DNA from: Minisyncoccota bacterium
Lineage (GTDB): Bacteria; Patescibacteriota; Minisyncoccia; Phycocordibacterales; Phycocordibacteraceae
Assembly (NCBI GenBank): GCA_041666305.1
Contig: JBAYHD010000002.1
Location: 64,684-128,683 of the forward strand
Direction of reading: 5' to 3'
Length of the DNA stretch: 64,000 nucleotides
Shown piece after piece: positions 1-64,000 of the stretch. The position numbers and the translations under genes were made by a program. The notes beneath the pieces were generated by a model. The model was not told where the DNA came from. It ran no database searches and saw only the letters and a program-made list of their open reading frames with translations. Numbering within the stretch: the stretch's first letter is position 1; the number at the start of each line of letters is the position of its first letter.

Positions 1-158
1 TGCACACGAGCAACGGGCGGTCATCCGGTTCCGGCATAGTGCGCGCTCCTTCGTGCACCACCTGCACGAGCTGTTCCGTTGTTTTATGGATGGGCGGTAC
101 GTGAGGGGATGTGTCGCGCGTCAGATCCTCATTCATAACTCAATGATATCAGAAAATA

Positions 159-509
159 TTATTTACAATTCGCTGCCGGGGCATAACCTGCAGCAACTGC
201 TGCTTCAGCTGAAGCGAACCACACTTTATTTGTGGGAGATATGCGATCCGCTCCTGCACACCCCGTCGGATAATATTTTGTTCCGTTCATTGAGGCAACA
301 AATTGTCCTGATTTTGATGGTGTCGCGTCTGCCGAAACCGGCAATGCCTCAAACCCCTCAACAGACACCTGGTGGGCATCCAGACCGGCAAAATATCCCA
401 ATCCAAAACTTGCTGACGAAGCGAGTACGAGAATCCCTATAATGAGCATATCAGGGGGTATTCCGGTCAGGAATCCTTTGCATTTTCCCCGCACTTCTGC
501 TATAGTCAT
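159..509 (-). CDS. membrane-anchored Ada-like Zn-binding domain protein
   Basis: C-terminal 'YYPTGCAGADRISPTNKVWFASAEAAVAAGYAPAANC' matches the Ada metal-binding domain pattern (Y..C....RI...N..F.S...A...GY.PC..C); N-terminal hydrophobic helix. Confidence 0.5.
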   Translation of the reverse strand: MTIAEVRGKCKGFLTGIPPDMLIIGILVLASSASFGLGYFAGLDAHQVSVEGFEALPVSADATPSKSGQFVASMNGTKYYPTGCAGADRISPTNKVWFASAEAAVAAGYAPAANCK

Positions 510-602
510 TAAATAATAGTAACAAAATACAGGCGTTAGGCTTTAGCACAAACATAATTATTGCTACTTCCTAGCGCCTAGAGCCTAATAAGCTAGTTAG
601 AT

Positions 603-875
603 ATGGCATCAACGAAAGCAGGCGGATCAGCGAAAAACCTCAATACTTCAAACCCGAAATACCTCGGCGTGAAGCTTGCTGACGGTGCCGCCGCCCGCCC
701 GGGCATGGTCATCGTCCGCCAGCGCGGCACAAAAGTAGAGGCCGGTAAAAATGTGCGCGTGGGCCGTGATCACACTCTTTTCTCCGTTGCGACCGGTACC
801 GTTTCTTACCGCACGCGCCGCAAGACGAACTTCACCGGCAAAATCATTTCCAAGAAAGTGGCCGACGTCGTCTAA
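603..875 (+). CDS. rpmA: 50S ribosomal protein L27
   Basis: 'GGSAKN...LGVK...G.IIVRQRGTK..AG.NVG.GRDHTLF' L27 signature. Confidence 0.9.
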   Translation: MASTKAGGSAKNLNTSNPKYLGVKLADGAAARPGMVIVRQRGTKVEAGKNVRVGRDHTLFSVATGTVSYRTRRKTNFTGKIISKKVADVV

Positions 876-889
876 CTTCCCTTTCGTAC

Positions 890-927
890 AAAAAATCGCG
901 ACACCTTTTCAGTGTCGCGATTTTTTG
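890..927. terminator. bidirectional rho-independent terminator between convergent rpmA and rplI
   Basis: A-run, hairpin atcgcgacac/gtgtcgcgat, then TTTTTTG. Confidence 0.7.
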
Positions 928-933
928 TTCAGA

Positions 934-1377
934 TCATTCAGCCTCGATGATGATGGAAAACTTTCCGAACGTTTCGCCCGCAGAGACCGGGATATCAAAT
1001 GTGCCGAGCTCCTTGAACGGCTTTTCGAGCTTGATGACGCCTTCCGGCAAGTCGATATGCCCTTGTTCTTTCGCAGCCGAAATGATCTCCGGCTCCCCTA
1101 CCGCATCATACAAATGCCCTTTCTCATTTGCCTTTACGCGTATGACGATGCGCGCATCTGCGAGAGACGCGATGTTTTGCGCGAGGAGCGTGGCGTCGAG
1201 TGCGGAACGGTCCGTTACCTGCTTGCGGCGCGTTTCGGCCTCTTTCTTCGCGACGGTCGTTGCGGCTATGGCGAGCTTCTTCGGGATAAGGAAATTCAGC
1301 GCGTAGCCGTCCGAAGCCTCTATTTCCTCATGAGCACGCCCCACGTCCTTCACGTCTCTGATCAATATAACTTTCAT
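934..1377 (-). CDS. rplI: 50S ribosomal protein L9
   Basis: N-terminal 'MKVILIRDVKDVG...GYALNFLIPKKLA' typical of L9. Confidence 0.85.
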   Translation of the reverse strand: MKVILIRDVKDVGRAHEEIEASDGYALNFLIPKKLAIAATTVAKKEAETRRKQVTDRSALDATLLAQNIASLADARIVIRVKANEKGHLYDAVGEPEIISAAKEQGHIDLPEGVIKLEKPFKELGTFDIPVSAGETFGKFSIIIEAE

Positions 1378-1410
1378 ATCGCATCAGCTTACTGTATCTC
1401 CTCTCATTAA

Positions 1411-4035
1411 TCAACGTTGTCCTATTGTCGCGTGTCTCCGATGGAACATCCATTTCCCGAACTCGACAGCGACGATATTGAACAGACCGACCGCCGCAAC
1501 ACCGAGGAGCCAGATGGACGGCAACGCCACGGTGTCAAATAGGGATTGAAGGAATGGAACATATATCGCCGCGCCCATAAGAATAACGCCCATGCCTACG
1601 CCGATGACCAGATACGGGTTCGAAAAGAGAGGGTAAGACAGAATGCTTTTCTCCAGACTTCTGAGCGAGAAAGAGAGAAAGAGCGTATACGTCCCGAAGC
1701 TAGCGAAGACAAATGTTCTGACGATGTCTTCTGCGAAGCCGGCTTGCAGAAGCCCCCAGTACAGTATGAACAGCAGTGCGCTTGTCGAGAGACCAATGAA
1801 CAACACGAGAAATTTCATCAATGGATTGAAGAGACCAGCACTCCTATCGCGCGAATGCTGGGACAATCCATCGATATTCTTTTCAAAAGCGAACGCGACT
1901 GCGGGGAAACTGTCTGAGAAGAAATTAACCCATAGGATCTGAAGTGCGTTCAGTGGGAGCACCAAGCCGGTAGCAAGCGCTCCCCCGATCAAAATCAGTT
2001 CATCCGCGACGGACGAGAGAAGATAGACTACCACCTTTCGGATATTGTGCATGATCTGCCGGCCTTCTTCTACTGCGGCGACGATCGTCTCGAAATTGTC
2101 ATCGAGTAACACCAGGTCAGCAACATCGCGAGCCACCTCGGTACCCGACCCCATAGCGATGCCGACATCGGCCTGCTTGATGCTCGGAGCATCGTTCACG
2201 CCGTCGCCGGTCATAGCGACTACTTCTCCCATGCTTTGTAGCACCTGCACGATCCTCATCTTATCGAGCGGTGATATCCGAGACACCACGCGCAGTGTCG
2301 GCAGGCGCTTTTTCAAATCATCGTCCGACAGCGTGCGAAGCTCTCGCGCGTCGAGTGCATTGTCAGCATCGATATGCATGCCTACTTCTCTGGCGATCGC
2401 CTCTGCCGTACCGCGATGATCGCCGGTCAGGATCATCGTCCGTATCCCTGCTTGTGCCACCCGGAGTATCGCTTCTCTGGCGCCAGGCCGGACCGGGTCA
2501 TGGAGCGTCAACAGACCTTCGAAACAAAGCTGGGAGAGCTTCAGGTCCGTAGAAAAGGAGAAGTCCTCTCCCGACTCGACCTCTTTCGTCGCGATGCCCA
2601 TCACCAACTCGCCCGACCGAGCCAGGGCGTCTATTTGTCCCAGTGTCTCCTTTTGTCGTATGGGAGAAAGTGTCGAATGCGCGACGAGGATATCAGGCGC
2701 GCCAAAAAATAGCAGCTCATGCTTCCCGCGACTGCGCACAAGCGACACAGAGAATTTATTGACGGCATTGAACGGCATGGAATTCAGCACTGCTCTGTCT
2801 CGAACGGCAGTATCAACCGTGACGCCGCGGAGCGCTGCGGAGCGCACGAGCGCCATTTCCAACACTCGACCGTTCATGCGCCACTCGAGCGGCTGGTCAT
2901 GAGGGTTTTCTACCAGCACGTTCGTATTCAGGAGCGCCAATTCGAGCAGGCTTTCTTCTCCCCTCTCGCCGGCCGGTAAGATCTTGCTAAGGGTCATCTT
3001 CGCTTGCGTGAGCGTCCCGGTTTTGTCGGTCAGGATCACCGTTGTACTTCCGAGCGCTTCAGCGGCGACCAGTTTCCTCACCACCCCCTTACGGCGGGTC
3101 ATGCGCTGTACGCCGATCGCCAGAATAACCGTCATGGCCACCGGCAGGCCCTCCGGAACCGCCGCGACGGCAATCGCTACCGAGGTGAGGAACATTTCCG
3201 CATACGAGTATCCGAGGGCAATGCCGGCGCCGAAGATGCCCAGCGTCAAGATGCCCAGGAACATTCCGAGTTGTACGCTGAACACCTTTATCTTTTTTTG
3301 CAGTGGTGTTTCTTCTCGATGAGAATCAGCGACTAATGCCGCTATCTTCCCGAGTTCCGTAGAAAACCCCGTCCGGCACACTATCGCCGTGCCGATGCCC
3401 TGAGTGATCAACGTCCCGGCAAATACCATCGAACGCTGATCGCCAAGAGCCGCCGTTCCAGCCGACGGCTCGACAGACTTCGACACCGGCAGAGATTCGC
3501 CCGTAAGAATCGCTTCATCGACCTGAAAATCGTTGATGAATACGAGTCGCGCGTCCGCCGGGACTCGATCGCCCTGCATGAGACGCAGGCAGTCCCCCGG
3601 CACGATGTGTGCGGCATCAATCTCGCGCTCGACACCGTTACGGACCGCCCGAGAACGCTGTTTAAGATAGGTTTTCAGTTCTGCAAGAGCTCTTTCCGCC
3701 TTGTATTCTTGATAGAAACCCAAAGTAATGTTGACAAGGACAGCGGCAAAAATAAACAGCGCATCGCGATAATGGCCGATATAAGACATCACGCCGCCCG
3801 CGAAGAACAGGATTACGATAAGAGGACTTTTACATTGGCCGTATAAAATAGAGAGTCCTGACGATTGCTGAATTCTCTCAATCACATTGAGACCATATTC
3901 CTTCAGTCGCCTCCCTGCTTCTTCTTCTGAAATTCCACGCTCGATATCGGTGTGCAGTTCGGCGGCAATCTTCGGTATGGAATATGACCAGAACGGACGC
4001 TCTCTTGATCCGAAGGATGTGCGCCCGAGCGTCAT
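1411..4035 (-). CDS. P-type cation-transporting ATPase (P2/Ca-Mg type)
   Basis: DKTGTLT phosphorylation motif, TGDGVNDAPS hinge motif, 8-10 TM segments; the ORF-track start at 4107 overlaps the upstream gene, so an internal Met (MTLGRTS) is the likely start. Confidence 0.85.
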   Translation of the reverse strand: MTLGRTSFGSRERPFWSYSIPKIAAELHTDIERGISEEEAGRRLKEYGLNVIERIQQSSGLSILYGQCKSPLIVILFFAGGVMSYIGHYRDALFIFAAVLVNITLGFYQEYKAERALAELKTYLKQRSRAVRNGVEREIDAAHIVPGDCLRLMQGDRVPADARLVFINDFQVDEAILTGESLPVSKSVEPSAGTAALGDQRSMVFAGTLITQGIGTAIVCRTGFSTELGKIAALVADSHREETPLQKKIKVFSVQLGMFLGILTLGIFGAGIALGYSYAEMFLTSVAIAVAAVPEGLPVAMTVILAIGVQRMTRRKGVVRKLVAAEALGSTTVILTDKTGTLTQAKMTLSKILPAGERGEESLLELALLNTNVLVENPHDQPLEWRMNGRVLEMALVRSAALRGVTVDTAVRDRAVLNSMPFNAVNKFSVSLVRSRGKHELLFFGAPDILVAHSTLSPIRQKETLGQIDALARSGELVMGIATKEVESGEDFSFSTDLKLSQLCFEGLLTLHDPVRPGAREAILRVAQAGIRTMILTGDHRGTAEAIAREVGMHIDADNALDARELRTLSDDDLKKRLPTLRVVSRISPLDKMRIVQVLQSMGEVVAMTGDGVNDAPSIKQADVGIAMGSGTEVARDVADLVLLDDNFETIVAAVEEGRQIMHNIRKVVVYLLSSVADELILIGGALATGLVLPLNALQILWVNFFSDSFPAVAFAFEKNIDGLSQHSRDRSAGLFNPLMKFLVLFIGLSTSALLFILYWGLLQAGFAEDIVRTFVFASFGTYTLFLSFSLRSLEKSILSYPLFSNPYLVIGVGMGVILMGAAIYVPFLQSLFDTVALPSIWLLGVAAVGLFNIVAVEFGKWMFHRRHATIGQR

Positions 4036-4595
4036 ACTGCTTGCGCGATAAGGCCGATCAACACAATGCCTGCGAAATTGAAGACAAAAGAAAGAGGGAT
4101 GAACCATGCCGTCTGTATCCTTGAAAAACCAAAGAGGCCGATTCCGAGCTCGTCAGGAAGTGGCGAAGCGATGATCAGACCTCCTACAAACAGCGATACC
4201 CAGCGGAACAGCCGCAGTTTGAAGAGCGCTCGGACTCTTTTACCTACGTGTCGATGCCCGAACAGTTCAAGTAAGTGTCCGGAAAATCTGTCCCGAATGA
4301 ACCGGAAGATGATCAGATCGCCCACGACTGCCCCTGCCGCTCCGAAGAGAGCCGCCGGCAATATCGCTTGCACGTGAGCAATCTCGCCGAATGCGGCTAT
4401 CGCGGGCGCTGTGGTGAAAATCGAGGTGAAGAACAGTCCTGCGATAAAGCTTCCGACAAACCCAAATCCTTCCGTCGACGCCAAAATCTCCACAACGATA
4501 CCTGTCCTGACCATGAATGCGGCGAACACGATACTCACGGCAATGATCAGTATGTCATGCAGAAGAAAACCATTCGTGCGGCTCGTGGCATTCAT
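4032..4595 (-). CDS. multi-pass membrane protein (DedA/TVP38-like, tentative)
   Basis: hydrophobic, 5-6 predicted TM helices, R/K-rich loop; family assignment weak. Confidence 0.5.
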   Translation of the reverse strand: MNATSRTNGFLLHDILIIAVSIVFAAFMVRTGIVVEILASTEGFGFVGSFIAGLFFTSIFTTAPAIAAFGEIAHVQAILPAALFGAAGAVVGDLIIFRFIRDRFSGHLLELFGHRHVGKRVRALFKLRLFRWVSLFVGGLIIASPLPDELGIGLFGFSRIQTAWFIPLSFVFNFAGIVLIGLIAQAV

Positions 4596-4626
4596 TCAGA
4601 AAAGTATACCAGCTTGCTGCACCGAT

Positions 4627-5883
4627 TCATTTCCCGGTCGTCAAAAATTGGATGGCACGTGCGGTTTGAGGATCTTTTTTGGCGGTAGCATCCGCTTGGG
4701 TGAACGGCACGCTGATGTCCGGAGAGACTCCGTTACCCATGATCCAATGGCCGGCGGGAGTTATCCAGCGTGCAACCGTGATCTTGAGTGAACCGCCGGC
4801 AAGATCCACAAGCGTCTGTACTGAGCCTTTCCCGAACGATTTCGTGCCGATCAGTGTCGCGGCGTGCGCGTCCTGCAAAGCGCCGGCGAAGATCTCGGAT
4901 GCGGAAGCGGAACCACCGTCAATGAGCACGACGATCTTCGTCCCCGCGGGTACGTCATTGTATCCAAAGCTTGTATGCACATTGTTCGGTTCCTTTTCGC
5001 CGAAGTCCTCAGTCACGATAGTCGCACCCTTCGGAAGAAAATGGCTTGCGATGTCTACTGCCGCATCCAGATACCCGCCCGGATTGCTGCGTAGGTCAAT
5101 AATAAGTTTCTTTGAGCCGGATGCTACAAATCGGTTGAACGCCTGATCAAAAAGACTCGCAGAATTGGAGGTGAATTCGTAGAGCGCGATGTGGTACACA
5201 CCGCTGTCCTTATCAATGCCGTCATCCGTCTCCGGCACCTGGATGGTCTGTCGCACAATAGAAATATCCTGCGCTTTGCCACCGCGTACGATAGTGACGA
5301 TAACGGTCGAGCCAATGGGGCCGCGTATCTCATTCACGGCTTTATCGGTTGAAATGCCATCGGTGGATTTGCCGTCGATGGCGGCGATCTGATCGCCCGC
5401 TTTGATGCCAGCAGCTTCGGCAGGCGTTCCCTTCAGCGGTGCAATGACCGTGAGGATATTATCCTTTATATCAATTTCCATGCCGACGCCGGCGAAGCTT
5501 CCTGAAATGGTGTCTGCAAACGCTTTTGCTTCTTCAGGTGGGAAAAAGACGGTGTACGGATCGCCATACGAGGACGCCAGTCCGGAAATAGCGCCCAAGA
5601 CCCGTTCCCTGCTTGTGGGAAGCGTCGACGAGGCGTGCGTAATGACATAATTAGTATTCAGCGCATTCCATGCTTTCCAGAAATCCGCCAAGTCCACGTT
5701 CTGATTCGGCGTTGCATCAAGACCGTCTCCAATGAGCGGGATGTGCGTGACGATGGCCGCGGTGGTCGTGCCGCTACCGGCGACCGCAAGACCCGCGCCG
5801 AAAGCGATCGCTGCGACGAGCGCGAACGATACGCCACGTGCCGCGATGCTTCGACCGCGGTGATATGCTTCTCGAGCATCCAT
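4627..5883 (-). CDS. ctpA: C-terminal processing peptidase S41 with PDZ domain
   Basis: PDZ 'GVGMEI...GTPAEAAGIKAGDQIAAIDGKS', S41 'IIDLRSNPGGYL' and catalytic-region motifs. Confidence 0.85.
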   Translation of the reverse strand: MDAREAYHRGRSIAARGVSFALVAAIAFGAGLAVAGSGTTTAAIVTHIPLIGDGLDATPNQNVDLADFWKAWNALNTNYVITHASSTLPTSRERVLGAISGLASSYGDPYTVFFPPEEAKAFADTISGSFAGVGMEIDIKDNILTVIAPLKGTPAEAAGIKAGDQIAAIDGKSTDGISTDKAVNEIRGPIGSTVIVTIVRGGKAQDISIVRQTIQVPETDDGIDKDSGVYHIALYEFTSNSASLFDQAFNRFVASGSKKLIIDLRSNPGGYLDAAVDIASHFLPKGATIVTEDFGEKEPNNVHTSFGYNDVPAGTKIVVLIDGGSASASEIFAGALQDAHAATLIGTKSFGKGSVQTLVDLAGGSLKITVARWITPAGHWIMGNGVSPDISVPFTQADATAKKDPQTARAIQFLTTGK

Positions 5884-5920
5884 TTCGTGGAGTGTAGCAC
5901 GGGTATGGTATCCTAGTCAT

Positions 5921-6838
5921 ATGATATTCCGGTACGAGTATCCAGGCGGTGTGTGGGTCGACCTTGAACAACCGAGCGCCGACGAAATACGGCGCGTTGC
6001 GCGGGAATTTTCCATCAATGAGCGGCTTGAGGCTGAACTCTTGTCCCCCACCCCGTCGCCACTTGTCGCCGGCGACGAAACTGTCGCGCTTCTCGTCCTT
6101 CATTTCCCCGTGCAGGAAGACGGTGGCGGGACGCCGAAGAGCCAGGAGATAGATTTCATCGTTGGCAATCGATTCATCGTGACCGTGCGCTATGAGGTCA
6201 TCGTGCCACTCCATCACTTGAAGAAACTTCTCGAGACGGAAAAAATCGTTTCCAATCACGATGGCATTTCCACCGACGTCTTACTCGAGATACTGTTCGC
6301 ACATCTCTACACGTCCGTGCGCGACCATACCGATCACGTAGCAGCGAATCTCGAACGAGTGGAACGGCAGATGTTCGACGGGCGCGAGCGCAACACGGTG
6401 CGGCTTATTTCCAACATCAGCCGAGAATTTCTGCATTTAGAAGCGGCGCTTGCGAATCAAGAGGAGTCACTTGGGCGTTTCCTACACGTTCTCGCTGAGC
6501 GCAGTCTCTTCGGCGCATCTTTTGTCGAACGTTCTATTCGCATTGAGGCAGAACGCGCACAAGTCGCGCACTTTATCAAGACACACCGCGCGATAGCGAG
6601 TGAGATGCGTGAGACCAATATTGCCCTTCTTGAGGCGCGTCAGAATGAGATTATGAAAACACTGACACTTATAACGGTCATCATACTACCTCTTGAACTC
6701 ATTGCCGTCACGCTCGGTATACACGCTCAAGGAGCGCCACTTGAAGAAAACCCTGATGCATTTCTCATCATCATGACCATCATGTTCAGTCTCGTCGTTC
6801 TTATGGTGCTTTTCTTCGCTAAAAAACGCTGGCTCTAG
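5921..6838 (+). CDS. corA: CorA-family Mg2+/Co2+ transporter
   Basis: cytoplasmic alpha/beta domain plus two C-terminal TM helices; GMN-like loop degenerate. Confidence 0.65.
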   Translation: MIFRYEYPGGVWVDLEQPSADEIRRVAREFSINERLEAELLSPTPSPLVAGDETVALLVLHFPVQEDGGGTPKSQEIDFIVGNRFIVTVRYEVIVPLHHLKKLLETEKIVSNHDGISTDVLLEILFAHLYTSVRDHTDHVAANLERVERQMFDGRERNTVRLISNISREFLHLEAALANQEESLGRFLHVLAERSLFGASFVERSIRIEAERAQVAHFIKTHRAIASEMRETNIALLEARQNEIMKTLTLITVIILPLELIAVTLGIHAQGAPLEENPDAFLIIMTIMFSLVVLMVLFFAKKRWL

Positions 6839-6841
6839 TCT

Positions 6842-6982
6842 ATGCCCGGTAGGACAACATGGCATCGTGTCTTTTACTCCAACTGCGATTTGCATGATAT
6901 ACAATGACAATGCACTATGAATTCAATGACTCAATTTGAAAGGCGTGACACAGAGAGTAATGCCATGTTGTCCTAACCGGGT

Positions 6983-6984
<2 letters not shown>
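6842..6984. repeat. ERIC/MITE-like intergenic element copy 1 (21-bp terminal inverted repeats, ~95-bp variable core)
   Basis: left arm cccggtaggacaacatggcat, right arm atgccatgttgtcctaaccggg (reverse complement with 1-nt bulge); second copy near 50305. Confidence 0.8.
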
Positions 6985-8443
<1,459 letters not shown>

Positions 8444-8457
8444 TACACTAGGCAGTA

Positions 8458-9813
8458 ATGGCCGCTGACCGAATTCCTCCCCAATCACTTGAGTCCGAAC
8501 GCGCCCTTCTGGGCGCACTTCTCCTCAAACCCGATGCTATCCACGATGTATCGGACCTTATTCATGCGGATTCTTTTTATGCAGAAAAGCATCGCCTCAT
8601 TTTCGGCGCAATGCGCGAACTTGCCGAGCGCGGTGAGCCGATTGACCAGCTTTCCCTTTCCGCGCGTTTGCAGGACCAGGGATTGCTGGAGCGCAGCGGC
8701 AGCAGAAGCTATCTCGCCGAGCTCGCAGGCTCCGCTCCGGCACCGGGCAATTTTCCTCATTATGCGGAACTTGTCTCGCGCAAGTATCTGATGCGTTCAC
8801 TTATCGATGCTGCATACGGCATCACCGAGTCCGCGTATGACGATGCGAGAGAAACGATGGAAGTGCTTGATGAAGCTGAAAAAAGTATCTATGCGATCGG
8901 CAACGCTTCCGCAGCGCACAAATTTACCGCCATCGGCGATAAGGTTCACGAAGCATGGGAGCGCATTGAAGCACTCTCGCACAAAGAAGACGGTATCCGC
9001 GGAGTGCCGTCCGGCTTCCCTTCCCTCGATAATCTCCTTTCCGGTTTTCATCCTTCCGACCTCGTTATCATCGCTGCACGCCCTTCAATGGGAAAGACGT
9101 CGCTCGCGCTCGACATTGCACGCAATGCCGCCGTGCGCCACAACGTCCCCGTCGGCATCTTCTCGCTTGAAATGAGCTCGGAACAGCTCATTGACCGCAT
9201 GCTTGCGGCGGAATCATTCGTGAACTCGTGGAAGCTTCGCACTGGCCAAGTGCGCGACGAGGAAGATTTCGGCCGCATCCGCGATGCGCTCGAAGTGCTC
9301 TCAAAGGCGCCGATTTATATCGACGACAAGCCGGGCAACAACATTCTCGCCATGCGCGCGGTGGCGCGCCGCCTCAAGCGTGAGCGCGGCATCGGGCTCA
9401 TCGTGGTGGACTATCTCCAGCTTATGTCGCCGACTTCCACGAAAGCCTCCGATTCTCTCGTGCAACAAGTGACCGAAATATCGCGCTCCCTCAAATCGCT
9501 CGCGCGCGAACTTGAAGTACCGGTCATTGCGCTCTCTCAGCTTTCGCGCGCGGTTGAGCAGCGCGGCGGCAAGCCTCGATTGAGCGATTTACGCGACTCC
9601 GGTTCCATTGAACAGGATGCGGACGTGGTGATGTTCATCCACCGCGAGGACAAACGAAATCCCGAGAGCGACCGACCGAACATCGCCGAAATACTTATTG
9701 AGAAGCACCGCAACGGCCCGACCGGAAAAACCGAACTGTACTTCGACGAAAAGCGCGCCACCTTCCAGCCGATGGACACCGCGGGTTACGGCGAGCTCGC
9801 ACAGGAGTTCTAA
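8458..9813 (+). CDS. dnaB: replicative DNA helicase DnaB
   Basis: N-terminal DnaB domain (PPQSLESERALLGALL), RecA-like core with Walker A 'GKTS' and 'DYLQLM'. Confidence 0.9.
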   Translation: MAADRIPPQSLESERALLGALLLKPDAIHDVSDLIHADSFYAEKHRLIFGAMRELAERGEPIDQLSLSARLQDQGLLERSGSRSYLAELAGSAPAPGNFPHYAELVSRKYLMRSLIDAAYGITESAYDDARETMEVLDEAEKSIYAIGNASAAHKFTAIGDKVHEAWERIEALSHKEDGIRGVPSGFPSLDNLLSGFHPSDLVIIAARPSMGKTSLALDIARNAAVRHNVPVGIFSLEMSSEQLIDRMLAAESFVNSWKLRTGQVRDEEDFGRIRDALEVLSKAPIYIDDKPGNNILAMRAVARRLKRERGIGLIVVDYLQLMSPTSTKASDSLVQQVTEISRSLKSLARELEVPVIALSQLSRAVEQRGGKPRLSDLRDSGSIEQDADVVMFIHREDKRNPESDRPNIAEILIEKHRNGPTGKTELYFDEKRATFQPMDTAGYGELAQEF

Positions 9814-9819
9814 ATTTCA

Positions 9820-10440
9820 ATGGATCACATTGACGAACTTGCGACGGCACTTGCTCGACTCCCCGGCATTGGGCCGCGGCAGGCGAAACGCTTTGTTTAT
9901 TTCCTCCTCGCCACACCTGCTAGCGAGCGCACCAAACTAGCGGAGCTTATCGCGTCTCTCGGCAAAGAAGTGCGCCAATGCCCCGACTGTATGCGTTTTT
10001 ATAATGGCAGTACGGCAACGATATGCGGCTACTGTTCCGATACGAAGCGTGATGATGCGTTATTGATGCTGGTGGAAAAAGACCAGGACCTTGCGGCGGT
10101 AGAACGCGCGGGTACCTACAAAGGTCGATACTTCGTACTCGGCGGCGTGCTGATGCTTTCCGGCAAAGGCGCCATCCGAGAAAAAGAATTAGTGCACACC
10201 ATTGAAAAGCGCCTTTCTGATGGACACTCCGTGTCCATCAAATTGCGCGAGGTGGTTTTGGCACTCTCCGCAACGAGTGAGGGCGAACACACGGCAGACC
10301 GCGTGCGCGAACTTCTCGCACCCTTTCGCGACCTTTTGAAGACCTCAGAACTCGGCCGCGGCCTTGCGACCGGAAGCGAGCTCGAATATTCCGACGCCGA
10401 AACGCTCCGCGCCGCGCTCACCAACCGCAAAGAGGCATAG
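9820..10440 (+). CDS. recR: recombination protein RecR
   Basis: C4 zinc finger 'CPDCMRF...CGYC', Toprim domain. Confidence 0.9.
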   Translation: MDHIDELATALARLPGIGPRQAKRFVYFLLATPASERTKLAELIASLGKEVRQCPDCMRFYNGSTATICGYCSDTKRDDALLMLVEKDQDLAAVERAGTYKGRYFVLGGVLMLSGKGAIREKELVHTIEKRLSDGHSVSIKLREVVLALSATSEGEHTADRVRELLAPFRDLLKTSELGRGLATGSELEYSDAETLRAALTNRKEA

Positions 10441-10455
10441 GCACGAAACAGAAAA

Positions 10456-10498
10456 GCCTCACACGAAGGGGCCGTGTAGGCTTTCCCGTGTGAGGCTG
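10456..10498. terminator. hairpin between convergent recR and nucleotidase genes
   Basis: agcctcacacg ... cgtgtgaggct 11-bp stem. Confidence 0.5.
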
Positions 10499-10502
10499 AG
10501 TC

Positions 10503-11087
10503 TCAGATGCTTCTGACAACTTCGAGAATGTCGTTCCATGAATGCACCCTGTGCATGTTTTGCTGACAGAGCACACTATTGTAATTCCATGGAGCATCAA
10601 AGAGCAGGGCCTTACTCACAACCGGCGCGACATTTTCGACATAATGAATAGCATCGTCGACAAACACTTGCACGCCGAGATGGTGACACAGTTGCCTTTT
10701 CGTCATGCTCCCATCTCGATGAGCATCACTTCGCGCAAAACAGATAGAGTCCACAAGCGATGGAAAGTATTTCATAAGGCATGCCCGTGTCTGAGGTTTC
10801 GTGTTACTTGGCCGAGAGGTGATCACAACAACCTCTGCCCTGCTTTGAAGCTCGCGAACTGCCTCAACGGCACCGAGAATAGGAGCAAGCATCTCGTGCT
10901 CGGGCGAAACAAAGAATTCATCAATTCTCTTCGTCATCTCCCTACGGGAACAACTCCATAACATATCAAGACTGTAGGTGTGGACATCATCTCTCGTAAG
11001 TGCCGTGCCATACCGACGGTTATGGAATAGCTGCACCGCGGATTGACAATCCACGAGTACGTCGTCAAAATCAAGGCCAATAATCAT
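10503..11087 (-). CDS. HAD-superfamily 5'(3')-deoxyribonucleotidase-like protein
   Basis: 'IGLDFDDVLVD' DxDxV HAD motif I at the N-terminus; the ORF-track N-terminal extension (to 11204) runs through the REP palindrome and is probably not translated. Confidence 0.55.
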   Translation of the reverse strand: MIIGLDFDDVLVDCQSAVQLFHNRRYGTALTRDDVHTYSLDMLWSCSRREMTKRIDEFFVSPEHEMLAPILGAVEAVRELQSRAEVVVITSRPSNTKPQTRACLMKYFPSLVDSICFARSDAHRDGSMTKRQLCHHLGVQVFVDDAIHYVENVAPVVSKALLFDAPWNYNSVLCQQNMHRVHSWNDILEVVRSI

Positions 11088-11149
11088 GTCAATCCTCCTG
11101 GTGGGTTCAAGTCTGCCGCGACTATACCACGGGTGATTATTCACTCCCA

Positions 11150-11174
11150 ATGAAAGGTTTACGAAACCTTTCAT
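11150..11174. repeat. REP copy 1, 25-bp palindrome atgaaaggtttacgaaacctttcat (inverted orientation)
   Basis: near-perfect palindrome; the asymmetric centre (tacg vs cgta) defines orientation. Confidence 0.85.
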
Positions 11175-11183
11175 GTATACTGG

Positions 11184-11879
11184 TTGTTGATGGAACTCTG
11201 GCACGTTCTTAATCGGGGTGTTGAGGGACGCAATCTATTTCTCGATACGCAGGATTACGCTCGCTTTGTACACGATCTCTATGAATTCAACGACACCGCA
11301 TTGGCTACCAATCGCTGGCGTTCCTTTGACCTGTCAGGAATGAAAGGTTTCGTAAACCTTTCATTCCGAGAAACGCGGAACTTGCTGGTGGATGTTCATG
11401 GGTGGGTGTTGATGAAGAATCACTACCATTTGCTGTTATCAGAACGAGTCGAAGGTGGTATTAGTCTCTTTCTACGCAAGCTGAACGTAGGGTATGCCAA
11501 CTACTTCAATCAAAGATACGGACGGAAAGGAACCCTCTTCCAGGGCCGGACGAAGAAGATTTTGATTAATCGTCAGGCGCACTTTCTGTATATCCTTCAC
11601 TATATTCATCTCAACCCGCTTGATTATCTACCGGGTGCCGATGATTGGCGCATACGGAGTAAAAGCGTCATTAAGAATGCGGGTGAAGCATTCAATTTTC
11701 TTGACTCGTACCGCTGGAGCAGTTATTTAGACTATATCGGGCAAAAGAACTTCCCTTCTATTCTCAAAACTTCCCTCTTCAAAGGATCTCTCGGCGATTA
11801 TCGGGAATCGCTTCATGAGTATCTTAACGACGCCGAACAAGACAGCGATAGTAGTATGGAACAGTCGATTTTGGAATGA
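11184..11879 (+). CDS. REP-associated tyrosine transposase (RAYT, IS200/IS605 Y1 HUH family)
   Basis: 'HVLNRG..GRNLF' N-terminal strand, HUH motif 'NHYHLLL', 'GYANYFNQRYGRKGTLFQGR' catalytic-Tyr helix region, RAYT hallmark 'YRWSSY'. Confidence 0.8.
   Translation: MLMELWHVLNRGVEGRNLFLDTQDYARFVHDLYEFNDTALATNRWRSFDLSGMKGFVNLSFRETRNLLVDVHGWVLMKNHYHLLLSERVEGGISLFLRKLNVGYANYFNQRYGRKGTLFQGRTKKILINRQAHFLYILHYIHLNPLDYLPGADDWRIRSKSVIKNAGEAFNFLDSYRWSSYLDYIGQKNFPSILKTSLFKGSLGDYRESLHEYLNDAEQDSDSSMEQSILE
11340..11364. repeat. REP copy 2 (forward orientation), in-frame inside the RAYT ORF
   Basis: atgaaaggtttcgtaaacctttcat, extended to the 31-bp palindrome ggaatgaaagg...cctttcattcc. Confidence 0.85.
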
Positions 11880-11900
11880 AAGGTTTCGTAAACCTTTCAT
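11876..11900. repeat. REP copy 3 (forward orientation), overlapping the RAYT stop codon
   Basis: atgaaaggtttcgtaaacctttcat; the RAYT TGA stop is the tga of the repeat. Confidence 0.85.
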
Positions 11901-11918
11901 TTCTAGCGGTCTTGAAGG

Positions 11919-13283
11919 CTATCTGTCCTGAACGAATGTGAGCGCTTTGCCCTTCATCGTGGCACGGCCAGTACGGCCGATGCGATGCACATAGTCCTCA
12001 TACGTGGACGGCAAGTCGTAATTGATGACGTGCGAGACGGCGGGAATGTCGATACCGCGGGCGGCGACGTCAGTCGCTACGAGCACGCTCACCTTCCCCG
12101 CTTTGAAGGCCTCCAGGGCGCGCTGACGCGCACCCTGCGTCTTATTGCCGTGAATGCTCTCGGCGTGGATGTGCAGGCGCGAGAGCGCCTTGGCGAGCTT
12201 CTCAACACCGAATTTTGTGCGACCGAACACCAATACGCGGCTGAACTCGCGGTCTTTGAGCATCTCTGCAAGCACGTCAAACTTGTCTTTCCCGCGCGGA
12301 ATGCGAACGACGTCTTGGTCAACGCTTGATGGCGTGTCGCGCGTCTTCACCGATATGATGACCGGACTCGTAAGGAAGTCGCCGATAAGCTTCTCAATAT
12401 CCTTCCCCATCGTTGCAGAGAAGAAAAGGGTGTGACGCTCCTTACGCATCTTCCCGAGGATGGTGCGCATATCGTCAATGAATCCCATGTCGAGCATGCG
12501 ATCCGCCTCGTCGAGGACGACCGTGCCGAAGCCGGAGAGGTTGAGCGCCTTGCGCTCAAGAAGATCTTTCAGGCGGCCGGGGGTGCCAATAACGAATGCC
12601 GGGTCGTGTTTGAGCTGGGAGATTTGCGGGCCGATGTTGGCACCGCCTACCGCGACCATGCCGCGAAAACCGAGCCCCTTCGCCATGCCGGCAAGCTCCT
12701 TTTCTATTTGCACAGCGAGTTCCCGGGTGGGCGCCATGATGAGAACACGCTCGCCTTTTTGCTTCACAACTTTGTCGATAAGCGGGATGAGGAATGCTGC
12801 GGTCTTCCCCGTGCCGGTCTCAGCAAGTCCGACGACGTCCTGACCCAAAAGCGCATGCGGAATAGCCTTGTCCTGAATAGGCGTCGGATTCTCATATTTG
12901 CGCGCGAGAATATTCGCTTTCAAATGCGCGTTGATATCGAAATCGGCGAATTTGTGCTCCGGAACGAATACCGGCTCTTCGGTCGTGACGACCGTCTTGT
13001 TCATAAATTTCGATATCTCGGCTTCGGTCTCGCCGAAGGTCCCGAACCCGCCACGGCGTGCGCCGCCAGAGCGCCCGCGATTGCCTCCGAAGCTCGGTCG
13101 GCCGCCATAACTGCCACTGCCACCACGGGACGGATACCGCGAGGCTCCCCCGCTGCGCGGCGACCTGCCCCGTGAGAAGCCGTCTGCGGCTTTCTCATGA
13201 GGATACGGACGGCTTGAACTGCCGCTTCTTGGCGCTCCTGAGGAGCTACCTCCTGACTGATGATTCCATCTTCCTATTTGCAT
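11919..13283 (-). CDS. DEAD-box ATP-dependent RNA helicase with N-terminal RG/RGG-rich region
   Basis: Q motif, 'AETGTGKT' Walker A, 'VLDEADRML' DEAD box, 'SAT', 'HRIGRTGR' motif VI; first ~80 aa rich in Arg, Gly and Ser. Confidence 0.85.
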   Translation of the reverse strand: MQIGRWNHQSGGSSSGAPRSGSSSRPYPHEKAADGFSRGRSPRSGGASRYPSRGGSGSYGGRPSFGGNRGRSGGARRGGFGTFGETEAEISKFMNKTVVTTEEPVFVPEHKFADFDINAHLKANILARKYENPTPIQDKAIPHALLGQDVVGLAETGTGKTAAFLIPLIDKVVKQKGERVLIMAPTRELAVQIEKELAGMAKGLGFRGMVAVGGANIGPQISQLKHDPAFVIGTPGRLKDLLERKALNLSGFGTVVLDEADRMLDMGFIDDMRTILGKMRKERHTLFFSATMGKDIEKLIGDFLTSPVIISVKTRDTPSSVDQDVVRIPRGKDKFDVLAEMLKDREFSRVLVFGRTKFGVEKLAKALSRLHIHAESIHGNKTQGARQRALEAFKAGKVSVLVATDVAARGIDIPAVSHVINYDLPSTYEDYVHRIGRTGRATMKGKALTFVQDR

Positions 13284-13361
13284 GTGATATATGTGATGAA
13301 TTAATACGAACAGACATAAGGCGGTAAGCCTCTTGGTAGGTCTTGTTCTCGAAAAGCGAAC

Positions 13362-13679
13362 TTACGAAATGGAGTCGATTTTGACCTTCAAAATCGGTTG
13401 GCGATGGCCTTTGCGCTTAAAGTAACGGCTCTTCGGCTTGTACTTCACCACCTCAATCTTTTTATCCAATCCGGCGAGAACAACGGTGCCCTTGACCTCC
13501 GCGCCCTTGATGAGTGGCGCGCCGATGGTCGTGTCCGAGCCGTTGTCCACGAGGAGCACCTCGCCAAAGACAACCGTGTCACCCTTCTTCAAATCCCCCG
13601 GGAGCTTCTCAATAGCGATAGTGTCGCCTTTTGAGACGACATACTGCTTCCCGCCGGTCTTGATTACGGCCACTTCCAT
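13362..13679 (-). CDS. rplU: 50S ribosomal protein L21
   Basis: 'AVIKTGGKQY.VS.GD.I..EKL' L21 N-terminus. Confidence 0.85.
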   Translation of the reverse strand: MEVAVIKTGGKQYVVSKGDTIAIEKLPGDLKKGDTVVFGEVLLVDNGSDTTIGAPLIKGAEVKGTVVLAGLDKKIEVVKYKPKSRYFKRKGHRQPILKVKIDSIS

Positions 13680-13718
13680 AGTCCGTGCAATATAGCACTT
13701 CTCTATATAAAAGACAAG

Positions 13719-14000
13719 TTATGCGGAATAGAACATTTTATATAAAATATAAGGAACGAGAACAAGGCAAACTAAAATAATCAGTACATTATCAAAAATT
13801 TTACTATTCCTTTCTTTTAATCTTGCTCCACCAGAACCAAAAAGAAACAAAAAGATTAGAAAGAAGTATTCTCCTATGATCGCTCGCCCTGGCAATGGTT
13901 CACCGTGGTCAAGAGCTCTCAATGTCGGAAATATGTAAATGATATAAGTAATTCCAGCGACACCCACAATCATCATTATCCAAGCAATTGTTTTGCGCAT
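13719..14000 (-). CDS. small membrane protein, hypothetical
   Basis: ORF with 2-3 hydrophobic helices; no family recognised. Confidence 0.35.
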   Translation of the reverse strand: MRKTIAWIMMIVGVAGITYIIYIFPTLRALDHGEPLPGRAIIGEYFFLIFLFLFGSGGARLKERNSKIFDNVLIILVCLVLVPYILYKMFYSA

Positions 14001-14018
14001 ATGACCTAAGTATACAAC

Positions 14019-15074
14019 CTATTCTTCAGACGCTAGTGGTTTATCTAACAACTCGGGCTCGATGCCGATTTTGCTCTCGGCGATGCGGTAGACATCCTTG
14101 TCTATTTTGCCGAGCTCTTTATAGCCGGCATTGTAGTGGCTAACCGAGGTCCCAAGCGAGACCCCGAGCTTTTTATAGAACTGTTCATACGAGGCGACAT
14201 GCTTCCCCAGCTCCCCCACTCTCTGCTGTATTTCTACCGCTTTCTTCTCTATTTGAAGCGCCTTGAGCCCCTGCATGACCGTCTGGAGGTAGGCGAGGAA
14301 TGAGGTCGGCGACACGATGATAACTTTATATTTGCTCGACGCGCGCTGAATGAGATTCTCTTCCTCCCCACCGCCGACCTGATTGGTCAAAAGATCGTAA
14401 TAAATGCCCTCGGAAGGAATGAACATAAAAGCGAAGTCCATCGTGTTCTCTTCAGGACGAATGTATTTGGCGGTTTCCGCGATGCGGAGCTTGAGGTCAT
14501 TCACGAACGCTTTTTCAGCAGTGACGCGTTCCGGACTGCCCACTTGGGTGCTCACGAAGCGGTTGTAGTTGTCGAGCGAAAATTTGGAGTCTATTGGAAC
14601 GATTTTGTCGTTCACGAAGACGGCGGCGTCCACTATCTCGCCATTCTTGAAGGGGTACTGGATTTGATACATTCCCGGCGGAAGCACATTCTTGAGTACG
14701 GTTTCCAAATAATACTCGCCGAGGATGCCGCGCTGTTTCGGATTTTTCAGCAAGTCTTGGAGCGACTGGAGCTGTTCGGCAAAGCTCTGCGTCTGACGCC
14801 CAATCTCTTTCACCGAGGTCACCTCCTGTGTGATTTCTTTGATAAGCCGCGAAGATTCGGTGAATTGGCGATGAGAATGTTCCTGCATCGCTCGAGACGA
14901 TTCAGTGACGCGTGCATCGAGAGTTCGTTCAAGATTTTGTAGTTGCTGTTGCAAAAGTACCATCGCACCTCCGTCCTCGGATTTGGCTGTTCGTTTGAGC
15001 GTGTACAGCACCCACGCAAATCCGCCGACGAGAACGATAAGCAAAAGCACTATGAGCAGTGTGGCCGATTCCAT
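14019..15074 (-). CDS. rmuC: DNA recombination protein RmuC
   Basis: N-terminal TM, coiled coil, 'VDAAVFVNDKIVPIDSKFSLDNY' RmuC nuclease-like motif; start trimmed to an internal Met (MESATLL). Confidence 0.75.
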   Translation of the reverse strand: MESATLLIVLLLIVLVGGFAWVLYTLKRTAKSEDGGAMVLLQQQLQNLERTLDARVTESSRAMQEHSHRQFTESSRLIKEITQEVTSVKEIGRQTQSFAEQLQSLQDLLKNPKQRGILGEYYLETVLKNVLPPGMYQIQYPFKNGEIVDAAVFVNDKIVPIDSKFSLDNYNRFVSTQVGSPERVTAEKAFVNDLKLRIAETAKYIRPEENTMDFAFMFIPSEGIYYDLLTNQVGGGEEENLIQRASSKYKVIIVSPTSFLAYLQTVMQGLKALQIEKKAVEIQQRVGELGKHVASYEQFYKKLGVSLGTSVSHYNAGYKELGKIDKDVYRIAESKIGIEPELLDKPLASEE

Positions 15075-15323
15075 GTCTGTAGTATACCCTGTACTAGAGC
15101 AAAGCTTCAGTACGGGGATACCTCCTGCTTCTTTATCCACACATGACATTGCAGATGTGATGCTACAATTCATTCGAAGAGGTAGTCGAGTCCTGTTTTA
15201 AGGTTAACAACACTCCTCTCATCAGCGCCCGGGCACCCGTGTGTCCAGAATCCGATTCTGGACACATTTTCGTTTTTTCGACCCGGCATACATTACAATG
15301 TGCGCGTAACTAGAACGACTATG

Positions 15324-15632
15324 ATCGAACGTATTTCAAATTTTTGCCCTCTCCAAGCCACGACGTCAGTTTCATCATACGCAGACCCTCGGAGCGATTT
15401 CGAACGCTTGAGCAAGCTTACCTTCCATGTGGAAAGCGGCGACTACTTCCGCTCTCTCGCGGCGCTTCTTGGATTCGTTGAAGAGACACTCGTATCGGAA
15501 GATACGGATGAGTCTAAACTCATCCAGCTTGAGGCCGTGAGAGCATCGCGAAAAGACCTGCTCTACCTCGATGGTCACTGCTCGATAGAGATACGGCCCC
15601 TGCAATGCTCGTGTGCTACACTTTCTGCATGA
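15324..15632 (+). CDS. hypothetical protein, translationally coupled to the downstream gene
   Basis: its stop TGA overlaps the ATG of the yqeY-like gene (ATGA); no recognisable domain. Confidence 0.35.
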   Translation: MERISNFCPLQATTSVSSYADPRSDFERLSKLTFHVESGDYFRSLAALLGFVEETLVSEDTDESKLIQLEAVRASRKDLLYLDGHCSIEIRPLQCSCATLSA

Positions 15633-16087
15633 GCACTCACGAAACCCTGAAAAAATCCATCCCCGAGGCGCTCCGTGCCCATGACGAAGTGCGGCTCAGA
15701 ACGCTCCGTTCACTGGTCACCGCGATGACCAACGAGGTCGTCGCAAAAAAGCGCAAACCCGACGAATACCTCACCGACGATGAGGCATTGGCGGTACTTA
15801 AGCGCGCTGCCAGCCAGCGCAAAGACTCTATCGAGCAATTTGAAAAGGCTTCCCGTAATGACCTTGCCGAACCCGAGAAGCTCGAGCTCGCTATCATCGA
15901 ATCGTATCTCCCCCAAATGATGAGCCGGGAGGAAATTATGCCTATCGCTCAGGCGAAAATGGCTGAAATGGGCATCACCTCCAAAGCCGATGCCGGCAAA
16001 TTCACCGGTACGCTCATGAAAGAACTCAAAGGCAGGGCCGATGGCGGGGACGTCAAGGCGGTTGTGGATTTCCTTTTTGCGCAGTGA
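15629..16087 (+). CDS. GatB/YqeY-domain protein
   Basis: YqeY-like pattern (R....LRS...A..N.E..K......DE....V....K.R..S). Confidence 0.7.
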   Translation: MSTHETLKKSIPEALRAHDEVRLRTLRSLVTAMTNEVVAKKRKPDEYLTDDEALAVLKRAASQRKDSIEQFEKASRNDLAEPEKLELAIIESYLPQMMSREEIMPIAQAKMAEMGITSKADAGKFTGTLMKELKGRADGGDVKAVVDFLFAQ

Positions 16088-16156
16088 GGGCTGTTGACGG
16101 GATAGCTAAATCTCTGTCATACTCTAGCTATGTCCAACCCTTTTGAAGGAGCACAC

Positions 16157-16402
16157 ATGGACAAAGGCAAACAACCAGACCTACAAGAGGTCCTGAAAAG
16201 AGCCGCTGCGTCCCGAGAAGCATTCAAGCAGAGGCATCCGGAGTTTATCGTTGAAAAAAAACCGGATATCATGCCGCCTCCACCGACTACCGAAGCGGCT
16301 TCTCGACAAGTCAGCAAAGCGGAAAAGAAAAAACGAGTTGATCCCGATGCGGCAGCGCATGATTTCCATCAGCGCCGCCTGCTCGGCAAAGACTTCGAGT
16401 GA
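16157..16402 (+). CDS. hypothetical small charged protein
   Basis: GAAGGAG Shine-Dalgarno 7 nt upstream of ATG 16157; TTGACG-17-TCATAC promoter-like upstream. Confidence 0.4.
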   Translation: MDKGKQPDLQEVLKRAAASREAFKQRHPEFIVEKKPDIMPPPPTTEAASRQVSKAEKKKRVDPDAAAHDFHQRRLLGKDFE

Positions 16403-16422
16403 CTTCCCTGCAAAAGGGACAA

Positions 16423-16451
16423 GGCCGGTACTCGTACCGGCCTTTTTTATT
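16423..16451. terminator. bidirectional rho-independent terminator
   Basis: ggccggtac-tcg-taccggcc hairpin followed by TTTTTTATT. Confidence 0.7.
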
Positions 16452-16459
16452 GCATTCTT

Positions 16460-16876
16460 TTATGGACAGGGAACTTTTCCGGCGTTGAGTATTTCCAAAA
16501 CCTTATCTACCACTCCTTCCACCTTCCAATCCGCTTTCACCATAAAAAATGAAGGGCCGAGTTCGGCGATGTGCTTTATCTGCGCATCTTCATCCGCGCT
16601 CAAATTAGTGAGGATGACCACCGGCACGCATTTTCCCCAGTCGTCTTTCTGGCGCAACTGCTCAAGCATTTCCCAGCCATCCATCATCGGCATCAAAATA
16701 TCGAGCAATATAAGGTCGGGGCGCTCCTGAAGTGCGATGACGATGCCGCTGACGCCGTTTTTCGCCTCCAGCACCGTGAGACCGGCGCCGGTGAGCACAG
16801 TATTAAGCGCTTTGAGCGTCGCTTCGTCATCTTCCACCACGAGCACTTTTTTCTTTGCAGGTTCTAGTGTTGGCAT
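16460..16876 (-). CDS. single-domain response regulator (CheY-like receiver)
   Basis: 'VLVVEDDE', phospho-acceptor Asp in 'LILLDILMP', conserved T/K positions. Confidence 0.8.
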   Translation of the reverse strand: MPTLEPAKKKVLVVEDDEATLKALNTVLTGAGLTVLEAKNGVSGIVIALQERPDLILLDILMPMMDGWEMLEQLRQKDDWGKCVPVVILTNLSADEDAQIKHIAELGPSFFMVKADWKVEGVVDKVLEILNAGKVPCP

Positions 16877-16883
16877 AGGACTA

Positions 16884-19238
16884 TTATACCAGCCTTTTCC
16901 CGTCCATTGGAAGCATCACATAGAACGTTGTCCCTTTGCCTTCCTTCGAAATGAACCAGATCGAGCCGCCGATGATATCCACCATAATTTGAGACATGTA
17001 GAGACCGAGTCCGTTGCCATTGGGGTCTAGCTTTTTTGCATTTTCGGAACGGAAAAATTTCGTGAATATCTTATCCTGATCCGCTGCTGGTATACCGATA
17101 CCGTTGTCTTGCACAGAGACCAAGAGAGAATCCGCGTGTGCGGTTTTCCCGGCAACAACGCTTCCTTTGTCTACGGTTTCAAGTGCAACGAGTATCTGAC
17201 CGCCCTTTGATGAATATTTGATGGCATTACTGACGAAGTTCTGAGTGATGACCCGTACGAGATCCGCATCGGTGGTAACGGCCGGTATAGACTTCTGATA
17301 CCGCTCTATGACCCGAATATCTTTTTTCTCCGCATTCAGATGTAGTTCCGCCAGCACTGATTTTGCAACAAGGGTGAGATCGGTAGAGACAAGATTTTTT
17401 GTTTGTGTGCCCGATTCGATGCGCAGAATGTGCAGGAAGGATTTGATAATCTCGTTCATTTGTCGGCCGGCTTGATATATCTCATCGAAATATTCTTTCT
17501 GCTTCTTGTTTAGTTTCCCTGCGTCATCGTCAAGAAGCATCTCCGCGTACCAATTAACGACGGTCAGCGGGGTGCGCAATTGGTGCGACGCGAGCGATAT
17601 GAACTCGCTCTTCGCCGTATCTATCTCTTTTTCTCGCGTGATGTCCCGCTCCAGACCGACGAAGAAGATGATGTTCCCAGCGTCATCCATCACCGGCGAC
17701 ACGTTTATCATCGCGGTGTAGATCTCGCCATTTTTCCGTTTATTTTGTATTTCGCCGATAAAGGTCGTCTTGAGGTCCTTAATGGTATGCCAGAAGTTCT
17801 GATAATACTCTTTCGGCATCGGCTGTTTCCACAACGCTCCGGCCTTCTTCCCGAGAGCATCTTCTGCCCTATAGCCGGTAATTCGTTCCACGGCCGCGTT
17901 TGCATACACCACCATTCCCTCAGGATCAGAAATGATAACTTGATCTGAGGTGTCGTCCAGCGCCAATTTAAATTTCTTAAGATCGTTCGCGAGTGATTCA
18001 GCCCTTGTTTTTTCTTCGGCGAGCTTTTCTTCCTCCGTTTTCAGGTCTGCCGCGATATTGAGCGCAGCTTTTTCGCTATTTTTTGCCTCCTCCGTCTTTT
18101 CCGTGAGCGCCTTGGTCCGCTCCAAGACCTTCTTTTCAAGCGTCGCATACGCATCCTGAAGCCGCTCGATCATCGTATTCAGCGTGGCGGCAAGTATCCC
18201 CACCTCGTCTTTAGACGTCACCACGATGCTTTGTTGCGTGGCTCCTTGTGAGATTTTGCTCGCAAATTCAGTGACCTTGTTGATGGGACCGGTAATGGAG
18301 CGCGACATAGAAATGCCGATGAACACCATGAGCACGCCGACCATTGCTATAATAAAGAAGAATAACTCGCGCAATCTGACCACCGGCGCAAATGCTTCTG
18401 ACTTGTCTATTTTGACGACGATGCCCCAGCCGACGCTCGGGATGTATCGCGTTGCCGCAAACACTTTCACTCCGCGATAGTCCACAACATTATTGAAAAC
18501 GGCTTCCTCTCCTGCAACCGCATGTACTGAAGGAACATTTGTCTTGTCCGCGGTGACTACCCGCTCGAGCGCCGCACTGGGATCATAGCGGGTTGAGGTG
18601 AGAAATAGCGCGTTATTCCCACTCATCTTTTGCACGATGAGCGTCTCGCCGGTCTTACCCAACCCGGTAAAGTCATGCGCAACATCAACGATGTCATTGG
18701 CATCCGTCACCACTGCCATCACCCCTTCGGTCTTCCCGTTTGAAATGAGCGGACCGACAAGGTATTGCGACACGATGCCGGCGGCATCCTTCTCCAAAAT
18801 CGATTCGTCATTCGCGAGTACGCCGCGCTTGAAATAATCTTCATTCTCCTTATCAGTGCCTAGAAGCGCCGAGTCGGTTGAAGCGATAACGGCACCATCG
18901 AGCGTCATCACAAAGAGCTTCTTGATGCCCAAGGACCTCCCTGGTGCTTCAATCAAATCTTGGATTCTTTTTTTATTCGCGAGCGTCGGTTGCGCGTTAT
19001 AATCCCGCACATATGCGGTCAGCCAGGGGCTCTTGGTAAATAATTGTAAGATATCCAGCTTGTTCTGAAGGGTGTCCTGTAATCGATTCTTTTGTATAGC
19101 GGCGATTGCATCCAAATTTGAATACGTTTGACTGTTGATCTGCTCCTGCGAACTAAGGTACGCCAGGAAGCCGCCCAGTGCCCAGGGTATGAGCGATACT
19201 TGCAAGATGGTGAGGACGATCTTGGTGTTCAGTTTCAT
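16884..19238 (-). CDS. sensor histidine kinase (TM, periplasmic Cache-like, HAMP, PAS, HisKA, HATPase_c)
   Basis: 'SLASHQLRTPLT' H-box, PAS 'ISDPEGMVVYANAAVERITGY', G2 box 'GNGLGLYMS'. Confidence 0.85.
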   Translation of the reverse strand: MKLNTKIVLTILQVSLIPWALGGFLAYLSSQEQINSQTYSNLDAIAAIQKNRLQDTLQNKLDILQLFTKSPWLTAYVRDYNAQPTLANKKRIQDLIEAPGRSLGIKKLFVMTLDGAVIASTDSALLGTDKENEDYFKRGVLANDESILEKDAAGIVSQYLVGPLISNGKTEGVMAVVTDANDIVDVAHDFTGLGKTGETLIVQKMSGNNALFLTSTRYDPSAALERVVTADKTNVPSVHAVAGEEAVFNNVVDYRGVKVFAATRYIPSVGWGIVVKIDKSEAFAPVVRLRELFFFIIAMVGVLMVFIGISMSRSITGPINKVTEFASKISQGATQQSIVVTSKDEVGILAATLNTMIERLQDAYATLEKKVLERTKALTEKTEEAKNSEKAALNIAADLKTEEEKLAEEKTRAESLANDLKKFKLALDDTSDQVIISDPEGMVVYANAAVERITGYRAEDALGKKAGALWKQPMPKEYYQNFWHTIKDLKTTFIGEIQNKRKNGEIYTAMINVSPVMDDAGNIIFFVGLERDITREKEIDTAKSEFISLASHQLRTPLTVVNWYAEMLLDDDAGKLNKKQKEYFDEIYQAGRQMNEIIKSFLHILRIESGTQTKNLVSTDLTLVAKSVLAELHLNAEKKDIRVIERYQKSIPAVTTDADLVRVITQNFVSNAIKYSSKGGQILVALETVDKGSVVAGKTAHADSLLVSVQDNGIGIPAADQDKIFTKFFRSENAKKLDPNGNGLGLYMSQIMVDIIGGSIWFISKEGKGTTFYVMLPMDGKRLV

Positions 19239-19876
19239 TGGCTTTCTTCAGGATTCAGTATCCTCGTCAGGCCAAACCCGAGTACGATGAAACACGCCGC
19301 GGTGTTGAACGCCATCGGCACCGAATTGGCTGTGAATTCGTAATAGAGCTCGGGCAAGCTGAACATATATCCGATCACCGCAAAGCATCCGGTGAGGAGA
19401 ATGAAATATCCGGCGTAGCGGATGGACCGTTCGCGAAAGGCGCCAGCAAACAGCGCATCAATGCCCAGCAAAGCGAAAAGTGCGAAGCCAAACAATGTCG
19501 GCAAAGATGGCCAGCCCTCTATGGAAACAGCATTAGATAAATTGATGGGGCCAGCGGATTGAACAAATAACTCCTCTATCCCCGTCGGAGTACCGAGGAT
19601 CCAACTGACGAGAAGGGTCATCGTAATGAGGAAAATGACAAGAGCAATGCCCGGCAGCATCACGCGCGCGAGCTCATTTTCCTTTTCAATAGATAACGCC
19701 ATGGCATGCAAGCCCAGCGCACTGAAAAAGAAAAGAACGGCAGTGATGAATTTCATATTGATGCCGATCGGTATCAGTCGCGTCATCCACTCTACACCGA
19801 AGATCCAACCCGTCATCACAACGACGGATTCCGTGATGAGCACTCCTGCTACGATCTTCGTGGTGAGGTAGCGCAT
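19235..19876 (-). CDS. polytopic membrane protein (possible detached sensor membrane module)
   Basis: 5-6 TM helices; ATGA overlap with the kinase gene. Confidence 0.5.
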   Translation of the reverse strand: MRYLTTKIVAGVLITESVVVMTGWIFGVEWMTRLIPIGINMKFITAVLFFFSALGLHAMALSIEKENELARVMLPGIALVIFLITMTLLVSWILGTPTGIEELFVQSAGPINLSNAVSIEGWPSLPTLFGFALFALLGIDALFAGAFRERSIRYAGYFILLTGCFAVIGYMFSLPELYYEFTANSVPMAFNTAACFIVLGFGLTRILNPEESQ

Positions 19877-19883
19877 AGGTGCA

Positions 19884-20651
19884 TTATCGCACAGATGCCT
19901 CAAGTTTTTGCTTTAATTCTTCTATTTCATCCTTCAATTCCACCATCTTCAATTCGCGCCCTATCATTAATTCGTTGGCCCGTTCGAGATCGGTGACTTT
20001 TTCCTGCAATTCTCGTTCCCTCCTCTTGCGTTCAGTAATGTCTCTTGACACGCCGATAACACCCGTGATCTCTCCGGTATCACTCCGTATCGGTGTCACT
20101 ATTTCAAAGCAATATTCATTCACCGACCCCTCTTTGGTGTGGTGTACTTCTATAGAAACAGTCTTTCCATTCAGCGCCGAGTTGAACGCTTCTTTAAATT
20201 CAGTCTGGCTTTCAGGAGCGAGAGCTTCAATGAAGTTATGCCGCTTGGCATCCTCAACATCCTTGTAATGATGCTCCGCGAGCCCTCCTTTGTTTATGAA
20301 CGAGAGATTTCCTTTTGTGTCAAAAAGTTTGATGCAGTCGGGCGAGTTTTGCGCTAGTGCGGTGAACAATACATTTTCAACGGACAACACTTTATTTCTT
20401 TCAGATTCTTCCATATTTTTCCGGACCAGCGGCTTGAAAGCGAAGTAGTATAAGATCGGATACTCAATGAGCGTTAGCAACAGTGCATCAATGAAATTTT
20501 CCAGTGGTTGTATCGGCGGCAGATAGAACTGTATCAAAAACATAATGCCGAACTCCACAACGAAAATACTGACCAAAAGGACTATCAATAATCTGACAGG
20601 ATCAGAACTGAAAGGGACTCGTATCTTTTTTTCTTTTGGCGCCTCGTCCAT
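19884..20651 (-). CDS. membrane-anchored PAS-domain sensor protein without an output domain
   Basis: two TM helices, PAS fold, C-terminal coiled coil. Confidence 0.65.
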   Translation of the reverse strand: MDEAPKEKKIRVPFSSDPVRLLIVLLVSIFVVEFGIMFLIQFYLPPIQPLENFIDALLLTLIEYPILYYFAFKPLVRKNMEESERNKVLSVENVLFTALAQNSPDCIKLFDTKGNLSFINKGGLAEHHYKDVEDAKRHNFIEALAPESQTEFKEAFNSALNGKTVSIEVHHTKEGSVNEYCFEIVTPIRSDTGEITGVIGVSRDITERKRRERELQEKVTDLERANELMIGRELKMVELKDEIEELKQKLEASVR

Positions 20652-20665
20652 AGTGCGGGAGGCGC

Positions 20666-21037
20666 TTACTTGGCCTGCAGAAGAACGTTCTTTATTTTCT
20701 CAATGATCTCGTTGATAGGATGCTCTGACTTCACATAATAGTCGGCGGCGCCGAGCTGAAGCGAGCGTTTGATGTCGCTGTCTTCACCCAAATTGGAGAC
20801 GACGATGACCGGTATCACTTTCAGCTCCTCATCCTTCTTCAGCGCCTCAAGAACCTCAAAGCCGTTTTTCTTAGGTAACAGAAGGTCAAGTACTATGACA
20901 TCGGGCTTGAAACTTGCGGTAGAAACGAGGGCAGCTTCGCCGTCGCTCGCTACCTGAACTTCATAGCCGGATTTTTCCAATTTCTCTTGAAAAACTTTTG
21001 CGAGCACCTCCTCGTCTTCAACAATTAGGACTTTCAT
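20666..21037 (-). CDS. single-domain response regulator (receiver only)
   Basis: 'KVLIVEDEE', 'VIVLDLLLP', 'VSNLG..SD'. Confidence 0.8.
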   Translation of the reverse strand: MKVLIVEDEEVLAKVFQEKLEKSGYEVQVASDGEAALVSTASFKPDVIVLDLLLPKKNGFEVLEALKKDEELKVIPVIVVSNLGEDSDIKRSLQLGAADYYVKSEHPINEIIEKIKNVLLQAK

Positions 21038-21093
21038 ACTATTGACTATAGCAATGAATGGATAGCGTGCGCAAGCGGACCGTGGGGGGTATT

Positions 21094-23388
21094 CTAGCCC
21101 TTAGCTTGCTTCCTGATCTTGGCCAATACGGCCTTTGATTTCTTGTTTTCAGCGTCTGTCGCTTTCCTCCTCGCCTGTTCCTTGGCCAGCTTTTCTTTCG
21201 CCGTCTTTCTTTGCTTTGCGAGCGCAATTTCTGCCCTGTGTTTTTCAGCGAAAACAGTGCGTTCGATCATCTTCCTTCTCGCGGAGAGCGCGGTCCGCGT
21301 CTGACTGTTCTTTTTTTGCACGGCGTGCTCTTTCGCCCGTTTCTTCCGTAGGGTCGACTGCAATTTTTTCTTTTCTGCTATGACGATTCTCATCCGCTCT
21401 TTTTCACGGCGTATCGTTTCCTCTTCTTTTTTCTTACGAGCTGCGAGAGCAGTCTCAACTTGTTTGGCTTTAGCCCGAATTGCTTTCTCTTTTTCTCGCT
21501 CCTTACGAAGAGCTGTTTGCACTCTCCTTTTCGCATCAGCAACCAGTTTCTTTGCGCGCGTCTTTTCCTTCAGGAGAGCTCTTGCCTTCTTTCGTTTTTC
21601 CGCAGCGAGTGCTTTTTCTGCTTTCTTTTTCTCATTCGCGACGACTTTATCGGCGGCTTTTTTGCTTATCAGTGATGCGCTTGGCGCAGAATGTGCTTCT
21701 TTTTTATTTTCAAAAAATTCCGTCAATCCGCGGATTGCGTCCGCGTGCTTTATGCGTTCAGTTGCCATTACCTCTTCCGCAAGTTTTCGTTCTTCAACAA
21801 CGACCTCTTCCCTTTTTTGTTTTTCTATCTGTAGGGCCTTCGCTTCTTTTCTTTTTTCTTTGGCGAGAGCTGCCTCAGCTTGTCTCTTCAAAAGCCTCAA
21901 TCCTTCTGACTGATCCTTCGCTGAAAGGACCGCGTCGGCAAGACGTTTCTTCTCGGCGATGACTGCCTCGAATTTATTTTTTTCTGCCATGAGCTTTGCT
22001 TGGAAACGCTGCTTCTCACGAGCCAGTGCTGTTTCCGCAGCTTTGGCGCGACGCAATTCATCTTTCAGAGCAGTTTCCGCTTGATCCTTCAAAAGAAAAG
22101 CCTCGTCCGCTTGTTTTTTCTCCGAGAAAGCTTGTTCAGCAAATTGTTCTTTCTTTACGACCGCGCTGGCTGTTTTCGATTTTTCCTCGACTATCTTTGC
22201 GTTAACGCGTTTCTTTTCCCTCACCAGCGCTGCTTCGGCAGTCTCGGCGCGCTTCTTTTCTTCTGCGAGCTCTGCTTCCTTTATTTTTTCTTCGGCGAGC
22301 ACGGCGTCTGTGCGTTTCTTTTCCTTCGCGAGCGCCGCCTCAACCTCGCTCTTTAGGCGAAGCGCTTCCTCGGTTTGTTTCTTTGCCACGAGCACCTCCT
22401 CCGTCGTTTGCTTTTGTGCCGCTGTGGCCACGTCCGCCTCAGCGTATTGCCTCTTGATATCGGAAATAGCAGCTTTGGCCTTACTCTTTTCTTCAGCCAG
22501 TGCGACTTCCGCGTCCTCTGCACGCTTTTTTGTGTCCACAAGCGCTGCTTCGGCCTCGCTTTTCATGCGAAGAGCTTCTTCCGCTTGCTTTTTTGCTGCA
22601 AGGAACTCTTCTTCTGCACTGATTTTTGATGCAACAGTCTCCTCTTGAGATGGCTTCTTTTTAAGGTCGGAAATTATGGATTCAGACCGGTTCTTCTCCT
22701 CGGCCAACGCCGCTTCCGCGGCTTCTACATGCTTTCGTTCTAGAGCGAGTTCGTCCTCCGCTTGCTGTTTTTCCTTTTGGAGCTCGGCTTCCTTCTTTTC
22801 TTCTTCAGCAAGAGCATTTTCCGCTCGTTTCTTTTCCTCTTCAAGCGCCGCTTCTGCTTCGCTTTTCAGACGAAGAACTTCTTCCGCTTGCTTCGCCGCC
22901 GCGGAAACCTCTTCCGTTTGCTGTTTTTCTGTTGTCGCAGCCTCAGTTCCGACGGTTTCTTCCAACGGAACGGGAGTCGGCTCTTCTTTCGTTTCTGCGA
23001 CGGTAGTCGATATATCGATGCCTTTTTCCTCAAAATACGATTTAATCTTTGCGATCACTTCCTCGAACGGATGATCTGCTTTTACAAAATAATCCTTGGC
23101 ACCAAGCGACAACGCTGTCTTAATATCCTCGTCGCCTTGAAGATTCGACGTCACAAAAACGGGTATGTCCTGCAATGTCGGGCTTTCCTTCATTGCCTTC
23201 AACACGCCGAAGCCGTCCAGACGGGGCATCACGAGGTCCAATATCACCAGATCGATCTCGTGTTGCCGCAGTATGTTCAGCGCCTCCTCGCCGTCACCTG
23301 CCGTGAGAACATCCCACATTTGCGCCTCCAGCTTGCCCTGTTCTATGTGACGCAGGCTTTCATCATCTTCGGCGACGAGTATTCTCAT
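21094..23388 (-). CDS. response-regulator receiver domain fused to a ~640-aa K/E/A-rich repetitive coiled-coil tail (FrzS-like architecture)
   Basis: N-terminal REC ('ILVAEDDESL', 'LVILDLVMP'); remainder is a low-complexity Ala/Glu/Lys heptad-like repeat ('AKKQAEEALRMKSEAEAAL..KKRAEDAE.ALAEEK'). Confidence 0.75.
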   Translation of the reverse strand: MRILVAEDDESLRHIEQGKLEAQMWDVLTAGDGEEALNILRQHEIDLVILDLVMPRLDGFGVLKAMKESPTLQDIPVFVTSNLQGDEDIKTALSLGAKDYFVKADHPFEEVIAKIKSYFEEKGIDISTTVAETKEEPTPVPLEETVGTEAATTEKQQTEEVSAAAKQAEEVLRLKSEAEAALEEEKKRAENALAEEEKKEAELQKEKQQAEDELALERKHVEAAEAALAEEKNRSESIISDLKKKPSQEETVASKISAEEEFLAAKKQAEEALRMKSEAEAALVDTKKRAEDAEVALAEEKSKAKAAISDIKRQYAEADVATAAQKQTTEEVLVAKKQTEEALRLKSEVEAALAKEKKRTDAVLAEEKIKEAELAEEKKRAETAEAALVREKKRVNAKIVEEKSKTASAVVKKEQFAEQAFSEKKQADEAFLLKDQAETALKDELRRAKAAETALAREKQRFQAKLMAEKNKFEAVIAEKKRLADAVLSAKDQSEGLRLLKRQAEAALAKEKRKEAKALQIEKQKREEVVVEERKLAEEVMATERIKHADAIRGLTEFFENKKEAHSAPSASLISKKAADKVVANEKKKAEKALAAEKRKKARALLKEKTRAKKLVADAKRRVQTALRKEREKEKAIRAKAKQVETALAARKKKEEETIRREKERMRIVIAEKKKLQSTLRKKRAKEHAVQKKNSQTRTALSARRKMIERTVFAEKHRAEIALAKQRKTAKEKLAKEQARRKATDAENKKSKAVLAKIRKQAKG

Positions 23389-23412
23389 AAGGTATGCGTT
23401 CGATCGGGGTTG

Positions 23413-24876
23413 CTATGACTCTATCTCTTCCATGTTTTCGACTATATATTGCTTGTTCTTCGTTATACTGTCTGAAATGCGCGTGAGTACGATCTTCATT
23501 TCGTGCACTACTTGAGCGGTCAGGCCCGTATCATCCATTCGCGCCAATAGGTTGCCGACCTCTTTCTGAATGGCATCAAACGAGGTACGCACATCCCGTT
23601 GTGCGATAACAAGACGCCGCAATCGCTGTTCCTTTTGTTTCCGTCCTAAGTACCAGCCAAGCGCGCCGCTCGCAATGATCGCAAAAATGAGGATGAGGAT
23701 GAATGATGATTTGGTGACGCCGATGCCTCCGATCATGATGAGCGGGACTTCCGTAATATCCAACGTTACGCGGTTCTCGGTCGTATTCCCCGCCTTGTCT
23801 ACCGCTTGCACAACGAGACTATGCTTTCCCGCTTGCTGAGGAGAAAGCGTGTACTGCGTAAGCGTCGTCGTCGTCGCCAGATTGTTGTCGATCAGCACTT
23901 TGTAATTCAGTATGCCGGACGGTTGATCATTCGTCACAAAACGGATCGTCGGAGCGACATTCGCGGTCGTCAGACCATCGGGCGACGTAACCGCAAAGCC
24001 CAAGGGCGGAGTGGTGTCGATACCGATGCGATAATGCGCGGTCGAGCTCCACCCGAGAGAATTCTTGAATCGCACGTGCAGATACCATATGCCGTCGGAA
24101 AGAGGACTAAAGGTTTTATTGTTGAACAATCCTTCCGAGACCGTCGGATCAAATGCCGGCTGTTGGTTCACTGCCGTTGCGACATCGGTCACATCTCTGG
24201 GCAGGTCCCACTGCACGATGAATTTAGATACATCCGCATACCACGCTGTTGGATCGGGGTAGAGCGGAACGGTGAGAGTCGTTTTTGTCGGAAGCACCTT
24301 CGCTTCCACCACAGGACGCACGATCTGCTGAGGAGGCTTGATGACCGTAGGAGTTTGTGAGGTGGAGCTGGTGAGCTGCAGGCCGTTCATCGCTTTGAGC
24401 ACATTGGTTCCGCTGCCGTCGGAGGCCGTGACCGCACCATCGGTGAAGATGATGCTGACCGGACCCGCGCCGAGCACCTTGAATGCGATGCGAACCACTT
24501 CGAGCGCTTTGCCGGATATGCCGCTCTGGCTTCCGCCGATGAACGTAACCTGGCCGCTGTCATTTGAGAACGAGGGCCCCTGGAGCCAGAAATCAAACGC
24601 AGATGTGCTTTTGTCGATACCGGTCACTTGCACGGTCCCCTTCGGAAACGAGATAGTTCCCTGCGCGGCATTGACACCGACATCCGTGCTGTCGATCTTT
24701 ACGTCCACATTGAATGTGCTCCCCGCCGCAAACGTTTCTTTGTCAGTGGTGAGATTGTACGACGCAGCGAGCGCGTGGCTCGGTGCGGACGCGATGAACG
24801 CGATTGCGAGTAAGCTTCCGAGCACGAGCGTGCGTTTCGTGTATGTCATAGGTGAATTATACATCGACATTCCCAA
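23413..24876 (-). CDS. secreted/membrane-anchored surface protein with cohesin-like beta-sandwich domain (tentative), Ig-like region, C-terminal TM anchor
   Basis: signal peptide, alternating-hydrophobic beta-strand pattern 'FNVDVKIDS..GVNAAQGTISF', TM 'FILILIFAIIASGALGWYL' near the C-terminus. Confidence 0.55.
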   Translation of the reverse strand: MGMSMYNSPMTYTKRTLVLGSLLAIAFIASAPSHALAASYNLTTDKETFAAGSTFNVDVKIDSTDVGVNAAQGTISFPKGTVQVTGIDKSTSAFDFWLQGPSFSNDSGQVTFIGGSQSGISGKALEVVRIAFKVLGAGPVSIIFTDGAVTASDGSGTNVLKAMNGLQLTSSTSQTPTVIKPPQQIVRPVVEAKVLPTKTTLTVPLYPDPTAWYADVSKFIVQWDLPRDVTDVATAVNQQPAFDPTVSEGLFNNKTFSPLSDGIWYLHVRFKNSLGWSSTAHYRIGIDTTPPLGFAVTSPDGLTTANVAPTIRFVTNDQPSGILNYKVLIDNNLATTTTLTQYTLSPQQAGKHSLVVQAVDKAGNTTENRVTLDITEVPLIMIGGIGVTKSSFILILIFAIIASGALGWYLGRKQKEQRLRRLVIAQRDVRTSFDAIQKEVGNLLARMDDTGLTAQVVHEMKIVLTRISDSITKNKQYIVENMEEIES

Positions 24877-24878
24877 CG

Positions 24879-27800
24879 TTATTGTTTGAGAGTGCGGACA
24901 AAGATGCTCAAGTCGGTGACATCAACTTTTCCGTCGCCGTTGAGGTCGTCAAGTATGCGAACGGCCGTATCGGACGAAGAGAAACGCGAGAGGAAAATAC
25001 TCCAGTCCTGCACATTGATCACGCCGTCCTGATTGAAGTCGGTTTGCGGGGTGAGCAGTGTCGTCACATTGAACACCTTTTGGGGAGTATAATCGCTCTT
25101 CGCTCCAATGGGAGAAATTTGGCGTACACGGACGGTATGACTGCCGAGCGCGAGCGTACCGGTCGGGAGGAGCATTTTGTACGAACCGTCAGATTCGACG
25201 GGCGTTTCTGTAGGAATGGAAGTGCCATCAATTTCAGCTTCGACAGAATACCCGGGAATCGCCATTCCTACGAAACCAACCACATCATTTTGGCGGACGG
25301 TCGGATGCACGAGGCCCAAGGTCGGCGAAAGGAGACCGGCATCGAGATGGATGACCGGATTATTGCCTGAGTAACCCGCGTTGAACACTACGGTCTGGGT
25401 CGTGCGGCCGAGCGAGTCAATTCCAACAACGCCGTACGAACCGAGTCCGACCTGAATGTTTTTCAGCAACATCGAGAAGGCGCCGTTCGCTGCAGCGGTC
25501 GTCTGCGCCTGCAGTATCGACCCTTTCGGCGATACAGAGAGAACTTGTATTTTCGCGCCCGGAAATGCCAATCCCGAAAGTTGCTCGCCAATAACAATCG
25601 TTATTCCGGGAGCAACGGCGGTGGCGCTTACGCCCGACGACGGTGCGACAGGAGTTGCCGAGAATGTGATCTCCTGCGTCGAAGACACGTCGAGGTTCGT
25701 CCCTTCACTGTCAGACAGCGAGAGAGTCACTGTTTCGGGAGAAGTGTCCTGTAAGGACGCCGTTCCAACGCCGTTAACCATGGTCACGAGTCCGGCGCCG
25801 GTCGCCGAGCCAGTCACCAGGAGCGTCACGCCGGATTGGATCGTGGTGTCCACATTGCCGGAATTATCTTGCGCTTCGATGGTCACTGTTGCCGGCGTTC
25901 CGACCTGAACGGTCGAAGGTGGCAGAATGACGAAACGAGTGGCGACGATTGGTATCGTGCTCACCGTCACTGAATCAACAGCATCGAGGATGCCGGTGGA
26001 ACCATTCGGCGCGCCCGAACTGTCAGAAGCAGTGACCAGCCAGGTGCCGGGCTCTGCGTCGTAATACCAGAAATCGCCTGACGAATTGCCGTCATTGATA
26101 GTAGCGAAGGCTGTCGGTGCTCCGCCGACTGCCGCTGAATAAAATGCGGTTGTCGTCCCCGTCGAAGATGAACACAGGTACGCGAGCGTCACGCCCGCGG
26201 TAGTGGGATTATTGAACTGATCTTCGCGGGTCACGGTGTATCCGAGGCGCGTGCTGACTGTCATATTGCCGGGATCATTCAAGAGGAATTTCGCGACAGC
26301 GGCCGGCTGAATAGTAATCGCATCACTCGCATCGGCTACGCCCGCGCTATCCGGCGCGCTCGAGCTATCAGACACCGTTATGTACCAGTCGCCCGCTTTC
26401 TCATCGTATGCCCAGAAGCTGATTGCTGAAACGCCATCCGGAATGACAATGGATGTAATTGCGCTGCCACCGCTCGCGGCGTCATAGAATTTTTTGTTGA
26501 CGCCATCGGAGGTGCTATAGAGATACGCCGTTGTTGCGCCGGCCGTGACCAAATTTCCGTACTGATCTTTACGACTGACGGTGTATCCGATCCTCGCTCC
26601 CGCCGCCACGTCTCCGGGATTATTAAGCGCGAATTGCGCGACCGCTCCGGCAGCGAAGGTCACTCCTTGAGTCGAAGACACGTTAAGATTTGTCGTTTGA
26701 CTGTCAACAAGTGACAGCGTGACGACTTCAGGAACCGTATCGGATATCGGGATCGTTCCGACACCGCTTGCAATGGTCACGAGCCCTCCGCCAGTCGCCG
26801 TGCCGCTTGTGTTGAGCGTCACTCCGATATTTTGAGTGGTGTCCACATTGCCGGAATTATCTTGTGCCTGCACCGTAACGGTAATCGGCGCGTCAACGGT
26901 ACCACTCGTCGGAGGAAGTATCACAATGCGTGTCGCGACAATAGGAGCCGCGGTAACCCCCACCGAGTCGGTAGCGTCAGCGACGCCGCTCAATCCATCT
27001 GGGACGGATGGATTATCAGAAGCGGTCACGGTCCATGTCCCGAGATTTGAATCGGCATACCACACTTGGGCAGATGACTGGCCGTCCGGAATGGTGATTG
27101 AAGTGATCACCGTGCCGTTCGTATCAGCGTCATAGAACGCAGGAGTATCGACTCCGGTCGAATTGCTATACATATATACCGTTGTAGCGCCGTCAGTAAC
27201 TAGGTTATTGAATTGGTCCTTTCGAGTCACGGTGTAGCCAAGGCGCGTATCGGCAGTCATGTCGCCCGGATTATTGAGCGAGAAAGAGGCAACCGAACCT
27301 GCAGTCACCACAAGAGAGTCGGTGGCATCGTTGATGCCGGTGTTGCCGTCCGGTGCAGATATATTATCGGAAGCGGTCACAGTCCATGTTCCCGGCAACT
27401 CGTCGTAATACCAGACATCCGCCGTTGATTGACCGTCACTTATGGTGATTGAAGTTATTTCAGTGCCGTTTATCGCGGCATTATAAAATTTCTTATTCAC
27501 ACCGGTCGATGAACTGTAGAGATACACGACATTTGAACCGAGAGAACTCACATTGCCGTATTGGTCTTTGCGCGTAATCGTGTATGCCGCACGCTCGCCC
27601 GCAGCCAATGTTGCTGGGTGATTGAGCGTGAACTGTGAGACCGTTCCGCCGGCAAACACAACTGACTGCGTCGACGAAACATCCAAGCCGGTACTCTGTG
27701 AGTCAGTCAAAGAGAGATCCACGGTCTCGGCAACCGTATCTGAAATGGATAGTGTTCCAACACCGTTGATGATATCTACCAATCCTCCGCCGGTAGCGGA

Positions 27801-30326
27801 ACCGGTCGTGTCCAAGGTCACGTCATTTTGATAATTCGTGTCCACACTGTTGTCGGGCTTTTGTGCCTGCACAGTGACCGTGATAGAAGCATCCACCGTG
27901 CCATTCGTCGGCGGTAGTATGACGAATTTCGTAGCGACCGGGTTTACGACCACAGAATCGGTCGCGTCAGCAATGCCGGTATTACCGTCAGCATTCGGAG
28001 TGGCATCAGACGCCGTAATGGTGTAGGTCCCCGGCGTCTCATCGTAGTACCAGAAGTTGGCTGTCGAGTAGCCGGGAGCAATATCGATGTAGGTAATCTC
28101 CGAGCCGGCGAGAGAATCATCGTAGAATTTTTTCGTACCGCTTGAGGAGTTGGAATAGAGATAGACTCTGTTTGTTCCCGTACCAACCGCGTTCCCTGAA
28201 AAATCGTTTCTACTCACGGTATACCCGAGCCGGGTTCGGGCGTACATATCTCCCGGATTATTGAGCGAAAAGGACGTAACGACTCCACCGGTCACGGTAA
28301 AGGCGGCAGAGGTACCGGTCTTCGTCCCTCCGTTGTCGGTTGCGGTGATGGTCTTGCCGGAACCAGCTGTTGTCACCGTCACACTTTCCGTGCGTTCACC
28401 TGATACGAAGGCGCCGGACTCCGTGGGCGCGATGGTGCCTGCGGTTGTAGAAAGATCAACAGTGCCTGAATATCCGGTCACGGTGTTGTTGTTCACGTCC
28501 TGCGCCATAATCGTTATGTTGAACGGGGTACCGGCTGCTTGGGTGGTGATTGCCGCGAAAGAGAAATGATCAAGAGCACCGGGATTCACGGTGAACGTCG
28601 AGGAGGTGCCGGTCTTCGTTCCTCCATTATCGGTAGCGGTGATGGTTTGAAGAGTGCCGGCCTGCGTAACGGTCACGCTTTCGGTACGCACACCGGAGCT
28701 GAAGGCACTCGATTGCGTCGGCGCGATGGTGCCTGCAGTCGTCGAGAGATCAACGGTGCCCGAATAGCTGGCCAGTGTGTTGTTATTCACATCCTGCGCT
28801 GTGATGGTGATGTTGAAAGCGGTACCGGCGGTCTGTGTTCCGATAGCGGCGATGGCAAAGTGATCAAGGGTGCCGGCAGTAACGGTGAATGACTGATCCA
28901 CATCTGCAGCGGCGTTGTAGTTGCTGTTGCCGGATTGCGAGGCGCGAATGGTGCAAGTGCCCGTAGAGACAAGGTGGACGGTTGCGGTACTCACAGTACA
29001 GACGCCGGTCGTTTGCGACGAGAAGGTGACCGTGAGGCCGGATGAGGCTGTTGCGCTGACCGCGAAGTCGGGATCACTGAGCGTCTTGTCCGAAAGTGCA
29101 CCAAACGTGATGGTCTGATTCGCCGTATTGATGACGAAGTTCCCTGCCGAGGCGCCCGTCAAACTTTTATAACTCGTGGTGTCGGTCGGCGTGAAGTTGG
29201 CGGTGACGGCATAGGTGCCGACGTTGGTCTGCGTTGCAACGCCACCCGTAAGGATATTGCTTGCCGTACCCGGTACAGAACCCGAGACTGTGGCAGCTTG
29301 TCCGGAGCCATTGTAGGTGACAGGAGAATTCGTCACCGAAAGAGTCGGTGTCGCGCGAGTATCGTTCGTAACACTCAACATGCCAGTCGTTGCTGCGAAA
29401 TAGGTGTTGTTTTGATGAGTTGCCGTGGAGCTTGTTGAACCCCATGTGCCATTGATGCGGCCGAGACCGCCGAGCGTCAGATTTGCTACCGTCAGTGTAA
29501 GCCCGGCCCCGACACTTGCAGTCACCGAGCCCGTCGGTGCAATGCTCATCGTGCCGCTAACCGAAGTTCCAGTTACCATCGTCGCCGCACCGCTTCCAGA
29601 GAGCGTGAGATTCACATAACTGGCGGGCTCGATCGCTTGCGCTGAACCGTTATAATTAATTGTGTTTCCGGCTCCGGTTGCGGTGAGCGTGACATTAGCA
29701 GATGGCGTAAATGCCCCATTGATATTGAGCACAGAACTCGCACCTTGCACCCATATGGCAGTGCCGCTCGTTCGTGCGTAATTGCCATTCAGAGTAACGG
29801 TCCCATTGTTTGTAACTGTTTTCCCCGGAGAATTAATATTGTTGTTGATCGTTATATTTGCGGTGGAAGAAAAGGAGAAATTTTGGGTTACCAATATACT
29901 CGTATCTATCACTCCACTCCCATCGATAGTTTTTCCAGCGGAGTTCGATTTAAGAATCCCCGATGTCCCAGTAATTGATCCGTTGACCACAACGTTTCCG
30001 TTTTCCGTAAGCGTAAACGCACCGGCAAAGTTCAAAATAGCGCCAGAGTTTACGGTAAGACCGGCATTTGTTTTATTCGCACTGATAGTCACATTATTTC
30101 CGCCGGTCGTCGCAATAATGACACTGTCGGCATTTGCGGGAACCACGCCACCAATCCATGTTGACGCCGTAGCCCAATTGCCTCCGGTCGCAGTACTTGT
30201 CCTTACTGCAGCAAATGCGGTGCTTGCACCACCGAGCGTCATCAGCATCGTTAATGCGAATACAAAACTATACCTGCCGACTCTTGCGAACAAGGAGAAG
30301 AATGCGAGGCGGTGGTTGGTAGTCAT
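24879..30326 (-). CDS. giant surface adhesin-like protein with beta-helix N-terminus, ~6 tandem ~100-aa Ig-like modules and C-terminal dockerin
   Basis: signal peptide; Thr/Gly/Asn-rich beta-helix repeats; repeated module '...VYLYS.S.G..K.FYD....G..ITSI.I.DG.S.A..WYYD..PGTW.VTASD'; C-terminal 'DFNQDGVINVQD...DLNGDGKVDVTD' duplicated Ca-binding dockerin segments. Confidence 0.8.
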   Translation of the reverse strand: MTTNHRLAFFSLFARVGRYSFVFALTMLMTLGGASTAFAAVRTSTATGGNWATASTWIGGVVPANADSVIIATTGGNNVTISANKTNAGLTVNSGAILNFAGAFTLTENGNVVVNGSITGTSGILKSNSAGKTIDGSGVIDTSILVTQNFSFSSTANITINNNINSPGKTVTNNGTVTLNGNYARTSGTAIWVQGASSVLNINGAFTPSANVTLTATGAGNTINYNGSAQAIEPASYVNLTLSGSGAATMVTGTSVSGTMSIAPTGSVTASVGAGLTLTVANLTLGGLGRINGTWGSTSSTATHQNNTYFAATTGMLSVTNDTRATPTLSVTNSPVTYNGSGQAATVSGSVPGTASNILTGGVATQTNVGTYAVTANFTPTDTTSYKSLTGASAGNFVINTANQTITFGALSDKTLSDPDFAVSATASSGLTVTFSSQTTGVCTVSTATVHLVSTGTCTIRASQSGNSNYNAAADVDQSFTVTAGTLDHFAIAAIGTQTAGTAFNITITAQDVNNNTLASYSGTVDLSTTAGTIAPTQSSAFSSGVRTESVTVTQAGTLQTITATDNGGTKTGTSSTFTVNPGALDHFSFAAITTQAAGTPFNITIMAQDVNNNTVTGYSGTVDLSTTAGTIAPTESGAFVSGERTESVTVTTAGSGKTITATDNGGTKTGTSAAFTVTGGVVTSFSLNNPGDMYARTRLGYTVSRNDFSGNAVGTGTNRVYLYSNSSSGTKKFYDDSLAGSEITYIDIAPGYSTANFWYYDETPGTYTITASDATPNADGNTGIADATDSVVVNPVATKFVILPPTNGTVDASITVTVQAQKPDNSVDTNYQNDVTLDTTGSATGGGLVDIINGVGTLSISDTVAETVDLSLTDSQSTGLDVSSTQSVVFAGGTVSQFTLNHPATLAAGERAAYTITRKDQYGNVSSLGSNVVYLYSSSTGVNKKFYNAAINGTEITSITISDGQSTADVWYYDELPGTWTVTASDNISAPDGNTGINDATDSLVVTAGSVASFSLNNPGDMTADTRLGYTVTRKDQFNNLVTDGATTVYMYSNSTGVDTPAFYDADTNGTVITSITIPDGQSSAQVWYADSNLGTWTVTASDNPSVPDGLSGVADATDSVGVTAAPIVATRIVILPPTSGTVDAPITVTVQAQDNSGNVDTTQNIGVTLNTSGTATGGGLVTIASGVGTIPISDTVPEVVTLSLVDSQTTNLNVSSTQGVTFAAGAVAQFALNNPGDVAAGARIGYTVSRKDQYGNLVTAGATTAYLYSTSDGVNKKFYDAASGGSAITSIVIPDGVSAISFWAYDEKAGDWYITVSDSSSAPDSAGVADASDAITIQPAAVAKFLLNDPGNMTVSTRLGYTVTREDQFNNPTTAGVTLAYLCSSSTGTTTAFYSAAVGGAPTAFATINDGNSSGDFWYYDAEPGTWLVTASDSSGAPNGSTGILDAVDSVTVSTIPIVATRFVILPPSTVQVGTPATVTIEAQDNSGNVDTTIQSGVTLLVTGSATGAGLVTMVNGVGTASLQDTSPETVTLSLSDSEGTNLDVSSTQEITFSATPVAPSSGVSATAVAPGITIVIGEQLSGLAFPGAKIQVLSVSPKGSILQAQTTAAANGAFSMLLKNIQVGLGSYGVVGIDSLGRTTQTVVFNAGYSGNNPVIHLDAGLLSPTLGLVHPTVRQNDVVGFVGMAIPGYSVEAEIDGTSIPTETPVESDGSYKMLLPTGTLALGSHTVRVRQISPIGAKSDYTPQKVFNVTTLLTPQTDFNQDGVINVQDWSIFLSRFSSSDTAVRILDDLNGDGKVDVTDLSIFVRTLKQ

Positions 30327-30476
30327 GAGGGTGTAAAAATAATGGTATCTGCATATAATATAGAGCAATTCAGCCATTGTTTTTGCCATTTCGTAAAATA
30401 TGTGTGGATAGTAAGGATGGAATGCGCATGCTCATGTATGGCATGACGGGCGAAAGTCTGGTATAAAAATAGGTAC

Positions 30477-30549
30477 GGCCTCATCGTCTAACGGCTAGGA
30501 CAGATCCCTCTCACGGATCAAATCGGGGTTCGATTCCCCGTGAGGTCAC
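30477..30549 (+). tRNA. tRNA-Glu (anticodon CUC)
   Basis: cloverleaf folded by hand: acceptor GGCCUCA/UGAGGUC, D arm GUC..GAC, anticodon stem GAUCC/GGAUC with loop CUCUCAC, T arm CGGGG-UUCGAUU-CCCCG, discriminator A. Confidence 0.85.
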
Positions 30550-30556
30550 CCGCAAG

Positions 30557-30581
30557 TAAAAACCGCCCTAGAGCGGTTTTT
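30557..30581. terminator. bidirectional terminator between tRNA-Glu and murF
   Basis: aaaaaccgc-cctaga-gcggttttt. Confidence 0.6.
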
Positions 30582-30621
30582 ACTTTACAAAATATGACTT
30601 TCTCGTCTCGGATACGCAAGA

Positions 30622-31896
30622 TTATGAGCGTTCGCGCCACTTTTTTTCTTGCCGGACGAGCTTCACGACGTCGCTTTTTTTTGCGAGCAATGCCTCAACA
30701 ATGCGTTCAGTACGAACGGATTGTGAGCCCTTCACGAGAATAACGTCGCCTTCTCGAATGAGCTCTGCAAGCGCAGACGCGGCACTGCGAGAATTATCAA
30801 ATTGCATCACTTCGGCTCCATTTGACGCGATGGTGAAGGCACGTGCACGTATGCCAACGGTGACGATGACGTCGGCAGACGCCCCTGCAAGTACCGCAAT
30901 GCGTTCATGTTCCATGACCGAATAGCGGCCGAGTTCAAGCATATCGCCAAGAACGGCAATGCGGCGTTTCGCGTGCGGAAACATCTTTAGCGTATTCAAC
31001 GCTTCTTCAACTGCTGCAGGCGAAGCATTGTACGAATCATCAATGATGGTCGCTCCATTTCTACCAACAAGAAGTTTTCCTCTGCCCGATGGTGCTTCAT
31101 AGTTCTCCAGTGCGAGCAATGCTTCTTGCAATGGTATTTCAAAAGCGTTTGCAATAGCAATTGCAGCGGCTATCGGCGATACTTGCGTTGTGCCAACCGA
31201 TCCTTTAACGATGCACTGCCCGTGTTCGCCACGCACACTGACTGTTGTTTGCATACCCTCGACCTTGTCGTCGATTTCATAAAAATTGGTGTCACGCATG
31301 CGCACCGTTGCGTTCTCCGTATAACCATACGAAATAATGCGCGCCGGTGTGCGTATCGCGCTCTCAAGCGTGTACTCGTCATCGACGGGCACGATGAGCG
31401 GTGCGCCCGCCCTAAGTGCATGCGCCGGAGAAAATTCTTCTTCGCGCACCGCATCTGGTGACGGATATGCTTCCACGTGCACTGGGATCTCCGGCAATCG
31501 CGTCACCACGACCGCATCCGGCGTGGCGAATCGCAATATGCGCGCCAAATCACCCGGTTTGTCTGCACCGACTTCAAGCACGAGCATATTCGGATAGTGG
31601 TTCGGTAGGATCATGAGTGCGACCGCACTCCTCAATACCGACAACCATGCAAAGGGGTCGTTCCACGGGTTCCCCACGCCAAGTATGGTGAACGGCACGC
31701 CGAATTCGCTATTAAAACTCTTTTCGCTCTTCCGCACATAAAATCGCGTCGCAAGCGCAGCCGCTACGGCATCCTTCGTGGAAGTCTTCCCTACTGAGCC
31801 GGTGACCATAATAATGCGCGGCTGGTATCGGTGCAGCACGGATCGTGCGAAAAAGGCGAGGAAGAATACCGCTATGGCTTTCAGGATGTTTTTCAT
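30622..31896 (-). CDS. murF: UDP-N-acetylmuramoyl-tripeptide--D-alanyl-D-alanine ligase
   Basis: Mur ligase P-loop 'GSVGKTSTK', central and C-terminal Mur ligase domains; ATGA overlap with ftsI. Confidence 0.85.
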   Translation of the reverse strand: MKNILKAIAVFFLAFFARSVLHRYQPRIIMVTGSVGKTSTKDAVAAALATRFYVRKSEKSFNSEFGVPFTILGVGNPWNDPFAWLSVLRSAVALMILPNHYPNMLVLEVGADKPGDLARILRFATPDAVVVTRLPEIPVHVEAYPSPDAVREEEFSPAHALRAGAPLIVPVDDEYTLESAIRTPARIISYGYTENATVRMRDTNFYEIDDKVEGMQTTVSVRGEHGQCIVKGSVGTTQVSPIAAAIAIANAFEIPLQEALLALENYEAPSGRGKLLVGRNGATIIDDSYNASPAAVEEALNTLKMFPHAKRRIAVLGDMLELGRYSVMEHERIAVLAGASADVIVTVGIRARAFTIASNGAEVMQFDNSRSAASALAELIREGDVILVKGSQSVRTERIVEALLAKKSDVVKLVRQEKKWRERS

Positions 31897-33650
31897 GGAG
31901 TGGTGGCTTGCGATGCGGTACTGGTACTCGTAGTAAAGCCGCGATCAGGGGGCACCGCGTAATAGTCTATGAGGAAATGGACAAGGTCAAGGAAGCTCGA
32001 GGAAAGCGTGTCGGAAGCGTAGGTAACGTGCTGGGGATCATTGGTATAGAGCAGAATGATAAAGCGCGGATTGTAGGACGGGAAGAATCCGACGAAAGAG
32101 TGGAAATAACGGTCGGTATAGTACCCGCCCTGACCGTTCGTGAGCTGGGCGGTTCCGGTCTTCGCCGCAACCGACATCGTGGGGATCATCGCTTTGCCGT
32201 TCTGGAGTTTTTCATCAACGACCGCCGTCATCATCTCGGTCGTCTCACGTGCGGCTGTTGCGGAAAATACCGGCGTCGTCTGACCCCAATCAATAGCGCG
32301 TTCAATGCCGGAATTCAGGCGCACGGCGCTTGCAAGATGTGGTTCCACCATCACTCCGCCGTTCGCTATCGCGCCCAGGGCACGGATCATTTGCAACGGC
32401 GTCACGGCAATGCCCTGTCCGTATGCCGCAGTATCGTAGCCGACCTGCTGGGGCTTCGTGAGGTTACTGAGCAAGGCGCCGCTTTCGTTCGGCAGATCAA
32501 TGCCGGTCTTCTGACCGAAGAGTTTGGTGAAATACGCCCGAAAATTATCCTGCCCCAACTGCGTCGCCACCCACGCGGCGCCGATGTTGAGCGATTGCAC
32601 GATGATCTGCTTCATAGGAATGACGCCGCGCGGTTTAAGATCCCAATTGCAGATCGTCGCCGTGTTGACCGTGATGCACCCAGTATCTTTGTACGTCGTT
32701 TGCGGCGTAATGACTCCCGCATCAAGCCCCGACGTCATAGTGAGCGGCTTCATGATGGAACCGAATTCGTGCACGTGCTCCACAAATGGATTCCCAAGGA
32801 TTGCAGGATCGACATTTTGCAGGACGTTCGCGTCGTAAGACGGATTGCTGGCAATAGCAAGGATAGCGCCCGTACGGGGATCCATGATGATCCCGCCTGA
32901 TTCTTTGCTGGCATATTTCTGGCTCACCTTCGCGAGGTCGTCTTCAAGATGCGTCTGCACCTCCGGTTCGATAGTCGTCACGATATCGCCCTCGCGCGCA
33001 TCTTTCGCCGCGACGAGCATATTGCCGACATTGGAAAAAAGCTCCGCGAAGAAATTCCTATACAGCGAATCCCCGGAACGCAGAAGGGTCTCATCATAGG
33101 TAGCCTCAAGCCCCGTCTGCCCCGCAAGCGTATCGCCCAAGCCATAAGACACGATGCCGATGGATTGCGCCGCAAGCGTTCTTCCCGGGTACTGCCGCCA
33201 ACGTTCCCGAAGCACCTGCACGCCGGTTATATTTTTATCCGAAAGGGACTGCCCTGCTTCTTCGGAAAGATGGTGCGCAACTTCAATGTACACCTGGTTC
33301 TTTTTTGCGGCCGCCGTAAGAAATGCGTCGCGCGAGATCGCATCGGGAGCGACGTTCGTTATGGCCGCATACGCGTTTTCAGGATTCCCAAGCGTTTGCG
33401 GATTTATGGCAACAAGGAATCCGGTGGAGAGCGTCGCCGCAGATATGAGCGTTTCGTCCTTTCGCGTAAAATAAATAGCGCCTCGATCAAAGAGACCGCC
33501 GCCGCCGGAAGCGAATTGTTTATCCGCTTTTTGCGCATACTCGTCCCCATGAATGATTTGTATAAAATAGAGGCGCACAATGATCATGAGCGCCACGAGT
33601 ATGACGAACGCGAGAACGAGGCGTATACGTGAGCGGAACTGCGCGCGCAT
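31893..33650 (-). CDS. ftsI: penicillin-binding protein / peptidoglycan D,D-transpeptidase FtsI-like
   Basis: N-terminal TM, dimerisation domain, transpeptidase motifs 'SIMK', 'KTGTAQ'. Confidence 0.85.
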   Translation of the reverse strand: MRAQFRSRIRLVLAFVILVALMIIVRLYFIQIIHGDEYAQKADKQFASGGGGLFDRGAIYFTRKDETLISAATLSTGFLVAINPQTLGNPENAYAAITNVAPDAISRDAFLTAAAKKNQVYIEVAHHLSEEAGQSLSDKNITGVQVLRERWRQYPGRTLAAQSIGIVSYGLGDTLAGQTGLEATYDETLLRSGDSLYRNFFAELFSNVGNMLVAAKDAREGDIVTTIEPEVQTHLEDDLAKVSQKYASKESGGIIMDPRTGAILAIASNPSYDANVLQNVDPAILGNPFVEHVHEFGSIMKPLTMTSGLDAGVITPQTTYKDTGCITVNTATICNWDLKPRGVIPMKQIIVQSLNIGAAWVATQLGQDNFRAYFTKLFGQKTGIDLPNESGALLSNLTKPQQVGYDTAAYGQGIAVTPLQMIRALGAIANGGVMVEPHLASAVRLNSGIERAIDWGQTTPVFSATAARETTEMMTAVVDEKLQNGKAMIPTMSVAAKTGTAQLTNGQGGYYTDRYFHSFVGFFPSYNPRFIILLYTNDPQHVTYASDTLSSSFLDLVHFLIDYYAVPPDRGFTTSTSTASQATTP

Positions 33651-33656
33651 GGCCCG

Positions 33657-33998
33657 TTACCGCAGCGCGGTCGCACTTTCCGCTCTGACAAATACTGTCG
33701 CGGTTGGTTTCGCGTATCCCTCTGCGACAAAATTTGTACCGGTCACTTGCGCGACGCCGGCGAGATATTGTCCTTCAAGCGTTGCCACGGCGGCCTCATC
33801 ATTCTTCACCGATTGTGAGAACTCCACTGTAAGAGCCGCGTAACTCATGACCACGGCGATAAGTCCGATATAGGTGACCAAAAGGACGCCGAATATGCCG
33901 TAGCACAGCGAGAGCGGGGAAAATGAAAGGGTCGGGCGCCTCTGCATATTCTGCTGGAGAGCCGAATTGCGCGCGGAGCGAGGAAGATCCATGTGCAT
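33657..33998 (-). CDS. ftsL: FtsL-like cell-division protein
   Basis: small bitopic protein between rsmH and ftsI in the dcw-cluster position; start uncertain. Confidence 0.5.
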   Translation of the reverse strand: MHMDLPRSARNSALQQNMQRRPTLSFSPLSLCYGIFGVLLVTYIGLIAVVMSYAALTVEFSQSVKNDEAAVATLEGQYLAGVAQVTGTNFVAEGYAKPTATVFVRAESATALR

Positions 33999-34005
33999 AG
34001 CAACG

Positions 34006-34959
34006 TTACGCGGCATATGAAAGTACGGTTTCCGCCGGTTTTGCGGTTTCTGCATGCGACAAAACGGCCGCACGTTCGAAAATGCGCAATTTCGCGCTTC
34101 GGGCGCGGCGATTACGGAGGACTTCCGCTCGCGATGGTACGATGGGCTTTTTTGTCACCGTTCCGAACCCCTCCTGCGCCGCATCACGCAGCATATTTTT
34201 TACGACGCGATCTTCAATGCTGTGGAATGAAATGATCGCGAGGCGGCCGCCTGCAGAAAGAGCGCCGAGCGCCGCCGTGAGCCCTTCGCGCAGTGCGCCA
34301 AGCTCGTCATTGACCGCGATGCGAAGCGCTTGGAACGTTTTCGTCGCCGGATTAATCTTGCGCGCACGGTACCACGCTGGCACGCCGGCTTCGACCGCGC
34401 GAACCAGTTGCCCGGTCGTCAGTATCCGCTCCTTTGCACGCGCAGTAACTATTGCCCGGGCGATGCCACGCGAGAAATGCTCCTCGCCGTACGTGAAGAT
34501 GAGGTCGGCGAGTGCCTCTTCGGAAAAACCGTTGACAATGTCAGCAGCCGTTTCGCCTCCTTCGCCATAGGTCATGAGAAGCGGTTCATCCTGCTGAAAA
34601 GAAAAGCCGCGCGGCGCCGCGATTTGATACCCGCTCCACCCGAGATCAAAGAGGATCTTGCCGACGGGAGCGATATTGAGACGCTCTAAAATGCGCGCGA
34701 GATTGCGGAAGTTATCATTCACCAAATGCGCGACCGGCCGTCCGGGCCGACGATCAAGCGCATAGGCTTCGCGTCCGCGCTCCACCGCCGCGGGATCCGC
34801 GTCGATACCCACGATGACACCGCCTTCTCCGAGCTGTAGAAGTAAAGCGGCGAAGTGCCCTCCGCCGCCGATGGTCGCATCAACGACCGTGTCGCTTGAT
34901 TGCACATCGAGCGCTTCAAGCACTTCTTTCATCAACACGCTTTCATGCAGTGTTTCCAT
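34006..34959 (-). CDS. rsmH: 16S rRNA (cytosine1402-N4)-methyltransferase
   Basis: 'HESVLMKEVLEAL....VVDATIGGGGH' MraW/RsmH N-terminus; SAM-binding fold. Confidence 0.85.
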   Translation of the reverse strand: METLHESVLMKEVLEALDVQSSDTVVDATIGGGGHFAALLLQLGEGGVIVGIDADPAAVERGREAYALDRRPGRPVAHLVNDNFRNLARILERLNIAPVGKILFDLGWSGYQIAAPRGFSFQQDEPLLMTYGEGGETAADIVNGFSEEALADLIFTYGEEHFSRGIARAIVTARAKERILTTGQLVRAVEAGVPAWYRARKINPATKTFQALRIAVNDELGALREGLTAALGALSAGGRLAIISFHSIEDRVVKNMLRDAAQEGFGTVTKKPIVPSRAEVLRNRRARSAKLRIFERAAVLSHAETAKPAETVLSYAA

Positions 34960-34960
34960 A

Positions 34961-35386
34961 TCAGTTTTTATTGCCGACTTTTTCGGCAAAAGCATCGGCA
35001 TCGCGCTCGATCGCCTTCGTGTATTTCTTCCACGAATCTTCTTGCCAAATTTCGACTCGGTCGGCGACGCCTGCAATAACCGCTTTCTCTTTGATCGAGG
35101 CAAAAGACTTCAAGTGTTCGGGAATGAGTACGCGACCGGAACGATCGACCTCAGCTTCGGATGAGCCCGCAAGGAAAAGACGTGCGAGACCGCGGCGCGC
35201 GGCATTTCCGCTTGCTTCAGCCGCATAGGCGCGCGCCTCTTTCTCCCACGCTTTGCGCGAATACACATACAGACAATGATCAAGGCCGCGCGTCACCACG
35301 ACGACACGGCCCAAATCCTTCCGGAATTTCGACGGAATCGAAATCCGATTTTTAGAATCGAATATGTGTAGGTATTCTCCGAGGAA
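34961..35386 (-). CDS. mraZ: transcriptional regulator MraZ
   Basis: 'MFLGEY...DSKNRISIP..FR' duplicated MraZ/SpoVT-AbrB domain. Confidence 0.85.
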   Translation of the reverse strand, partial: FLGEYLHIFDSKNRISIPSKFRKDLGRVVVVTRGLDHCLYVYSRKAWEKEARAYAAEASGNAARRGLARLFLAGSSEAEVDRSGRVLIPEHLKSFASIKEKAVIAGVADRVEIWQEDSWKKYTKAIERDADAFAEKVGNKN

Positions 35387-35420
35387 CATAGCAAAATGTG
35401 GTTGGCTGAGAAGGAAACAG

Positions 35421-35490
35421 GCCACCACTCCCGTTTCCCACTCGACTCAACCATCAGTGGATTATATCCCACTCCTCCCCACTCCCCTAA
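35421..35490 (-). promoter_or_regulatory. candidate MraZ operator: direct repeats GAGTGG(G) with ~10-bp period upstream of mraZ
   Basis: gene-strand 'agtggggagg agtgggatat' plus a second pair ~35 bp away; MraZ binds GTGG(G)-type direct repeats in model bacteria. Confidence 0.35.
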
Positions 35491-35568
35491 TCGAAGGTTA
35501 TCCACAGGTCAGACAGAAACGAATAAACCGGCGCGGCTCACGCCGCGCCGGAATGACTCGTTTGCTTG

Positions 35569-37026
35569 CTATCGCGGGCGCAGGAGGGGGAAGATCTGTC
35601 CTTCGCGCACGGAAACGCCTTCGAGGAAGCTGAAAAGCCGCTCGGAGACGCCGAAGCCGAAAGCCGGCGGCATGCCGTATTCAAGCGCTTCCACGAACTC
35701 GGCGTCCGGCATTTGCGCTTCTTCATCGCCCGCCTCGCGCAACTGCTGCTGACGCTTGAATCGTTCCTCCTGATCTACTGGGTCGTTCAATTCACTGAAA
35801 CCCTTTCCTATTTCCGAACCGGCGATCATCACTTGAAAACGCTCCACGACGCGCGGATCTTTTATACTTTTCTTTGCAAGCGGCTCCATGTAGACCGGCA
35901 CATTGATAAGGAATCCGGGACCTGCCAATGTTTTTCGGATCTGTTTCCACGCAATATCGACGAGCCGTTCGATGCTCGCGCCTTTTTCAAACGGAATATC
36001 TTTTTCCGCGAGTATCGATGCCCAATCGGCTCCTTCATCGAGCGGATCAAGGCCGTATGCTTCTTGCATCAATGCGCAGAAGTCGTAGGTTTGCCATTCT
36101 TTGCCTAAGTCAACGTCGAGACCTTTTATTGAGAACACTTGCGTGCCGTACACTTTGTCGGCAATAGTGCGATACAGATCGGTGACCATTTCCATTCCGG
36201 CTTCATAGTCCTTGAACGCTTCATAAAATTCCACCTGCGTGTAGTCCTGCGCGTGTTCCGCCGACATGCCTTCGTTGCGGAAGATGCGGCCTATCTCAAA
36301 TGTCTTCGGCAGGCCGGCGATGAGCAGTCTTTTCTGCCAAAGTTCTCCCGCGGAGATGCGCAGATACACGTCCATATCAAGCGCATTGTGATGCGTCACG
36401 AACGGACGCGCCTCGGCGCCGCCGGTCGTCGTCTCGAGCACTGGTGTTTCCACTTCCACGAAGTCTCGTTCCAAAAGGTACGAACGGATGACATTCCAAA
36501 AACGAGAGCGCCGTTTGATGCGTTCAGCGAGATCTTTGGTGAGCAAAATATCCAGATAGCGCTTCCGAAATCGTTCGTCTTCATCTTTAATGCCGAACCA
36601 CTCATCCGGCAAAGGGCGGAGCGACTTTGCAAGCATGCGCCAGCCTGTCACATCCAGAGAAGGCATGCCGCGTTTCGTCGTGAACGCGAGACCGGAGAAT
36701 TCAATGATGTCGCCGGTGTCAACCGTGCCGACGAATAGGTCGTATGCTGCTTCGCCGAGCTTTTCGCGTTGTACGAAACACTGCCCTTTCGTCCCGTCAA
36801 AAATATCGGCGAACAAGGAACCTCCGTGCTCTCGAAGCGAGATGACACGCCCTGCGAGCGCTACTTGCTCGCTATTTTTCTCCAGCGTTCCGTGATTCTC
36901 AAGAAAATCATCAACGGTATGCGTCCGACCGGTCTGAGCCGGATAGGCGTCCATGCCGGCCTCAGCGAGGCGCGCGATTTTCGCCAGCCGTTCCGCCCGC
37001 ACCGTTTCAAGCAAAGCCATACGCAC
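35569..37026 (-). CDS. lysS: lysyl-tRNA synthetase (class II)
   Basis: N-terminal OB anticodon-binding domain; class II motifs 1-3 ('FRNEG', 'GGGIGIDR'-like end). Confidence 0.9.
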   Translation of the reverse strand: MRMALLETVRAERLAKIARLAEAGMDAYPAQTGRTHTVDDFLENHGTLEKNSEQVALAGRVISLREHGGSLFADIFDGTKGQCFVQREKLGEAAYDLFVGTVDTGDIIEFSGLAFTTKRGMPSLDVTGWRMLAKSLRPLPDEWFGIKDEDERFRKRYLDILLTKDLAERIKRRSRFWNVIRSYLLERDFVEVETPVLETTTGGAEARPFVTHHNALDMDVYLRISAGELWQKRLLIAGLPKTFEIGRIFRNEGMSAEHAQDYTQVEFYEAFKDYEAGMEMVTDLYRTIADKVYGTQVFSIKGLDVDLGKEWQTYDFCALMQEAYGLDPLDEGADWASILAEKDIPFEKGASIERLVDIAWKQIRKTLAGPGFLINVPVYMEPLAKKSIKDPRVVERFQVMIAGSEIGKGFSELNDPVDQEERFKRQQQLREAGDEEAQMPDAEFVEALEYGMPPAFGFGVSERLFSFLEGVSVREGQIFPLLRPR

Positions 37027-37045
37027 TACTATACCACCCGTTCCG

Positions 37046-37519
37046 CTATGCTACTTTCTCGATAGTATAGGTCTGCTTCCCTGCCGGAGTTTCGAACGTA
37101 AAGACGTCGCCCTTCTTCTTTCCCATGAGCGCGGCACCGAGCGGAGACACGTGTGAGAGCTTTTTAATGCGCATATCGGCTTCCTCGCTTCCGACGATGG
37201 TGTATTCGTGCACTTCGTCGCTGCCGTCTCTTTTTATGGACACTTTTGAATTGAATCCGACTTCGCTCTTCTTCTTGCCGTCGGTGTGTATCTTCGTGTA
37301 CTTCACGAGTTCCTCGAGTTTCTTGATGCGCTCTTCAGTGGCCGCCTGCAGATCGCGCGCTTCTTGGTACTCGGCATTTTCCGAGAGGTCGCCGAGCGAA
37401 CGAGCGTACTCGAGATTCTTGGCAATCTCGGTTCGACGCACGGTCTTCAAATTTTCAAGCTCTTTTATCATTTCATCGAACTTCTCCTGCGAGACGACGA
37501 TATCTTGTGCATCAATCAT
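37046..37519 (-). CDS. greA: transcription elongation factor GreA
   Basis: N-terminal coiled coil with 'LGDLSENAEY', C-terminal FKBP-like domain; conserved greA-lysS linkage. Confidence 0.85.
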   Translation of the reverse strand: MIDAQDIVVSQEKFDEMIKELENLKTVRRTEIAKNLEYARSLGDLSENAEYQEARDLQAATEERIKKLEELVKYTKIHTDGKKKSEVGFNSKVSIKRDGSDEVHEYTIVGSEEADMRIKKLSHVSPLGAALMGKKKGDVFTFETPAGKQTYTIEKVA

Positions 37520-37772
37520 GGTAGTGCGCGCATTGTACTTGCCCCGTACCAACTTGCAAGTTTTTGGACGAACCTCCACCTGCAAATATCCTTATCTGCA
37601 TCCGGTCGGAAATAATAAGAACATTTGGGAAAGTTGGTTCTGGTGCTTGAGTCGCGCCAGAGCGCAACTACTACCAAGCGAGCCGAGTAACGAGTGTATT
37701 CTTATACATTCGTTCGAGGCAAGCGTAGGGAGGAAGCTTTGTCCTCAAAGCTTATTGCGCAAGCGCAAATTT

Positions 37773-37820
37773 GGCGGAGAGACAAAAACCTCCATATATG
37801 GAGGTTTTTGTCTCTCCGCC
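37773..37820. terminator. 48-bp perfect palindrome (24-bp stem) immediately downstream of mrdA
   Basis: ggcggagagacaaaaacctccata|tatggaggtttttgtctctccgcc, exact reverse complement halves. Confidence 0.5.
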
Positions 37821-37823
37821 AAG

Positions 37824-39509
37824 TTAATTTGTGATTGTGGCGGTGCCTCCGATGTACGGGGAATTCGCGATATACAACGAATCAAAAAAATCCCGCATGA
37901 CGTTCACCGCCTGCTCGCCGGCGCCCTCCGGTCCCCTCTCAAGCACGACTGCAAACGCATACCGCGGATGCTCGTACGGAAAGAATCCGACGACCCATGA
38001 ATTGTCATATTGATTGCGCGTGCCCGTCTGCGCGGTGCCGGTTTTCGCGGCAACGTTTATATACGGCAGATTAATGGCGCTTGCGAGAGCGCCCGTGACG
38101 CTCTGCCGCATACCGGAGCGCACCACGGCGAGCGCGCTCGGATTTGCAGGAACAAGCGTAAAACTGGAAGTTTGGTTCGCAAGCAAAGTCGGCGTAAGTA
38201 ATTTTCCGCCATTCGCCACTGCCGCGATGGCACACACCATCTGTATTGGCGTCACCTGCACTGAGTATTGTCCTATTGCGGTGAAATACGTGTCGCCGAG
38301 ATACCACGGTTCATTAAAAGTCTCTTTCTTCCATGCTGGCGTCGGGATGAGGCCGCTCGCCTCTCCGGAAAGAGTAATACCGGTCGGACTGCCGAGTCCG
38401 AACTGTCGATACCAATACTCAAGTCGGTCAATGCCGAGCCCCTTTTGGCTTTTGAACCCGCCGCCGACCGTATAGAAAAAGATGTCGGACGACCATGCGA
38501 TGGCTTTCTTCACATCCACCGGGCCGAGCGCACGCCACCCTTTATAAATAAATTCCTTGCCGGGATGATACGGGTCCGGAATGGAGATAAAACCGAGATC
38601 ATCGATGATGGTGTCTGGCGTGATGATGCCGTCAGTGAGTGCCCCAGAGGCTACGAGCGGCTTCACAATGGAGCCCGGTGCATAGACTCCTTGAATAGCG
38701 TGATCAAGGAATGGGCGCCCCGGATTCGCATTATACGCATCAATGATGCTCGCCGGCCCGCCGTTGCTCATCACGTTCGGATCGTAGCTCGGATAGGATG
38801 AAATGGCGCGCACAGCCCCGGAATCGACATCCAAAATAACGCCGGCCCCGGCGATAAAGCGATGGTCGCTCGCCACATTTGCGATGGCGCGCGAAAATAG
38901 TTCTTGCAGATTCGCGTCAATGGATAATTGAAGCGTGCTGCCGCTCTCCGCAGGCACGACGAGCCCTTCGGAACGAACTCTGCCAAGCGCATCGGTTTCG
39001 GTCAAAAGCTGTCCGTTTGTACCCGTGAGAAGCGTGTCGTACTCGGCTTCAAGGCCGCTGACGCCGGTCTCACTGGTGTCGTAATAGATACCGTTACTAT
39101 CTTTTTTCGGATATGAAACGTATCCGATGATCTGGCTCAAAGACGGGAGCGGGTAATTGCGCAAAATGCTTCCGTCTTCTTTCTCGGCGTTCTCTGCAAC
39201 CACGACACCATTGATATCCGTAATAATGCCGCGCAGTGCAAAGAGCGTTCTCACTTCAAGACTGTTATGCGCACTCTCCGCGGCATACTCGGAACCGTTC
39301 GCGACCTGCAGATCCCATGAGCGAGAAATGAGCACAACGAACAGCAGGCCGAGCATCGCGGCAAGATACAAAAACGTTCCGTGCGAAAGAGGTTTTTCGA
39401 GCCGGCCCTCAAAACGCGCGCGGTCGAACGCCGGGGCGTTGCTAGCATCAAGAAATATTTCATCGGGAGCTATTTCCGGATCCTGCCGTCTTGCGCGCTT
39501 CCAGTTCAT
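37824..39509 (-). CDS. mrdA: penicillin-binding protein 2 (elongasome transpeptidase)
   Basis: 'SIVKP' SxxK motif, 'KTGTAQ'; follows mreBCD. Confidence 0.8.
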   Translation of the reverse strand: MNWKRARRQDPEIAPDEIFLDASNAPAFDRARFEGRLEKPLSHGTFLYLAAMLGLLFVVLISRSWDLQVANGSEYAAESAHNSLEVRTLFALRGIITDINGVVVAENAEKEDGSILRNYPLPSLSQIIGYVSYPKKDSNGIYYDTSETGVSGLEAEYDTLLTGTNGQLLTETDALGRVRSEGLVVPAESGSTLQLSIDANLQELFSRAIANVASDHRFIAGAGVILDVDSGAVRAISSYPSYDPNVMSNGGPASIIDAYNANPGRPFLDHAIQGVYAPGSIVKPLVASGALTDGIITPDTIIDDLGFISIPDPYHPGKEFIYKGWRALGPVDVKKAIAWSSDIFFYTVGGGFKSQKGLGIDRLEYWYRQFGLGSPTGITLSGEASGLIPTPAWKKETFNEPWYLGDTYFTAIGQYSVQVTPIQMVCAIAAVANGGKLLTPTLLANQTSSFTLVPANPSALAVVRSGMRQSVTGALASAINLPYINVAAKTGTAQTGTRNQYDNSWVVGFFPYEHPRYAFAVVLERGPEGAGEQAVNVMRDFFDSLYIANSPYIGGTATITN

Positions 39510-39829
39510 CTCCCGATGATACTCGCCGAAAGCCGACTGCGCACGAAAACGGCGATAATCGACAACACGAGTCCATACAGCGTGAAGACCGGCAGCGTTC
39601 CCGCCTGCGGCGCCCAGTAGAGCGTATCGGCAAATACGCCGGCGGCAAAAGGCACCAAAGGCTCGAAGAACGACGTGGCGACCGCAAGCAAAACCGACAA
39701 CGGCCACGGGAAAAGCAGTACCGAAATGAACGTCGTGATGGTAAGTATGCCGTTTCGTATCATAGCGTTGAGGTCGCGAGGGAGAAGGCGCTGCGAAACG
39801 AAGCGCCGGTATCGCGCAATAGAACCCAT
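39506..39829 (-). CDS. mreD: rod shape-determining protein MreD (tentative)
   Basis: small polytopic membrane protein between mreC and mrdA. Confidence 0.5.
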   Translation of the reverse strand: MGSIARYRRFVSQRLLPRDLNAMIRNGILTITTFISVLLFPWPLSVLLAVATSFFEPLVPFAAGVFADTLYWAPQAGTLPVFTLYGLVLSIIAVFVRSRLSASIIGR

Positions 39830-40599
39830 GTAAGCGAGGACGGATTCATCGTCGGCATGATGCGAAGCGTAATACCCGGTGCAGACGGATCACTGTCAAT
39901 GCGCACGACCGTACCGATCGGCAACATGCCGGGCCCCGGAGCAAAGACCGTGTCTCCGACGGTAACCCCTGCGGAGCGCGACAATGACGCGCTCATTGCG
40001 CCCCCTCCCGCGCCAAAAATGTTAAGCGGCATATCCGCACTTTTCACCCAGCCGTGCGTCACGGTGCCGAATGAAGAAAAGAGCGTCGCACGAGAATACT
40101 CTGCCGTGACCGACGTGACGGCGCCGAGCGGCACACCGCCTTCACCGAAGACTTCCTGACCGAGCATAACGCCGGAACTTGAGCCGACGGAAAGTACGAT
40201 AGTGTCGTACGGACTCACGGGCGGATGCGCCACAACACCGGCGAGGATTCCGGGGTTTGCGGTTTTTTGCGAAGCCGAGGCGCCGATGAGCGCATTCACG
40301 CTTGCTTCCTTTTGCAGAAGTGCTTGATTCTCGCTCGCAAGCGCGCTGTTCTCTTCCGTCAGCCGTTCATTCCTCGCGGCAAGCGCCGCTACGTCGCTAA
40401 AACTATTGAAAAATGTGTGGCTCTTCAGGGCGATGACATTTGAAACGCTGAATGCCGGAGCGAACGCCTGCAAAAAAAAGTTCGGCGCAACGAGCCGCAC
40501 AAGAAGCACAAGCGCGGCGAATACGAGCGCACCAGTGCCCCACGAGATGCTCGCGGACGATAAGAGCGCGTTACGCTTCGCTAAGAATGTCTTCTTCAT
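39760..40599 (-). CDS. mreC: rod shape-determining protein MreC
   Basis: N-terminal TM, coiled coil 'ERLTEENSALASENQALLQKEA', beta-rich C-terminal domains. Confidence 0.75.
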   Translation of the reverse strand: MKKTFLAKRNALLSSASISWGTGALVFAALVLLVRLVAPNFFLQAFAPAFSVSNVIALKSHTFFNSFSDVAALAARNERLTEENSALASENQALLQKEASVNALIGASASQKTANPGILAGVVAHPPVSPYDTIVLSVGSSSGVMLGQEVFGEGGVPLGAVTSVTAEYSRATLFSSFGTVTHGWVKSADMPLNIFGAGGGAMSASLSRSAGVTVGDTVFAPGPGMLPIGTVVRIDSDPSAPGITLRIMPTMNPSSLTWVLLRDTGASFRSAFSLATSTL

Positions 40600-41623
40600 C
40601 AACAAAGAAATCCGAGAAGGGTTCCGGGTCCTCGGTGACGATGCCTGCACCGCGCACCACTGCGGTGAGCGGGTCCGGTGCGACTCTCACCGGTACGCCA
40701 AGCATCTTTGCAAGTATTTGCGGCAGACCGCGCAGCAGGGCTCCGCCGCCAAAAACGGTGACTCCCTGCTGAAGCACGTCCGAGAGAAGTTCCGGCGGCG
40801 TCGCTTCAATGACTTCTTTCATGGAGTCCATAAGTGCGTCCAAGGACGGCGCGATGGCTTCGCGAATGTGAGAATCGGTGAGTGTTATTTCTCGCGGGAG
40901 TCCGGTCGCAAAATCGCGGCCGCGTACGGTCCGCGACAAGGTCTCATGAAGCGGTATCACGGCGCCTATCGCTATCTTCACGTCTTCTGCGGTACGCTCG
41001 CCGATACCGAGCTTGAACTCGCTCCGCACATATTCAATGATGTTGTCATTAAAGCGATCCCCGGCAACATGCGAGCTCTTTGACGCAACGACACCCTTGA
41101 GCGCGATGACCGCGATATCGGTGGTGCCACCGCCGATATCGAGCACCATCGTGCCGACCGCCTCATGCACCGGCAGTTTTGCACCAATGGCGCCTGCGAC
41201 TGGCTCTTCCAGGATGATGGCCTCGCGTGCACCGGCATTCTTCGCGGCATCGCGTACGGCGCGGCTCTGCACGTTGGTAACGCCGGTCGGCACGCCGATG
41301 ACGACGCGCGGACCGAAAAGCCGCACGCGTCCGTTCTGCGCTTTGTTGATGAGATAGGTCAGTAATTCCTCGGTCACTTCGAAATCCGAAATGACGCCGT
41401 GGCTCAAGGGGCGCACCACGCGGATGTGCGCGGGAGTCTTGCCGAGCATCGTCTTCGCTTCCTTCCCCACCGCCACGACCTGATGCGTCTTATCGTTCAC
41501 GGCGACCGCCGAGGGTTCGTTGATGACGACACCCTTCCCGCGCACGTATACGAGCGTGTTAGTCGTCCCGAGGTCTATTGCGATGTCGTTACTGAAGAGC
41601 AGATTTTTTGAAAACCGGGCCAT
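40571..41623 (-). CDS. mreB: rod shape-determining actin homologue MreB
   Basis: 'IAIDLGTTNTLVYV', 'DIGGGTTDIA' actin-fold phosphate motifs. Confidence 0.9.
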   Translation of the reverse strand: MARFSKNLLFSNDIAIDLGTTNTLVYVRGKGVVINEPSAVAVNDKTHQVVAVGKEAKTMLGKTPAHIRVVRPLSHGVISDFEVTEELLTYLINKAQNGRVRLFGPRVVIGVPTGVTNVQSRAVRDAAKNAGAREAIILEEPVAGAIGAKLPVHEAVGTMVLDIGGGTTDIAVIALKGVVASKSSHVAGDRFNDNIIEYVRSEFKLGIGERTAEDVKIAIGAVIPLHETLSRTVRGRDFATGLPREITLTDSHIREAIAPSLDALMDSMKEVIEATPPELLSDVLQQGVTVFGGGALLRGLPQILAKMLGVPVRVAPDPLTAVVRGAGIVTEDPEPFSDFFVDEEDILSEA

Positions 41624-41634
41624 GGGGATAGGCG

Positions 41635-42885
41635 CTAGGCGCTAGGCGCTAGGCGGGACAAGAGTTCGGAACGTGGTTTTTTCTGCACCGTGCCGGTCGC
41701 GCGATTCACCACCTCGAACTCGCCAGTGGCGACGGCGTCCTTCCCCACCACGATGCGCTTCGGAACGCCGAGTAGGTCGCTATCCGCGAATTTCTCGCCG
41801 GCACGAGCATCGCGATCGTCATACAAAACTTCCACGCCGGTTTTTATCAAATCATCGTAAAGAACATCCGCTGTTTTAGAAATTTCGTCGCCGTCTTTCC
41901 CAAGCGACACGAGGTGCACCGAAAATGGCGCGACGCTCTCGGGCCACACCAGCCCTTTTGCATCGGAGAGCACCTCCACAATAGCGCCGACGAGGCGCGA
42001 GGGGCCGATGCCGTAGCAGCCCATCACGACCGGATGTTTCTTCCCCTCCTTGTCCAGATATGAGAGACCGAGCGGTTCAGAAAAACGCGTTCCGAGCTTG
42101 AAAATATTTCCGACTTCCACGGCCGTTTCCTCTTTGAGTTCGCCGCGGTCTATCTCAAGGTCCGCAAGGACCTCATCGGTTAGCACTTCTTTATTGATAG
42201 CAACACCCTTTGCGCGGGAGACATAAATCGTATCCTCGCCACTCTCGCAGAGTGTCTGAAATTCGTGGCTGTATTTGGAAAAAGCGCCACCTGAAGCGAA
42301 TGTCATGAAGGTGCGGTCACCGAGTCCGACGCGCGCGAAGACATTCTTATATGCCTGTGCCGCCTGTTCATAAAAGGTATCCAGATCGGCCTGGTCAGCG
42401 TGGAACGAATACATGTCCTTCATCAAGAATTCCCGTCCGCGCATCACGCCGGACTTCGCGCGTTCTTCGTTCCTGAATTTCGTTTGTATCTGATACGTGG
42501 AGAACGGAAGGTCGCGGTATGAACTCACATTCTGAGAAGCAAGGTTTGTGATGGGCTCTTCGTGCGTCCACCCGAGACCCGTCTCGCCCGCCGTCTTGAG
42601 CATCGTCTTGAACCAAACATCCTGCTCCCAACGATTTGTCTTTTTCCAGAGTTCGGCATTCTGGAGCGCCGACATGAGAAGTTCCTGTCCGCCGATTGCG
42701 TTCATCTCTTCTCGAATGACGCGAACGACATTGTTCAGTACGCGGAGCCCGAGCGGGAGAAATGAATACACGCCGGCCGCTTCTTTATGCACGAAGCCGG
42801 CACGAATCAGGAGCTGGGCGTTCTTCGCGACCTCGTCGGCCGGCGCCTCGCGGCGAGTTTTGGTGAAGAGCTGGGACTGTCTCAT
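41635..42885 (-). CDS. proS: prolyl-tRNA synthetase (short form without editing insertion)
   Basis: N-terminus aligns with ProRS 'M..SQL...T.RE.PADAE..S..L..RAG...K...G.Y..LP.G.RV'; class II core and anticodon-binding domain; 416 aa. Confidence 0.8.
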   Translation of the reverse strand: MRQSQLFTKTRREAPADEVAKNAQLLIRAGFVHKEAAGVYSFLPLGLRVLNNVVRVIREEMNAIGGQELLMSALQNAELWKKTNRWEQDVWFKTMLKTAGETGLGWTHEEPITNLASQNVSSYRDLPFSTYQIQTKFRNEERAKSGVMRGREFLMKDMYSFHADQADLDTFYEQAAQAYKNVFARVGLGDRTFMTFASGGAFSKYSHEFQTLCESGEDTIYVSRAKGVAINKEVLTDEVLADLEIDRGELKEETAVEVGNIFKLGTRFSEPLGLSYLDKEGKKHPVVMGCYGIGPSRLVGAIVEVLSDAKGLVWPESVAPFSVHLVSLGKDGDEISKTADVLYDDLIKTGVEVLYDDRDARAGEKFADSDLLGVPKRIVVGKDAVATGEFEVVNRATGTVQKKPRSELLSRLAPSA

Positions 42886-42964
42886 AGGCGACAGTATACC
42901 CTGTACTGAAGCAGAGCTCTAGTACGGGGTATATGCCCACCCCACCCACTCGGCAAAAGGGCGC

Positions 42965-43426
42965 TTAGTTCAGGGCATTCGAGTACGGGCACTCGACCCG
43001 GCCTTCGGGGTTGTTCTGTACATCCGCGCCATATCCGAAGTCGATGGACTTCGCCTCTTCAACTTTCCCATTGCAATACAGAATGCGAGCGAGCAGATGC
43101 ACCTTCCTCTCCTGTTCCTCATAGGGTAACGCCGCTATGCCCCATTTCTCGAGCAGTCTTCGCCATTGGTCGAATGTGTCCTTATAATCCAGGGGATCGA
43201 CGCGCTCATCGACACCCCGCGCCCACAAACAATCCTGCGTCAATTTCATCCCATCTTCGTCAAAAACAGAAAGGACAATACCCCCATCTCTTTTGCGTCT
43301 AAGGATCCGATCGAGATCAACGGTGATTGCATTTATATTCACTTTCGGCCCGAGCAGTTGTTCGATGGTTAATATTCCTCCCTCGTTGTGCGAATGATGT
43401 TCTTGCTGTTCGATGTTGTGCGTCAT
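42965..43426 (-). CDS. hypothetical protein
   Basis: 153-aa ORF, no recognisable motifs. Confidence 0.35.
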   Translation of the reverse strand: MTHNIEQQEHHSHNEGGILTIEQLLGPKVNINAITVDLDRILRRKRDGGIVLSVFDEDGMKLTQDCLWARGVDERVDPLDYKDTFDQWRRLLEKWGIAALPYEEQERKVHLLARILYCNGKVEEAKSIDFGYGADVQNNPEGRVECPYSNALN

Positions 43427-43536
43427 ATGTCCCTAGCGTAACGCCGCTGGCGGCAGAGTCAACATCTCAAATAGTGTCCTAAAAAGTAAGAAGATCTGAC
43501 CTCTGGAACTACATAGGGCAGCCCTATGTAGGTGAG

Positions 43537-43565
43537 TTACCCGACGATGCGAAAGATGTCGTGAG
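43537..43565. repeat. 29-bp direct repeat copy 1 (orphan duplicate of the rseP 3' end)
   Basis: ttacccgacgatgcgaaagatgtcgtgag, identical to 44119..44147. Confidence 0.85.
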
Positions 43566-43676
43566 TAGCAAGGGTTACCCTTGCTACTTTTTTTTAGATG
43601 TCTCAATTTTCGTCCTATAGGACAGAAATTGAGACAAAACAAAAGCCCGCGAGAAGCACGGGCTCCTGCGGGCTAG

Positions 43677-44018
43677 CTATGCCGGCTTCTTGGTCAGCTC
43701 CTTTCCTTCTGCCTCAATCACATCGGGGTATACCTGGGCAATTGTCTCGAGCCGTTCCTTCCAGCACTCGCGTTCCTTGGAGTCGGAGAGGACCCAAAGG
43801 CGGTTCTCATAGTGGCGAATTTCTTTCAACCGAGTTCTCGCAATTTCTGCAGAGATTGGCCATTCAAAAGGATCATCAAACCCCTCGTCGATGTACTGCA
43901 GCGCCCGAGTAAGCACAGGTATGAGATGTTCCTTTCTGAGCCATCTCCACGCCGTATCCAATGCGACAGCAAAGCAAGAAATAAGCATGATAACCGGTAT
44001 TGCGTTCAGTGCATTCAT
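43677..44018 (-). CDS. hypothetical small membrane-anchored protein inside the repeat-bounded insert
   Basis: 113-aa ORF with N-terminal TM; own terminator hairpin gcccg..cgggc + TTTTGTTTT downstream. Confidence 0.4.
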   Translation of the reverse strand: MNALNAIPVIMLISCFAVALDTAWRWLRKEHLIPVLTRALQYIDEGFDDPFEWPISAEIARTRLKEIRHYENRLWVLSDSKERECWKERLETIAQVYPDVIEAEGKELTKKPA

Positions 44019-44118
44019 TTATTCCTCCCCATGTGTTGAGAAATTGGTTTTGAGCCAACGGGCTCTCCGGGGATACCTTACTATTTTGTCTTGAAGAATC
44101 AAGGGTCGCGAATTCCTC

Positions 44119-44147
44119 TTACCCGACGATGCGAAAGATGTCGTGAG
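44119..44147. repeat. 29-bp direct repeat copy 2 (the last 9 codons + stop of rseP)
   Basis: encodes ...AHDIFRIVG* on the minus strand. Confidence 0.85.
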
Positions 44148-45240
44148 CAGTCACGACAAGCATGAGCAAAATGAGGAAAATGAAACCGATAGCGTTCAGC
44201 GCCTGCGCAACGCTCGGTTTTATGGGCCGGCGAATAACGCTCTCAATAATCACGAAAAGAAGACGGCCTCCGTCGAGCGCAGGAACGGGAATAAGATTGA
44301 TGAGCGCGAGGTTAATGGAAATGATCGCCATGATGGAGAAGAGATAGCCGATGCCTTGGAGTGACGCCGTGCCGACTGCGCCCGCGATGCCAACGGGACC
44401 CGCGACCTGCGAGAGATCAGCCGAGAGCGTGAATATGCCGTAGAAGAAATGCCACAAGCCGATCGCGGTGAGCTTCGTCGCTTCCCACGTAAGGAATGCG
44501 CCTTCAGTCAGTGCGGAGCCGAGCGAGACCGGTACCACGCCGACCGTCGCGACTTCGATGCCAAGCACATACCGAGCGGGGTCGCTCACGGAGAGGCCCG
44601 TTGCGGCCGTCGCGGTGATGCTTCGCTCTGTTCCGTTACGCTTAATGTTGAGCGTAATCGCTTCCCCACGACTTGCCGAGACAAACGCTGAAAAACTTTT
44701 CGGGTCCACCGCTTTCCATTCCCCTGCCACATCTTTTGCGCTCAGGATGGAATCGCCCGGAAGTAATCCCGCGAGCGCCGCCGGCGAGGCCGGAAGCACG
44801 CCCGCAATCGCGAGTTCCGTGTTGTGAGCCACCGCCACCTCGTTTTCCGAGAGAGCTCGCGGCGTGCCGGTCATGAGCGCGCCGGTGATGAGCACATACG
44901 CGAACAACAGATTCATCGTGATGCCCGCCACAAGCACGAGCGCCTGCAAAAATCTATTTTTATTATGGAAAGCACGTTTGTTCGCCGCTTGCCCCGTACC
45001 AACGCCGTCCGCGGCTTTGGTATCGGGGTCTTCGCCATATATCTTCACGAAACCGCCGAACGGCAGCCAATTGAGCGTGTAGAGCGTTTCTCCTTTTTTC
45101 GCTATGACCATGGCGCGCGGAGGATACCCGAGCCCGAATTCATCCACGCGCATGCCCGATAATTTCGCCACGACGAAATGCCCGAACTCGTGCACCACAA
45201 TGAGTGCGACGATGACGAGTATGAAAATAAGGATGTTCAC
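44119..45240 (-). CDS. rseP: RIP metalloprotease RseP (M50 site-2 protease) with PDZ domain
   Basis: 'HEFGHFVVA' HExxH in TM1, PDZ, C-terminal 'LD' motif region. Confidence 0.85.
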   Translation of the reverse strand: MNILIFILVIVALIVVHEFGHFVVAKLSGMRVDEFGLGYPPRAMVIAKKGETLYTLNWLPFGGFVKIYGEDPDTKAADGVGTGQAANKRAFHNKNRFLQALVLVAGITMNLLFAYVLITGALMTGTPRALSENEVAVAHNTELAIAGVLPASPAALAGLLPGDSILSAKDVAGEWKAVDPKSFSAFVSASRGEAITLNIKRNGTERSITATAATGLSVSDPARYVLGIEVATVGVVPVSLGSALTEGAFLTWEATKLTAIGLWHFFYGIFTLSADLSQVAGPVGIAGAVGTASLQGIGYLFSIMAIISINLALINLIPVPALDGGRLLFVIIESVIRRPIKPSVAQALNAIGFIFLILLMLVVTAHDIFRIVG

Positions 45241-45253
45241 GAAAATAGTATAT

Positions 45254-45416
45254 CAGTAATGCGATGTGAGGATTTTGGAGACTCTCGGAGGCGGAGCAGC
45301 ATGGCGAATTGCGGCGCCGGAGGGCAGCTGCGCCGCAATTTGCGACGCCGAGAGTGAGCGCGTCCCGCGGCAGGGCGGGACGACGCGTGCTCCAAAATTC
45401 TTACATCGCATTACTG
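45254..45416. repeat. ~160-bp multi-hairpin palindromic intergenic element between frr and rseP
   Basis: outer arms cagtaatgcgatgtgaggattttggag / ctccaaaattcttacatcgcattactg enclosing two perfect hairpins (attgcggcgc..gcgccgcaat; cgtcccgc..gcgggacg). Confidence 0.6.
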
Positions 45417-45448
45417 TCAACGCGAGGAGGAAGCCGTTCTTACGGCTT

Positions 45449-46000
45449 TTATTGCGCTATTTCTTCCTCTTTGCGCTCAAGCGCCTTCGCGAGCGCATCA
45501 TTACCGGCATCGATGAGTTTTTGTATTTCAAGCTTCATTCGTGCTACTTCGTCCTTTCCCATCCCGCCCGCCTTTTCTGCGGCATCGAGCGCCTTGAGCG
45601 CATCGGTGCGGTGCGAGCGAAGCGTCACCTTCGCCTGTTCGGTTTTGTCACCCGCGATCTTTGACAGCTGCGTGCGGCGCTCGCTTGTGAGTTCTGGGAA
45701 GGACACGCGCAACCCTTGGTCATCGGTGGCGACACCCACACCAAGATCAGCGTCCGTAATACCCTTTTCAATATTTTTCGTTATGGATTTGTCCCAGGGA
45801 ATAACGCGCAACGTACGTGCATCTTCCGTTGAAATGGACGCCAGTTCGCGGAGCGCAGTGCGTGTGCCGTATACTTCGGGCTTCACGCCGTCAAGAAGGG
45901 TCGGTGTCGCACGGCCGGTGCGCACGCCGGAAAGCTCGCGCGCAAGCCACTCTTCCGTTTCTTTGATATTCGTTTTGAGTTTTGAAAAGTCGTATGCCAT
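45449..46000 (-). CDS. frr: ribosome recycling factor
   Basis: full-length RRF pattern, 'LSGVRTGRA' and a C-terminal long helix. Confidence 0.9.
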   Translation of the reverse strand: MAYDFSKLKTNIKETEEWLARELSGVRTGRATPTLLDGVKPEVYGTRTALRELASISTEDARTLRVIPWDKSITKNIEKGITDADLGVGVATDDQGLRVSFPELTSERRTQLSKIAGDKTEQAKVTLRSHRTDALKALDAAEKAGGMGKDEVARMKLEIQKLIDAGNDALAKALERKEEEIAQ

Positions 46001-46007
46001 GCGTTAA

Positions 46008-46685
46008 CTATACCAAACCTTTCGGAATGACGAGCGATAGGTGTTCCAGGATCATGCGCACGGGCGCGCTACGGTCGTAGAGATGTCCACGCAGAACTTG
46101 AATATCTCGTAACAATTCCGCAATGTGGGACTTCGTAAGTCCCACATTGCGATAAGCTGCTGCTTCGATACCATTCACGATACTGATCGCTTCGTCACGC
46201 AATTCCCGCCGTTCTTCCTCGTCCTTCCCGCTCGTGAGTTTCTTTATCATCGCACTCCGCTTCTCCTTACTCGCCTTCATAAACTCCTCCGCCGCTTCAG
46301 AAATTAAGGGTTTACGAAATCCATAATTCGTATCAAGGATTTGGACGCGGGAGCGGAGGGTTGGAAGAAGACCGCCGAGAGATGGCAGTATGAAAAACAG
46401 ATACGTCCCAGCAGGCGGTTCTTCAAAAAGTTTTAAGAGCGCATTCTGTGCTTCGTGATACGCACGAATCGCCGCGATGATGACGACCTTTGTTGTGCCG
46501 GCAAATGCAGCGCCCGCGGCGAGCTCAGACACTCGTCGCGCATCCTCGACCGAGAACAGACCATACCGCATCACGGCAACATCGGGATTGCCCTGTATCT
46601 TCATCTGCAACTCCTTCTCCACCCAAGCCTGCGCGGCCATAACACCCTCCTCGGCCTCCGCCTCTATCACAAACGCATGGTGCAT
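46008..46685 (-). CDS. holB: DNA polymerase III delta'-like subunit (short, degenerate P-loop)
   Basis: 'NALLKLFEEPP' clamp-loader box, 'LPTLRSRVQIL' sensor-2-like motif. Confidence 0.6.
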   Translation of the reverse strand: MHHAFVIEAEAEEGVMAAQAWVEKELQMKIQGNPDVAVMRYGLFSVEDARRVSELAAGAAFAGTTKVVIIAAIRAYHEAQNALLKLFEEPPAGTYLFFILPSLGGLLPTLRSRVQILDTNYGFRKPLISEAAEEFMKASKEKRSAMIKKLTSGKDEEERRELRDEAISIVNGIEAAAYRNVGLTKSHIAELLRDIQVLRGHLYDRSAPVRMILEHLSLVIPKGLV

Positions 46686-46717
46686 AACAAGCAGTATACC
46701 CCTGTTATAGTGTTGGT

Positions 46718-47071
46718 ATGAATATACCCATTCCGCTTAGAGAACGTATTGCCGATATTGTGATATACGTTTTTGCAATTATTCCTATTGTGGGAATCGC
46801 CATGGGAGGGTTTATATGCACCCCTGAGGGATTTGGCGTACATAGCTGCGTTATGGGGCCCGCAGTAGATTCGATTATGAATTTTTTCTTGAGCTACGGT
46901 TTCTTGATTGTTTTTGGCGGATTCTTTGTTTGGATACCTGTGATAATTGTTGCGTCAGTGATTTCGATTAAATCACGAAGAAAAGCTGGACGTAAAATTA
47001 TTTATTCACCTCCCTTTATACTGCTCTATCTGTTTGTAGTGAGTGTGCTGCAGGGTATTATCGCTGATTAA
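46718..47071 (+). CDS. small polytopic membrane protein, hypothetical (locally AT-rich)
   Basis: 117-aa ORF with three hydrophobic helices; lower GC than surroundings. Confidence 0.4.
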   Translation: MNIPIPLRERIADIVIYVFAIIPIVGIAMGGFICTPEGFGVHSCVMGPAVDSIMNFFLSYGFLIVFGGFFVWIPVIIVASVISIKSRRKAGRKIIYSPPFILLYLFVVSVLQGIIAD

Positions 47072-47074
47072 AAA

Positions 47075-48100
47075 TTACTGCTTCGCGAGGATGCTTTTCT
47101 GATACGTATCCAAATGCTTCAGCGCGATGCCGGTGCCGCGCGCAACACAAAAATAGGGATCTTGACCCAATTTCGCGACGACACCAGTGCGGCGATACAC
47201 GAGCTCGGGCATCTGCCGGAGCTGGCTCGTGCCGCCGGTCAGGATGATGCCGTTGTCGATGATGTCGGCGGCGAGTTCGGGCGGCGTGTCCTGGAGCACC
47301 TTGCGGATCGCCTGCGTCATTTCGCGCAATTCACGCGCCATCGCGGTTACGAGGTCGTTGGTGGAAAGGTCTACCGTGCGCGGGAGCCCGCTCATCAGAT
47401 CGCGCCCTTTCACCGGCATGGTGAGCTCCTCGTTCAGCGGAACTGCGGCGCCGATTCGTATTTTAATTTCTTCCGCGGTCTTATCGCCGATGGAAAGATT
47501 ATGCTGTTTTTTCACATGATCTATAACCGCGCGATCCAAGCGGTCGCCCGCGCACTTCACCGAGGTGGACGCGACGATGCCGCCGAGAGAGATCACCGCC
47601 ACGTCTATCGTGCCGCCACCAATGTCCGCGACCATGCGCCCCATCGGTTCGTGAATAGGAATACCCGCGCCGATGGCGGCAAGTATCGGCTCCTTCACCA
47701 CATACGCATTCTTTGCGCCGGCTTTGAGCGCGGCCTCAATGACCGCGCGCTTCTCGGTGCTCGTGACACCCGCGGGAACCGAGACCAGCACCGTCGGCTT
47801 GAACGGATTTCGTCCGAGCGCTTTTTTCATAAAATAGCGGAGCATCGCTTCGGTCACTCGATAATCCGCAATGACGCCGTCTTTCATCGGGCGGTACGCA
47901 ATGATGTCGTCGGGCGTGCGGCCGATCATTTGCTTAGCCTCCGCGCCGATGGCGAGAATTTTATTGCCGCCGAATTTGCCGTGCGCCTTCCCCACCGCGA
48001 CGACCGACGGCTCATTGATGACCACTCCCTTGCCTGGCACAAAAACCAATACGTTGGTGGTCCCGAGGTCTATGCCGAGTTTGGGAGAAAAGAAGGACAT
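47075..48100 (-). CDS. second MreB/Mbl-like actin homologue
   Basis: 'LGIDLGTTNVLVFV', 'DIGGGTIDVAV'; the ORF-track N-terminal extension overlaps murA and is discarded. Confidence 0.8.
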   Translation of the reverse strand: MSFFSPKLGIDLGTTNVLVFVPGKGVVINEPSVVAVGKAHGKFGGNKILAIGAEAKQMIGRTPDDIIAYRPMKDGVIADYRVTEAMLRYFMKKALGRNPFKPTVLVSVPAGVTSTEKRAVIEAALKAGAKNAYVVKEPILAAIGAGIPIHEPMGRMVADIGGGTIDVAVISLGGIVASTSVKCAGDRLDRAVIDHVKKQHNLSIGDKTAEEIKIRIGAAVPLNEELTMPVKGRDLMSGLPRTVDLSTNDLVTAMARELREMTQAIRKVLQDTPPELAADIIDNGIILTGGTSQLRQMPELVYRRTGVVAKLGQDPYFCVARGTGIALKHLDTYQKSILAKQ

Positions 48101-48101
48101 A

Positions 48102-49412
48102 TTAGGAAAGCTTTTCGCGTCGAATGTTCGCACCGAGTTGTTGCAAACGTTCTTCGAGACGTTCATATCCGCGATCAATGTAATAAATATTGTCGATAGT
48201 CGAGGTACCACGCGCGACGAGCGCTGCGATGACGTAGGCGAGTCCAGCGCGAATATCAGGACCTTCAAGCTCCCGATCTTTAAGTAGTGATGGTCCTTTA
48301 ATAGATACTTTGTTTGGATTCCACATCGTGATGTTCGCACCCATCTTCACAAGATCTTCAACATAGTTAAGTCGCGCTTCAAAAATAGTTTCAAAGACAG
48401 TGCTCTCGCCCATCACTTGAGTGAGAAAGACGACCATCGGCGCTTGCAGGTCAGTCGCGAAGCCGGGATACTCATGTGTCTTCACATTCACCCCCTTCCA
48501 CTCGCTCGACGGCTTCGTATTTTGTACGATTTTAAGAAAATCCTTACCACGGGAAATAGAGACTCCGGAGAGCTGAAGCAGATTGATGAGCGCATCGACG
48601 TGTTCTGGCACACAACCTTCTATCGTAAGCTCGCGCGCGGTAAGTGCACCGAGGATAAGAAAACTTCCCGTCTCAATACGATCAGGAAGCGTATGGTAGA
48701 CCCGACCGCCCGTAGAAAGAACTTCTCCACCCTCGATAGTAATGATTGACGTACCTGCACCCGTAATATGTGCGCCACAGGCATTCAGAAATTCAGCGAT
48801 GCTCCCGATCTCGGGTTCCATCGCCGCATTGCGGAGCGTTGTTGTGCCCTCAGCGAGCACTGCCGCCATCATCATCGTTTCAGTCGCCGTCACTGACACT
48901 TGAGAAAAGAAAATATCAGCGCCATGAAGCTTCTTGTCCGTGACATTCAAACGGAAAATGTCATCCTCACCATCTTTCTCTTCTTTCACTTCTGCACCCA
49001 AAGCACGAAAACTCTGGAGAAATAAATCGATTGAACGCTGACCAAGTACGCATCCCCCCGGATACGGGAATGTCGCTGAGCCATATCTCGCGAGCAAAGG
49101 GCCCGTGAGAATAATAGACGCGCGCAGACGCTTCGCTACAGCTCTATCAAATTCTGTCTTCGTAACAGTTGCTGCATCTATGGTCAGGCTTCGATTCGAT
49201 TTCTCCGCTACAACTACTCCAAACCCCTCAAGAAGTTCCGTGAGCCGCTTCACATCCTCAATACCCGGAATATTCTCAATGGTGAGAGTATCCTTGAAGA
49301 GCAGTGCGGATGCCATGGCGGGAAGCACCGCATTCTTCGCCCCGTGAATAGACACAGTACCTGAAAGGGTTTTCTCCCCGCCAAGACCCTCTATCACGAA
49401 TCGTTCCTTCAT
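48102..49412 (-). CDS. murA: UDP-N-acetylglucosamine 1-carboxyvinyltransferase
   Basis: 'IHGAKNAVLP' and EPSP-synthase-like fold motifs; start set at the internal Met MKERFVIEG. Confidence 0.9.
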   Translation of the reverse strand: MKERFVIEGLGGEKTLSGTVSIHGAKNAVLPAMASALLFKDTLTIENIPGIEDVKRLTELLEGFGVVVAEKSNRSLTIDAATVTKTEFDRAVAKRLRASIILTGPLLARYGSATFPYPGGCVLGQRSIDLFLQSFRALGAEVKEEKDGEDDIFRLNVTDKKLHGADIFFSQVSVTATETMMMAAVLAEGTTTLRNAAMEPEIGSIAEFLNACGAHITGAGTSIITIEGGEVLSTGGRVYHTLPDRIETGSFLILGALTARELTIEGCVPEHVDALINLLQLSGVSISRGKDFLKIVQNTKPSSEWKGVNVKTHEYPGFATDLQAPMVVFLTQVMGESTVFETIFEARLNYVEDLVKMGANITMWNPNKVSIKGPSLLKDRELEGPDIRAGLAYVIAALVARGTSTIDNIYYIDRGYERLEERLQQLGANIRREKLS

Positions 49413-49781
49413 AGTTCGCTTATTGTACGCCGACTTCGCCAAATCATCAAAAAAGGTAGAATAGGCATAATGAAATCCATCGGCGAGATGCTTCCTGAAT
49501 TCCGAAAAAAGGCGGATGCCGCGCCCAAAGGAAGGAAGCGCCAAACGGAACGAGGTGAGCTGATGCGATTTTTTCTGCGGCACCTGAATTATTCCCGCAA
49601 ACAGGATGGTCTCGCGCCAATGACGATGGCACACCTCGGTACGGTGCTGGAGAAAATCCCGACACAAGACCTGTATTATCTCAAAAGCATCTGCAGTCAG
49701 GCGAAGAATTTCAGCAAGAAATTCTGGTGGGAGCTCGACCCGACCAAACACGAACCGAAATAATTTGGTATACTGCGCCAC

Positions 49782-50315
49782 ATGAAAGAAATCGTGCAAG
49801 ACGGCGCGAAGGTGCTCCGCGATATCGCTAAGCCGGTGCCGAAGGAACTGTTCGGCTCAGTGAAGCTCGCACGCATAATTGTCGACATGACCGAGGCGCT
49901 CGACCAAGAACTCGAGGGCGTCGCGCTCGCTGCGCCACAGATCGATGTTCCCCTTCGGATTTTCATCGTGCGCAAAGATCGTACTCTGCCTCCTCCGGCA
50001 CAGGTTCCGGAAGGGGCGCCGCTTCCTCCTCCCCTGCCGGCGGAAGTGGAGGTATATATCAATCCGGAGATTGTTAAGACGTCTCGCCGACGCGCACGCG
50101 CGGACGAGGGCTGCCTTTCGGTTCGCGGTGTCTATGGCACCACGAAACGGCATGAGCGCGTTACCGTTCGCGCGCAACACCCGGACGGTAAATCATTTCA
50201 GCGCGGCGGCGGCGGCATCATGGCGCAAATCTTTGAGCATGAAATTGACCACTTGAATGGCATTCTTTTCATAGACCACGCCGAGCACCTCATCGAGATA
50301 CATCATGCCCAGTAG
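49782..50315 (+). CDS. def: peptide deformylase (with ~30-aa Pro-rich insertion)
   Basis: motifs 'GVALAAPQI', 'EGCLSV', 'HEIDHLNG'. Confidence 0.9.
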   Translation: MKEIVQDGAKVLRDIAKPVPKELFGSVKLARIIVDMTEALDQELEGVALAAPQIDVPLRIFIVRKDRTLPPPAQVPEGAPLPPPLPAEVEVYINPEIVKTSRRRARADEGCLSVRGVYGTTKRHERVTVRAQHPDGKSFQRGGGGIMAQIFEHEIDHLNGILFIDHAEHLIEIHHAQ

Positions 50316-50445
50316 GACAACATGGCATCATGTCTTTGCCGCTTATAAACGGACGCGGTACAACTAGAATTATGAACACAACGAGGCAACCGCAGGCAAC
50401 TACCTCGGACACGCAGGGCAATGCCATGTTGTCCTCACTGGGCAT
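50305..50445. repeat. ERIC/MITE-like intergenic element copy 2
   Basis: arms gcccagtaggacaacatggcat / atgccatgttgtcctcactgggc; the def stop TAG lies in the left arm and the candidate fmt ATG abuts the right arm. Confidence 0.8.
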
Positions 50446-51307
50446 GCCCCAACCGCATAACCCAGAACATTCGCAGACGAATGAACGGGCGCAGAGCCGT
50501 TTCGCATACTTCGGCACGCCGAACGTTGCAAGCGAAACGCTTGCAAGGCTCATTGAGCATGGTTTCATTCCCGAACTCGTCGTGACGTCACCGGACGCGC
50601 CGAGGGACCGCGGCCACGTGCTCACGCCATCGCCCACGAAAACGCTTGCGCTCTCGCGCGGCATCAAGGTGCTCACGCCGGCGCGTCTCGACACAGAGAC
50701 GATAGCAGAGATACGCGCGTGCAAATGCGATTACGCGGTCGTCGTTGCGTACGGCAAAATATTTCCTGAAGAATTGATCCAATCATTTCCGCTCGGCGTG
50801 CTGAATGTGCATTACTCGCTCTTGCCAAAATATCGCGGCGCAACGCCGCTTGAAGCCGCACTCCTCGCAGGAGAAAAAGAGACCGGCGTGACCATACAAA
50901 AGATGGTGAAAGAATTGGACGCTGGCGACATCATTGAGCAGAAAGCGACCGAAATAGAATCCGACGAAACCGCGCGCGAACTGAGGCCTCGACTTATCAT
51001 CATAGGCGCTGAACTATTGGCTGAGGCACTTCCTCGTTTCGCGGGCGGTTTTATAACACCGGTCCCGCAAGATGATTCAAAAGCGACGCGCGCGGGAAAA
51101 TTAAAAAAGGAAGACGGTCTCCTCTCATTCGACGCACCGGCCGAAGAGAATTGGAACAAATATCGCGCCTATGCCGACAGTATCGGTACGTATTTTTTTG
51201 AGAATGGAAAACGAAAGAAAATAACAAAAGCGTCGTTTACGAACGGAAAGTTCGTCGTTGAACGCGTCATTCCCGAGGGAAGAAACGAAACGGATTATCG
51301 CGGCTAG
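50443..51307 (+). CDS. fmt: methionyl-tRNA formyltransferase
   Basis: 'RFAYFGTPNVA' N-terminus, 'HYSLLPKYRGA' formyltransferase motif, C-terminal domain; the ORF-track start at 50330 lies inside the repeat and is probably too long. Confidence 0.85.
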
Positions 51308-51666
51308 CGGCCGAAACGAAGCATTCTCTTGACTGCAGAGTGACCCCGCTTCCAAAGCGTATGGGCACGCCCGCGCGAATGGCGTATCTCCGCTTCAAGC
51401 TCGCTGCGCACTTTATCTGCCGCACTTTCAGGATTGGGCTTCACCGCCTCGGCATGATACACGTTGCCGTCGAGTGCGAGTCGCGCCACAACCCGGCACG
51501 GCTCGGATGAGCGCCCTTCCGCCGGCGCCTGCTCTACTTCTATCTCAAGCAATGCCCTATCACTTTCGTTTCCAAGAAGACGGAGCGGCGCCGCAAGCTT
51601 CTCTTCTATCAATGCCTCCGTTTCGGGACTGAGCGTATATTTTGTCGCCTTGATAGTGATATTCAT
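51304..51666 (-). CDS. hpf: ribosome hibernation-promoting factor / RaiA family
   Basis: 'MNITIKATKYTLSPETEALIEEKL' S30AE-family N-terminus. Confidence 0.8.
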   Translation of the reverse strand: MNITIKATKYTLSPETEALIEEKLAAPLRLLGNESDRALLEIEVEQAPAEGRSSEPCRVVARLALDGNVYHAEAVKPNPESAADKVRSELEAEIRHSRGRAHTLWKRGHSAVKRMLRFGR

Positions 51667-51677
51667 GGTGAGAAAGG

Positions 51678-51899
51678 TCAGCTAGTAGTGACACTTATCA
51701 TTTTAGCCCGAGAACGGTGTCCTGTCAGGATGCGCACCTTGCCGAGCGGCGCCTTGAAGCGCTCTGCGACGAGCTCGCGCACGCGGGTATTGGCGAGATT
51801 TTGCGTAGCTGGCTCTCGCACTGAAATCCGTAAGGTATCACCTTTTTCTTCAATCTTTTCTTTCTTTGCGCCCGGAGTGACGAATACCTTGATGAACAT
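51678..51899 (-). CDS. DUF167/YggU-family small protein
   Basis: 'VFVTPGAKKEKI.....LRISV.EPA..N.AN' pattern. Confidence 0.55.
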   Translation of the reverse strand: MFIKVFVTPGAKKEKIEEKGDTLRISVREPATQNLANTRVRELVAERFKAPLGKVRILTGHRSRAKMISVTTS

Positions 51900-52169
51900 T
51901 TAGAAAGGATTGCACACGCCGGAGGTCTTCGGTGCATTTTCTTTTCCGCTTCGCAGATAGGCGACGATATCATCCGATTCATACATCTCCACGCCTTTCT
52001 CGCCGTCCACAAGATACGGCACTTGGCGCTTCCCGCCGCGTTTTATGAGTTCCTCTGCGACATTCGGCTCCGCAATATTTTTTTGGTCGAACGAAATGCC
52101 GAGCTCTTCGCCAGCGGCAAGCACCTTATGGCAGAACGGGCATCCGGTTTTTACATAGAGAGTCAGCAT
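51900..52169 (-). CDS. glutaredoxin-like protein
   Basis: 'LTLYVKTGCPFCHKV' CPFC active site and 'VPYLVDGEKGV' of the thioredoxin fold; start set at the internal Met, ORF-track extension reads through the tandem repeat. Confidence 0.7.
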   Translation of the reverse strand: MLTLYVKTGCPFCHKVLAAGEELGISFDQKNIAEPNVAEELIKRGGKRQVPYLVDGEKGVEMYESDDIVAYLRSGKENAPKTSGVCNPF

Positions 52170-52199
52170 GCTTTTAGGATAGCATTCTTTGCTCCGCGG

Positions 52200-52373
52200 G
52201 TAAGCGTTTCTTGCACGCTTTCCCGCGTTCGCCTCGCTCGAAAACAGAAGCCGTGGGTGCCCCGCTTGTAAGCGTTGCTTGCACGCTTTCCCGCGTTCGC
52301 CTCGCTCGAAAACAGAAGCCGTGGGTGCCCCGCTTGTAAGCGTTGCTTGCACGCTTTCCCGCGTTCGCCTCGG
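52200..52373. repeat. 68-bp tandem direct repeat, 2.6 copies (1 mismatch)
   Basis: unit gtaagcgttgcttgcacgctttcccgcgttcgcctcgctcgaaaacagaagccgtgggtgccccgctt. Confidence 0.9.
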
Positions 52374-52380
52374 ATAAAAA

Positions 52381-52411
52381 GAAACCGCCCTCAGAAGGGC
52401 GTTTCTTTTTG
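52381..52411. terminator. bidirectional rho-independent terminator downstream of tRNA-Asn
   Basis: gaaaccgccct-caga-agggcgtttc flanked by A-run and T-run. Confidence 0.7.
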
Positions 52412-52419
52412 ATCCTCGG

Positions 52420-52714
52420 CTCCGCGGGTAGGATTCGAACCTACGACCAACTCGTTACATCTTGTCCGCTATTACTAACGGGATGGACTATATCATCACC
52501 GGTTCTCGGTGCGAGGCGCTTCGACCTCTCGGTCTACTCCCTTGCGGGATAGTCTCTGAACCTTTCTCGAAACATTTCGGGACTTGGCTGCTGATTGCCC
52601 GCGTCTTTCTCGTTTGGGTTTCCAGCAATTCACCTCGTTCTTCATTCCCGAATTCCTTCGGGAAGCTGCGTTTCTTGGCCACAGCGAGCCGCTCTACCAC
52701 TGAGCTACCGCGGA
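52420..52714 (-). tRNA. tRNA-Asn (anticodon GUU) interrupted by a group I intron in the anticodon loop
   Basis: exons 52681..52714 and 52420..52457 join to UCCGCGGUAGCUCAGUGGUAGAGCGGCUCGCUGU|UAACGAGUUGGUCGUAGGUUCGAAUCCUACCCGCGGAG, a complete cloverleaf that parallels E. coli tRNA-Asn and has discriminator G. Confidence 0.8.
52458..52680 (-). ncRNA. group I intron (223 nt, ORF-less)
   Basis: conserved elements in order: P 'aauugcuggaaa', Q 'aaucagcag', R 'guucagagacua', S 'auauagucc'; 5' exon ends in U pairing with an internal guide GCAGC (P1); terminal omega-G. Confidence 0.8.
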
Positions 52715-52766
52715 AGGTAAACACCGATTAATGTAACCGGCTTATGATCAGTATACACAGACATAT

Positions 52767-53147
52767 GTGGAAAACAACATTAACACTAAGTGTTATACTG
52801 TGAGCGTGGAGAAAATTTGCAAGATTCATGGATTAACAAAGTTCTTCCCTAGAACAGAAGGGTGGTATCGCTGTGGAAAGTGCGCCTCGGTAGCCGTCAT
52901 ACAAAATCGCAGACGTAAAAAAGAAAAATTGGTCGAATTATTTGGTGGGAAGTGTTCAATCTGTGGATATAGGAGGTATGTGGGGTCATTAGATTTTCAT
53001 CATATGGATCCGAAAAACAAATCCTTTGCTCTCAGTGTCAAAGGTCTGTGCTATTCATGGGGTTCAATTCTCAAGGAAGCTGAAAAGTGTGTTTTAGTTT
53101 GTAAGAATTGTCATGCAGAAATTGAAGGCGGCATTACAAAGTTATAG
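52767..53147 (+). CDS. free-standing HNH endonuclease (AT-rich, likely homing-endonuclease-like)
   Basis: Zn-ribbon 'CGKC...CSICG', 'LDFHHMDPKNK', 'CKNCH' HNH motif; ~38% GC against a ~57% background. Confidence 0.7.
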   Translation: MENNINTKCYTVSVEKICKIHGLTKFFPRTEGWYRCGKCASVAVIQNRRRKKEKLVELFGGKCSICGYRRYVGSLDFHHMDPKNKSFALSVKGLCYSWGSILKEAEKCVLVCKNCHAEIEGGITKL

Positions 53148-53156
53148 TATAAAAAC

Positions 53157-53702
53157 ATGGCCTTCACTCTCACCAGTCCTGCATTTGAAAACAACGGGAT
53201 GATACCCGCGAAATACACGTGCGACGGCAACCGCGAACTTTCGCCGCCCCTCATCATTTCCGACGTACCCGAGATGGCGAAATCACTCGTGCTCATCATG
53301 GACGATCCAGACATTCCAGAAGTGAAAAAAGAGGAATTCGGAATTTCTGCGTTTGACCATTGGACTCTTTTCAACATTCCTCCGGAAACACGCGAGATAC
53401 CCGAAGGAGGAACGGTGGGAACACCGGGAGCCACCACTGGAGGCGAGTTGCGGTACACGGGTCCCTGTCCACCGCCGAGATTTTCAAGGAGTGCAACGAC
53501 TATGAAAATCCAAGTGGGGTCATGTACTCATGAGCCCCCGCCGGAGCACGAACCAAGCGAACATCGCTATATCTTCAAGCTTTATGCGCTCATTGCTCCG
53601 CTTGAACTTCCGACCGGCGCAAGAAAAGAACAGGTGCTTGACGCACTTGCTCCGCTTTTGCTGGCGGAAACGGAACTCATCGGCCGTTATTCCAGAAAAT
53701 AA
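53157..53702 (+). CDS. PEBP/YbhB-YbcL family protein
   Basis: 'FENNGMIPAKYTCDGNRELSPPL', 'LIMDDPDIP', 'HRYIFKLYAL'. Confidence 0.7.
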   Translation: MAFTLTSPAFENNGMIPAKYTCDGNRELSPPLIISDVPEMAKSLVLIMDDPDIPEVKKEEFGISAFDHWTLFNIPPETREIPEGGTVGTPGATTGGELRYTGPCPPPRFSRSATTMKIQVGSCTHEPPPEHEPSEHRYIFKLYALIAPLELPTGARKEQVLDALAPLLLAETELIGRYSRK

Positions 53703-53705
53703 CGC

Positions 53706-53987
53706 CTACTTATCCATCAATTTTTTAAATCCGAAGAACACGAGAAGCATGCCGGTGAGCAGGACAAGACGATGGACGAAATGAACGACTCCCTCAACGC
53801 CCATGTCTGAGCTTAAGAAATAGAGACCGATCGTCTCAATGAACTGAGACAGTCCAACAATGATTATCCCGTAACCGACCATAGTTAACGCTTCGCCTAT
53901 AACTCCTCCGTATCCGGTCAATTTCAAGAGAACCCAAATTGATAGTATGGCGATCAATACGTCGAACGAAAGAGTTATCATGTCCAT
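53706..53987 (-). CDS. small membrane protein, hypothetical
   Basis: 93-aa ORF with three hydrophobic helices. Confidence 0.35.
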   Translation of the reverse strand: MDMITLSFDVLIAILSIWVLLKLTGYGGVIGEALTMVGYGIIIVGLSQFIETIGLYFLSSDMGVEGVVHFVHRLVLLTGMLLVFFGFKKLMDK

Positions 53988-54035
53988 GCGATTAGTATAT
54001 ATGAGACTCTATGGTCAAAGTAAATCTATCCCCTG

Positions 54036-54413
54036 CTAGTCTTTTGGGTCAATCTTCCTCAGACGCATGCCGAAACGCGTAATGAGCACAAAACCGAGCC
54101 CCCACGCAATGGGAAGCCAATACGGCACGCCAAAAAGTGATGCCTCCGCCCATACTTGCTGATATCCAACGACGCGAAGTCCTATCTCTATAAAACTTCC
54201 GACGAGTATGCCTATGATAAAAAGGTACCTTTCGTTCTTATGGTCCTTCATGAGAAAGATAAGGAAACTGACCACAACGATGAACGCTGTGAGCGCAAGT
54301 TCGCTGAACCTGCCTGACGATTGCGAGACCAGAAATATGAACGACGCGATGATTGGTATGCCGAATTCCGCTGGTACATCTGACTTCATGTGTTTCAGTA
54401 TATACTCCGGCAT
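54036..54413 (-). CDS. membrane protein, hypothetical
   Basis: 125-aa ORF with four hydrophobic helices. Confidence 0.4.
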   Translation of the reverse strand: MPEYILKHMKSDVPAEFGIPIIASFIFLVSQSSGRFSELALTAFIVVVSFLIFLMKDHKNERYLFIIGILVGSFIEIGLRVVGYQQVWAEASLFGVPYWLPIAWGLGFVLITRFGMRLRKIDPKD

Positions 54414-54484
54414 CGCAAAATGCGATTGACGTATCCGAGCTTTTATGATTATATTTGTTCGTCCTAACCTGAAAGGAGAACGTA

Positions 54485-54691
54485 ATGGTCACAGCGTGGA
54501 CACCGCGACAAAAGCACCTTATGAGCCTTGTGGATGCCTACAACCGCACGCTACCGGTAGGCTACATACCGCCTCTGATAGCTAAAGCGAATGGCACACT
54601 CCACATCGTTGCCGAACAGATCGATGTTCCTCTCGAGGAGCTCGACTCGTTCCTCACGATGGTGAACGCCGAACTTCCGCCGGTCGACTGA
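54485..54691 (+). CDS. hypothetical small protein
   Basis: 68-aa ORF followed by a terminator. Confidence 0.3.
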   Translation: MVTAWTPRQKHLMSLVDAYNRTLPVGYIPPLIAKANGTLHIVAEQIDVPLEELDSFLTMVNAELPPVD

Positions 54692-54726
54692 TGTAGGAGC
54701 CGAAAAACGATGCGGACCGCAACTAA

Positions 54727-54768
54727 CGAACCGCCCGATGACATTACTCGGGCGGTCTTTTTTACTTG
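54727..54768 (+). terminator. rho-independent terminator
   Basis: accgcccg-(loop)-cgggcggt followed by CTTTTTTAC. Confidence 0.65.
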
Positions 54769-54866
54769 TGAAAGCACATAAAACTCTAAATTGACTTCCT
54801 TTTTCTAGGAGGGTAGCGTTGCCCTAGGACAGCGATTGGCCCTTTGCCATCGCTGAATTTCGGTCT

Positions 54867-55103
54867 TTGCAGGAGCTTGCTATGAAATATTGGTCCGTTG
54901 ATACGTGGGTCATGATCATTACCATCGCTTTCTTTGGTAAAGGATTGGGAGTCTCTTCTATATTCGTTCTCTTCTCCATCCTCGGTGGTATCGTCTTCTT
55001 CGGACCGCTGGGGTTCGTGCTCGGCCCGCTGGTTCTCTCCGTATTCCTCTCGGTTGTTCGCGTATACGGCGGCGTTGAGCGGGAAAGAGCTAGCTCGTCA
55101 TAA
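54867..55103 (+). pseudogene. possible C-terminal remnant of an AI-2E/PerM-family permease
   Basis: 78-aa ORF 'GGIVFFGPLGFVLGPLVLSV' resembles the last TM segments of AI-2E transporters; no upstream remainder. Confidence 0.25.
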
Positions 55104-55114
55104 GTACCGGAATA

Positions 55115-55384
55115 TTGATTTCCTCAGCGATTTGTGGTATTGTTGCCCCAATGAAGAAATACAGCGAGGAACTGCTCATAAGCGAGATGAGGATATCTCT
55201 TGCCGAATTTCTTACGTCCTATAACAAAAACTTACCGACGGGATTCCCGAAGGCTACAACCGTTCTGCTCAAAAAATTCAAAGAGACGCATCCTCTTTTT
55301 TTCAAGCACGGCGATCTGTGGTCGCTCGACGAACATCGAAAAAAGATCATCGATTGGCTCCCTCCGCGCGATCAGGCGTCCTAA
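55115..55384 (+). CDS. hypothetical protein
   Basis: 89-aa ORF, no motifs. Confidence 0.3.
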   Translation: MISSAICGIVAPMKKYSEELLISEMRISLAEFLTSYNKNLPTGFPKATTVLLKKFKETHPLFFKHGDLWSLDEHRKKIIDWLPPRDQAS

Positions 55385-55450
55385 TTGCTTTTTTTATAAT
55401 ATGTGGTAGTCTACTTCTACCAACATAGTGCTTGGAGAAAGGAGGTGGCC

Positions 55451-55615
55451 ATGAAGCAGTATTGCGAATGCAAAAACAGGGTCCTGTATCCTCGCAACAA
55501 GAAAGGAAAGAAAAAATGGGTTGCTCCTTCAAAAAACGACCACGAACTTTGTACGCGTTGTAGTACGCCGTACGTCCCTACCCGCCCGCATTGGCGGCGA
55601 AAGACTGTCCCGTGA
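55451..55615 (+). CDS. small zinc-ribbon protein
   Basis: 'CECKNR...CTRC' paired Cys motifs; hairpin + T-run after the stop. Confidence 0.35.
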   Translation: MKQYCECKNRVLYPRNKKGKKKWVAPSKNDHELCTRCSTPYVPTRPHWRRKTVP

Positions 55616-55666
55616 GCCCGCTCGATATGAGCGGGCTCTATTCTTTATGCACGTGTCGCTATCTCA

Positions 55667-55701
55667 ATTGACACGCGACATTGTGTGCGATATGGTCTCG
55701 A
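55667..55701 (+). promoter_or_regulatory. sigma70-like promoter (TTGACA-17-TATGGT) upstream of the L,D-transpeptidase gene
   Basis: exact -35 hexamer, 17-bp spacer, -10-like hexamer. Confidence 0.4.
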
Positions 55702-55750
55702 ACGGACCAATTCGAGCGATTTGCTCATTGGCACACAAAGGAGGAACGCC

Positions 55751-56188
55751 ATGCATATGCAACCCGGAAGATGGTTGTACGGGCTTATCGCGAGTGTACT
55801 CTGCAGTATCGCACCGACGGCTACGGCACAAATCGTCGTCGCACGAGTCAGTATCACCGACCAAGAAATGATGGTGTATGTGGACAACGCACTTGAGCAC
55901 GTGTGGAAAGTGTCAACCGCGCGGCGCGGTTACAAAACACCACCCGGCTCGTACACGCCTTACTGGTTGAGCAAAAACCACCGCTCACGGAAATATGACA
56001 ACGCGCCGATGCCCTATGCCGTTTTCTTCCATGGCGGCTATGCCGTCCACGGAACGACGGAGATAAAAAGGCTCGGCCAGCGCGCTTCACACGGATGCGT
56101 TCGCCTCATGACCGAAAACGCCCGAACGTTGTACACGCTCGTTCAGCAATACGGCAAACAGAATGTGGCTATTGTCATTCTGCCGTGA
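55751..56188 (+). CDS. L,D-transpeptidase (YkuD domain), secreted
   Basis: signal peptide; catalytic 'HGTTEIKRLGQRASHGCVRL'. Confidence 0.75.
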   Translation: MHMQPGRWLYGLIASVLCSIAPTATAQIVVARVSITDQEMMVYVDNALEHVWKVSTARRGYKTPPGSYTPYWLSKNHRSRKYDNAPMPYAVFFHGGYAVHGTTEIKRLGQRASHGCVRLMTENARTLYTLVQQYGKQNVAIVILP

Positions 56189-56302
56189 AGGAGTCCTTTT
56201 TGGGAATGCTCTGTAATTCGTTTTGCAGGGCATTTTTCTTTCTCTGCAAGGGTTGTTCACTACTATCCGGTTTCAGGCCTTGGCTGGTGCTACCATACGG
56301 TC

Positions 56303-57121
56303 ATGGCAAATACGTTTGACCGATTTTTGAACGCGTACTCGCTCCTTATCATTAACCTCCTCATCATCGTGCTTGCGCTGACCGTGGGCGGCGGGCTCTA
56401 TTTCTTCGAGACCGGCCTCATACATCTCATCGCGCTCATTTTCATCGCGCTTGCGGTGCTGCGCATCATCTATCATCACTACACGTACGACCCGATATTG
56501 GAGAAATTCGTGCACGCGAGCTTATTCGCCCTCATCGTTTTCGCGGGTTCACACATCATCGAATACATCAGCATGATGTTCCTCAATCGATATCAAGACG
56601 CCGTCTTCGCGAATGTCGGAAATTTCTATCTCATCGGCACGTTCTCCATCATCATTGGTGCTACCTATTTCTCCGGCATAAATCATCGGACCTATGCTTC
56701 TTTTCTGAGGATGCTGTCGTACGCATTCATAGCCGGGTTCTTCCTTTTCTCCGTCTTTTTATTCGCTAATGACCGAGCGATCGGTCTCGAGGTGGAGGAT
56801 CCGGCTCCGTTCCTTTATGCTCTTATGCTCGTCATTGCAGGCGTGCTCGCGGTCATAGAAATAGTAAAAATTCGCCGTCTCACCCCAATCATGCACGGTT
56901 TTACGACCTACCTGCTCGGCGGTCTGGTATTGCTACTTATCGCTATTCTTCCAAATATTTTCTACGACTTTTTGGCGATCGCCGGCGTGCCAAGTTATAT
57001 GTCCATATATTCGAGCCATTTCTTGTTCTATGCGGCATTGAGTTTGTTCTTCCTCGCATTCAAGAAATTGTCATACATGGGCGGCGTATATGAGGACTTG
57101 AAAGCGGTCGACGTGCACTAA
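56303..57121 (+). CDS. polytopic membrane protein, hypothetical
   Basis: 272 aa, ~8 hydrophobic helices. Confidence 0.5.
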   Translation: MANTFDRFLNAYSLLIINLLIIVLALTVGGGLYFFETGLIHLIALIFIALAVLRIIYHHYTYDPILEKFVHASLFALIVFAGSHIIEYISMMFLNRYQDAVFANVGNFYLIGTFSIIIGATYFSGINHRTYASFLRMLSYAFIAGFFLFSVFLFANDRAIGLEVEDPAPFLYALMLVIAGVLAVIEIVKIRRLTPIMHGFTTYLLGGLVLLLIAILPNIFYDFLAIAGVPSYMSIYSSHFLFYAALSLFFLAFKKLSYMGGVYEDLKAVDVH

Positions 57122-57122
57122 C

Positions 57123-57581
57123 ATGGAACAACCTCCTTCAACTGAAACCGCGAGCAAGAAACGACCGTGGTGGCAGTGGGCCATCATATACCTCATCCCT
57201 GCCCTGCTCGTATACGGACTGGTGCAGTACGGCATGCAGTCAAACAAAGACGGCTCGTCGTTGCCCGTACTCACTCTTCCTTCAAAGGGGCAAGTGGTCA
57301 CGTTCACCGATTCCGGGTTTTCTCCGGGCGTACTCGACATTACGAAGGGAACGGTCGTTGAATTCAAAAATGCCTCGTCAAAGAGTATGCGAGTCGCATC
57401 CAATCCTCATCCCATACACGACGAATATCCCGCGCGCGGCGGATGCATCTCGAGCACATTCGATTCTTGTACCAACATTCCGCCGGGCGGAACATGGCTA
57501 TTCCAGTTCGATTTCACCGGCACCTGGGGATACCACGATCACCTGAATTCCACCGACATGGGTACCATCGTCGTTCAATAG
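57123..57581 (+). CDS. membrane-anchored cupredoxin-like protein (tentative)
   Basis: N-terminal TM; 'NPHPIHDEY', 'GGC', 'YHDHLNSTDMGTIVV' resemble His/Cys/His/Met type-1 copper ligands and the terminal cupredoxin strand. Confidence 0.4.
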   Translation: MEQPPSTETASKKRPWWQWAIIYLIPALLVYGLVQYGMQSNKDGSSLPVLTLPSKGQVVTFTDSGFSPGVLDITKGTVVEFKNASSKSMRVASNPHPIHDEYPARGGCISSTFDSCTNIPPGGTWLFQFDFTGTWGYHDHLNSTDMGTIVVQ

Positions 57582-57593
57582 ACTCTTTGTATG

Positions 57594-57627
57594 AAAAAAC
57601 AGCCCCCACGGGCTGTTTTTTCATTTC
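57594..57627. terminator. bidirectional rho-independent terminator
   Basis: aaaaaacagccc-ccac-gggctgttttttc. Confidence 0.75.
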
Positions 57628-57646
57628 TCTCACTTACGAGTAGCGA

Positions 57647-57973
57647 CTATTTTTTCGTCGTCGTTGCTCCCGGAGCTGCGGTGTAGGCCCAGTTGCTCAT
57701 CATGCCCGGTCCGCTAACGTAATAGGTTTGTGCCCTATTGCCGGCGTATCCGCTCATCATGCCGTATCCATAACCGCCGCCGTAATACGCATTGCGGATA
57801 GCGCTTTTCAACTCTCCGAACTGGACGCCACACCAGAAAATGAAAAGTGCGACCGCTATCTTGATGATGATGTGCATCCAGTGATGCTGTGCGCACATCC
57901 CTCCTCCCATCCAACCTTTCTCACACATCGAACATCCTCCCTTCATGTCTTTATCCATACATTTTTTGTTCAT
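57647..57973 (-). CDS. small Cys/His/Met-rich membrane protein with Gly/Tyr/Met-rich tail
   Basis: 'CMDKDMKGGCSMCEKGWMGGGMCAQHHWMH' then a TM helix then 'GGGYGYGMMSGYAGN'. Confidence 0.45.
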   Translation of the reverse strand: MNKKCMDKDMKGGCSMCEKGWMGGGMCAQHHWMHIIIKIAVALFIFWCGVQFGELKSAIRNAYYGGGYGYGMMSGYAGNRAQTYYVSGPGMMSNWAYTAAPGATTTKK

Positions 57974-58065
57974 TACATTTTATGTTTTCAGTATACTCTA
58001 TCCCACATGCATAAGAAAAACCCCGGTCAGTTGAGACCGGGGCTGTCACACGTAATCCGTGTCAA

Positions 58066-59787
58066 TTACTTGGCGGATTGGGTCCGCTTCCGTAAGTTGA
58101 ACGCCGGGGAGACGTGGAACAAGAACGAGAGGGGGCGCAAAGCTTCATCGAAGGCATATCGCAGTACGTCTTCGTTTTCGGCCGGCATCGCTTTGAGCGT
58201 GAGCACATACACCGCAACCGTCTCCTGCAATTGCATGACCTTGCGGTCCGACACATCGCAGGCGACCCAGATGGGATGATTGACGTTGAAGTGCAAGATA
58301 CCCTGACGGGCATCGAGTTCCCAAAGCCTATCGGAGCCATCCATCGCAATGTACGAGAACTGCAGCCCGACGCTGTCGTTCTTCACCAGCATCCGCTGCT
58401 TGCCGCGAGGGCCGGCAACGGTATACGGGTGGTGATTGGGTTTATCCTCGCGCGGCTTTTTGTGCTCGCCAGAACTCCCACCGCCTCCTTCTTCTCCCTT
58501 CGGGGTAAACCCTTCATGGGTGGAGATAGAGGATTCGGTCTGTTGACCGGTCACACTGCCCCTTACAGGCTTCGTGTGACCGATACCCACCGTGCCGAGT
58601 TTGAAGTCCTGCAGCACCAAACGGATGTCGTTGAAAGCCGGGTCGCGCAGCATCGCTTCGATCTCTCGTAGCGACTGTGTGCCGAGCTCCTGATACCGCT
58701 GGTCGCGCCGGGCCTCTTTCACGTCCTTAAGGTGATCGGCTCCGTGTTTATGGAACCATGCCTCAAGTGCGGTACAGAAGCCGACGAATGCATCGTCCTT
58801 CTCGAACGTTTTACGCGTCGAATGGAGCTTCACCTTCTCGCCGACGATCTCGCCTTCGAACATGCCGGAGCGTAATGCAGCCGACACTTCGTCCGAGAGC
58901 AAGCTGTCAGCCGAGCGAGCGAATAGTCCAAAACTGAAGCGGTAGTCGTTATCGAGCTCGCCGACGATGACCTTGCCGTTCTGGCCTTTAGTCGTCTTCG
59001 GTGCAAGATACATGCGGAAGACGACATTGCCGGCATCGCGGTCGGTAATGACCGTTTCGCCGAGCGAACGCCCGGTGAAGAGCTTCGCACGAATACCGTC
59101 GCGTTCTTCGAGTGTGCCGTCCTCATTGGTGAACCTGATGCTGAGGACAGTCTTGTTGCGGCGCATGGCTGCGCCGAAACGCTCGAGAATAGCATCCACA
59201 AGCGCGTCGATCGACGTGACTCTCGAGATGATCCTGTCGCTCGAATAGCGGACAATATTCACCTCAGTGCGCCATGCGATGCTCGTCATTCCCCGCTTCA
59301 CGTTCAACCCTTTGCGGGAAAACACGAGGTCTGGCCGAGGCCGCCGCGGAACGAAGACGCTCTGTTGCTGCCTCCGGATATCCTCGGTGACAAAAGTCCA
59401 TTCCATGTACCCATCCTCGATGCCACGCGCACAAGAGATGAAAGTGGAGGAATGGCATTTGTCGAGCGGAGAGATGAGTCCGATGCCGAAGCGACCGAGC
59501 TTGTTCAGCTCCTTCTGCGACAGGCAGACCTGTTGCAGCGCTTCTTCGAATTTCTCACGGCTCACGCCGTCGCCGTCATCGCGGATAGCGATGTGGCGGG
59601 TCTTGCGGTTAAGCACGACCGAGATGTTCTTTGCGTTCGCGTCGATCGCGTTCTGGACCTGTTCCAGGATGACGTCGAGTACGGTCGGATAATCCGATGC
59701 AACTCGACAGAATGCTTCTCCCATGTGGAACCCGAGAAGCGAATGCGTGCTCTTCGGCGGTCTTGCGTTGAGTATTGCGTTCATCAC
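58066..59787 (-). CDS. GHKL (Bergerat-fold, HATPase_c_3-like) ATPase with ~420-aa uncharacterised C-terminal region
   Basis: N box 'EQVQNAIDA', G1 'IRDDGDGVS', G2 'GRFGIGL'; not MutL, GyrB, Hsp90 or a histidine kinase (no H-box, no dimerisation domain). Confidence 0.7.
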   Translation of the reverse strand: MMNAILNARPPKSTHSLLGFHMGEAFCRVASDYPTVLDVILEQVQNAIDANAKNISVVLNRKTRHIAIRDDGDGVSREKFEEALQQVCLSQKELNKLGRFGIGLISPLDKCHSSTFISCARGIEDGYMEWTFVTEDIRRQQQSVFVPRRPRPDLVFSRKGLNVKRGMTSIAWRTEVNIVRYSSDRIISRVTSIDALVDAILERFGAAMRRNKTVLSIRFTNEDGTLEERDGIRAKLFTGRSLGETVITDRDAGNVVFRMYLAPKTTKGQNGKVIVGELDNDYRFSFGLFARSADSLLSDEVSAALRSGMFEGEIVGEKVKLHSTRKTFEKDDAFVGFCTALEAWFHKHGADHLKDVKEARRDQRYQELGTQSLREIEAMLRDPAFNDIRLVLQDFKLGTVGIGHTKPVRGSVTGQQTESSISTHEGFTPKGEEGGGGSSGEHKKPREDKPNHHPYTVAGPRGKQRMLVKNDSVGLQFSYIAMDGSDRLWELDARQGILHFNVNHPIWVACDVSDRKVMQLQETVAVYVLTLKAMPAENEDVLRYAFDEALRPLSFLFHVSPAFNLRKRTQSAK

Positions 59788-60590
59788 TATCTCCCTTTCT
59801 GGTTGCTGGTTGCTGCTGGATTTGAGTGCATCTCGCGCGCCCGCTCACCGCATAAACGGTAGAGCAGGTTCGCCAGGGTGAACACGCTATTGTTGCCCGC
59901 CAATTCGCGAACCTGCGTTCGCTCTTCGGCAGTGAACCCGTCGGAGCTGACCATCTGCGCGAGCGGTATCAGCGCCTTCACCGACCCCGCGAGGGATGCG
60001 ATGATCGCTTCATGCTCGCTTTGCGAAGACTTCTTCTGCAAAGGAGCCGCCGCACGCACGGGAACGTTCGCTTCTACGCGCGCCGGAGGCGCTTGCAGTT
60101 TGTGGTCGCTCGTACTTCCGGTGATGTTGACCCGAACCGTACCCCGTTGTTTCTCGGGAATCTGATCTTTGTAGAGCTCAGCGAGTGTCGCAAACTTCTG
60201 CATTCTTTTATTCGGGACACTCTGCTTGCCGTGGAATACACGGTACAGTGAGTCGGTACCGACCCTTCCTTCTTTCGGATAGCCAACGAGGTCGACTATC
60301 TCGGTAAGAGAAAGGATGCGGAATGCATATATTTGCGCGACGTCACGTATCGGCGGCGATAACACCTCAAGCTCCGTGATCTCATAACCATGGAGTTCGA
60401 GATAGAACATCAGCCGCGTGAGCGATTCTCCCATGGGCTTCACTCTCCCGTTAAACCAGCGACGCACCGTTTGTTCCCCGACGCCGGTAAATGCGGCAAC
60501 TTTCTTGTGCTTGTCGGTTGGGGCTTCCCCGGGCACTTGTGCGAAATGCGTGAGGCATTTCGCAAAGCTTCCTTCGAAGATTGTTGTCAT
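59787..60590 (-). CDS. XRE-like helix-turn-helix protein, partner of the GHKL ATPase
   Basis: 'VAAFTGVGEQTVRRWFNGRVKPMGESLTRLMFYL' HTH; 1-nt overlap with the downstream gene. Confidence 0.6.
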   Translation of the reverse strand: MTTIFEGSFAKCLTHFAQVPGEAPTDKHKKVAAFTGVGEQTVRRWFNGRVKPMGESLTRLMFYLELHGYEITELEVLSPPIRDVAQIYAFRILSLTEIVDLVGYPKEGRVGTDSLYRVFHGKQSVPNKRMQKFATLAELYKDQIPEKQRGTVRVNITGSTSDHKLQAPPARVEANVPVRAAAPLQKKSSQSEHEAIIASLAGSVKALIPLAQMVSSDGFTAEERTQVRELAGNNSVFTLANLLYRLCGERAREMHSNPAATSNQKGR

Positions 60591-60886
60591 GGCGTGTTCC
60601 TTTCTATGTGCTGTTTGCTCGTGGGTATGACCGGAAAAGCCAAAGTGGCCCGCCAGCCATGTCGGAAAAGTGCAACATTGCGAAGCTCAACAACTTGACC
60701 GTGATTCAATCTCTGACCTTTGCCATGCCAGTTAGACAAGGAAAAGGTGATGCTGTCGCTTTTTTTGAGCTCGCCGTAATCTTCTGTCGAATAGGCAACG
60801 GCGTAGCTCCCCTCCGCTGATTGGCGATTGACGATGTTTTTGACCGTCGCACGCACAGGCGGATTTGAACCTTGCTTTTTACTCAT
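60587..60886 (-). CDS. small protein, first gene of the three-gene operon
   Basis: 99-aa ORF with 4-nt (ATGA-type) overlap with the HTH gene. Confidence 0.4.
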   Translation of the reverse strand: MSKKQGSNPPVRATVKNIVNRQSAEGSYAVAYSTEDYGELKKSDSITFSLSNWHGKGQRLNHGQVVELRNVALFRHGWRATLAFPVIPTSKQHIERNTP

Positions 60887-60951
60887 TGCTATTTCCCTCT
60901 CGTTATCAAGGAACGGGCTGTTCCGCGGGATAGAATAGCACGATAAGATGA

Positions 60952-61626
60952 TTATGTCAATCGGTGTTCGGCCTGTTGGATAAGAGCGTAATCACGCGGG
61001 AATAGGCGCTTACTGATACCGAAAATGCCGTATGCCATGAACGGCGCGGCAAGCACATCAATGGAGTAATGGATGTGGGCGAGGAGCACGGCAACACCGA
61101 ACACGACAGACAAAGAAAGAAACACCATCCGCGCGGTACGGTGGTCCCAGAAAACGAGCGCCATCAAGAATGGCAAGCCGGTATGCCCGGAAAAGAAGAA
61201 CCCGAGCTGGAAATTAAGATAGGAATAGATGTCAGCAAAGAATCCGGAACCCGGGTCGATATGGGTGGGATAGACGCCCACGTGCGTGAGAGAGATGAAT
61301 AGCGCCCGGATTATGATAAAAAGGGCCAGTGCCTTGAGCGCAAAGAGAATGTGTCGCGGTTTGGAGAGCACATAGAGCGTGCCGAGGACAATGGAGAGGA
61401 ACGCTCCCTCAATGATAATGAGATTCAGGTCGACTGCCGGGAGATTGTCGAGAAAAAGATCGCCGACATATGACGAGGTGGGGCGCTCCGAATATGCGAA
61501 CGCGTATATATTGGCGTAGTGCTCGAATACATATGCAGAACCGAGCATGAAGAACGCGGTCAGGAGCGAATACAATTCGCCGTCGCAAAATATGTCCTTG
61601 TAGCTGAACGAGTCTCGTTGAGGCAT
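60952..61626 (-). CDS. PAP2-family membrane phosphatase
   Basis: 'SGHTG' and 'HYSIDVLAA' PAP2 motifs 2 and 3, six TM helices. Confidence 0.7.
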   Translation of the reverse strand: MPQRDSFSYKDIFCDGELYSLLTAFFMLGSAYVFEHYANIYAFAYSERPTSSYVGDLFLDNLPAVDLNLIIIEGAFLSIVLGTLYVLSKPRHILFALKALALFIIIRALFISLTHVGVYPTHIDPGSGFFADIYSYLNFQLGFFFSGHTGLPFLMALVFWDHRTARMVFLSLSVVFGVAVLLAHIHYSIDVLAAPFMAYGIFGISKRLFPRDYALIQQAEHRLT

Positions 61627-61937
61627 GTTGCTGTCATGTATACTAGCAGAAGTGGGAACCTGAGTATCCCCATTGGCTTTTACCGGCCTGTGCGCTTCGT
61701 AAGAAATGCATAACTCCTTCTGCCTTCGGCGCTCGTCAGAGAAGTGAATACACGATGATCGCCCACGGACCGCTGGCTCACGCTGGCGGTTTCGCGTTTG
61801 AGATGCGCTTGACAACAAACAGCGGACCTGCTATTCTGTGCCTATCAACCAGCGGCTTAATCCAGAGAAGTGGGATCGAGCTTCTATCTTTTGCTTCTGA
61901 TTTGATACCAATTAGTCACACAATATCTATCTGCAGT

Positions 61938-62147
61938 ATGCAAAATGGTACCGTAATCAAAAAGAACGAGAAGGGCTTCGGCTTCATCAAAGTCGACGGA
62001 GCACCAGAAGGTTCTAAGGACCTTTTCTTCCATTCCAACGAGCTCAAGAACATTTCGTTCGACGAGCTCCAGGAGGGAGCAAAGGTTACGTTTGAGATCG
62101 GCGACAGCCCGAAAGGCCCGAACGCTCTCAACGTCAGCACTATCTAA
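61938..62147 (+). CDS. cspA: cold-shock protein
   Basis: '[28 protein letters not shown]' RNP1/RNP2 cold-shock domain; long 5' leader. Confidence 0.85.
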
Positions 62148-62163
62148 GCAATTAGATAAGGCA

Positions 62164-62203
62164 AAGAAATCGCCCCGCTAAAAGCGGGGCGATTTCTTTT
62201 GCT
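62164..62203. terminator. bidirectional rho-independent terminator
   Basis: gaaatcgccccgc-taaaa-gcggggcgatttc then TTTTG. Confidence 0.75.
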
Positions 62204-62600
62204 CGGCGCATTTTGCGCAACGGCAACCGAACGGCTTGATGTGTTCATCAACATATTCCTTGCCGTAGTCGTAGGTGAATTCTTCGCCTGGTTTGATGGC
62301 TTTGGTGGCGTCGATGTAAATATGCCCGCGCTCAATTTCCGGCTCGCAGTTCGGCCGGCAGGAATGGTTGATGTAGCCGGCGATGTTCATCTTCGGCTTG
62401 CCATCAATCGTTTTCCTCTTATTCACCTCAAACAGATACTTGCTCTTGCTTGAATATTCTTCTGCGGTTGGTATGACGCGGCCGACATACTCAATAACTC
62501 GTTCTCCCTTCTTGTAGGCGCGCGTCGCGAAAAGGCCGAGTCCGGCGCTCGACCTCCCCACCCGAACTCCCTCGGGGTATTTTGATTTCTTTGTGTTCAT
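62178..62600 (-). CDS. SET-domain protein (putative lysine methyltransferase) with post-SET Cys cluster
   Basis: 'GLGLFATRAYKKGERVIEYVG', 'NIAGYINHSCRPNCE', 'FTYDYG', 'CRCAKC'. Confidence 0.75.
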   Translation of the reverse strand: MNTKKSKYPEGVRVGRSSAGLGLFATRAYKKGERVIEYVGRVIPTAEEYSSKSKYLFEVNKRKTIDGKPKMNIAGYINHSCRPNCEPEIERGHIYIDATKAIKPGEEFTYDYGKEYVDEHIKPFGCRCAKCAEQKKSPRF

Positions 62601-62702
62601 ATAGGCCTGCCCCGTTTCACTTCTCCTCAATATGGAAAATATACGTTAGCGAAACTCGAACGCTGGTATTCTGAAAGTGATACGGGGTATACTAGATATA
62701 TC

Positions 62703-63416
62703 ATGCTTGCCGAACTCGCGCCAAATAAAGGAAAGGTACTTGAGGCTTCGGTAGCCGGTGTCGAGTATCTGCGGCTCCCGATCAAGACGCGACTCATTGA
62801 GTTCGGCGATGACCTCTTCGAGCTTCTGGTGGAATATGTGGAGCCGCACCTGAAAAAAGGTGACACCTTATTCATCAGCGAGAAAGTCGTCTGTATTACG
62901 CAGGGGCGTATCATTCATCGCGATAACGTGCAAACGTCATGGCTTGCGCGCTTTCTTTCCGGCAAAGTGCGCAATCATGTCGGTACAGAAAAATTCCGCG
63001 GCTTCGGGCACGGCACGCCGCCGGCGATGCAATTGCTCATCGAAGAAGCCGGGATTCCGAGAGTCCTTTTTGCCGCGTTTGTTTCCGCGCTCACGCGCCC
63101 CTTGGGCATTAAGGGCGCCTTTTATTATCTGGTGGGCAAACAGGCGAAATCGATTGATTGCCCGATGTCTTTCACGCTGGAGAAATACAAAGACTATGCG
63201 AAAATGGCGCCCTTGGACCCGAACCACGTTGCGCGCAAGCTCAAAGAGCGATTCGGCGTTGAGGCCGTCATCGTGGACGCCAACTACCGCGGCGCCTTCT
63301 CGCTCGGAAAATCCACGCGCGCTATCACCGAAAAATTCATCCAGGAACTCCTGCGCGACAATCCCGCTGGCCAGGACAGCGAGATGACGCCGTTCTTCCT
63401 TGTTCGTAAAGCCTAA
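62703..63416 (+). CDS. CofE-like (F420-0:gamma-glutamyl ligase family) protein, tentative
   Basis: 'GDTLFISEKVVCITQGRI' resembles the CofE/FbiB N-terminal motif. Confidence 0.45.
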   Translation: MLAELAPNKGKVLEASVAGVEYLRLPIKTRLIEFGDDLFELLVEYVEPHLKKGDTLFISEKVVCITQGRIIHRDNVQTSWLARFLSGKVRNHVGTEKFRGFGHGTPPAMQLLIEEAGIPRVLFAAFVSALTRPLGIKGAFYYLVGKQAKSIDCPMSFTLEKYKDYAKMAPLDPNHVARKLKERFGVEAVIVDANYRGAFSLGKSTRAITEKFIQELLRDNPAGQDSEMTPFFLVRKA

Positions 63417-63429
63417 TTCCGAAAAACCC

Positions 63430-63468
63430 GCTAGGTGACACCTTTCCGAAAGGTGTCACCTAGCGGTA
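63430..63468. terminator. 17-bp-stem hairpin between convergent genes
   Basis: cgctaggtgacaccttt-ccgaa-aggtgtcacctagcg. Confidence 0.7.
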
Positions 63469-63469
63469 G

Positions 63470-63985
63470 TTAGGTACGGGGATCGGATTTCGACCATTCG
63501 ATCAGTTTTCCGGCTTTGATTTCCATAGGATCGGCTTTGCGGACGTAACGCCAATTCCCTTTCGGCACGAAATAATAGTGCGGGAGTTCACTCAAGACGT
63601 CGGCGACTTCCCACAAGTCTTTTTCTGTCGCAAGCCAGTCGGCGCCGAATCGCCGCAGATCAAGCGGCTTAGAATAACATTCAAGAAGCTTTTTGCCGGT
63701 TGTGTTCAGAAACCATTCATGGAAATACGAGAGCACGAGCTCGCGCGGCGTGCGATAGATGGGATCGCGAAATCGGAGCACCGCGTGATTCGTCTTGCTG
63801 ATGGCACCGAAGCGTCCTTCGCGTTTGTAGAGCGTAACCACATGATCGTCATCGCCCTTTCCGAGCTGCGGCGAGACGTTCATGATGAGCGGCCGTTCGC
63901 CATTGATCCAGAGCGCGGAGGCAGCGAGTATCGCGCCTTCTAGGCAATTCGCTTTCTTTGCCGCGAGCGCGCGGCGAGGCGACAT
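63470..63985 (-). CDS. transglutaminase-like / papain-fold cysteine peptidase-like protein (tentative, N-terminus may lie beyond the window)
   Basis: 'ANCLEGAILAASAL' putative catalytic Cys on a helix N-terminus, downstream His/Asp candidates. Confidence 0.35.
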   Translation of the reverse strand: MSPRRALAAKKANCLEGAILAASALWINGERPLIMNVSPQLGKGDDDHVVTLYKREGRFGAISKTNHAVLRFRDPIYRTPRELVLSYFHEWFLNTTGKKLLECYSKPLDLRRFGADWLATEKDLWEVADVLSELPHYYFVPKGNWRYVRKADPMEIKAGKLIEWSKSDPRT

Positions 63986-64000
63986 GAGCGTGTCACCGTT

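Follow-up and report, generated by a model that had tools for sequence, protein, structure and literature searches.

In the window, by which we mean the whole 64,000-nucleotide stretch of Minisyncoccota DNA analysed here, def (peptide deformylase, 49782–50315) is followed on the plus strand by fmt (methionyl-tRNA formyltransferase, 50444–51307 as counted from the ancestral start), and an inverted repeat occupies their junction. Both identities, and those of CorA and CysS, whose genes border a second such repeat, were confirmed by a Pfam search. The two repeats share the 14-mer GGACAACATGGCAT, which occurs exactly four times in the window (6852, 6960 on the minus strand, 50315, and 50421 on the minus strand), compared with a mean of 0.38 in shuffled windows, none of 100 of which held four or more. 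These sites form two inverted repeats with 92–94 nt separating the arms, bearing out the earlier note, which had seen at def/fmt (here copy 2) a second copy, with the same 14-bp core, of the element at corA/cysS (copy 1).

Copy 2 begins on the plus strand with CATG (50304–50307), the left half of a target-site duplication and the point at which the match of the covariance model described below also begins. There follow the left terminal inverted repeat CCCAGTAGGACAACATGGCAT (50308–50328), which includes the def stop codon TAG at 50313–50315; a variable centre (50329–50420) that contains a small upstream open reading frame (uORF1) and an ATG at 50372; the right terminal inverted repeat ATGCCATGTTGTCCTCACTGGG (50421–50442), where the usual in-frame TAA reads TCA; and the second CATG (50443–50446). 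With TAG 50313–50315 in the left arm and ATG 50444 as the final triplet of the right arm, the element indeed bridges the end of def and the start of fmt, as had been proposed. The full stem pairs 50304–50328 with 50421–50446 (~25 pairs, with a single bulge on the right arm), and the RNA fold of the copy reaches −63 kcal/mol (z = −6.7), with the start codon half-buried at the base of the helix.

Copy 1 occupies 6841–6985 on the plus strand (covariance model, 122.7 bits), the element proper being 6845–6981 and its target-site duplication, TATG, lying at 6841–6844 and 6982–6985. The corA stop codon (6836–6838) stands 3 nt ahead of its left ATG; two small frames follow on the same strand, uORF1 at 6842–6907 and uORF2 at 6917–6976 (stop TAA), and the cysS ATG at 6983 is 6 nt past that TAA. 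The centres of the two copies, of ~90 bp and previously called unrelated, are unalignable overall, their 47% identity being the background level, but they do have in common a TATGAA(C) motif that supplies the ATG of the second small ORF.

Four relatives (L047–L050), whose Fmt proteins (P0003, P0004, P0010 and P0018) are 72–83% identical to that of the window, share with it the gene order murA, small ORF, def, fmt, hpf and carry no element. At their junction (...gagatacatcATGccccaaccgcaTAA), the def and fmt reading frames share 17 nt around one CATG, and the window equals this empty-site sequence plus 139 bp, namely the element at 50308–50442 and a second CATG. Set against these empty sites, ATG 50305–50307 (plus strand) marks the ancestral position of the fmt start, still within the end of def, and ATG 50444–50446 is the ancestral fmt start codon itself. 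The last two codons and the stop of def now come from the element, so that the protein ends ...IHHAQ* at the TAG of the arm in place of the ancestral ...IHHAPTA*. In many more distant relatives, Def-Fmt fusion proteins of ~447 aa are found. Alignment with the empty sites demonstrates that the def/fmt inverted repeat is a real insertion of a mobile DNA element of ~140 bp.

ATG 50444 had been described as the only plausible start of fmt. Three further ATGs (50426, 50372 and 50330) also open into fmt, and to that extent the description was too narrow; 50444 is nevertheless the ancestral start, because Fmt homologues without the element begin MPQPH... The public annotation of the fmt product (P0001, 311 aa) starts at 50372, inside the element. 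Such insertions can thus cause start codons of host genes to be miscalled in annotation, as in this public fmt model, and they supply the ends of upstream genes (def, rsmH).

A dispersed family with covarying ends

A scan of one genome per species with the pattern ACAACATGGCAT N75-105 ATGCCATGTTGT added 10 elements from four Patescibacteria MAGs, a single 594-kb contig accounting for five, and a metagenome scan for the paired core gave 36 further loci, three of which are non-members or doubtful. Two of the latter were set aside, L026 as a chance match and L041 as a separate, long perfect palindrome; the third, L015, is a divergent relative whose ends lack the ATG. A covariance model (A2, R1) built from 31 copies found among the loci three more divergent copies, with core changes that are compensated across the stem, such as CACC/GGTG (L019) and CAAA/TTTAG (L042). 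In the window, the model recognised two copies only, with plus-strand scores of 122.7 and 102 bits versus 61–65 bits on the minus strand. Apart from these, it gave a weak match (18 bits, E = 0.01) to a minus-strand hairpin at 42893–42936 (TATACCCCGTACT..AGTACAGGGTATA), which resembles the element in its outer stem only, stops 8 nt short of the ATG of proS (42885, minus strand) and overlaps the proS −10 box; it may be a relic of the family and is listed here as a candidate. Taken together, the public genome and metagenome scans and the covariance model bring the family to ~49 copies, every one in Patescibacteria contigs.

Members have arms of the form CCCGGTAGGACAACATGGCAT...ATGCCATGTTGTCCTAACCGGG bordered by YATG repeats, with terminal inverted repeats of ~25 bp that contain one bulge, begin with CCC and end with GGG. 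From ATG to ATG they measure 135–146 bp, and they encode no transposase, only ORFs of at most 48 codons. Two subfamilies, A (CCCGGTAGGA...) and B (CCCCGACACA...), differ in outer stem and interior, and between subgroups the centres are 42–62% identical, which is background. Copies at different genes can nevertheless have related centres: those at cysS (window copy 1, L043) are 70–82% identical to those at an exonuclease gene (L007, L027, L029, L030), and two copies 785 nt apart in L040 have centres 92% identical. Since centre sequence is common to copies at different genes, the family spreads by copying. Its dispersal is equally apparent within single sequences, with two copies in the 64-kb window, five on the 594-kb contig and two within 1.1 kb in L040. 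No solo arms were found in the 321 kb of sequence examined, and neither the window nor the loci yielded a transposase or an autonomous parent bearing the same ends. Our literature search returned no description of this family or of any start-codon-specific MITE. On the best reading, these are non-autonomous, MITE-like elements of ~135 bp that belong to Patescibacteria genomes of the Paceibacteria/Kaiserbacteria type.

The stem is maintained by compensatory changes. Over 31 copies, 96.6% of stem cells are paired; the column pair 9/156, for example, is G-C in 13 copies, A-U in five and C-G in five. Double changes are seen at 13 pairs versus 6.6 in shuffles, none of 500 of which reached 13, and an 11-nt core hardly varies between subfamilies. 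Within subfamily A there are two more 5-bp helices that covary, GTGTC/GACAC and GCTCC/GGAGC, in crossed order (a b a' b'), which would form either a pseudoknot or alternative pairings, and the interior of subfamily B instead folds locally into the hairpin GGCATTGT-AGAA-ACAATGCC, in competition with the top of the stem. Outside the G·U pair derived from the duplication, G·U and A·C mismatches number two and eight, giving no strand signal, and for this reason the stem could matter as DNA; it may act as DNA in transposition, as RNA in expression, or both.

A long, GC-containing stem between co-directional genes could be an ordinary intrinsic terminator or attenuator hairpin of operon junctions, and the earlier note had allowed that the likeness of the two copies might reduce to a shared terminator-like hairpin. 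This is almost certainly not so: no T-run follows the stem, a scan found no forward terminator, the loop is ~90 nt, and the element sits upstream of genes that need expression and includes their start codon. The covariation would also suit a cis-regulatory structured RNA in the 5' leader (a thermosensor, a ligand or protein sensor, or a self-cleaving RNA) that spread as a module. The strong stem with its two helices in pseudoknot-like order, the nearly invariant core, the half-buried start codon and a covariance score about twice as high on the plus as on the minus strand all argue for it. Against this, a search of the whole window returned no Rfam family at the gathering threshold, and one of both copies with E up to 10 returned a single chance-level match (Guanidine-III, 18 bits versus a threshold of 36), so that Rfam offers no credible match at any threshold. 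Moreover, the downstream genes have no common function, the inner structure of subfamily A is unlike that of B, close relatives manage without the element at the same genes, and G·U is not in excess over A·C. We therefore regard a regulatory RNA as quite improbable.

Insertion at start codons

In 46 of ~49 copies, the last three bases of the element are the ATG that opens the long ORF of the host gene, and the orientation relative to this gene is the same in all 46; the census was seeded largely on the conserved core, and these start-codon and orientation figures refer to copies so found. All copies but one stand at a gene start in one orientation. The exception, L003, lies antisense between a penicillin-binding protein (PBP) gene and greA and is the sole copy clearly off a start. 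Downstream genes include ligA, ftsX, tdk, rpe, pyrG, rsmH, dnaB, clpB, a PBP gene, cysS and fmt, as well as genes for an exonuclease, a response regulator, membrane proteins and others. The family thus heads genes of many kinds, and the link to the translation machinery that had been drawn from cysS and fmt is incidental.

Most copies are flanked by YATG on both sides, and those without ATG differ on both flanks together (CAAG/CAAG in L003, AATA/AATA in L004). Because left and right tetranucleotides vary jointly, they represent a 4-bp target-site duplication. Filled and empty sites can be compared at three independent loci: def/fmt, where four relatives are empty, and rsmH/ftsL and ftsL/PBP, where the window itself provides the empty site (tcaTATGccgcgTAA and TAAcgggccATGcgcgcgcag, respectively) for both copies of L020; at ftsL/PBP, the PBP ATG of the window is at 33650 on the minus strand. 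In L004, the insertion is placed one nt after the GTG start of a gene of leaderless type, with AATA duplicated.

In the window, Y-ATG start codons number 40, and YATG occurs at 106 further intergenic sites. If only insertions into coding regions were purged, ~27% of insertions would be predicted at start codons, versus ~96% observed, and this excess implies either selection stronger than in the simple model or a preference of the transposase for start regions. We infer that the bias may well arise from selection and not from transposase targeting.

An open reading path and proposed translation through the element

Many genes of the window have a TATACT-like hexamer 6–9 nt before the ATG and no Shine-Dalgarno sequence (TATACT N6-9 ATG), a pattern that suggests wide use of leaderless mRNAs in this organism; some operon-internal genes do carry GGAGG-type sites. 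Upstream of the element, a TAnnnT hexamer ends 5–10 nt before the left ATG in 17 of 41 distinct flanks, compared with a background of 4.6%, in agreement with the leaderless-type starts of the window, and this would place these copies at the +1 of the transcript. Copies lacking this hexamer, including both in the window, are located at operon junctions.

Starting from the left ATG, a single ORF spans the whole element in 24 of 39 copies, compared with 9.7 ± 2.3 (maximum 15) when the centres are shuffled. If ribosomes are allowed to resume at a start codon lying between 4 nt upstream and 10 nt downstream of a stop, the chain of ORFs from the left ATG reaches the host ATG in 36 of the 39 (shuffled centres, 16.9 ± 2.6, maximum 24); the tested copies are mutually related, so these shuffle statistics overstate independence, but the effect is large. 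Single ORFs have 42–48 codons, most often exactly 43. They end at a TAA 6 nt ahead of the host ATG in subfamily A (...SNAMLS*), at a TAG 4 nt ahead of it in subfamily B (...ETMPCCV*), and at a TGA overlapping it (ATGA) in other copies. All copies of subfamily B are open for 43 codons despite their unalignable centres, and where the ORF ends at the right-arm TAA, the spacing from ATG to ATG is 135, 138, 141 or 144, the differences being multiples of three. In most other copies, the path consists of two ORFs linked by an overlap (ATGA or TAATG) or a short gap; six copies keep CACTATGAAC, where ORF1 stops at a TGA that overlaps the ORF2 ATG. In L004, a GTG-initiated ORF leads through TAATG to a second ORF fused in frame to a UvrD-like gene. 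Read in this way, the sequences establish the continuity of an open path through the element.

In copy 2 of the window, uORF1 comprises 20 codons from 50305 and stops at TAG 50365–50367; the ATG at 50372, 4 nt past this stop, begins a 24-codon stretch in frame with fmt, to which the element ORF is fused because the right-arm TAA has become TCA. In copy 1, ORF1 (21 codons, TGA 6905–6907) and ORF2 (ATG 6917 to TAA 6974–6976) are separated by 9 nt, owing to a one-base insertion relative to L043. It is one of three copies that fail the restart rule, together with L001 and L010, and would pass only with re-initiation at the ATG 9 nt past the stop, since the rule picks a nearer ATG.

Open frames of 42–48 codons in 24 of 39 copies might indicate that the element carries a functional small-protein gene (~43 aa, MPGRTTWH...SNAMLS). 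However, conservation is confined to the arm-encoded residues, the ~25 in the middle being unrelated between copies; in many copies the frame is split in two; and a search of a protein collection found no homologue of the 43-aa ORF. A functional product is therefore very improbable, and it appears to be translatability, rather than a protein, that is conserved.

Sequence comparison thus establishes the insertion, the target duplication, the family, its orientation and start-codon rule, and the covariation of its stem. We propose, and consider probable, that a MITE-like element can persist at start codons because ribosomes are relayed through it to the displaced ATG. On this proposal, insertion at YATG would duplicate 4 bp such that the left ATG retains the original initiation context of the gene, be it the +1 of a leaderless promoter or coupling to the end of the upstream gene, while the right ATG stays joined to the coding sequence. 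Ribosomes would initiate at the left ATG, translate the element as a single ORF or as two linked small ORFs, stop no more than a few nucleotides from the host ATG and re-initiate there; in some copies, the element ORF would instead read into the host protein as an in-frame fusion. At copy 2, def would end at the left-arm TAG, uORF1 would stop at 50365–50367 and ATG 50372 would re-open the frame into fmt. That ribosomes actually use this relay we infer from the reading frames. Hopping of ribosomes from the left to the right AUG, in the style of T4 gene 60, was also considered and would be unnecessary given the ORF path. The present findings are also consistent with the idea, raised in the earlier note, of an interaction between upstream translation and the stem. 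Such a relay would make insertion at a start codon near-neutral, and therefore essentially only start-codon insertions would persist, as at other positions the outcome would be a disrupted gene or an operon containing an untranslated 25-bp hairpin.

The strongest competitor, which we nevertheless think unlikely, is a selfish MITE without any relay, in which ribosomes would initiate directly at the right ATG once the hairpin opens transiently or is cleaved, RNase III being one candidate enzyme. On this view, the open frames would follow incidentally from the sequence of the arms and from composition, and the bias would reflect a transposase that recognises start regions. Terminal inverted repeats, target-site duplications and empty sites suit any MITE; the AATA insertion after the GTG in L004 hints at targeting that is positional and not purely sequence-based; a GGAG-like motif stands 7 nt ahead of an ATG in the right arm of subfamily A; the CCC...GGG termini and 4-bp duplication recall ends of the piggyBac/IS1380 type (PMC7351741, PMC10813416); and RNase III is retained in Patescibacteria (PMC12641178). 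Direct initiation is harder to reconcile with the 36 of 39 copies that reach the host ATG, far above the 16.9 ± 2.6 of shuffled centres, with length differences in multiples of three, or with stop/start overlaps (ATGA, TAATG) conserved within the centres, including CACTATGAAC in its six copies, and the host ATG has no Shine-Dalgarno sequence at a usable distance.

The relay alone leaves the paired stem, the near-invariant core and the crossed helices unaccounted for, and leaderless initiation should be impeded at a 5'-terminal ATG held in a long helix, unless ribosomes bind while the RNA is still being transcribed. A doubtful extension is that a YATG-specific, possibly piggyBac/IS1380-like transposase is actively drawn to the melted +1 of leaderless promoters, and that stem and crossed helices form a kinetic lock. 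A ribosome that engages the 5'-terminal AUG during RNA synthesis would keep the message open and the gene expressed; with no early ribosome, the hairpin would close, both AUGs would be buried and the mRNA silenced or cut. If this were true, the element would be a mobile coupler of transcription and translation at dozens of housekeeping genes in a reduced genome.

Under the relay that we favour, the start-codon site would explain how a transposon survives in a genome with almost no spare DNA, as the duplicated ATG and the read-through frame would leave both neighbouring genes working. The family would then provide a natural system for studying termination-reinitiation and leaderless initiation in uncultured Patescibacteria. 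It is also a compact, sequence-defined marker of presence/absence polymorphism at the strain level.

Comparison with known systems

The likeness to MITEs that had been noted for these repeats is upheld by the empty sites, the 4-bp duplication, the terminal inverted repeats of ~25 bp and the dispersed copies. The parallel drawn with enterobacterial ERIC elements does not extend to family membership: ERIC has a conserved consensus of ~127 bp that includes its core and is found in enterobacteria, whereas here the centres are variable (42–62% identical), the duplication is YATG and the hosts are Patescibacteria. Correia/NEMIS and ERIC elements generate a TA duplication, and their interiors are conserved. 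They can point either way and lie at diverse places between genes, unlike the present family, and we know of no start-codon rule or relay ORF in either. What they do share with it is a size of 100–155 bp, terminal inverted repeats and co-transcription with their neighbours (PMC10969869), and their folded RNA can serve as an RNase III substrate or alter mRNA fate in other ways (PMC10969869). A Correia-like internal promoter was dropped from consideration, neither window copy containing a forward promoter of the sigma-70 type. Start codons go unmentioned in the 2024 review of prokaryotic MITEs (PMC10969869).

Several further classes were tried and rejected. The arms are not self-palindromic, as those of REP/REPIN elements with a RAYT would be, and a Y1_Tnp ORF at 11190–11876, which might have served as a RAYT, scored 21.3 bits, below the cut-off of 23, with an unrelated flanking palindrome. 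An IS200/IS605-type element does not fit, as the right-end tetranucleotide changes with the left flank (CAAG/CAAG, AATA/AATA) while the core is unchanged. Integron attC sites have the core consensus RYYYAAC/GTTRRRY; judged by reading the sequence, the core here does not fit it, and the stem extends further.

With piggyBac/IS1380, the family shares CCC...GGG termini and a 4-bp duplication of a preferred tetranucleotide; YATG|CCC...GGG|YATG is found in nearly all copies, in a comparison confined to the ends. Chemistry of the piggyBac type allows seamless excision (PMC7351741), and phylogenies of piggyBac take IS1380 transposases as their prokaryotic outgroup (PMC10813416). Here, however, YATG and not TTAA is the target, and the likeness comprises three terminal bases and the duplication length only, so that we treat the link as a lead. 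Rickettsia palindromic elements (RPEs), of ~150 bp, persist in or beside coding sequence by staying translatable (PMC10969869). RPEs differ in that they insert inside ORFs as in-frame fusions, whereas the present family inserts at the start codon and mostly has its own stop just before the host ATG, in-frame fusion being restricted to a minority such as window copy 2.

The nearest precedent is provided by the mycobacterial interspersed repetitive units (MIRUs), reported by Supply et al. in 1997. MIRUs all face the same way with respect to transcription, and leaderless mRNAs abound in mycobacteria. As summarised in PMC3184786, MIRUs are scattered through operons, have filled sites flanked by tetranucleotide direct repeats as well as empty sites, and carry ORFs whose ends overlap adjacent genes. 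The two systems are alike in being small intergenic operon elements with filled and empty sites, 4-nt direct repeats and a translated-through logic, and the element ORFs described here likewise abut or overlap the stop and start of the flanking genes. The differences are clear as well: MIRUs measure 40–100 bp, are often tandem and lack a perfect terminal hairpin of ~25 bp, whereas the present family consists of single units; the two have no sequence similarity and inhabit different phyla, Patescibacteria in our case; and MIRUs are reported neither to duplicate the start codon nor to be sited almost exclusively at it. Relative to MIRUs, the present family is set apart by its long terminal hairpin, its duplication of the start codon and its near-exclusive siting at start codons.

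Start of fmt and its arrangement with def

In the public annotation, the Fmt protein of the window (P0001, 311 aa, filed under 'Candidatus Paceibacterota bacterium') begins at the ATG at 50372, which lies within the inverted-repeat element between def and fmt, so that 24 element-encoded residues are added to the protein. Fmt homologues that are free of the element start at the position equivalent to 50444, the ATG at the right end of this copy. In the closest relatives of the window, def and fmt, which span 49782-51307 in the window itself, overlap by 17 nt, and in many related Patescibacteria (P0017, P0031 and about 40 others) the two are fused into a single protein of approximately 447 aa carrying Pep_deformylase and Formyl_trans_N/C domains.

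Element copies and their relation to gene starts

Two copies of the element were found to have duplications that do not contain ATG. The first, at 244-393 of locus L004 (duplication AATA), is situated 1 nt past a GTG start with a TAGAGT -10 box upstream, and its second ORF forms an in-frame fusion with a UvrD-like gene. The other, at 4151-4290 of locus L003 (duplication CAAG), is an antisense copy flanked by a PBP gene and greA, and the sole one clearly distant from a start. Within the window, a short hairpin at 42893-42936 closely precedes the start of proS on the minus strand. It is similar to the family's outer stem, having TATA where the family has TATG, and the -10 box of proS is overlapped by its right half. 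This hairpin may be an internally deleted relic of the family.

Across the window, many genes have a -10 hexamer of the TATACT/TATAGT type 6-9 nt upstream of their ATG and no Shine-Dalgarno sequence (for example, those starting at 4595, 5883, 8458, 11190, 13679, 14000, 37020, 42885, 46685, 46718, 49782 and 62703). GGAGG-like sites are found at some operon-internal genes (55751, 58066-60886). Judged from sequence, leaderless mRNAs appear to be in heavy use in this organism. A short tandem repeat, cctagcgcctagcgcctagcgcctatcccc, at approximately 41624-41655 (minus strand) is placed upstream of the gene at 40571-41623, directly 5′ of an ATG.

Other repeats, palindromes and an intron

At 52410-52735 on the minus strand, an apparent tRNA gene with exons TCCGCGGTAGCTCAGTGGTAGAGCGGCTCGCT... 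and ...GGTCGTAGGTTCGAATCCTACCCGCGGA is split by a group I intron (Rfam RF00028, 78.5 bits); ARAGORN made no call for this tRNA. At 45254-45416 we observed a foldback-like structure of 27-nt arms (CAGTAATGCGATGTGAGGATTTTGGAG and its complement) separated by 109 nt, with a further inverted repeat, rich in GC, nested inside it (45299-45348). The structure has no sequence kinship to the element and was not found in the numbered loci examined. A long, almost perfect palindrome on a GC-rich metagenome contig (64% GC; L041, 26-171) has only the 11-nt core CAACATGGCAT / ATGCCATGTTG in common with the element family.

Finally, a 25-nt palindrome, ATGAAAGGTTT(A/C)CG(A/T)AAACCTTTCAT, is present in two copies (11144-11174 and 11340-11370). 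One provides the start (MKGFV...) of an NT5C-like gene on the minus strand; the other lies in frame within the ORF at 11190-11876, a weak IS200-like match (Y1_Tnp, 21 bits), where it encodes GMKGFVNLSF. This palindrome may represent another type of palindromic insert that carries an ATG.

Follow-up and report, generated by a model that had tools for sequence, protein, structure and literature searches.

A tRNA-Asn(GUU) gene with a putative self-splicing, IA-like group I intron inside its anticodon, next to an HNH endonuclease gene, on a probable Patescibacteria contig

The locus described here raises the question of how a tRNA gene that is interrupted within its own anticodon could yield a working tRNA, and of whether the interrupting sequence is a living intron or the remains of one. 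It lies in a 64-kb stretch of DNA that was analysed as a whole and which we refer to as the window. An initial inspection of the letters, made before any database search and called the sequence-only reading below, had proposed that two minus-strand halves join to give a tRNA-Asn(GUU) with anticodon loop CUGUUAA and discriminator G, and that a 223-nt group I intron separates them. Run with default settings over the whole window, ARAGORN misses the split gene and calls a single tRNA, tRNA-Glu at 30477-30550; given the joined exons, the same program returns a canonical tRNA-Asn(GUU) with the anticodon loop CUGUUAA, in agreement with that proposal. On the evidence set out below the locus is most probably (we would say about 90 %) a functional tRNA-Asn(GUU) gene, split between U35 and U36 by a 223-nt, ORF-less, self-splicing group I intron of the IA type, and this reading is based on sequence, fold, covariation, homology to an intron known to be spliced, and exon conservation. 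The features of the gene are as follows.

52681..52714, minus strand: 5' exon of tRNA-Asn(GUU), positions 1-35, from ARAGORN on the joined exons
52458..52680, minus strand: group I intron of 223 nt, without an ORF, subgroup IA-like
52420..52457, minus strand: 3' exon of tRNA-Asn, running from U36 A37 A38 to the discriminator G at 52420
52376..52401, minus strand: intrinsic-terminator-like hairpin CGCCCU-UCUG-AGGGCG (hairpin at 52401-52386) with a T run

The 5' exon has 34 nt and terminates in ...GCUCG CUGU, the last four letters being C32 U33 G34 U35, while the 3' exon has 38 nt and starts with UAA CGAGU. Once joined, they are predicted by ARAGORN to form a 7-bp acceptor stem and the D, anticodon and T arms, the call being 74 nt long when two 3' bases past the discriminator are counted. 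CCA is not encoded after the 3' exon, where CCG is found instead, and the terminator-like hairpin begins 18 nt past the 3' end of the tRNA. No sigma-70-like promoter was detected upstream of the gene with a tool that covers sigma-70 types only. ARAGORN finds no second, intact tRNA-Asn gene within the 64-kb window, and the split gene is presumably the cell's only source of this tRNA.

The identity of the intervening sequence was checked with the Rfam group I model RF00028 (Intron_gpI), which matches over its full length (model positions 1-253) and scores 78.5 bits (gathering score 50; E=3e-18), well above what chance would give; the match spans 52732-52465 and is the only group I match in the 64 kb. 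The intron starts with a G at 52680 and ends with a G (the omega G) at 52458, after which the UAA of the 3' exon follows. The core elements P, Q, R and S could all be located in the canonical order, from 52630 down to 52485, and the insertion point falls between positions 35 and 36, giving the loop CUGU|UAA; in the length and class of the intron, its core, its terminal G and its GU|U insertion point the sequence-only reading thus holds. The parts of the intron, in the order of transcription, are these.

52665..52669, minus strand: internal guide GCAGC, intron nucleotides 12-16
52645..52664, minus strand: P2 hairpin, 8 bp, with a GGAA loop
52588..52637, minus strand: 5' strand of P3 (52637-52631), then P4-P5-P5'-P4', including the P and Q elements
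52630-52619, minus strand: P element AAUUGCUGGAAA
52596-52588, minus strand: Q element AAUCAGCAG
52550..52588, minus strand: P6/P6a, then the R element with the 5' strand of P7 (G-bulge A-GACUA)
52561-52550, minus strand: R element GUUCAGAGACUA
52523..52549, minus strand: P7.1 UCCC-GCAA-GGGA (52549-52538) and P7.2 GACC-GAGA-GGUC (52534-52523), between P7 and P3'
52466..52518, minus strand: 3' strand of P3, P8 hairpin, J8/7, the S element with the 3' strand of P7 (UAGUCC), and P9
52493-52485, minus strand: S element AUAUAGUCC

The helices were placed by hand with each pair checked by script, and an unconstrained RNAfold prediction recovers P1, P2, P3, P4, P5, P7.1, P7.2, P8 and P9. In this model P3 is CGAGGUG / CGCCUCG, P4 is UGCUGG / UCAGCA, and P7, which lies inside R and S as G-(A)-GACUA / UAGUCC, forms the pseudoknot; the P9 hairpin carries a GUAA loop. 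P1 pairs exon nucleotides G31-U35 (GCUGU, 52685-52681) with the GCAGC guide and places a U35·G12 wobble at the 5' splice site, so that the guide and wobble suggested in the sequence-only reading were borne out when the pairing was checked. This P1 is 5 bp long and, of the anticodon stem, uses the final base pair only, and its guide is invariant across the nine sequences of the seed alignment described below. The Q element GCAGCCAAG was rejected as a guide: it had confounded a naive search for the best exon pairing, and the structural alignment was preferred. When the sequences were inspected for a P10 pairing with the 3' exon, nothing convincing turned up in the window copy and nothing consistent across the family, so that alignment of the exons must rely on the anticodon stem of the tRNA or on tertiary contacts, and the tRNA's own anticodon stem probably helps to hold the exons together.

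Extra P7.1/P7.2 (or P7.1/P7.1a) helices between P7 and P3' are a hallmark of subgroup IA in the classification of Michel and Westhof. The window intron, with its P7.1 and P7.2, is IA-like by this feature, the assignment being drawn from the hairpins. Neither the IA-like subgroup (as opposed to IC3) nor the HNH gene that adjoins the tRNA gene had been mentioned in the sequence-only reading.

To place the intron among its relatives we draw on a scan of genomes, one per species, with a pattern made up of the S element, a gap, G|UAA and the 3' half of tRNA-Asn. It yielded at least 120 loci, and 62 of the 120 among the matches listed are tRNA-Asn(GUU) genes split at CUGU|UAA, so the split gene occurs in at least 62 further species. 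Hosts among the matches listed include, within the Patescibacteria/CPR, Saccharibacteria, Parcubacteria/Paceibacterota, Falkowbacteria and Collierbacteria, and outside them Omnitrophota, Nitrospira, cyanobacteria, Planctomycetes, Elusimicrobia, Margulisbacteria, Methylomirabilota and Limnocylindria. The closest of the matches listed is a Paceibacterota MAG (locus L045), whose intron is also 223 nt long and which shows 89 % identity over 302 nt, and the next is a Saccharibacteria MAG (L040) at 76 %. Both have exons that are 100 % identical to those of the window, set against these values of 89 % and 76 % for the whole gene regions, and this combination of exon identity with intron divergence fits selection on the mature tRNA and hence on splicing.

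A family covariance model, R1, was built from nine sequences, the window intron among them, with P1 omitted on account of its misalignment by MAFFT. R1 gives 56 matches in the window and 99 loci, 55 of which are outside the window, including a second, unplaced one in locus L029; the single match in the window scores 242 bits, a value inflated by the presence of that sequence in the seed. Across the 56 homologous introns 90.7 % of the cells are paired, against 69.0 ± 0.5 % after shuffling and 38-45 % when the partners are slid by 1-3 columns, compensatory changes are seen at 44 of 60 base pairs, and the covariation score is 0.494 versus 0.147. On every measure the observed value was reached by none of 500 shuffles; because the alignment had been fitted to the model the structure gains some advantage from it, but the margin is large.

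The changes are spread over most of the fold. All seven modelled pairs of P2 have changed on both sides across the family, and compensatory pairs account for 4 of 7 in P3, 5 of 6 in P4, 2 of 3 in P5, 3 of 3 in P6, 4 of 4 in P6a, 4 of 5 in P8 and 6 of 6 in P9. Where P7.1 is present its four pairs are all compensatory, while P7.2 aligned less well (73 % paired). P7 is invariant in the 56 sequences, the GCAG of the guide does not vary either, and P1 is 76 % paired in the same alignment, a count that is unreliable for introns with long P1 loops.

How unusual such a gene is depends on the literature with which it is compared. A keyword search on group I introns of tRNA-Asn led to papers on organelles only. 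The sequence-only reading had regarded both the host tRNA and the insertion point as unusual, a judgement that is correct for the classical literature (tRNA-Leu, tRNA-fMet, tRNA-Ile2 and tRNA-Arg) and has been superseded by the publications of Williams in 2020 and Nakagawa in 2026. The classical introns are those of tRNA-Leu UAA in cyanobacteria at 34/35, tRNA-fMet at 33/34, tRNA-Ile CAU in Azoarcus and tRNA-Arg CCU at 36/37, all of subgroup IC3 (Williams 2020, bioRxiv 10.1101/2020.01.27.920355); for fMet, Leu and Arg, Nakagawa et al. (PMC13011429) state the positions as well. The window intron shares with them its small size, its probable self-splicing, a mostly ORF-less state, the anticodon loop as its site and a P1 formed from loop nucleotides with a U·G pair, but differs in host tRNA, in its site at 35/36 and in subgroup, being IA-like with P7.1/P7.2 and R = UCAGAGACUA.

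Williams 2020 (10.1101/2020.01.27.920355), who notes that the hosts in the group I intron database are Leu, fMet, Ile2 and Arg only, widened the tRNA settings from the four classical ones to 21. Among the seeds of that work (tFind) is 'Pam37.Asn.4Ug', which denotes a tRNA-Asn intron inserted after loop nucleotide 4 with U-1 and an omega G (10.1101/2020.01.27.920355). The window intron agrees with it in tRNA, loop position 4, U-1 and terminal G, as well as in the core motifs AAUUC..GGAAA, CAGAGACUA and GAGAUAGUCC and in having extra helix after P7; Pam37 has one long extra helix and a P2 extension, whereas two short hairpins are found instead in the window.

Closer still is the work of Nakagawa, Amikura, Omae and Suzuki (mSystems 2026, PMC13011429; preprint 10.1101/2025.07.03.662931, July 2025), which covers 95 genomes overall and reports tRNA-Asn introns at 35/36 in 15 complete Patescibacteria genomes. 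For one of these introns (GCA_016700035.1) precise self-splicing at 35/36 was demonstrated in vitro and was blocked in an omega-G-to-C mutant (PMC13011429). Subgroup covariance models placed 25 of 28 introns at 35/36 in IA, 19 of the 28 being from Patescibacteria, as compared with 81 % of all bacterial tRNA introns in IC; most introns carry no endonuclease gene, and four tRNA-Asn introns encode HNH enzymes (PMC13011429).

The window intron is 63-77 % identical to five of the published members, reaching about 70 % with the intron of GCA_016700035.1 that was spliced in vitro and 77 % with that of GCA_016699245.1 (Paceibacteria), in which P7.1 and P7.2 are arranged as in the window. With the 35/36 introns of that study it has in common the host tRNA, the CUGU|UAA site, U-1, the terminal G and the IA-type hairpins after P7. 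Its length of 223 nt is similar to their overall mean of 257 nt (PMC13011429), default tRNA finders miss both alike, and CCA is not encoded in their Paceibacteria tRNA genes just as in the window. The copy in the window is not among their 95 complete genomes, and its exon string is absent from their tables in so far as these were accessible. The class, the site, the subgroup, the host phylum and the activity are all already published, and the window locus is an added example; the known class gains the window sequence and at least 62 further species-level examples. That an essential tRNA gene is missed by default tRNA finders matters for the annotation of CPR genomes and for estimates of their completeness, a point already made by Nakagawa et al. 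(PMC13011429).

If the window copy acts as its relatives do, the gene would be transcribed into a precursor of about 295 nt, in which the intron would fold into the P3-P8 and P4-P6 domains, with the P7 pseudoknot as the predicted guanosine-binding site. Pairing of the GCAGC guide with exon nucleotides G31-U35 would form P1 and set the U35·G wobble at the 5' splice site, which would then be attacked by a free guanosine. The terminal G at 52458 would subsequently move into the same pocket and the freed 3'-OH of U35 attack the 3' splice site, so that ...CUGU would be ligated to UAA... and the loop CUGUUAA restored, and CCA would have to be added after splicing because it is not encoded. Splicing of the window copy in vivo is what these features lead us to infer.

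Two other accounts of the gene have to be weighed against this one. Were the intron a decayed, splicing-dead relic, the gene would be a pseudogene and the cell would use another tRNA-Asn gene, and the absence of P10, the short P1 and a view of the genome that extends over 64 kb all leave some room for it; yet the elements of the catalytic core, the U·G wobble, the terminal G and the G-binding pair of P7 are all intact, and two relatives have exactly the same exons in spite of 11-24 % divergence of the introns, so that decay strikes us as very improbable. Still less credible, to the point of being negligible, is that the gene encodes tRNA-Thr(UGU) with an intron at 33/34, even though ARAGORN and tFind both give this answer for 7 of the 15 tRNA-Asn introns in Table 1 of Nakagawa et al. 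(PMC13011429) and ARAGORN with the -i option returns a Thr tRNA for the window as well. What that option proposes here is a tRNA-Thr(AGU) of 94 nt with a distorted cloverleaf, which was rejected both for that distortion and for its intron boundary, which falls inside the P9 hairpin (…TCCATCCCG|TTAGT…) and not after the terminal G at 52458.

With a 33/34 boundary the intron would end in ...AAGA, without a terminal G, and the partner of U33 in P1 would be an A instead of a G; these two features exclude that boundary in the window copy, where the alternative is not ambiguous, unlike in the introns of Nakagawa et al. The spliced body is moreover that of a tRNA-Asn, with G73 as discriminator and a U1-A72 pair, and is identical to other Asn exons, and sequencing of the spliced product of the tested homologue gave excision at 35/36 (PMC13011429). 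A functional tRNA-Asn(GUU) gene with a group I intron between U35 and U36 is therefore the reading with which we continue.

There is no endonuclease gene in the intron, which means that it cannot move by itself, and this directs attention to the gene that lies directly upstream of the tRNA, which may provide such an activity in trans.

52767..53147, plus strand: free-standing HNH endonuclease gene, 126 aa, intact, 52 nt from the 5' end of the tRNA and divergent from it

Its product matches PHROG HNH families with E=4e-22 and 3e-21 and keeps all of the CxxC, HH and NCH residues that are invariant in the family (alignment of 14 sequences). Pfam gives no match at E<=0.001; PF01844 reaches 13.9 bits where its gathering score is 21.4, as compared with 14-20.5 bits for intron-encoded relatives. 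The best match among solved structures is to 54 residues close to the C-terminus of a group II intron maturase/reverse transcriptase chain (E=1e-4).

Residues 43-126 of the window HNH protein are 34-56 % identical to ORFs found inside long tRNA-Asn introns. Such intron-encoded HNH ORFs occur at no fewer than 18 loci of the genome scan, in introns of 423-590 nt, always on the strand of the tRNA and in the loop of P1, and they are the counterparts of the HNH genes that Nakagawa et al. describe (PMC13011429). At three further loci, L041, L045 and L113, the intron is ORF-less and an HNH gene is found outside the tRNA gene, 46-198 nt away; these three copies nest among the intron-encoded ones in a rough neighbour-joining tree, while the window protein forms a long branch outside the intron-encoded group and has an extra, different N-terminal segment that resembles a zinc ribbon. 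L202 and L045 had been considered as near-isogenic alleles without and with the intron, and this was rejected, only the HNH gene being common to them, at 81 % identity.

A scan of metagenomes with the HNH family alignment gave at least 575 relatives, and the best 80, ranked by closeness to the window protein, were examined. Directly beside an uninterrupted tRNA-Asn(GUU) gene are 70 of these best 80 of at least 575: in 57 of the 70 the tRNA is on the same strand and starts no more than about 90 nt from the HNH stop, 7 are convergent and in 6 the tRNA is upstream of the HNH 5' end (two of these six distances being unreliable). Among the same best 80 of at least 575, four more lie inside split tRNA-Asn genes and two are on contigs that end just after the ORF. 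Two long metagenome examples have a high-GC chromosomal context with dnaG adjoining. Relatives in phages are found inside tRNA gene clusters, namely in crAss-like DAC15, in Cronobacter phage CR3, where the gene comes directly after tRNA-Asn, and in Salmonella phage Sl26. The varied orientations speak against a role that depends on co-transcription and in favour of an association with the tRNA-Asn gene that acts through the DNA. We infer that these proteins may be a tRNA-Asn-associated family of homing endonucleases, whose genes reside beside the tRNA gene, beside a split tRNA gene or inside its intron. A keyword search of the literature found no published description of a linkage between HNH genes and tRNA-Asn, and in a text search of Nakagawa et al. 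2026 endonuclease genes beside the split tRNA are apparently unmentioned, the words 'adjacent' and 'flanking' being used there for other topics.

It is conceivable, as an addition to the reading of the gene as a spliced tRNA-Asn and not as a replacement for it, that the ORF-less intron and the free-standing HNH gene make up one mobile unit, although we regard this as rather unlikely. By such collaborative, or trans, homing the HNH enzyme would cut the intron-less tRNA-Asn genes of related cells, the intron would shield its own chromosome, where it splits the target, and repair would copy both into the allele that was cut. Collaborative homing is among the phage systems in which a free-standing homing endonuclease acts at or next to an intron site.

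Consistent with a joint unit are the distance of 52 nt between the HNH gene and the tRNA gene and the retention of the invariant catalytic and zinc residues, the homologues in the P1 loop of at least 18 longer tRNA-Asn introns and of four more in metagenomes, and the copies just outside the tRNA gene in L041, L045 and L113 that nest among intron-encoded ones. The same can be said of the metagenome relatives that abut tRNA-Asn(GUU) in several orientations (70 of the best 80 of at least 575), of the phage relatives within tRNA gene clusters, and of the precedent of phage T4 mobE, a free-standing HNH gene beside an intron for which trans homing, that of I-TevIII, is documented (PMC2790892). Against it, most relatives adjoin an uninterrupted tRNA-Asn gene, which should be cut if the target were the anticodon loop; some 40 other ORF-less loci among the matches listed have no HNH gene within 8 kb; and the window protein itself differs in its N-terminal zinc-ribbon region, branches outside the intron-encoded group and scores only 13.9 bits with the Pfam HNH model, under the gathering score of 21.4.

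A second phage case is reported to be F-CphI of a cyanophage, a free-standing homing endonuclease at or beside the intron site (PMC6083498). The likeness of the window to mobE and F-CphI would lie in a free-standing HNH-type gene that adjoins a gene with an endonuclease-less group I intron. The differences are that the window concerns a tRNA gene on a bacterial chromosome, where the phage systems involve a protein gene, and that the relatives of its HNH protein mostly adjoin intron-less tRNA-Asn genes.

As a tentative view, then, the locus might join an ORF-less tRNA-Asn intron to an HNH gene of a large family that is almost always located at tRNA-Asn(GUU) genes. With equal reserve, the members of this family could be sorted by site into those beside intron-less genes (in Actinobacteria-like soil bacteria), those in the P1 loop (in CPR, Omnitrophota and Nitrospira) and those outside a split gene (the window, L041, L045 and L113). 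The less expected aspect of the locus is that one HNH endonuclease family is linked to tRNA-Asn genes, whether or not these carry an intron. If the family does target tRNA-Asn, such loci would be chromosomal snapshots of a proposed pathway in which a free-standing homing endonuclease and a passive, self-splicing intron cooperate at first and later fuse into a mobile intron, and if the linkage does reflect targeting of the DNA they would offer a testable system for the gain and loss of group I intron mobility in bacteria.

The genes that flank the locus are chromosomal in character, comprising MreB, MurA, peptide deformylase, Fmt, a hibernation-factor-like protein, a glutaredoxin-like protein and a PEBP. 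For MreB, MurA, Def, Fmt, HPF and Grx the identity to their counterparts in the complete Patescibacteria genome from which locus L053 comes is 39-74 %, and they occur there in the same order near its own split tRNA-Asn. The contig has its closest relatives among Patescibacteria genomes, and the host is most likely an uncultured member of the Patescibacteria (CPR), probably a Paceibacteria-like one. In the segments that align, the window and the 104-kb metagenome contig k141_1313312 of ENA ERZ27249449 are 99.8-100 % identical, apart from a 68-bp difference in the copies of a repeat. A further region of similarity, at 61844-62200 of the window, which is 84 % identical to L040, was set aside as an RNA element and is a cold-shock protein gene.

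Two features border the split tRNA-Asn(GUU) gene in the window:

52767-53147, plus strand: free-standing HNH endonuclease gene, 52 nt from the split tRNA-Asn gene
52200-52372: tandem array of a 68-bp repeat unit in 2.5 copies (identity 99%), directly downstream of the tRNA terminator

The HNH family to which the first of these belongs is also found at three genome-scan loci with an ORF-less tRNA-Asn intron (L041, L045 and L113) and at 80 metagenome loci (L124-L203), which are the closest relatives of the window protein and represent the best 80 of at least 575. Intron-less tRNA-Asn(GUU) genes adjoin the HNH gene in 70 of these 80 metagenomic relatives, and at least 22 copies of the family, counted across genome-scan and metagenome loci, lie within introns. 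A tRNA-Asn(GUU) gene is thus almost always found beside or around a member of this family, a linkage that we did not find described in the literature by keyword search. Among the adjoining tRNA-Asn(GUU) genes, those at L128, L134 and L157 are 85-88 nt in length and seem to have an additional stem-loop within their variable region, an uncommon feature for tRNA-Asn. The L157 gene sits within an array of ten tRNAs that includes one with a CUA anticodon, and this array looks phage-like.

The tRNA-Asn intron at position 35/36 also occurs in two bins labelled 'Candidatus Pacearchaeota archaeon', at 1884-2215 of JAGVXA010000008.1 (L008) and 894-1390 of JAFCDH010000004.1 (L016). In both cases the host tRNA-Asn has G1-C72, and a similar tRNA-Asn with this pair adjoins the HNH gene of L138. 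G1-C72 is archaeal-like in tRNA-Asn, the bacterial tRNA having U1-A72. The flanking ORFs inspected at L008 and L016 were FtsZ-like, MnmA-like and GatA-like, as judged by eye only. These loci represent either a genuine group I intron of a DPANN archaeon or mis-binning, to which one comparable case was attributed by Williams 2020 (bioRxiv 10.1101/2020.01.27.920355).

Genome-scan locus L029 has a second stretch that scores 62 bits with the intron model (4669-4899, plus strand), around 1.5 kb from the split tRNA-Asn of that locus; its 3' flank is other than UAA, and it is presumably an additional group I intron in a different host gene.

The 68-bp repeat lies upstream of a glutaredoxin-like ORF and overlaps its start, with a terminator-like hairpin in every unit. 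L121, a contig otherwise identical to the window, has one copy fewer.

Elsewhere, window positions 20001-24000 differ in skew from the remainder (AT skew strongly negative, -0.27 to -0.29; GC skew about -0.11 to -0.13), covering minus-strand ORFs at 21094-23388 and 23413-24876 and adjoining an 1836-aa ORF at 24879-30389. Positions 61844-62200 are 84% identical in DNA to the Saccharibacteria locus L040, well over background similarity; the match falls on an ordinary gene for a CspA-like cold-shock protein (about 61950-62147, plus strand).

Follow-up and report, generated by a model that had tools for sequence, protein, structure and literature searches.

A free-standing HNH endonuclease gene linked to the intron-bearing tRNA-Asn gene of ultra-small (CPR) bacteria

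In a 64,000-nucleotide stretch of a Minisyncoccota genome (contig JBAYHD010000002.1; hereafter 'the window'), a gene of the HNH (His-Me finger) endonuclease family is located next to a tRNA-Asn(GUU) gene split by a group I intron, and is transcribed divergently from it. The pairing recurs in dozens of genomes and takes several arrangements, one of them with a related nuclease gene inside the intron itself; the HNH gene is thus specifically coupled to the intron-bearing tRNA-Asn gene, as an earlier note on this DNA had proposed. On balance we consider it probable, by a modest measure, that its product is a homing endonuclease, encoded by a free-standing gene and coupled to the intron. The observation made in the earlier note (the HNH gene beside the split tRNA) is confirmed, while its interpretation, arrival of nuclease and intron as a mobile unit or targeting of intron-less tRNA-Asn alleles, is partly supported. 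Features of the locus are listed in Table 1.

Table 1. Features of the HNH/tRNA-Asn locus (window coordinates)
Feature	Position	Strand	Remarks
HNH (His-Me finger) endonuclease gene in its long, free-standing form	52806..53147	+	113 aa and stop; GTG start (most likely)
Dyad TTAACAC-N3-GTGTTAT (52780..52796) and overlapping extended −10-like element TGtTATACT (52791..52799)	52780..52799	+	conserved
Putative −10 box of the tRNA promoter (TATACT on the minus strand)	52750..52755	−	within the 91-bp divergent spacer
tRNA-Asn(GUU) 5′ exon	52681..52714	−	tRNA positions 1–35, ends ...CUGU; same as in the intron-less tRNA-Asn of locus L010
Group I intron	52458..52680	−	223 nt, without ORF; splits the anticodon between U35 and U36
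tRNA-Asn 3′ exon (UAACGAG...GGAG)	52420..52457	−	discriminator G at 52420; CCA not fully encoded
GC-rich terminator-like hairpin with T-runs on both strands	52386..52401		just past the tRNA 3′ end; consensus scan only

The 126-aa ORF reported earlier at 52767..53147 (+) does exist, but translation most likely begins at the downstream GTG, not at 52767. The shorter product is preferred because 113 aa is the family length (almost all homologues have ~113 aa, with N-termini aligned) and because the conserved putative promoter element at 52780..52799 falls within the 5′ end of the 126-aa ORF. The JGI gene call is 115 aa, with the start at 52800. The distance from the HNH start to the tRNA 5′ end, given earlier as ~50 bp, is corrected to 91 bp.

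The DFHH...CKNCH motif and the two CxxC pairs pointed out in the earlier note are invariant in an alignment of 28 family sequences; the invariant positions (113-aa numbering) are C50, C53, D63, F64, H65, H66, C99, N101, C102 and H103. As to the zinc ribbon 'CGKC...CSICG', the Cys pairs are present but probably do not make a single ribbon: the conserved Cys/His pattern suggests two zinc sites, an N-terminal ribbon (C5/H8/C23/C26) and a site embedded in the HNH core (C50/C53/C99/C102). The canonical Asn position preceding the second CxxC is occupied by an invariant Lys (K94), and the final His of a short form of the family (NCHREIH) is replaced by Glu in the long form found in the window.

The proposed profile check gave a divided answer: the protein stayed below the cut-off of Pfam PF01844 (14.1 bits versus 21.4, with an alignment to the first half of the model only), while it matched the PHROG HNH families phrog_2255 (E = 4.5e-22) and phrog_3106 (E = 2.8e-21). 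PF01844 was matched at E ≤ 0.1 by 18 of the 28 family members, and the short-form, intron-encoded relatives just pass its gathering score (21.7 bits). An AF2 model (pLDDT 93.4) has a strand at 62–66 (LDFHH), a strand at 95–99 and a helix at 100–107 (KNCHAEIE); together with Foldseek matches, it presents the beta-beta-alpha-metal fold. Foldseek found 40 phage proteins in BFVD at E ≤ 1e-3, and almost all are HNH endonucleases (top TM-score 0.77). The top PDB structure matches were all HNH domains (Cap5, T4 endonuclease VII, Gme nickase, Cas9), though weak (E ≥ 0.13); sequence searches with the protein gave no meaningful match in NCBIfam, and a sequence-profile search of the PDB gave nothing relevant. 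HNH family membership rests on the PHROG profiles, the structure matches and the intron-encoded relatives passing the Pfam cut-off, rather than on the PF01844 match itself; the product is a putative active nuclease. A defence-system reading was dropped, as the PADLOC similarity was weak (Septu PtuB HNH, best E about 1e-3) and no partner gene was present. As the HNH protein fails the Pfam cut-off, its gene is easily left unannotated in CPR genomes.

The exon–intron structure of the tRNA gene was read from an intron-less allele. The intron-less tRNA-Asn of locus L010 is identical to the joined exons of the window (its first 34 nt are the window's 5′ exon), and this sets the splice junction as CUGU|UAA. 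The intron scores 78.5 bits with Rfam family RF00028 (52465..52732, minus strand), where the gathering score is 50; that threshold is also passed by the intron in 14 of 17 other loci tested. In P1 the exon sequence CUGU pairs with intron GCAG (52669..52666), and the U·G pair at the 5′ splice site is invariant in all 21 sequences; the terminal omega G (52458) precedes UAACGAG. Compensatory changes occur in 29 of 48 pairs of the consensus structure, across P2, P4/P5 and P6, and the acceptor, D and anticodon stems of the tRNA covary as well (21 loci). Judged by these comparisons, the element is shown to be a group I intron (RF00028) of the anticodon-loop type with a predicted, structurally covarying core. 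[quoted passage not shown] ARAGORN called no tRNA at the split locus in default mode; its intron-mode call, tRNA-Thr(agt) with a wrong intron position, was replaced by the exon comparison. Standard tRNA finders thus miss or mis-call the split tRNA-Asn gene, which is easily left unannotated in CPR genomes.

We compared about 160 related loci; linkage was counted over 50 long-form loci in species-representative genomes, of which 48 were assessable. A tRNA-Asn gene was present within about 130 bp of the long-form HNH gene at 47 of these 48 loci (orthologues from Paceibacteria, 62–96% identical), and 41 of the 47 carried the window's intron, as found by nhmmer. The HNH gene may lie upstream of the tRNA gene, divergently or on the same strand, or downstream of it. 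At 16 loci a short form, 47–61% identical over the core, is encoded in loop L1 of the tRNA-Asn intron. One of them, L053, has flanking genes (PBP, Grx, YggU, HPF, Fmt) syntenic with and ~70% identical to those of the window. Obligate linkage of the nuclease gene to tRNA-Asn in several arrangements, including a place inside the intron, is therefore an observation. In a neighbour-joining tree of the core (71 residues, without support values), the intron-encoded and free-standing forms do not come out as exclusive sisters; the long and short CPR forms make separate clades among phage sequences. Joint arrival of intron and nuclease gene, as suggested in the earlier note, gains no support from this tree.

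The comparison of presence and absence in relatives, proposed in the earlier note, showed that both the HNH gene and the intron are polymorphic at homologous, even syntenic, loci. Among syntenic loci, some have a long-form gene beside the intron and some a short-form gene within it, while others have the HNH gene without intron, or neither; L092, which like L086 and L110 comes from Hainich groundwater metagenomes, is an empty allele with the same synteny. In an unbiased metagenome sample, where tRNA-Asn loci were selected by the 5′ exon alone, 11 loci had both intron and HNH gene, 11 the intron only, two the HNH gene only and 20 neither (odds ratio 10, Fisher p = 0.007; the loci are phylogenetically non-independent and the significance is overstated). 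The intron was present at all six long-form copies with a fully readable tRNA versus 11 of 31 HNH-less loci; a seventh long-form copy (L153) runs off its contig. Such sporadic presence with empty sites, all four states occurring at homologous loci, is the pattern expected of a homing endonuclease gene, as are decay and loss: five copies are frameshifted, stop-containing or truncated (L034, L042, L048, L050 and L080; assembly errors in MAGs may explain some), and at L119 the gene is deleted and a promoter-only remnant is left.

Nine loci (L010, L015, L020, L027, L044, L050, L064, L109 and L157) have the HNH gene beside an intron-less tRNA-Asn. Three of them, L010, L015 and L020, make a clade with intact HNH genes under strong constraint (dN/dS 0.03–0.05, dS about 2). 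Given that the tRNA at L010 is identical to the spliced tRNA of the window, either there is some protection besides the intron or the target lies elsewhere than at the intron site; targeting of intron-less tRNA-Asn alleles by the HNH protein, a suggestion of the earlier note, is challenged by this clade.

Phage relatives of the gene sit in tRNA-gene arrays: at 25 of 80 viral loci a tRNA gene stands within 150 bp of an HNH gene of the family, and annotated examples confirm this placement. Viral contigs contained distant HNH relatives only (≤54% identity) and no copy of the intron. The closest annotated sequence relatives are HNH endonucleases lodged between tRNA genes of phages: gp120 of the Bacteroides crAss-like phage DAC15 (48.6% identical over residues 3–113, Zn ribbon included) and a protein of the FelixO1-like Salmonella phage Sl26 (47.8% over residues 24–113). 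These phage proteins are uncharacterised and differ in accompanying other tRNAs (Ile, Met, Ala) without an intron, whereas the CPR proteins make a distinct, tightly conserved clade (>60% identity) bound to tRNA-Asn.

The low GC content of the gene had been taken as a sign of arrival. Its GC content is indeed low (39.4% over the longer ORF, 39.8% over the 113-aa coding sequence and 53.0% over the whole window, where only 0.4% of 381-nt segments are as AT-rich), but the flanks have about 52–53%, not the ~57% stated before. Other low-GC patches (at ~13.5, 20.2 and 46.7 kb) contain no nuclease genes; they code for small membrane proteins or for a PAS sensor's transmembrane part. The HNH gene is AT-shifted relative to its host at 43 of 43 long-form loci and tracks host GC (slope 0.73, r = 0.80), and its dS equals that of its neighbours; the arrival argument was therefore rejected. 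Low GC is a trait of the HNH family and gives no evidence of recent arrival.

Selection on the gene is strongly purifying, with dN/dS of 0.03–0.12 that includes divergences with saturated dS (0.04 between the window and L122). In syntenic pairs, dS of the HNH gene equals dS of neighbouring housekeeping genes, hence a long vertical residence in most lineages; dN is equal to or lower than that of the neighbours and no higher than that of Fmt, HPF or YggU. Across Paceibacteria the HNH proteins are 66–72% identical, compared with 33–42% for Fmt. Nucleotide identity of the HNH gene exceeds that of its flanks in all pairs; a reading of this discordance as recent transfer was rejected by the dS values, which point to constraint, with one exception. 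L122 shares with the window just the tRNA–intron–HNH block, the remaining context being unrelated; the HNH proteins are 95.6% identical (dS 0.50) and the adjacent truncated PBP fragment 69% (dS 1.36), so the cassette likely made one lateral move. Apart from this case, the divergence estimates mean that the gene has mostly co-diverged with its neighbours, in long vertical inheritance under constraint. A purely selfish element, once fixed in a lineage, should not behave in this way.

The conserved element upstream of the gene combines a dyad with an extended −10-like sequence that ends 6 nt before the start codon. Promoter and operator functions for the HNH gene are putative roles of this element, and the mRNA is probably leaderless or nearly so. 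Whatever the gene arrangement, the dyad recurs with at most two mismatches, at 47 of 49 long-form loci in all; its arms are near-invariant and the central 3 nt are free. It is unique within the window, and in the exon-selected sample it was detected only where the long-form HNH gene or its remnant occurs. The dyad contains TGTTAA, the anticodon-loop sequence split by the intron; the match, of 6–7 nt, was noticed post hoc, and its probability by chance is 0.7–1.5% for at least 6 nt spanning the intron site. This suggests, purely as a lead, that the dyad could be an operator that mimics the homing site and that the gene may be autoregulated through it. For I-TevI, work by Edgell et al. in 2004 reportedly described autorepression, with the enzyme bound to an operator that overlaps the promoter of its gene; the overlap of dyad and promoter is similar here, a likeness that serves as a sequence lead alone. 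On the tRNA side of the spacer, the motif ATTATACA (plus strand) is kept at the place of the putative −10 box in most class-A spacers; the consensus promoter scan did not call this box.

To our knowledge, pairs of a free-standing endonuclease and an ORF-less group I intron have been described for a few protein-coding genes of phages. In cyanophage S-PM2, collaborative homing has been described for the free-standing F-CphI and the ORF-less group I intron of psbA (Zeng, Bonocora and Shub 2009; PMC2790892, PMC6083498). The two cases share the layout (a free-standing endonuclease gene adjoining a gene with an endonuclease-less group I intron) and the proposed logic, in which the intron owes its mobility to the nuclease and itself interrupts the cleavage site. 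F-CphI is an Endo VII-type enzyme acting on a phage protein-coding gene, while the protein described here combines an HNH core with a Zn ribbon and is encoded by a CPR chromosome at a tRNA gene; one CPR clade keeps the nuclease without the intron, and cleavage at the intron site is here a proposal. The T4 protein MobE, a free-standing HNH endonuclease, mobilises by trans homing the nrdB intron with its defunct I-TevIII (PMC2790892). It resembles the present case in family, in adjoining a non-autonomous group I intron and in the dependence of co-conversion on proximity; it differs as a phage system with nicking and inheritance data, is not close in sequence, and the activity of the window protein is putative.

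Genes for tRNAs offer further parallels. I-Ssp6803I belongs to the PD-(D/E)xK enzymes. It is encoded in the group I intron of the Synechocystis tRNA-fMet gene and is specific for the anticodon region (Bonocora and Shub 2001, cited in PMC3984707). It too is an endonuclease tied to a group I intron of a bacterial tRNA anticodon loop, and the short-form relatives (e.g. L053), with the ORF inside the tRNA intron, are its direct analogue; enzyme family, tRNA and insertion position are different, and the window copy is outside the intron. SegB, a GIY-YIG enzyme of T4, cuts tRNA genes from within the tRNA cluster; its preferred site is in a tRNA-Asn gene, where it recognises a conserved tRNA motif, its carrier genome holds sites, and its expression is low (PMC2330249). 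The HNH enzymes F-TflI/II/IV come from the T5 tRNA region (PMC2330249). The genes for SegB and the F-Tfl enzymes are free-standing homing endonuclease genes situated in the midst of tRNA genes, a placement like that of the gene in the window, but they have no intron and belong to phages rather than cellular chromosomes; SegB also has a different fold.

According to the explanation that we favour, the HNH gene and the ORF-less intron of tRNA-Asn(GUU) would make a two-part mobile or persistent unit. Expression of the 113-aa protein from the dyad-overlapped promoter would be low and probably self-limited. The protein would recognise tRNA-Asn gene DNA, with the surroundings of TGT|TAA in the anticodon loop as the most likely site, and would nick or cut alleles that lack the intron, the nuclease gene or both. 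Repair off the carrier chromosome could then copy the HNH gene and the intron together (trans or collaborative homing). In the carrier, the intron would split the likely recognition sequence and so protect an essential tRNA gene, and self-splicing would keep the tRNA functional. The arrangement suits such homing: the intron has no endonuclease ORF, and the HNH coding sequence, which spans 125–467 bp from the intron insertion site, is within co-conversion distance. Nuclease activity, DNA target, immunity via the intron, gene conversion and autoregulation are all putative. For gene conversion the sequences hold a hint in the cassette-limited similarity of the window and L122; for immunity at the intron site, the association with the intron and the intron-encoded relatives speak in favour, and the intact HNH gene beside the intron-less tRNA of L010 speaks against it. 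Further points against the favoured explanation are the PF01844 score below the threshold, the Lys in place of the canonical Asn, and the vertical inheritance under constraint.

Of the other explanations, it is unlikely, if worth serious attention, that a former homing endonuclease is now kept by host selection as a domesticated nuclease or DNA-binding protein; possible roles are cutting of incoming intron-less tRNA-Asn DNA (phage arrays), enforcement of intron retention and regulation of the divergent tRNA promoter. Domestication agrees with low dN/dS over saturated dS, with dN no higher than in the housekeeping neighbours at equal dS (indicating vertical descent), with cross-Paceibacteria identity well above that of Fmt, with retention of intact genes in the intron-less clade and with the conserved dyad, which suggests controlled expression. 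Yet the HNH gene is absent at about two-thirds of the tRNA-Asn loci with the same exon, close syntenic relatives included; deletion or decay to a pseudogene has struck about 10% of copies; the gene differs between loci in where and in which direction it lies with respect to the tRNA; the matches to defence proteins are weak and partnerless; and 11 intron-bearing loci do without the gene, hence it is dispensable for splicing. Decidedly doubtful is the idea of an independent free-standing homing endonuclease gene of the phage tRNA-array HNH family, for which tRNA-Asn or its flank would be the landing or target site on its own account and the intron a separate, non-collaborating element. This would account for phage relatives adjoining many different intron-less tRNA genes, for the separate clades of long and short CPR forms, and for the nine pairings with intron-less tRNA-Asn; SegB's own genome likewise holds SegB cleavage sites (PMC2330249). 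However, the intron accompanies 41 of 47 long-form loci and every readable copy of the unbiased sample, in comparison with 35% of HNH-less loci, the related short form resides within exactly this intron, and the clades come from a tree of 71 residues without support values.

Some homing endonucleases have evolved maturase activity, and the physical linkage of the HNH gene to the intron would fit a maturase-like splicing cofactor. We regard this as very improbable: half of the intron-bearing loci of the exon-selected sample are without the HNH gene, the gene is retained where the intron is absent, and the intron's core is complete and covaries strongly, as is typical of small self-splicing tRNA introns; the maturases known to us are LAGLIDADG and not HNH proteins. 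Finally, the significant matches missing from Pfam and NCBIfam for the window sequence could point to an ORF that arose by chance, or to a Zn-finger housekeeping protein of a generic kind that is near a tRNA by accident; with 146 close homologues, strong purifying selection, PHROG and structure matches to HNH nucleases and HNH–tRNA adjacency at ~70 loci, this idea is counted as refuted.

Beyond homing as such, the CPR tRNA-Asn locus might host a long-lived, chromosomally inherited nuclease–intron partnership rather than a transient parasite, a four-part proposal that we put forward as speculative and, taken whole, rather improbable. The HNH protein would read TGT|TAA as the cleavage target in intron-less tRNA-Asn genes; at its own promoter it would read this sequence in the form of an inverted dyad (TTAACAC-N3-GTGTTA) and act as autorepressor. 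The intron would be the 'immunity' half of an addiction- or restriction-like module, which could also cut incoming phage tRNA arrays. The empty, nuclease-only, intron-only, nuclease-beside and nuclease-inside states would coexist at one syntenic site; if so, they would present a natural series for the entry of endonuclease genes into introns.

Our literature search found no paper on the HNH/tRNA-Asn pairing; a 2020 preprint (10.1101/2020.01.27.920355) lists numerous tRNA intron settings that are new, from metagenomic phyla, and leaves endonucleases unmentioned. The present case would carry the logic of the phage pairs over to a tRNA gene and to the cellular chromosomes of a bacterial radiation that is very large and uncultured. 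With related nucleases beside and inside the very same intron and all intermediate states syntenic, it offers many natural replicates. It may thus serve as a sequence-defined system for testing how endonuclease genes invade introns (the Bonocora–Shub pathway) and why a supposedly selfish nuclease stays so long under purifying selection of housekeeping level.

Rfam placed a group I intron on the minus strand of the window with 78.5 bits (gathering score 50). Its flanks, read as exons, form a tRNA with acceptor, D, anticodon and T arms and an anticodon loop CU-GUU-AA; ARAGORN called no tRNA here by default and miscalled it as Thr in intron mode. The joined exons are base-for-base identical to the intron-less tRNA-Asn(GTT) of L010 (L numbers denote the related genome or metagenome loci compared with the window), which fixes the exon and intron coordinates and puts the insertion point between U35 and U36. 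The consensus fold of 21 related loci recovered the tRNA stems, P1, P2, P4/P5, P6 and P7, with P1 pairing exon CUGU with intron GCAG and its U.G pair invariant. Compensatory changes at 29 of the 48 pairs of this fold indicate structural selection on both ribozyme and tRNA.

Beside the tRNA, the earlier note had described a 126-aa ORF at 52767..53147 (+) with a Zn ribbon and HNH motifs, and both ORF and motifs were confirmed in the translated product. Homologues are almost always ~113 aa long and nearly all align from the GTG at 52806, and a promoter-like element lies inside the longer ORF; we therefore take the gene to begin at this GTG (ATG in L122, the closest relative, and in most orthologues). 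Adjacency to the split tRNA and divergent orientation stand as the note had them, but the distance from this start to the tRNA 5′ end is 91 bp rather than ~50. The gene is AT-rich as claimed (GC 39.8%, GC3 37%), yet its surroundings have 53% GC over the window, with long-ORF GC3 of ~60%, and not ~57%; only 0.4% of segments of equal length are as AT-rich. None of the other AT-rich patches (13541..14162, 20221..20742 and 46641..47132) holds a mobile-element gene: their products are small, hydrophobic proteins of the membrane or a PAS-domain protein's transmembrane part.

Features of the tRNA-Asn/HNH locus in the window
Feature	Coordinates	Strand	Basis
tRNA-Asn 5′ exon	52714..52681	-	L010 comparison
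Group I intron, 223 nt, without ORF	52680..52458	-	Rfam and L010 comparison
tRNA-Asn 3′ exon	52457..52420	-	L010 comparison
Dyad/promoter-like element	52780..52799	+	conservation in long-form loci; inside 5′ end of 126-aa ORF
HNH gene, long form	52806..53147	+	homologue length and alignment; conserved element upstream

Against Pfam PF01844 the outcome was divided: the window protein scored 14 bits, below the cut-off of 21.4, whereas intron-encoded relatives narrowly passed it across the whole domain. Searches of NCBIfam and, by profile, of PDB sequences gave no match. PHROG HNH families were matched at E = 4.5e-22 and 2.8e-21, and a confident AlphaFold model (pLDDT 93.4; 28 family members as input) had 40 matches among phage proteins at E <= 1e-3, of which almost every one carries an HNH endonuclease annotation (best TM-score among the 40, 0.77). 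The best PDB structure matches were weak but all were HNH domains (Cap5, T4 endonuclease VII, Gme nickase, Cas9). The PHROG profiles, structure matches and intron-encoded relatives thus bear out the assignment to the HNH family, and we conclude that the protein is a member of the His-Me finger superfamily. Invariant or nearly so in the family are D63-F-H65-H66, C50xxC53, C99xN101-C102-H103 and the N-terminal C5..H8..C23xxC26. The textbook motif is departed from twice: an invariant Lys occupies the Asn position preceding the second CxxC, and the long form has Glu in place of the final His of short-form NCHREIH. Catalytic competence of the protein is plausible.

A scan selecting for HNH, with one genome per species, yielded 80 loci, which were searched with the window tRNA-plus-intron, Rfam and ARAGORN. 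Close full-length orthologues of the long form (61-85% identity) account for 50, all from Paceibacteria/Parcubacteria-type MAGs. A tRNA-Asn lies within ~130 bp in 47 of the 48 assessable long-form loci; the exception, L038 (4001..4333), is the only long-form locus with ample flanks (4 kb per side) and the promoter dyad that has no tRNA-Asn or intron detectable nearby. The same intron is present in 41 of the 47. The HNH gene is divergent and upstream, as in the window, in ~35 loci, upstream on the same strand in L031, L036, L037, L039 and L040, and downstream of the tRNA in L029; beside it the tRNA-Asn is intron-less in L010, L015, L020, L027, L044 and L050.

The short form (~105 aa) has a basic N-terminal helix in place of the Zn ribbon, with core identity of 47-61% in intron-encoded copies and 40-61% over all short-form loci. 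In 16 loci the same intron encodes it in loop L1, with a stop codon that overlaps the P1 3′ strand; in some Woesebacteria-type genomes (L051, L055, L064, L071) it is free-standing beside tRNA-Asn. Intron-encoded copies, such as L053 (3914..4267), have their own extended -10-like box (TGGTATACT) in loop L1, ~10 nt before the ATG, and their ORF 3′ ends overlap P2 as well as the P1 3′ strand. A Yanofskybacteria-type contig, L035, carries a LOOT RNA (Rfam RF03000, 73 bits) at 656..776, ~3 kb from HNH.

Shared flanking genes identify these arrangements as alternative states of a single chromosomal site. In the states tabulated below, identity between the neighbours and those of the window is 60-80%, except in L092, a more distant relative (48-55%). 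Comparison of relatives, as the earlier note had proposed, thus found the presence of both intron and HNH gene to be polymorphic at this tRNA.

States of the syntenic tRNA-Asn site
State	Gene order	Loci
Long HNH outside intron	tRNA / HNH / (PBP) / Grx / YggU / HPF / Fmt	L001, L002, L004, L049
Short HNH inside intron	tRNA[intron+HNH] / PBP / Grx / YggU / HPF / Fmt	L053
Short HNH inside intron	tRNA[intron+HNH] / YggU / HPF / Fmt	L107, L149
Long HNH, intron-less tRNA	tRNA / HNH / YggU / HPF / Fmt	L010, L015
No intron, no HNH	Fmt / YggU / Grx / tRNA	L092

The tRNA-HNH-PBP block of the window is inverted relative to L004, L049 and L053. One junction of the block holds a tandem repeat (52200..52372) in which a 68-bp unit occurs 2.5 times at 99% identity; the glutaredoxin gene lies on one side of it and the tRNA terminator on the other. 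The '150-aa' glutaredoxin ORF reads through this repeat, so that the real start of the gene is probably near 52172. Just 3′ of HNH, a PEBP/YbhB-family gene (53157..53702) matches Pfam in two stretches and has a ~25-aa insertion (RFSRSATTMKIQVGSCTHEPPPEHEPSE) directly before the conserved HRY motif.

For a sample that avoids HNH ascertainment, metagenome contigs were scanned with the 5′ exon only, and loci with at least 500 bp on each side were counted. HNH was present in 11 and absent from 11 loci with the intron, and present in 2 and absent from 20 without it (odds ratio 10; Fisher p = 0.007, indicative only, as the loci are phylogenetically non-independent). All six long-form copies with a fully readable tRNA had the intron in that tRNA (the seventh copy, L153, is cut by the contig end and was left out); among HNH-less loci, 11 of 31 had it. 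What the sample shows firmly is that the HNH gene can be dispensed with, is patchily distributed and is more frequent where there is an intron.

With dN/dS of 0.03-0.12 in nine close pairs, intron-less clade included, the gene is under strong purifying selection. Between L002 and L049 its dS is 0.58 (neighbours: 0.63-0.73 for Grx, YggU and Fmt, 1.29 for HPF), and between L010 and L015 it is 1.73 (neighbours: 1.4-1.8); in these syntenic pairs its dS is thus on a par with that of the neighbours and its dN equals theirs or falls below, so in those lineages the gene has descended vertically with the locus. In all 43 long-form loci compared, HNH GC lies under host GC (on average by 8.8 points, and by 15 points at GC3), yet tracks it (slope 0.73, r = 0.80). 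Low GC, taken earlier as a hint of mobile arrival, is thus a family property, and we rejected it as a sign of recent arrival in the window's genome.

Other features point to a mobile or decaying element. About 10% of HNH copies are disrupted (L034, L042, L048, L050, L080), and in L119 the promoter dyad and first codons alone remain, so HNH was deleted there. In the same locus (11300..14650) two inverted intron-bearing tRNA-Asn copies (11459 +, 13128 -) flank ~1.4 kb adjoining a 477-aa serine-recombinase-like ORF, the HNH remnant lying upstream of the first copy; an integrative element may, in addition, use the tRNA-Asn there as its attachment site.

L122 has only the tRNA-intron-HNH block in common with the window, the rest of its contig being unrelated. 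The two HNH genes share 95.6% of amino acids and 91.6% of nucleotides (dS 0.50), and the common block ends close to the HNH stop codon. The abutting PEBP (PBP) gene of L122 is cut to 84 aa (2283..2537), followed by unrelated genes, and is 69% identical to the window's (dS 1.36, over 67 codons only). Lateral movement or recombination of the cassette best explains this pattern, subject to the shortness of the PBP comparison. In a neighbour-joining tree the long and short forms split cleanly, and the intron-less L010, L015 and L020 are monophyletic, which points to one intron loss with HNH kept. With phage sequences added (71 residues, no support values), the two clades are not exclusive sisters; long and short forms may have colonised tRNA-Asn independently.

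An element CTTAACAC-N3-GTGTTATA(A/C)T stands 6-8 nt before the start codon in every long-form arrangement (47 of 49 loci), with arms almost invariant and the central three bases free. It occurs once in the window; in the unbiased sample it accompanies only long-form genes or what remains of one. An extended -10 (TGnTATAAT) can be read in it, overlapped by a perfect dyad, as would be expected if a nearly leaderless gene had an operator there. The 6 nt between the -10-like box and the window's GTG suggest a leaderless transcript, on which a GTG start may mean very low HNH expression. TGTTA(A) occurs in both arms and recurs in the anticodon-loop DNA, C-TGT|TAA, where the bar marks the exact place of the intron. 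This match was noticed post hoc and is a lead only; 0.7-1.5% of random dyads would give a match of at least 6 nt spanning the intron site. It suggests that the HNH protein may bind one short sequence on both its target and its own promoter, an arrangement similar to that reported for I-TevI autorepression.

The family profile matched 28,216 clusters at E <= 1e-3 and 190 at E <= 1e-30. Relatives on viral contigs (35-54% identity) have a tRNA gene within 150 bp in 25 of 80 loci, typically in tRNA arrays; annotated copies lie between tRNA-Ala and tRNA-Ile in Bacteroides phage DAC15 (48.6% identity, residues 3-113) and between tRNA-Met and tRNA-Ile in FelixO1-like Salmonella phage Sl26. Residence beside tRNA genes is thus habitual for the family, as it is for the T4 SegB and T5 F-Tfl enzymes (PMC2330249).

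On balance we lean towards the best-supported reading, a homing-type endonuclease, free-standing but tied to the tRNA-Asn gene, that would work with the ORF-less intron as in collaborative or trans homing (PMC2790892). Partnerships between a free-standing endonuclease and an intron are known from phages. Two difficulties face this reading: L010, L015 and L020 retain a constrained HNH gene beside an intron-less tRNA, which in L010 is identical to the window's spliced tRNA, and a purely selfish element would hardly be expected to evolve vertically, in the way of a housekeeping gene. Tight autorepression could be a way out of both, by analogy (SegB sites are also present in SegB's own carrier genome; PMC2330249), as could a MobE-like target slightly off the insertion site. 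A domesticated nuclease could also resolve both difficulties, and we hold it unlikely; quite unlikely, in our judgement, is a nuclease that uses tRNA-Asn for itself, the intron simply occupying the same gene. Since half of the intron-bearing loci have no HNH gene, a maturase role is unlikely.

Our literature search found no description of this HNH/tRNA-Asn system in CPR bacteria. A 2020 preprint brought the number of listed intron settings to 21, with many in metagenomic phyla, and does not discuss endonucleases (10.1101/2020.01.27.920355); for an endonuclease encoded in a tRNA intron there is one classic precedent, I-Ssp6803I (cited in PMC3984707). The value of the locus lies mainly in its many natural replicates of every intermediate state.
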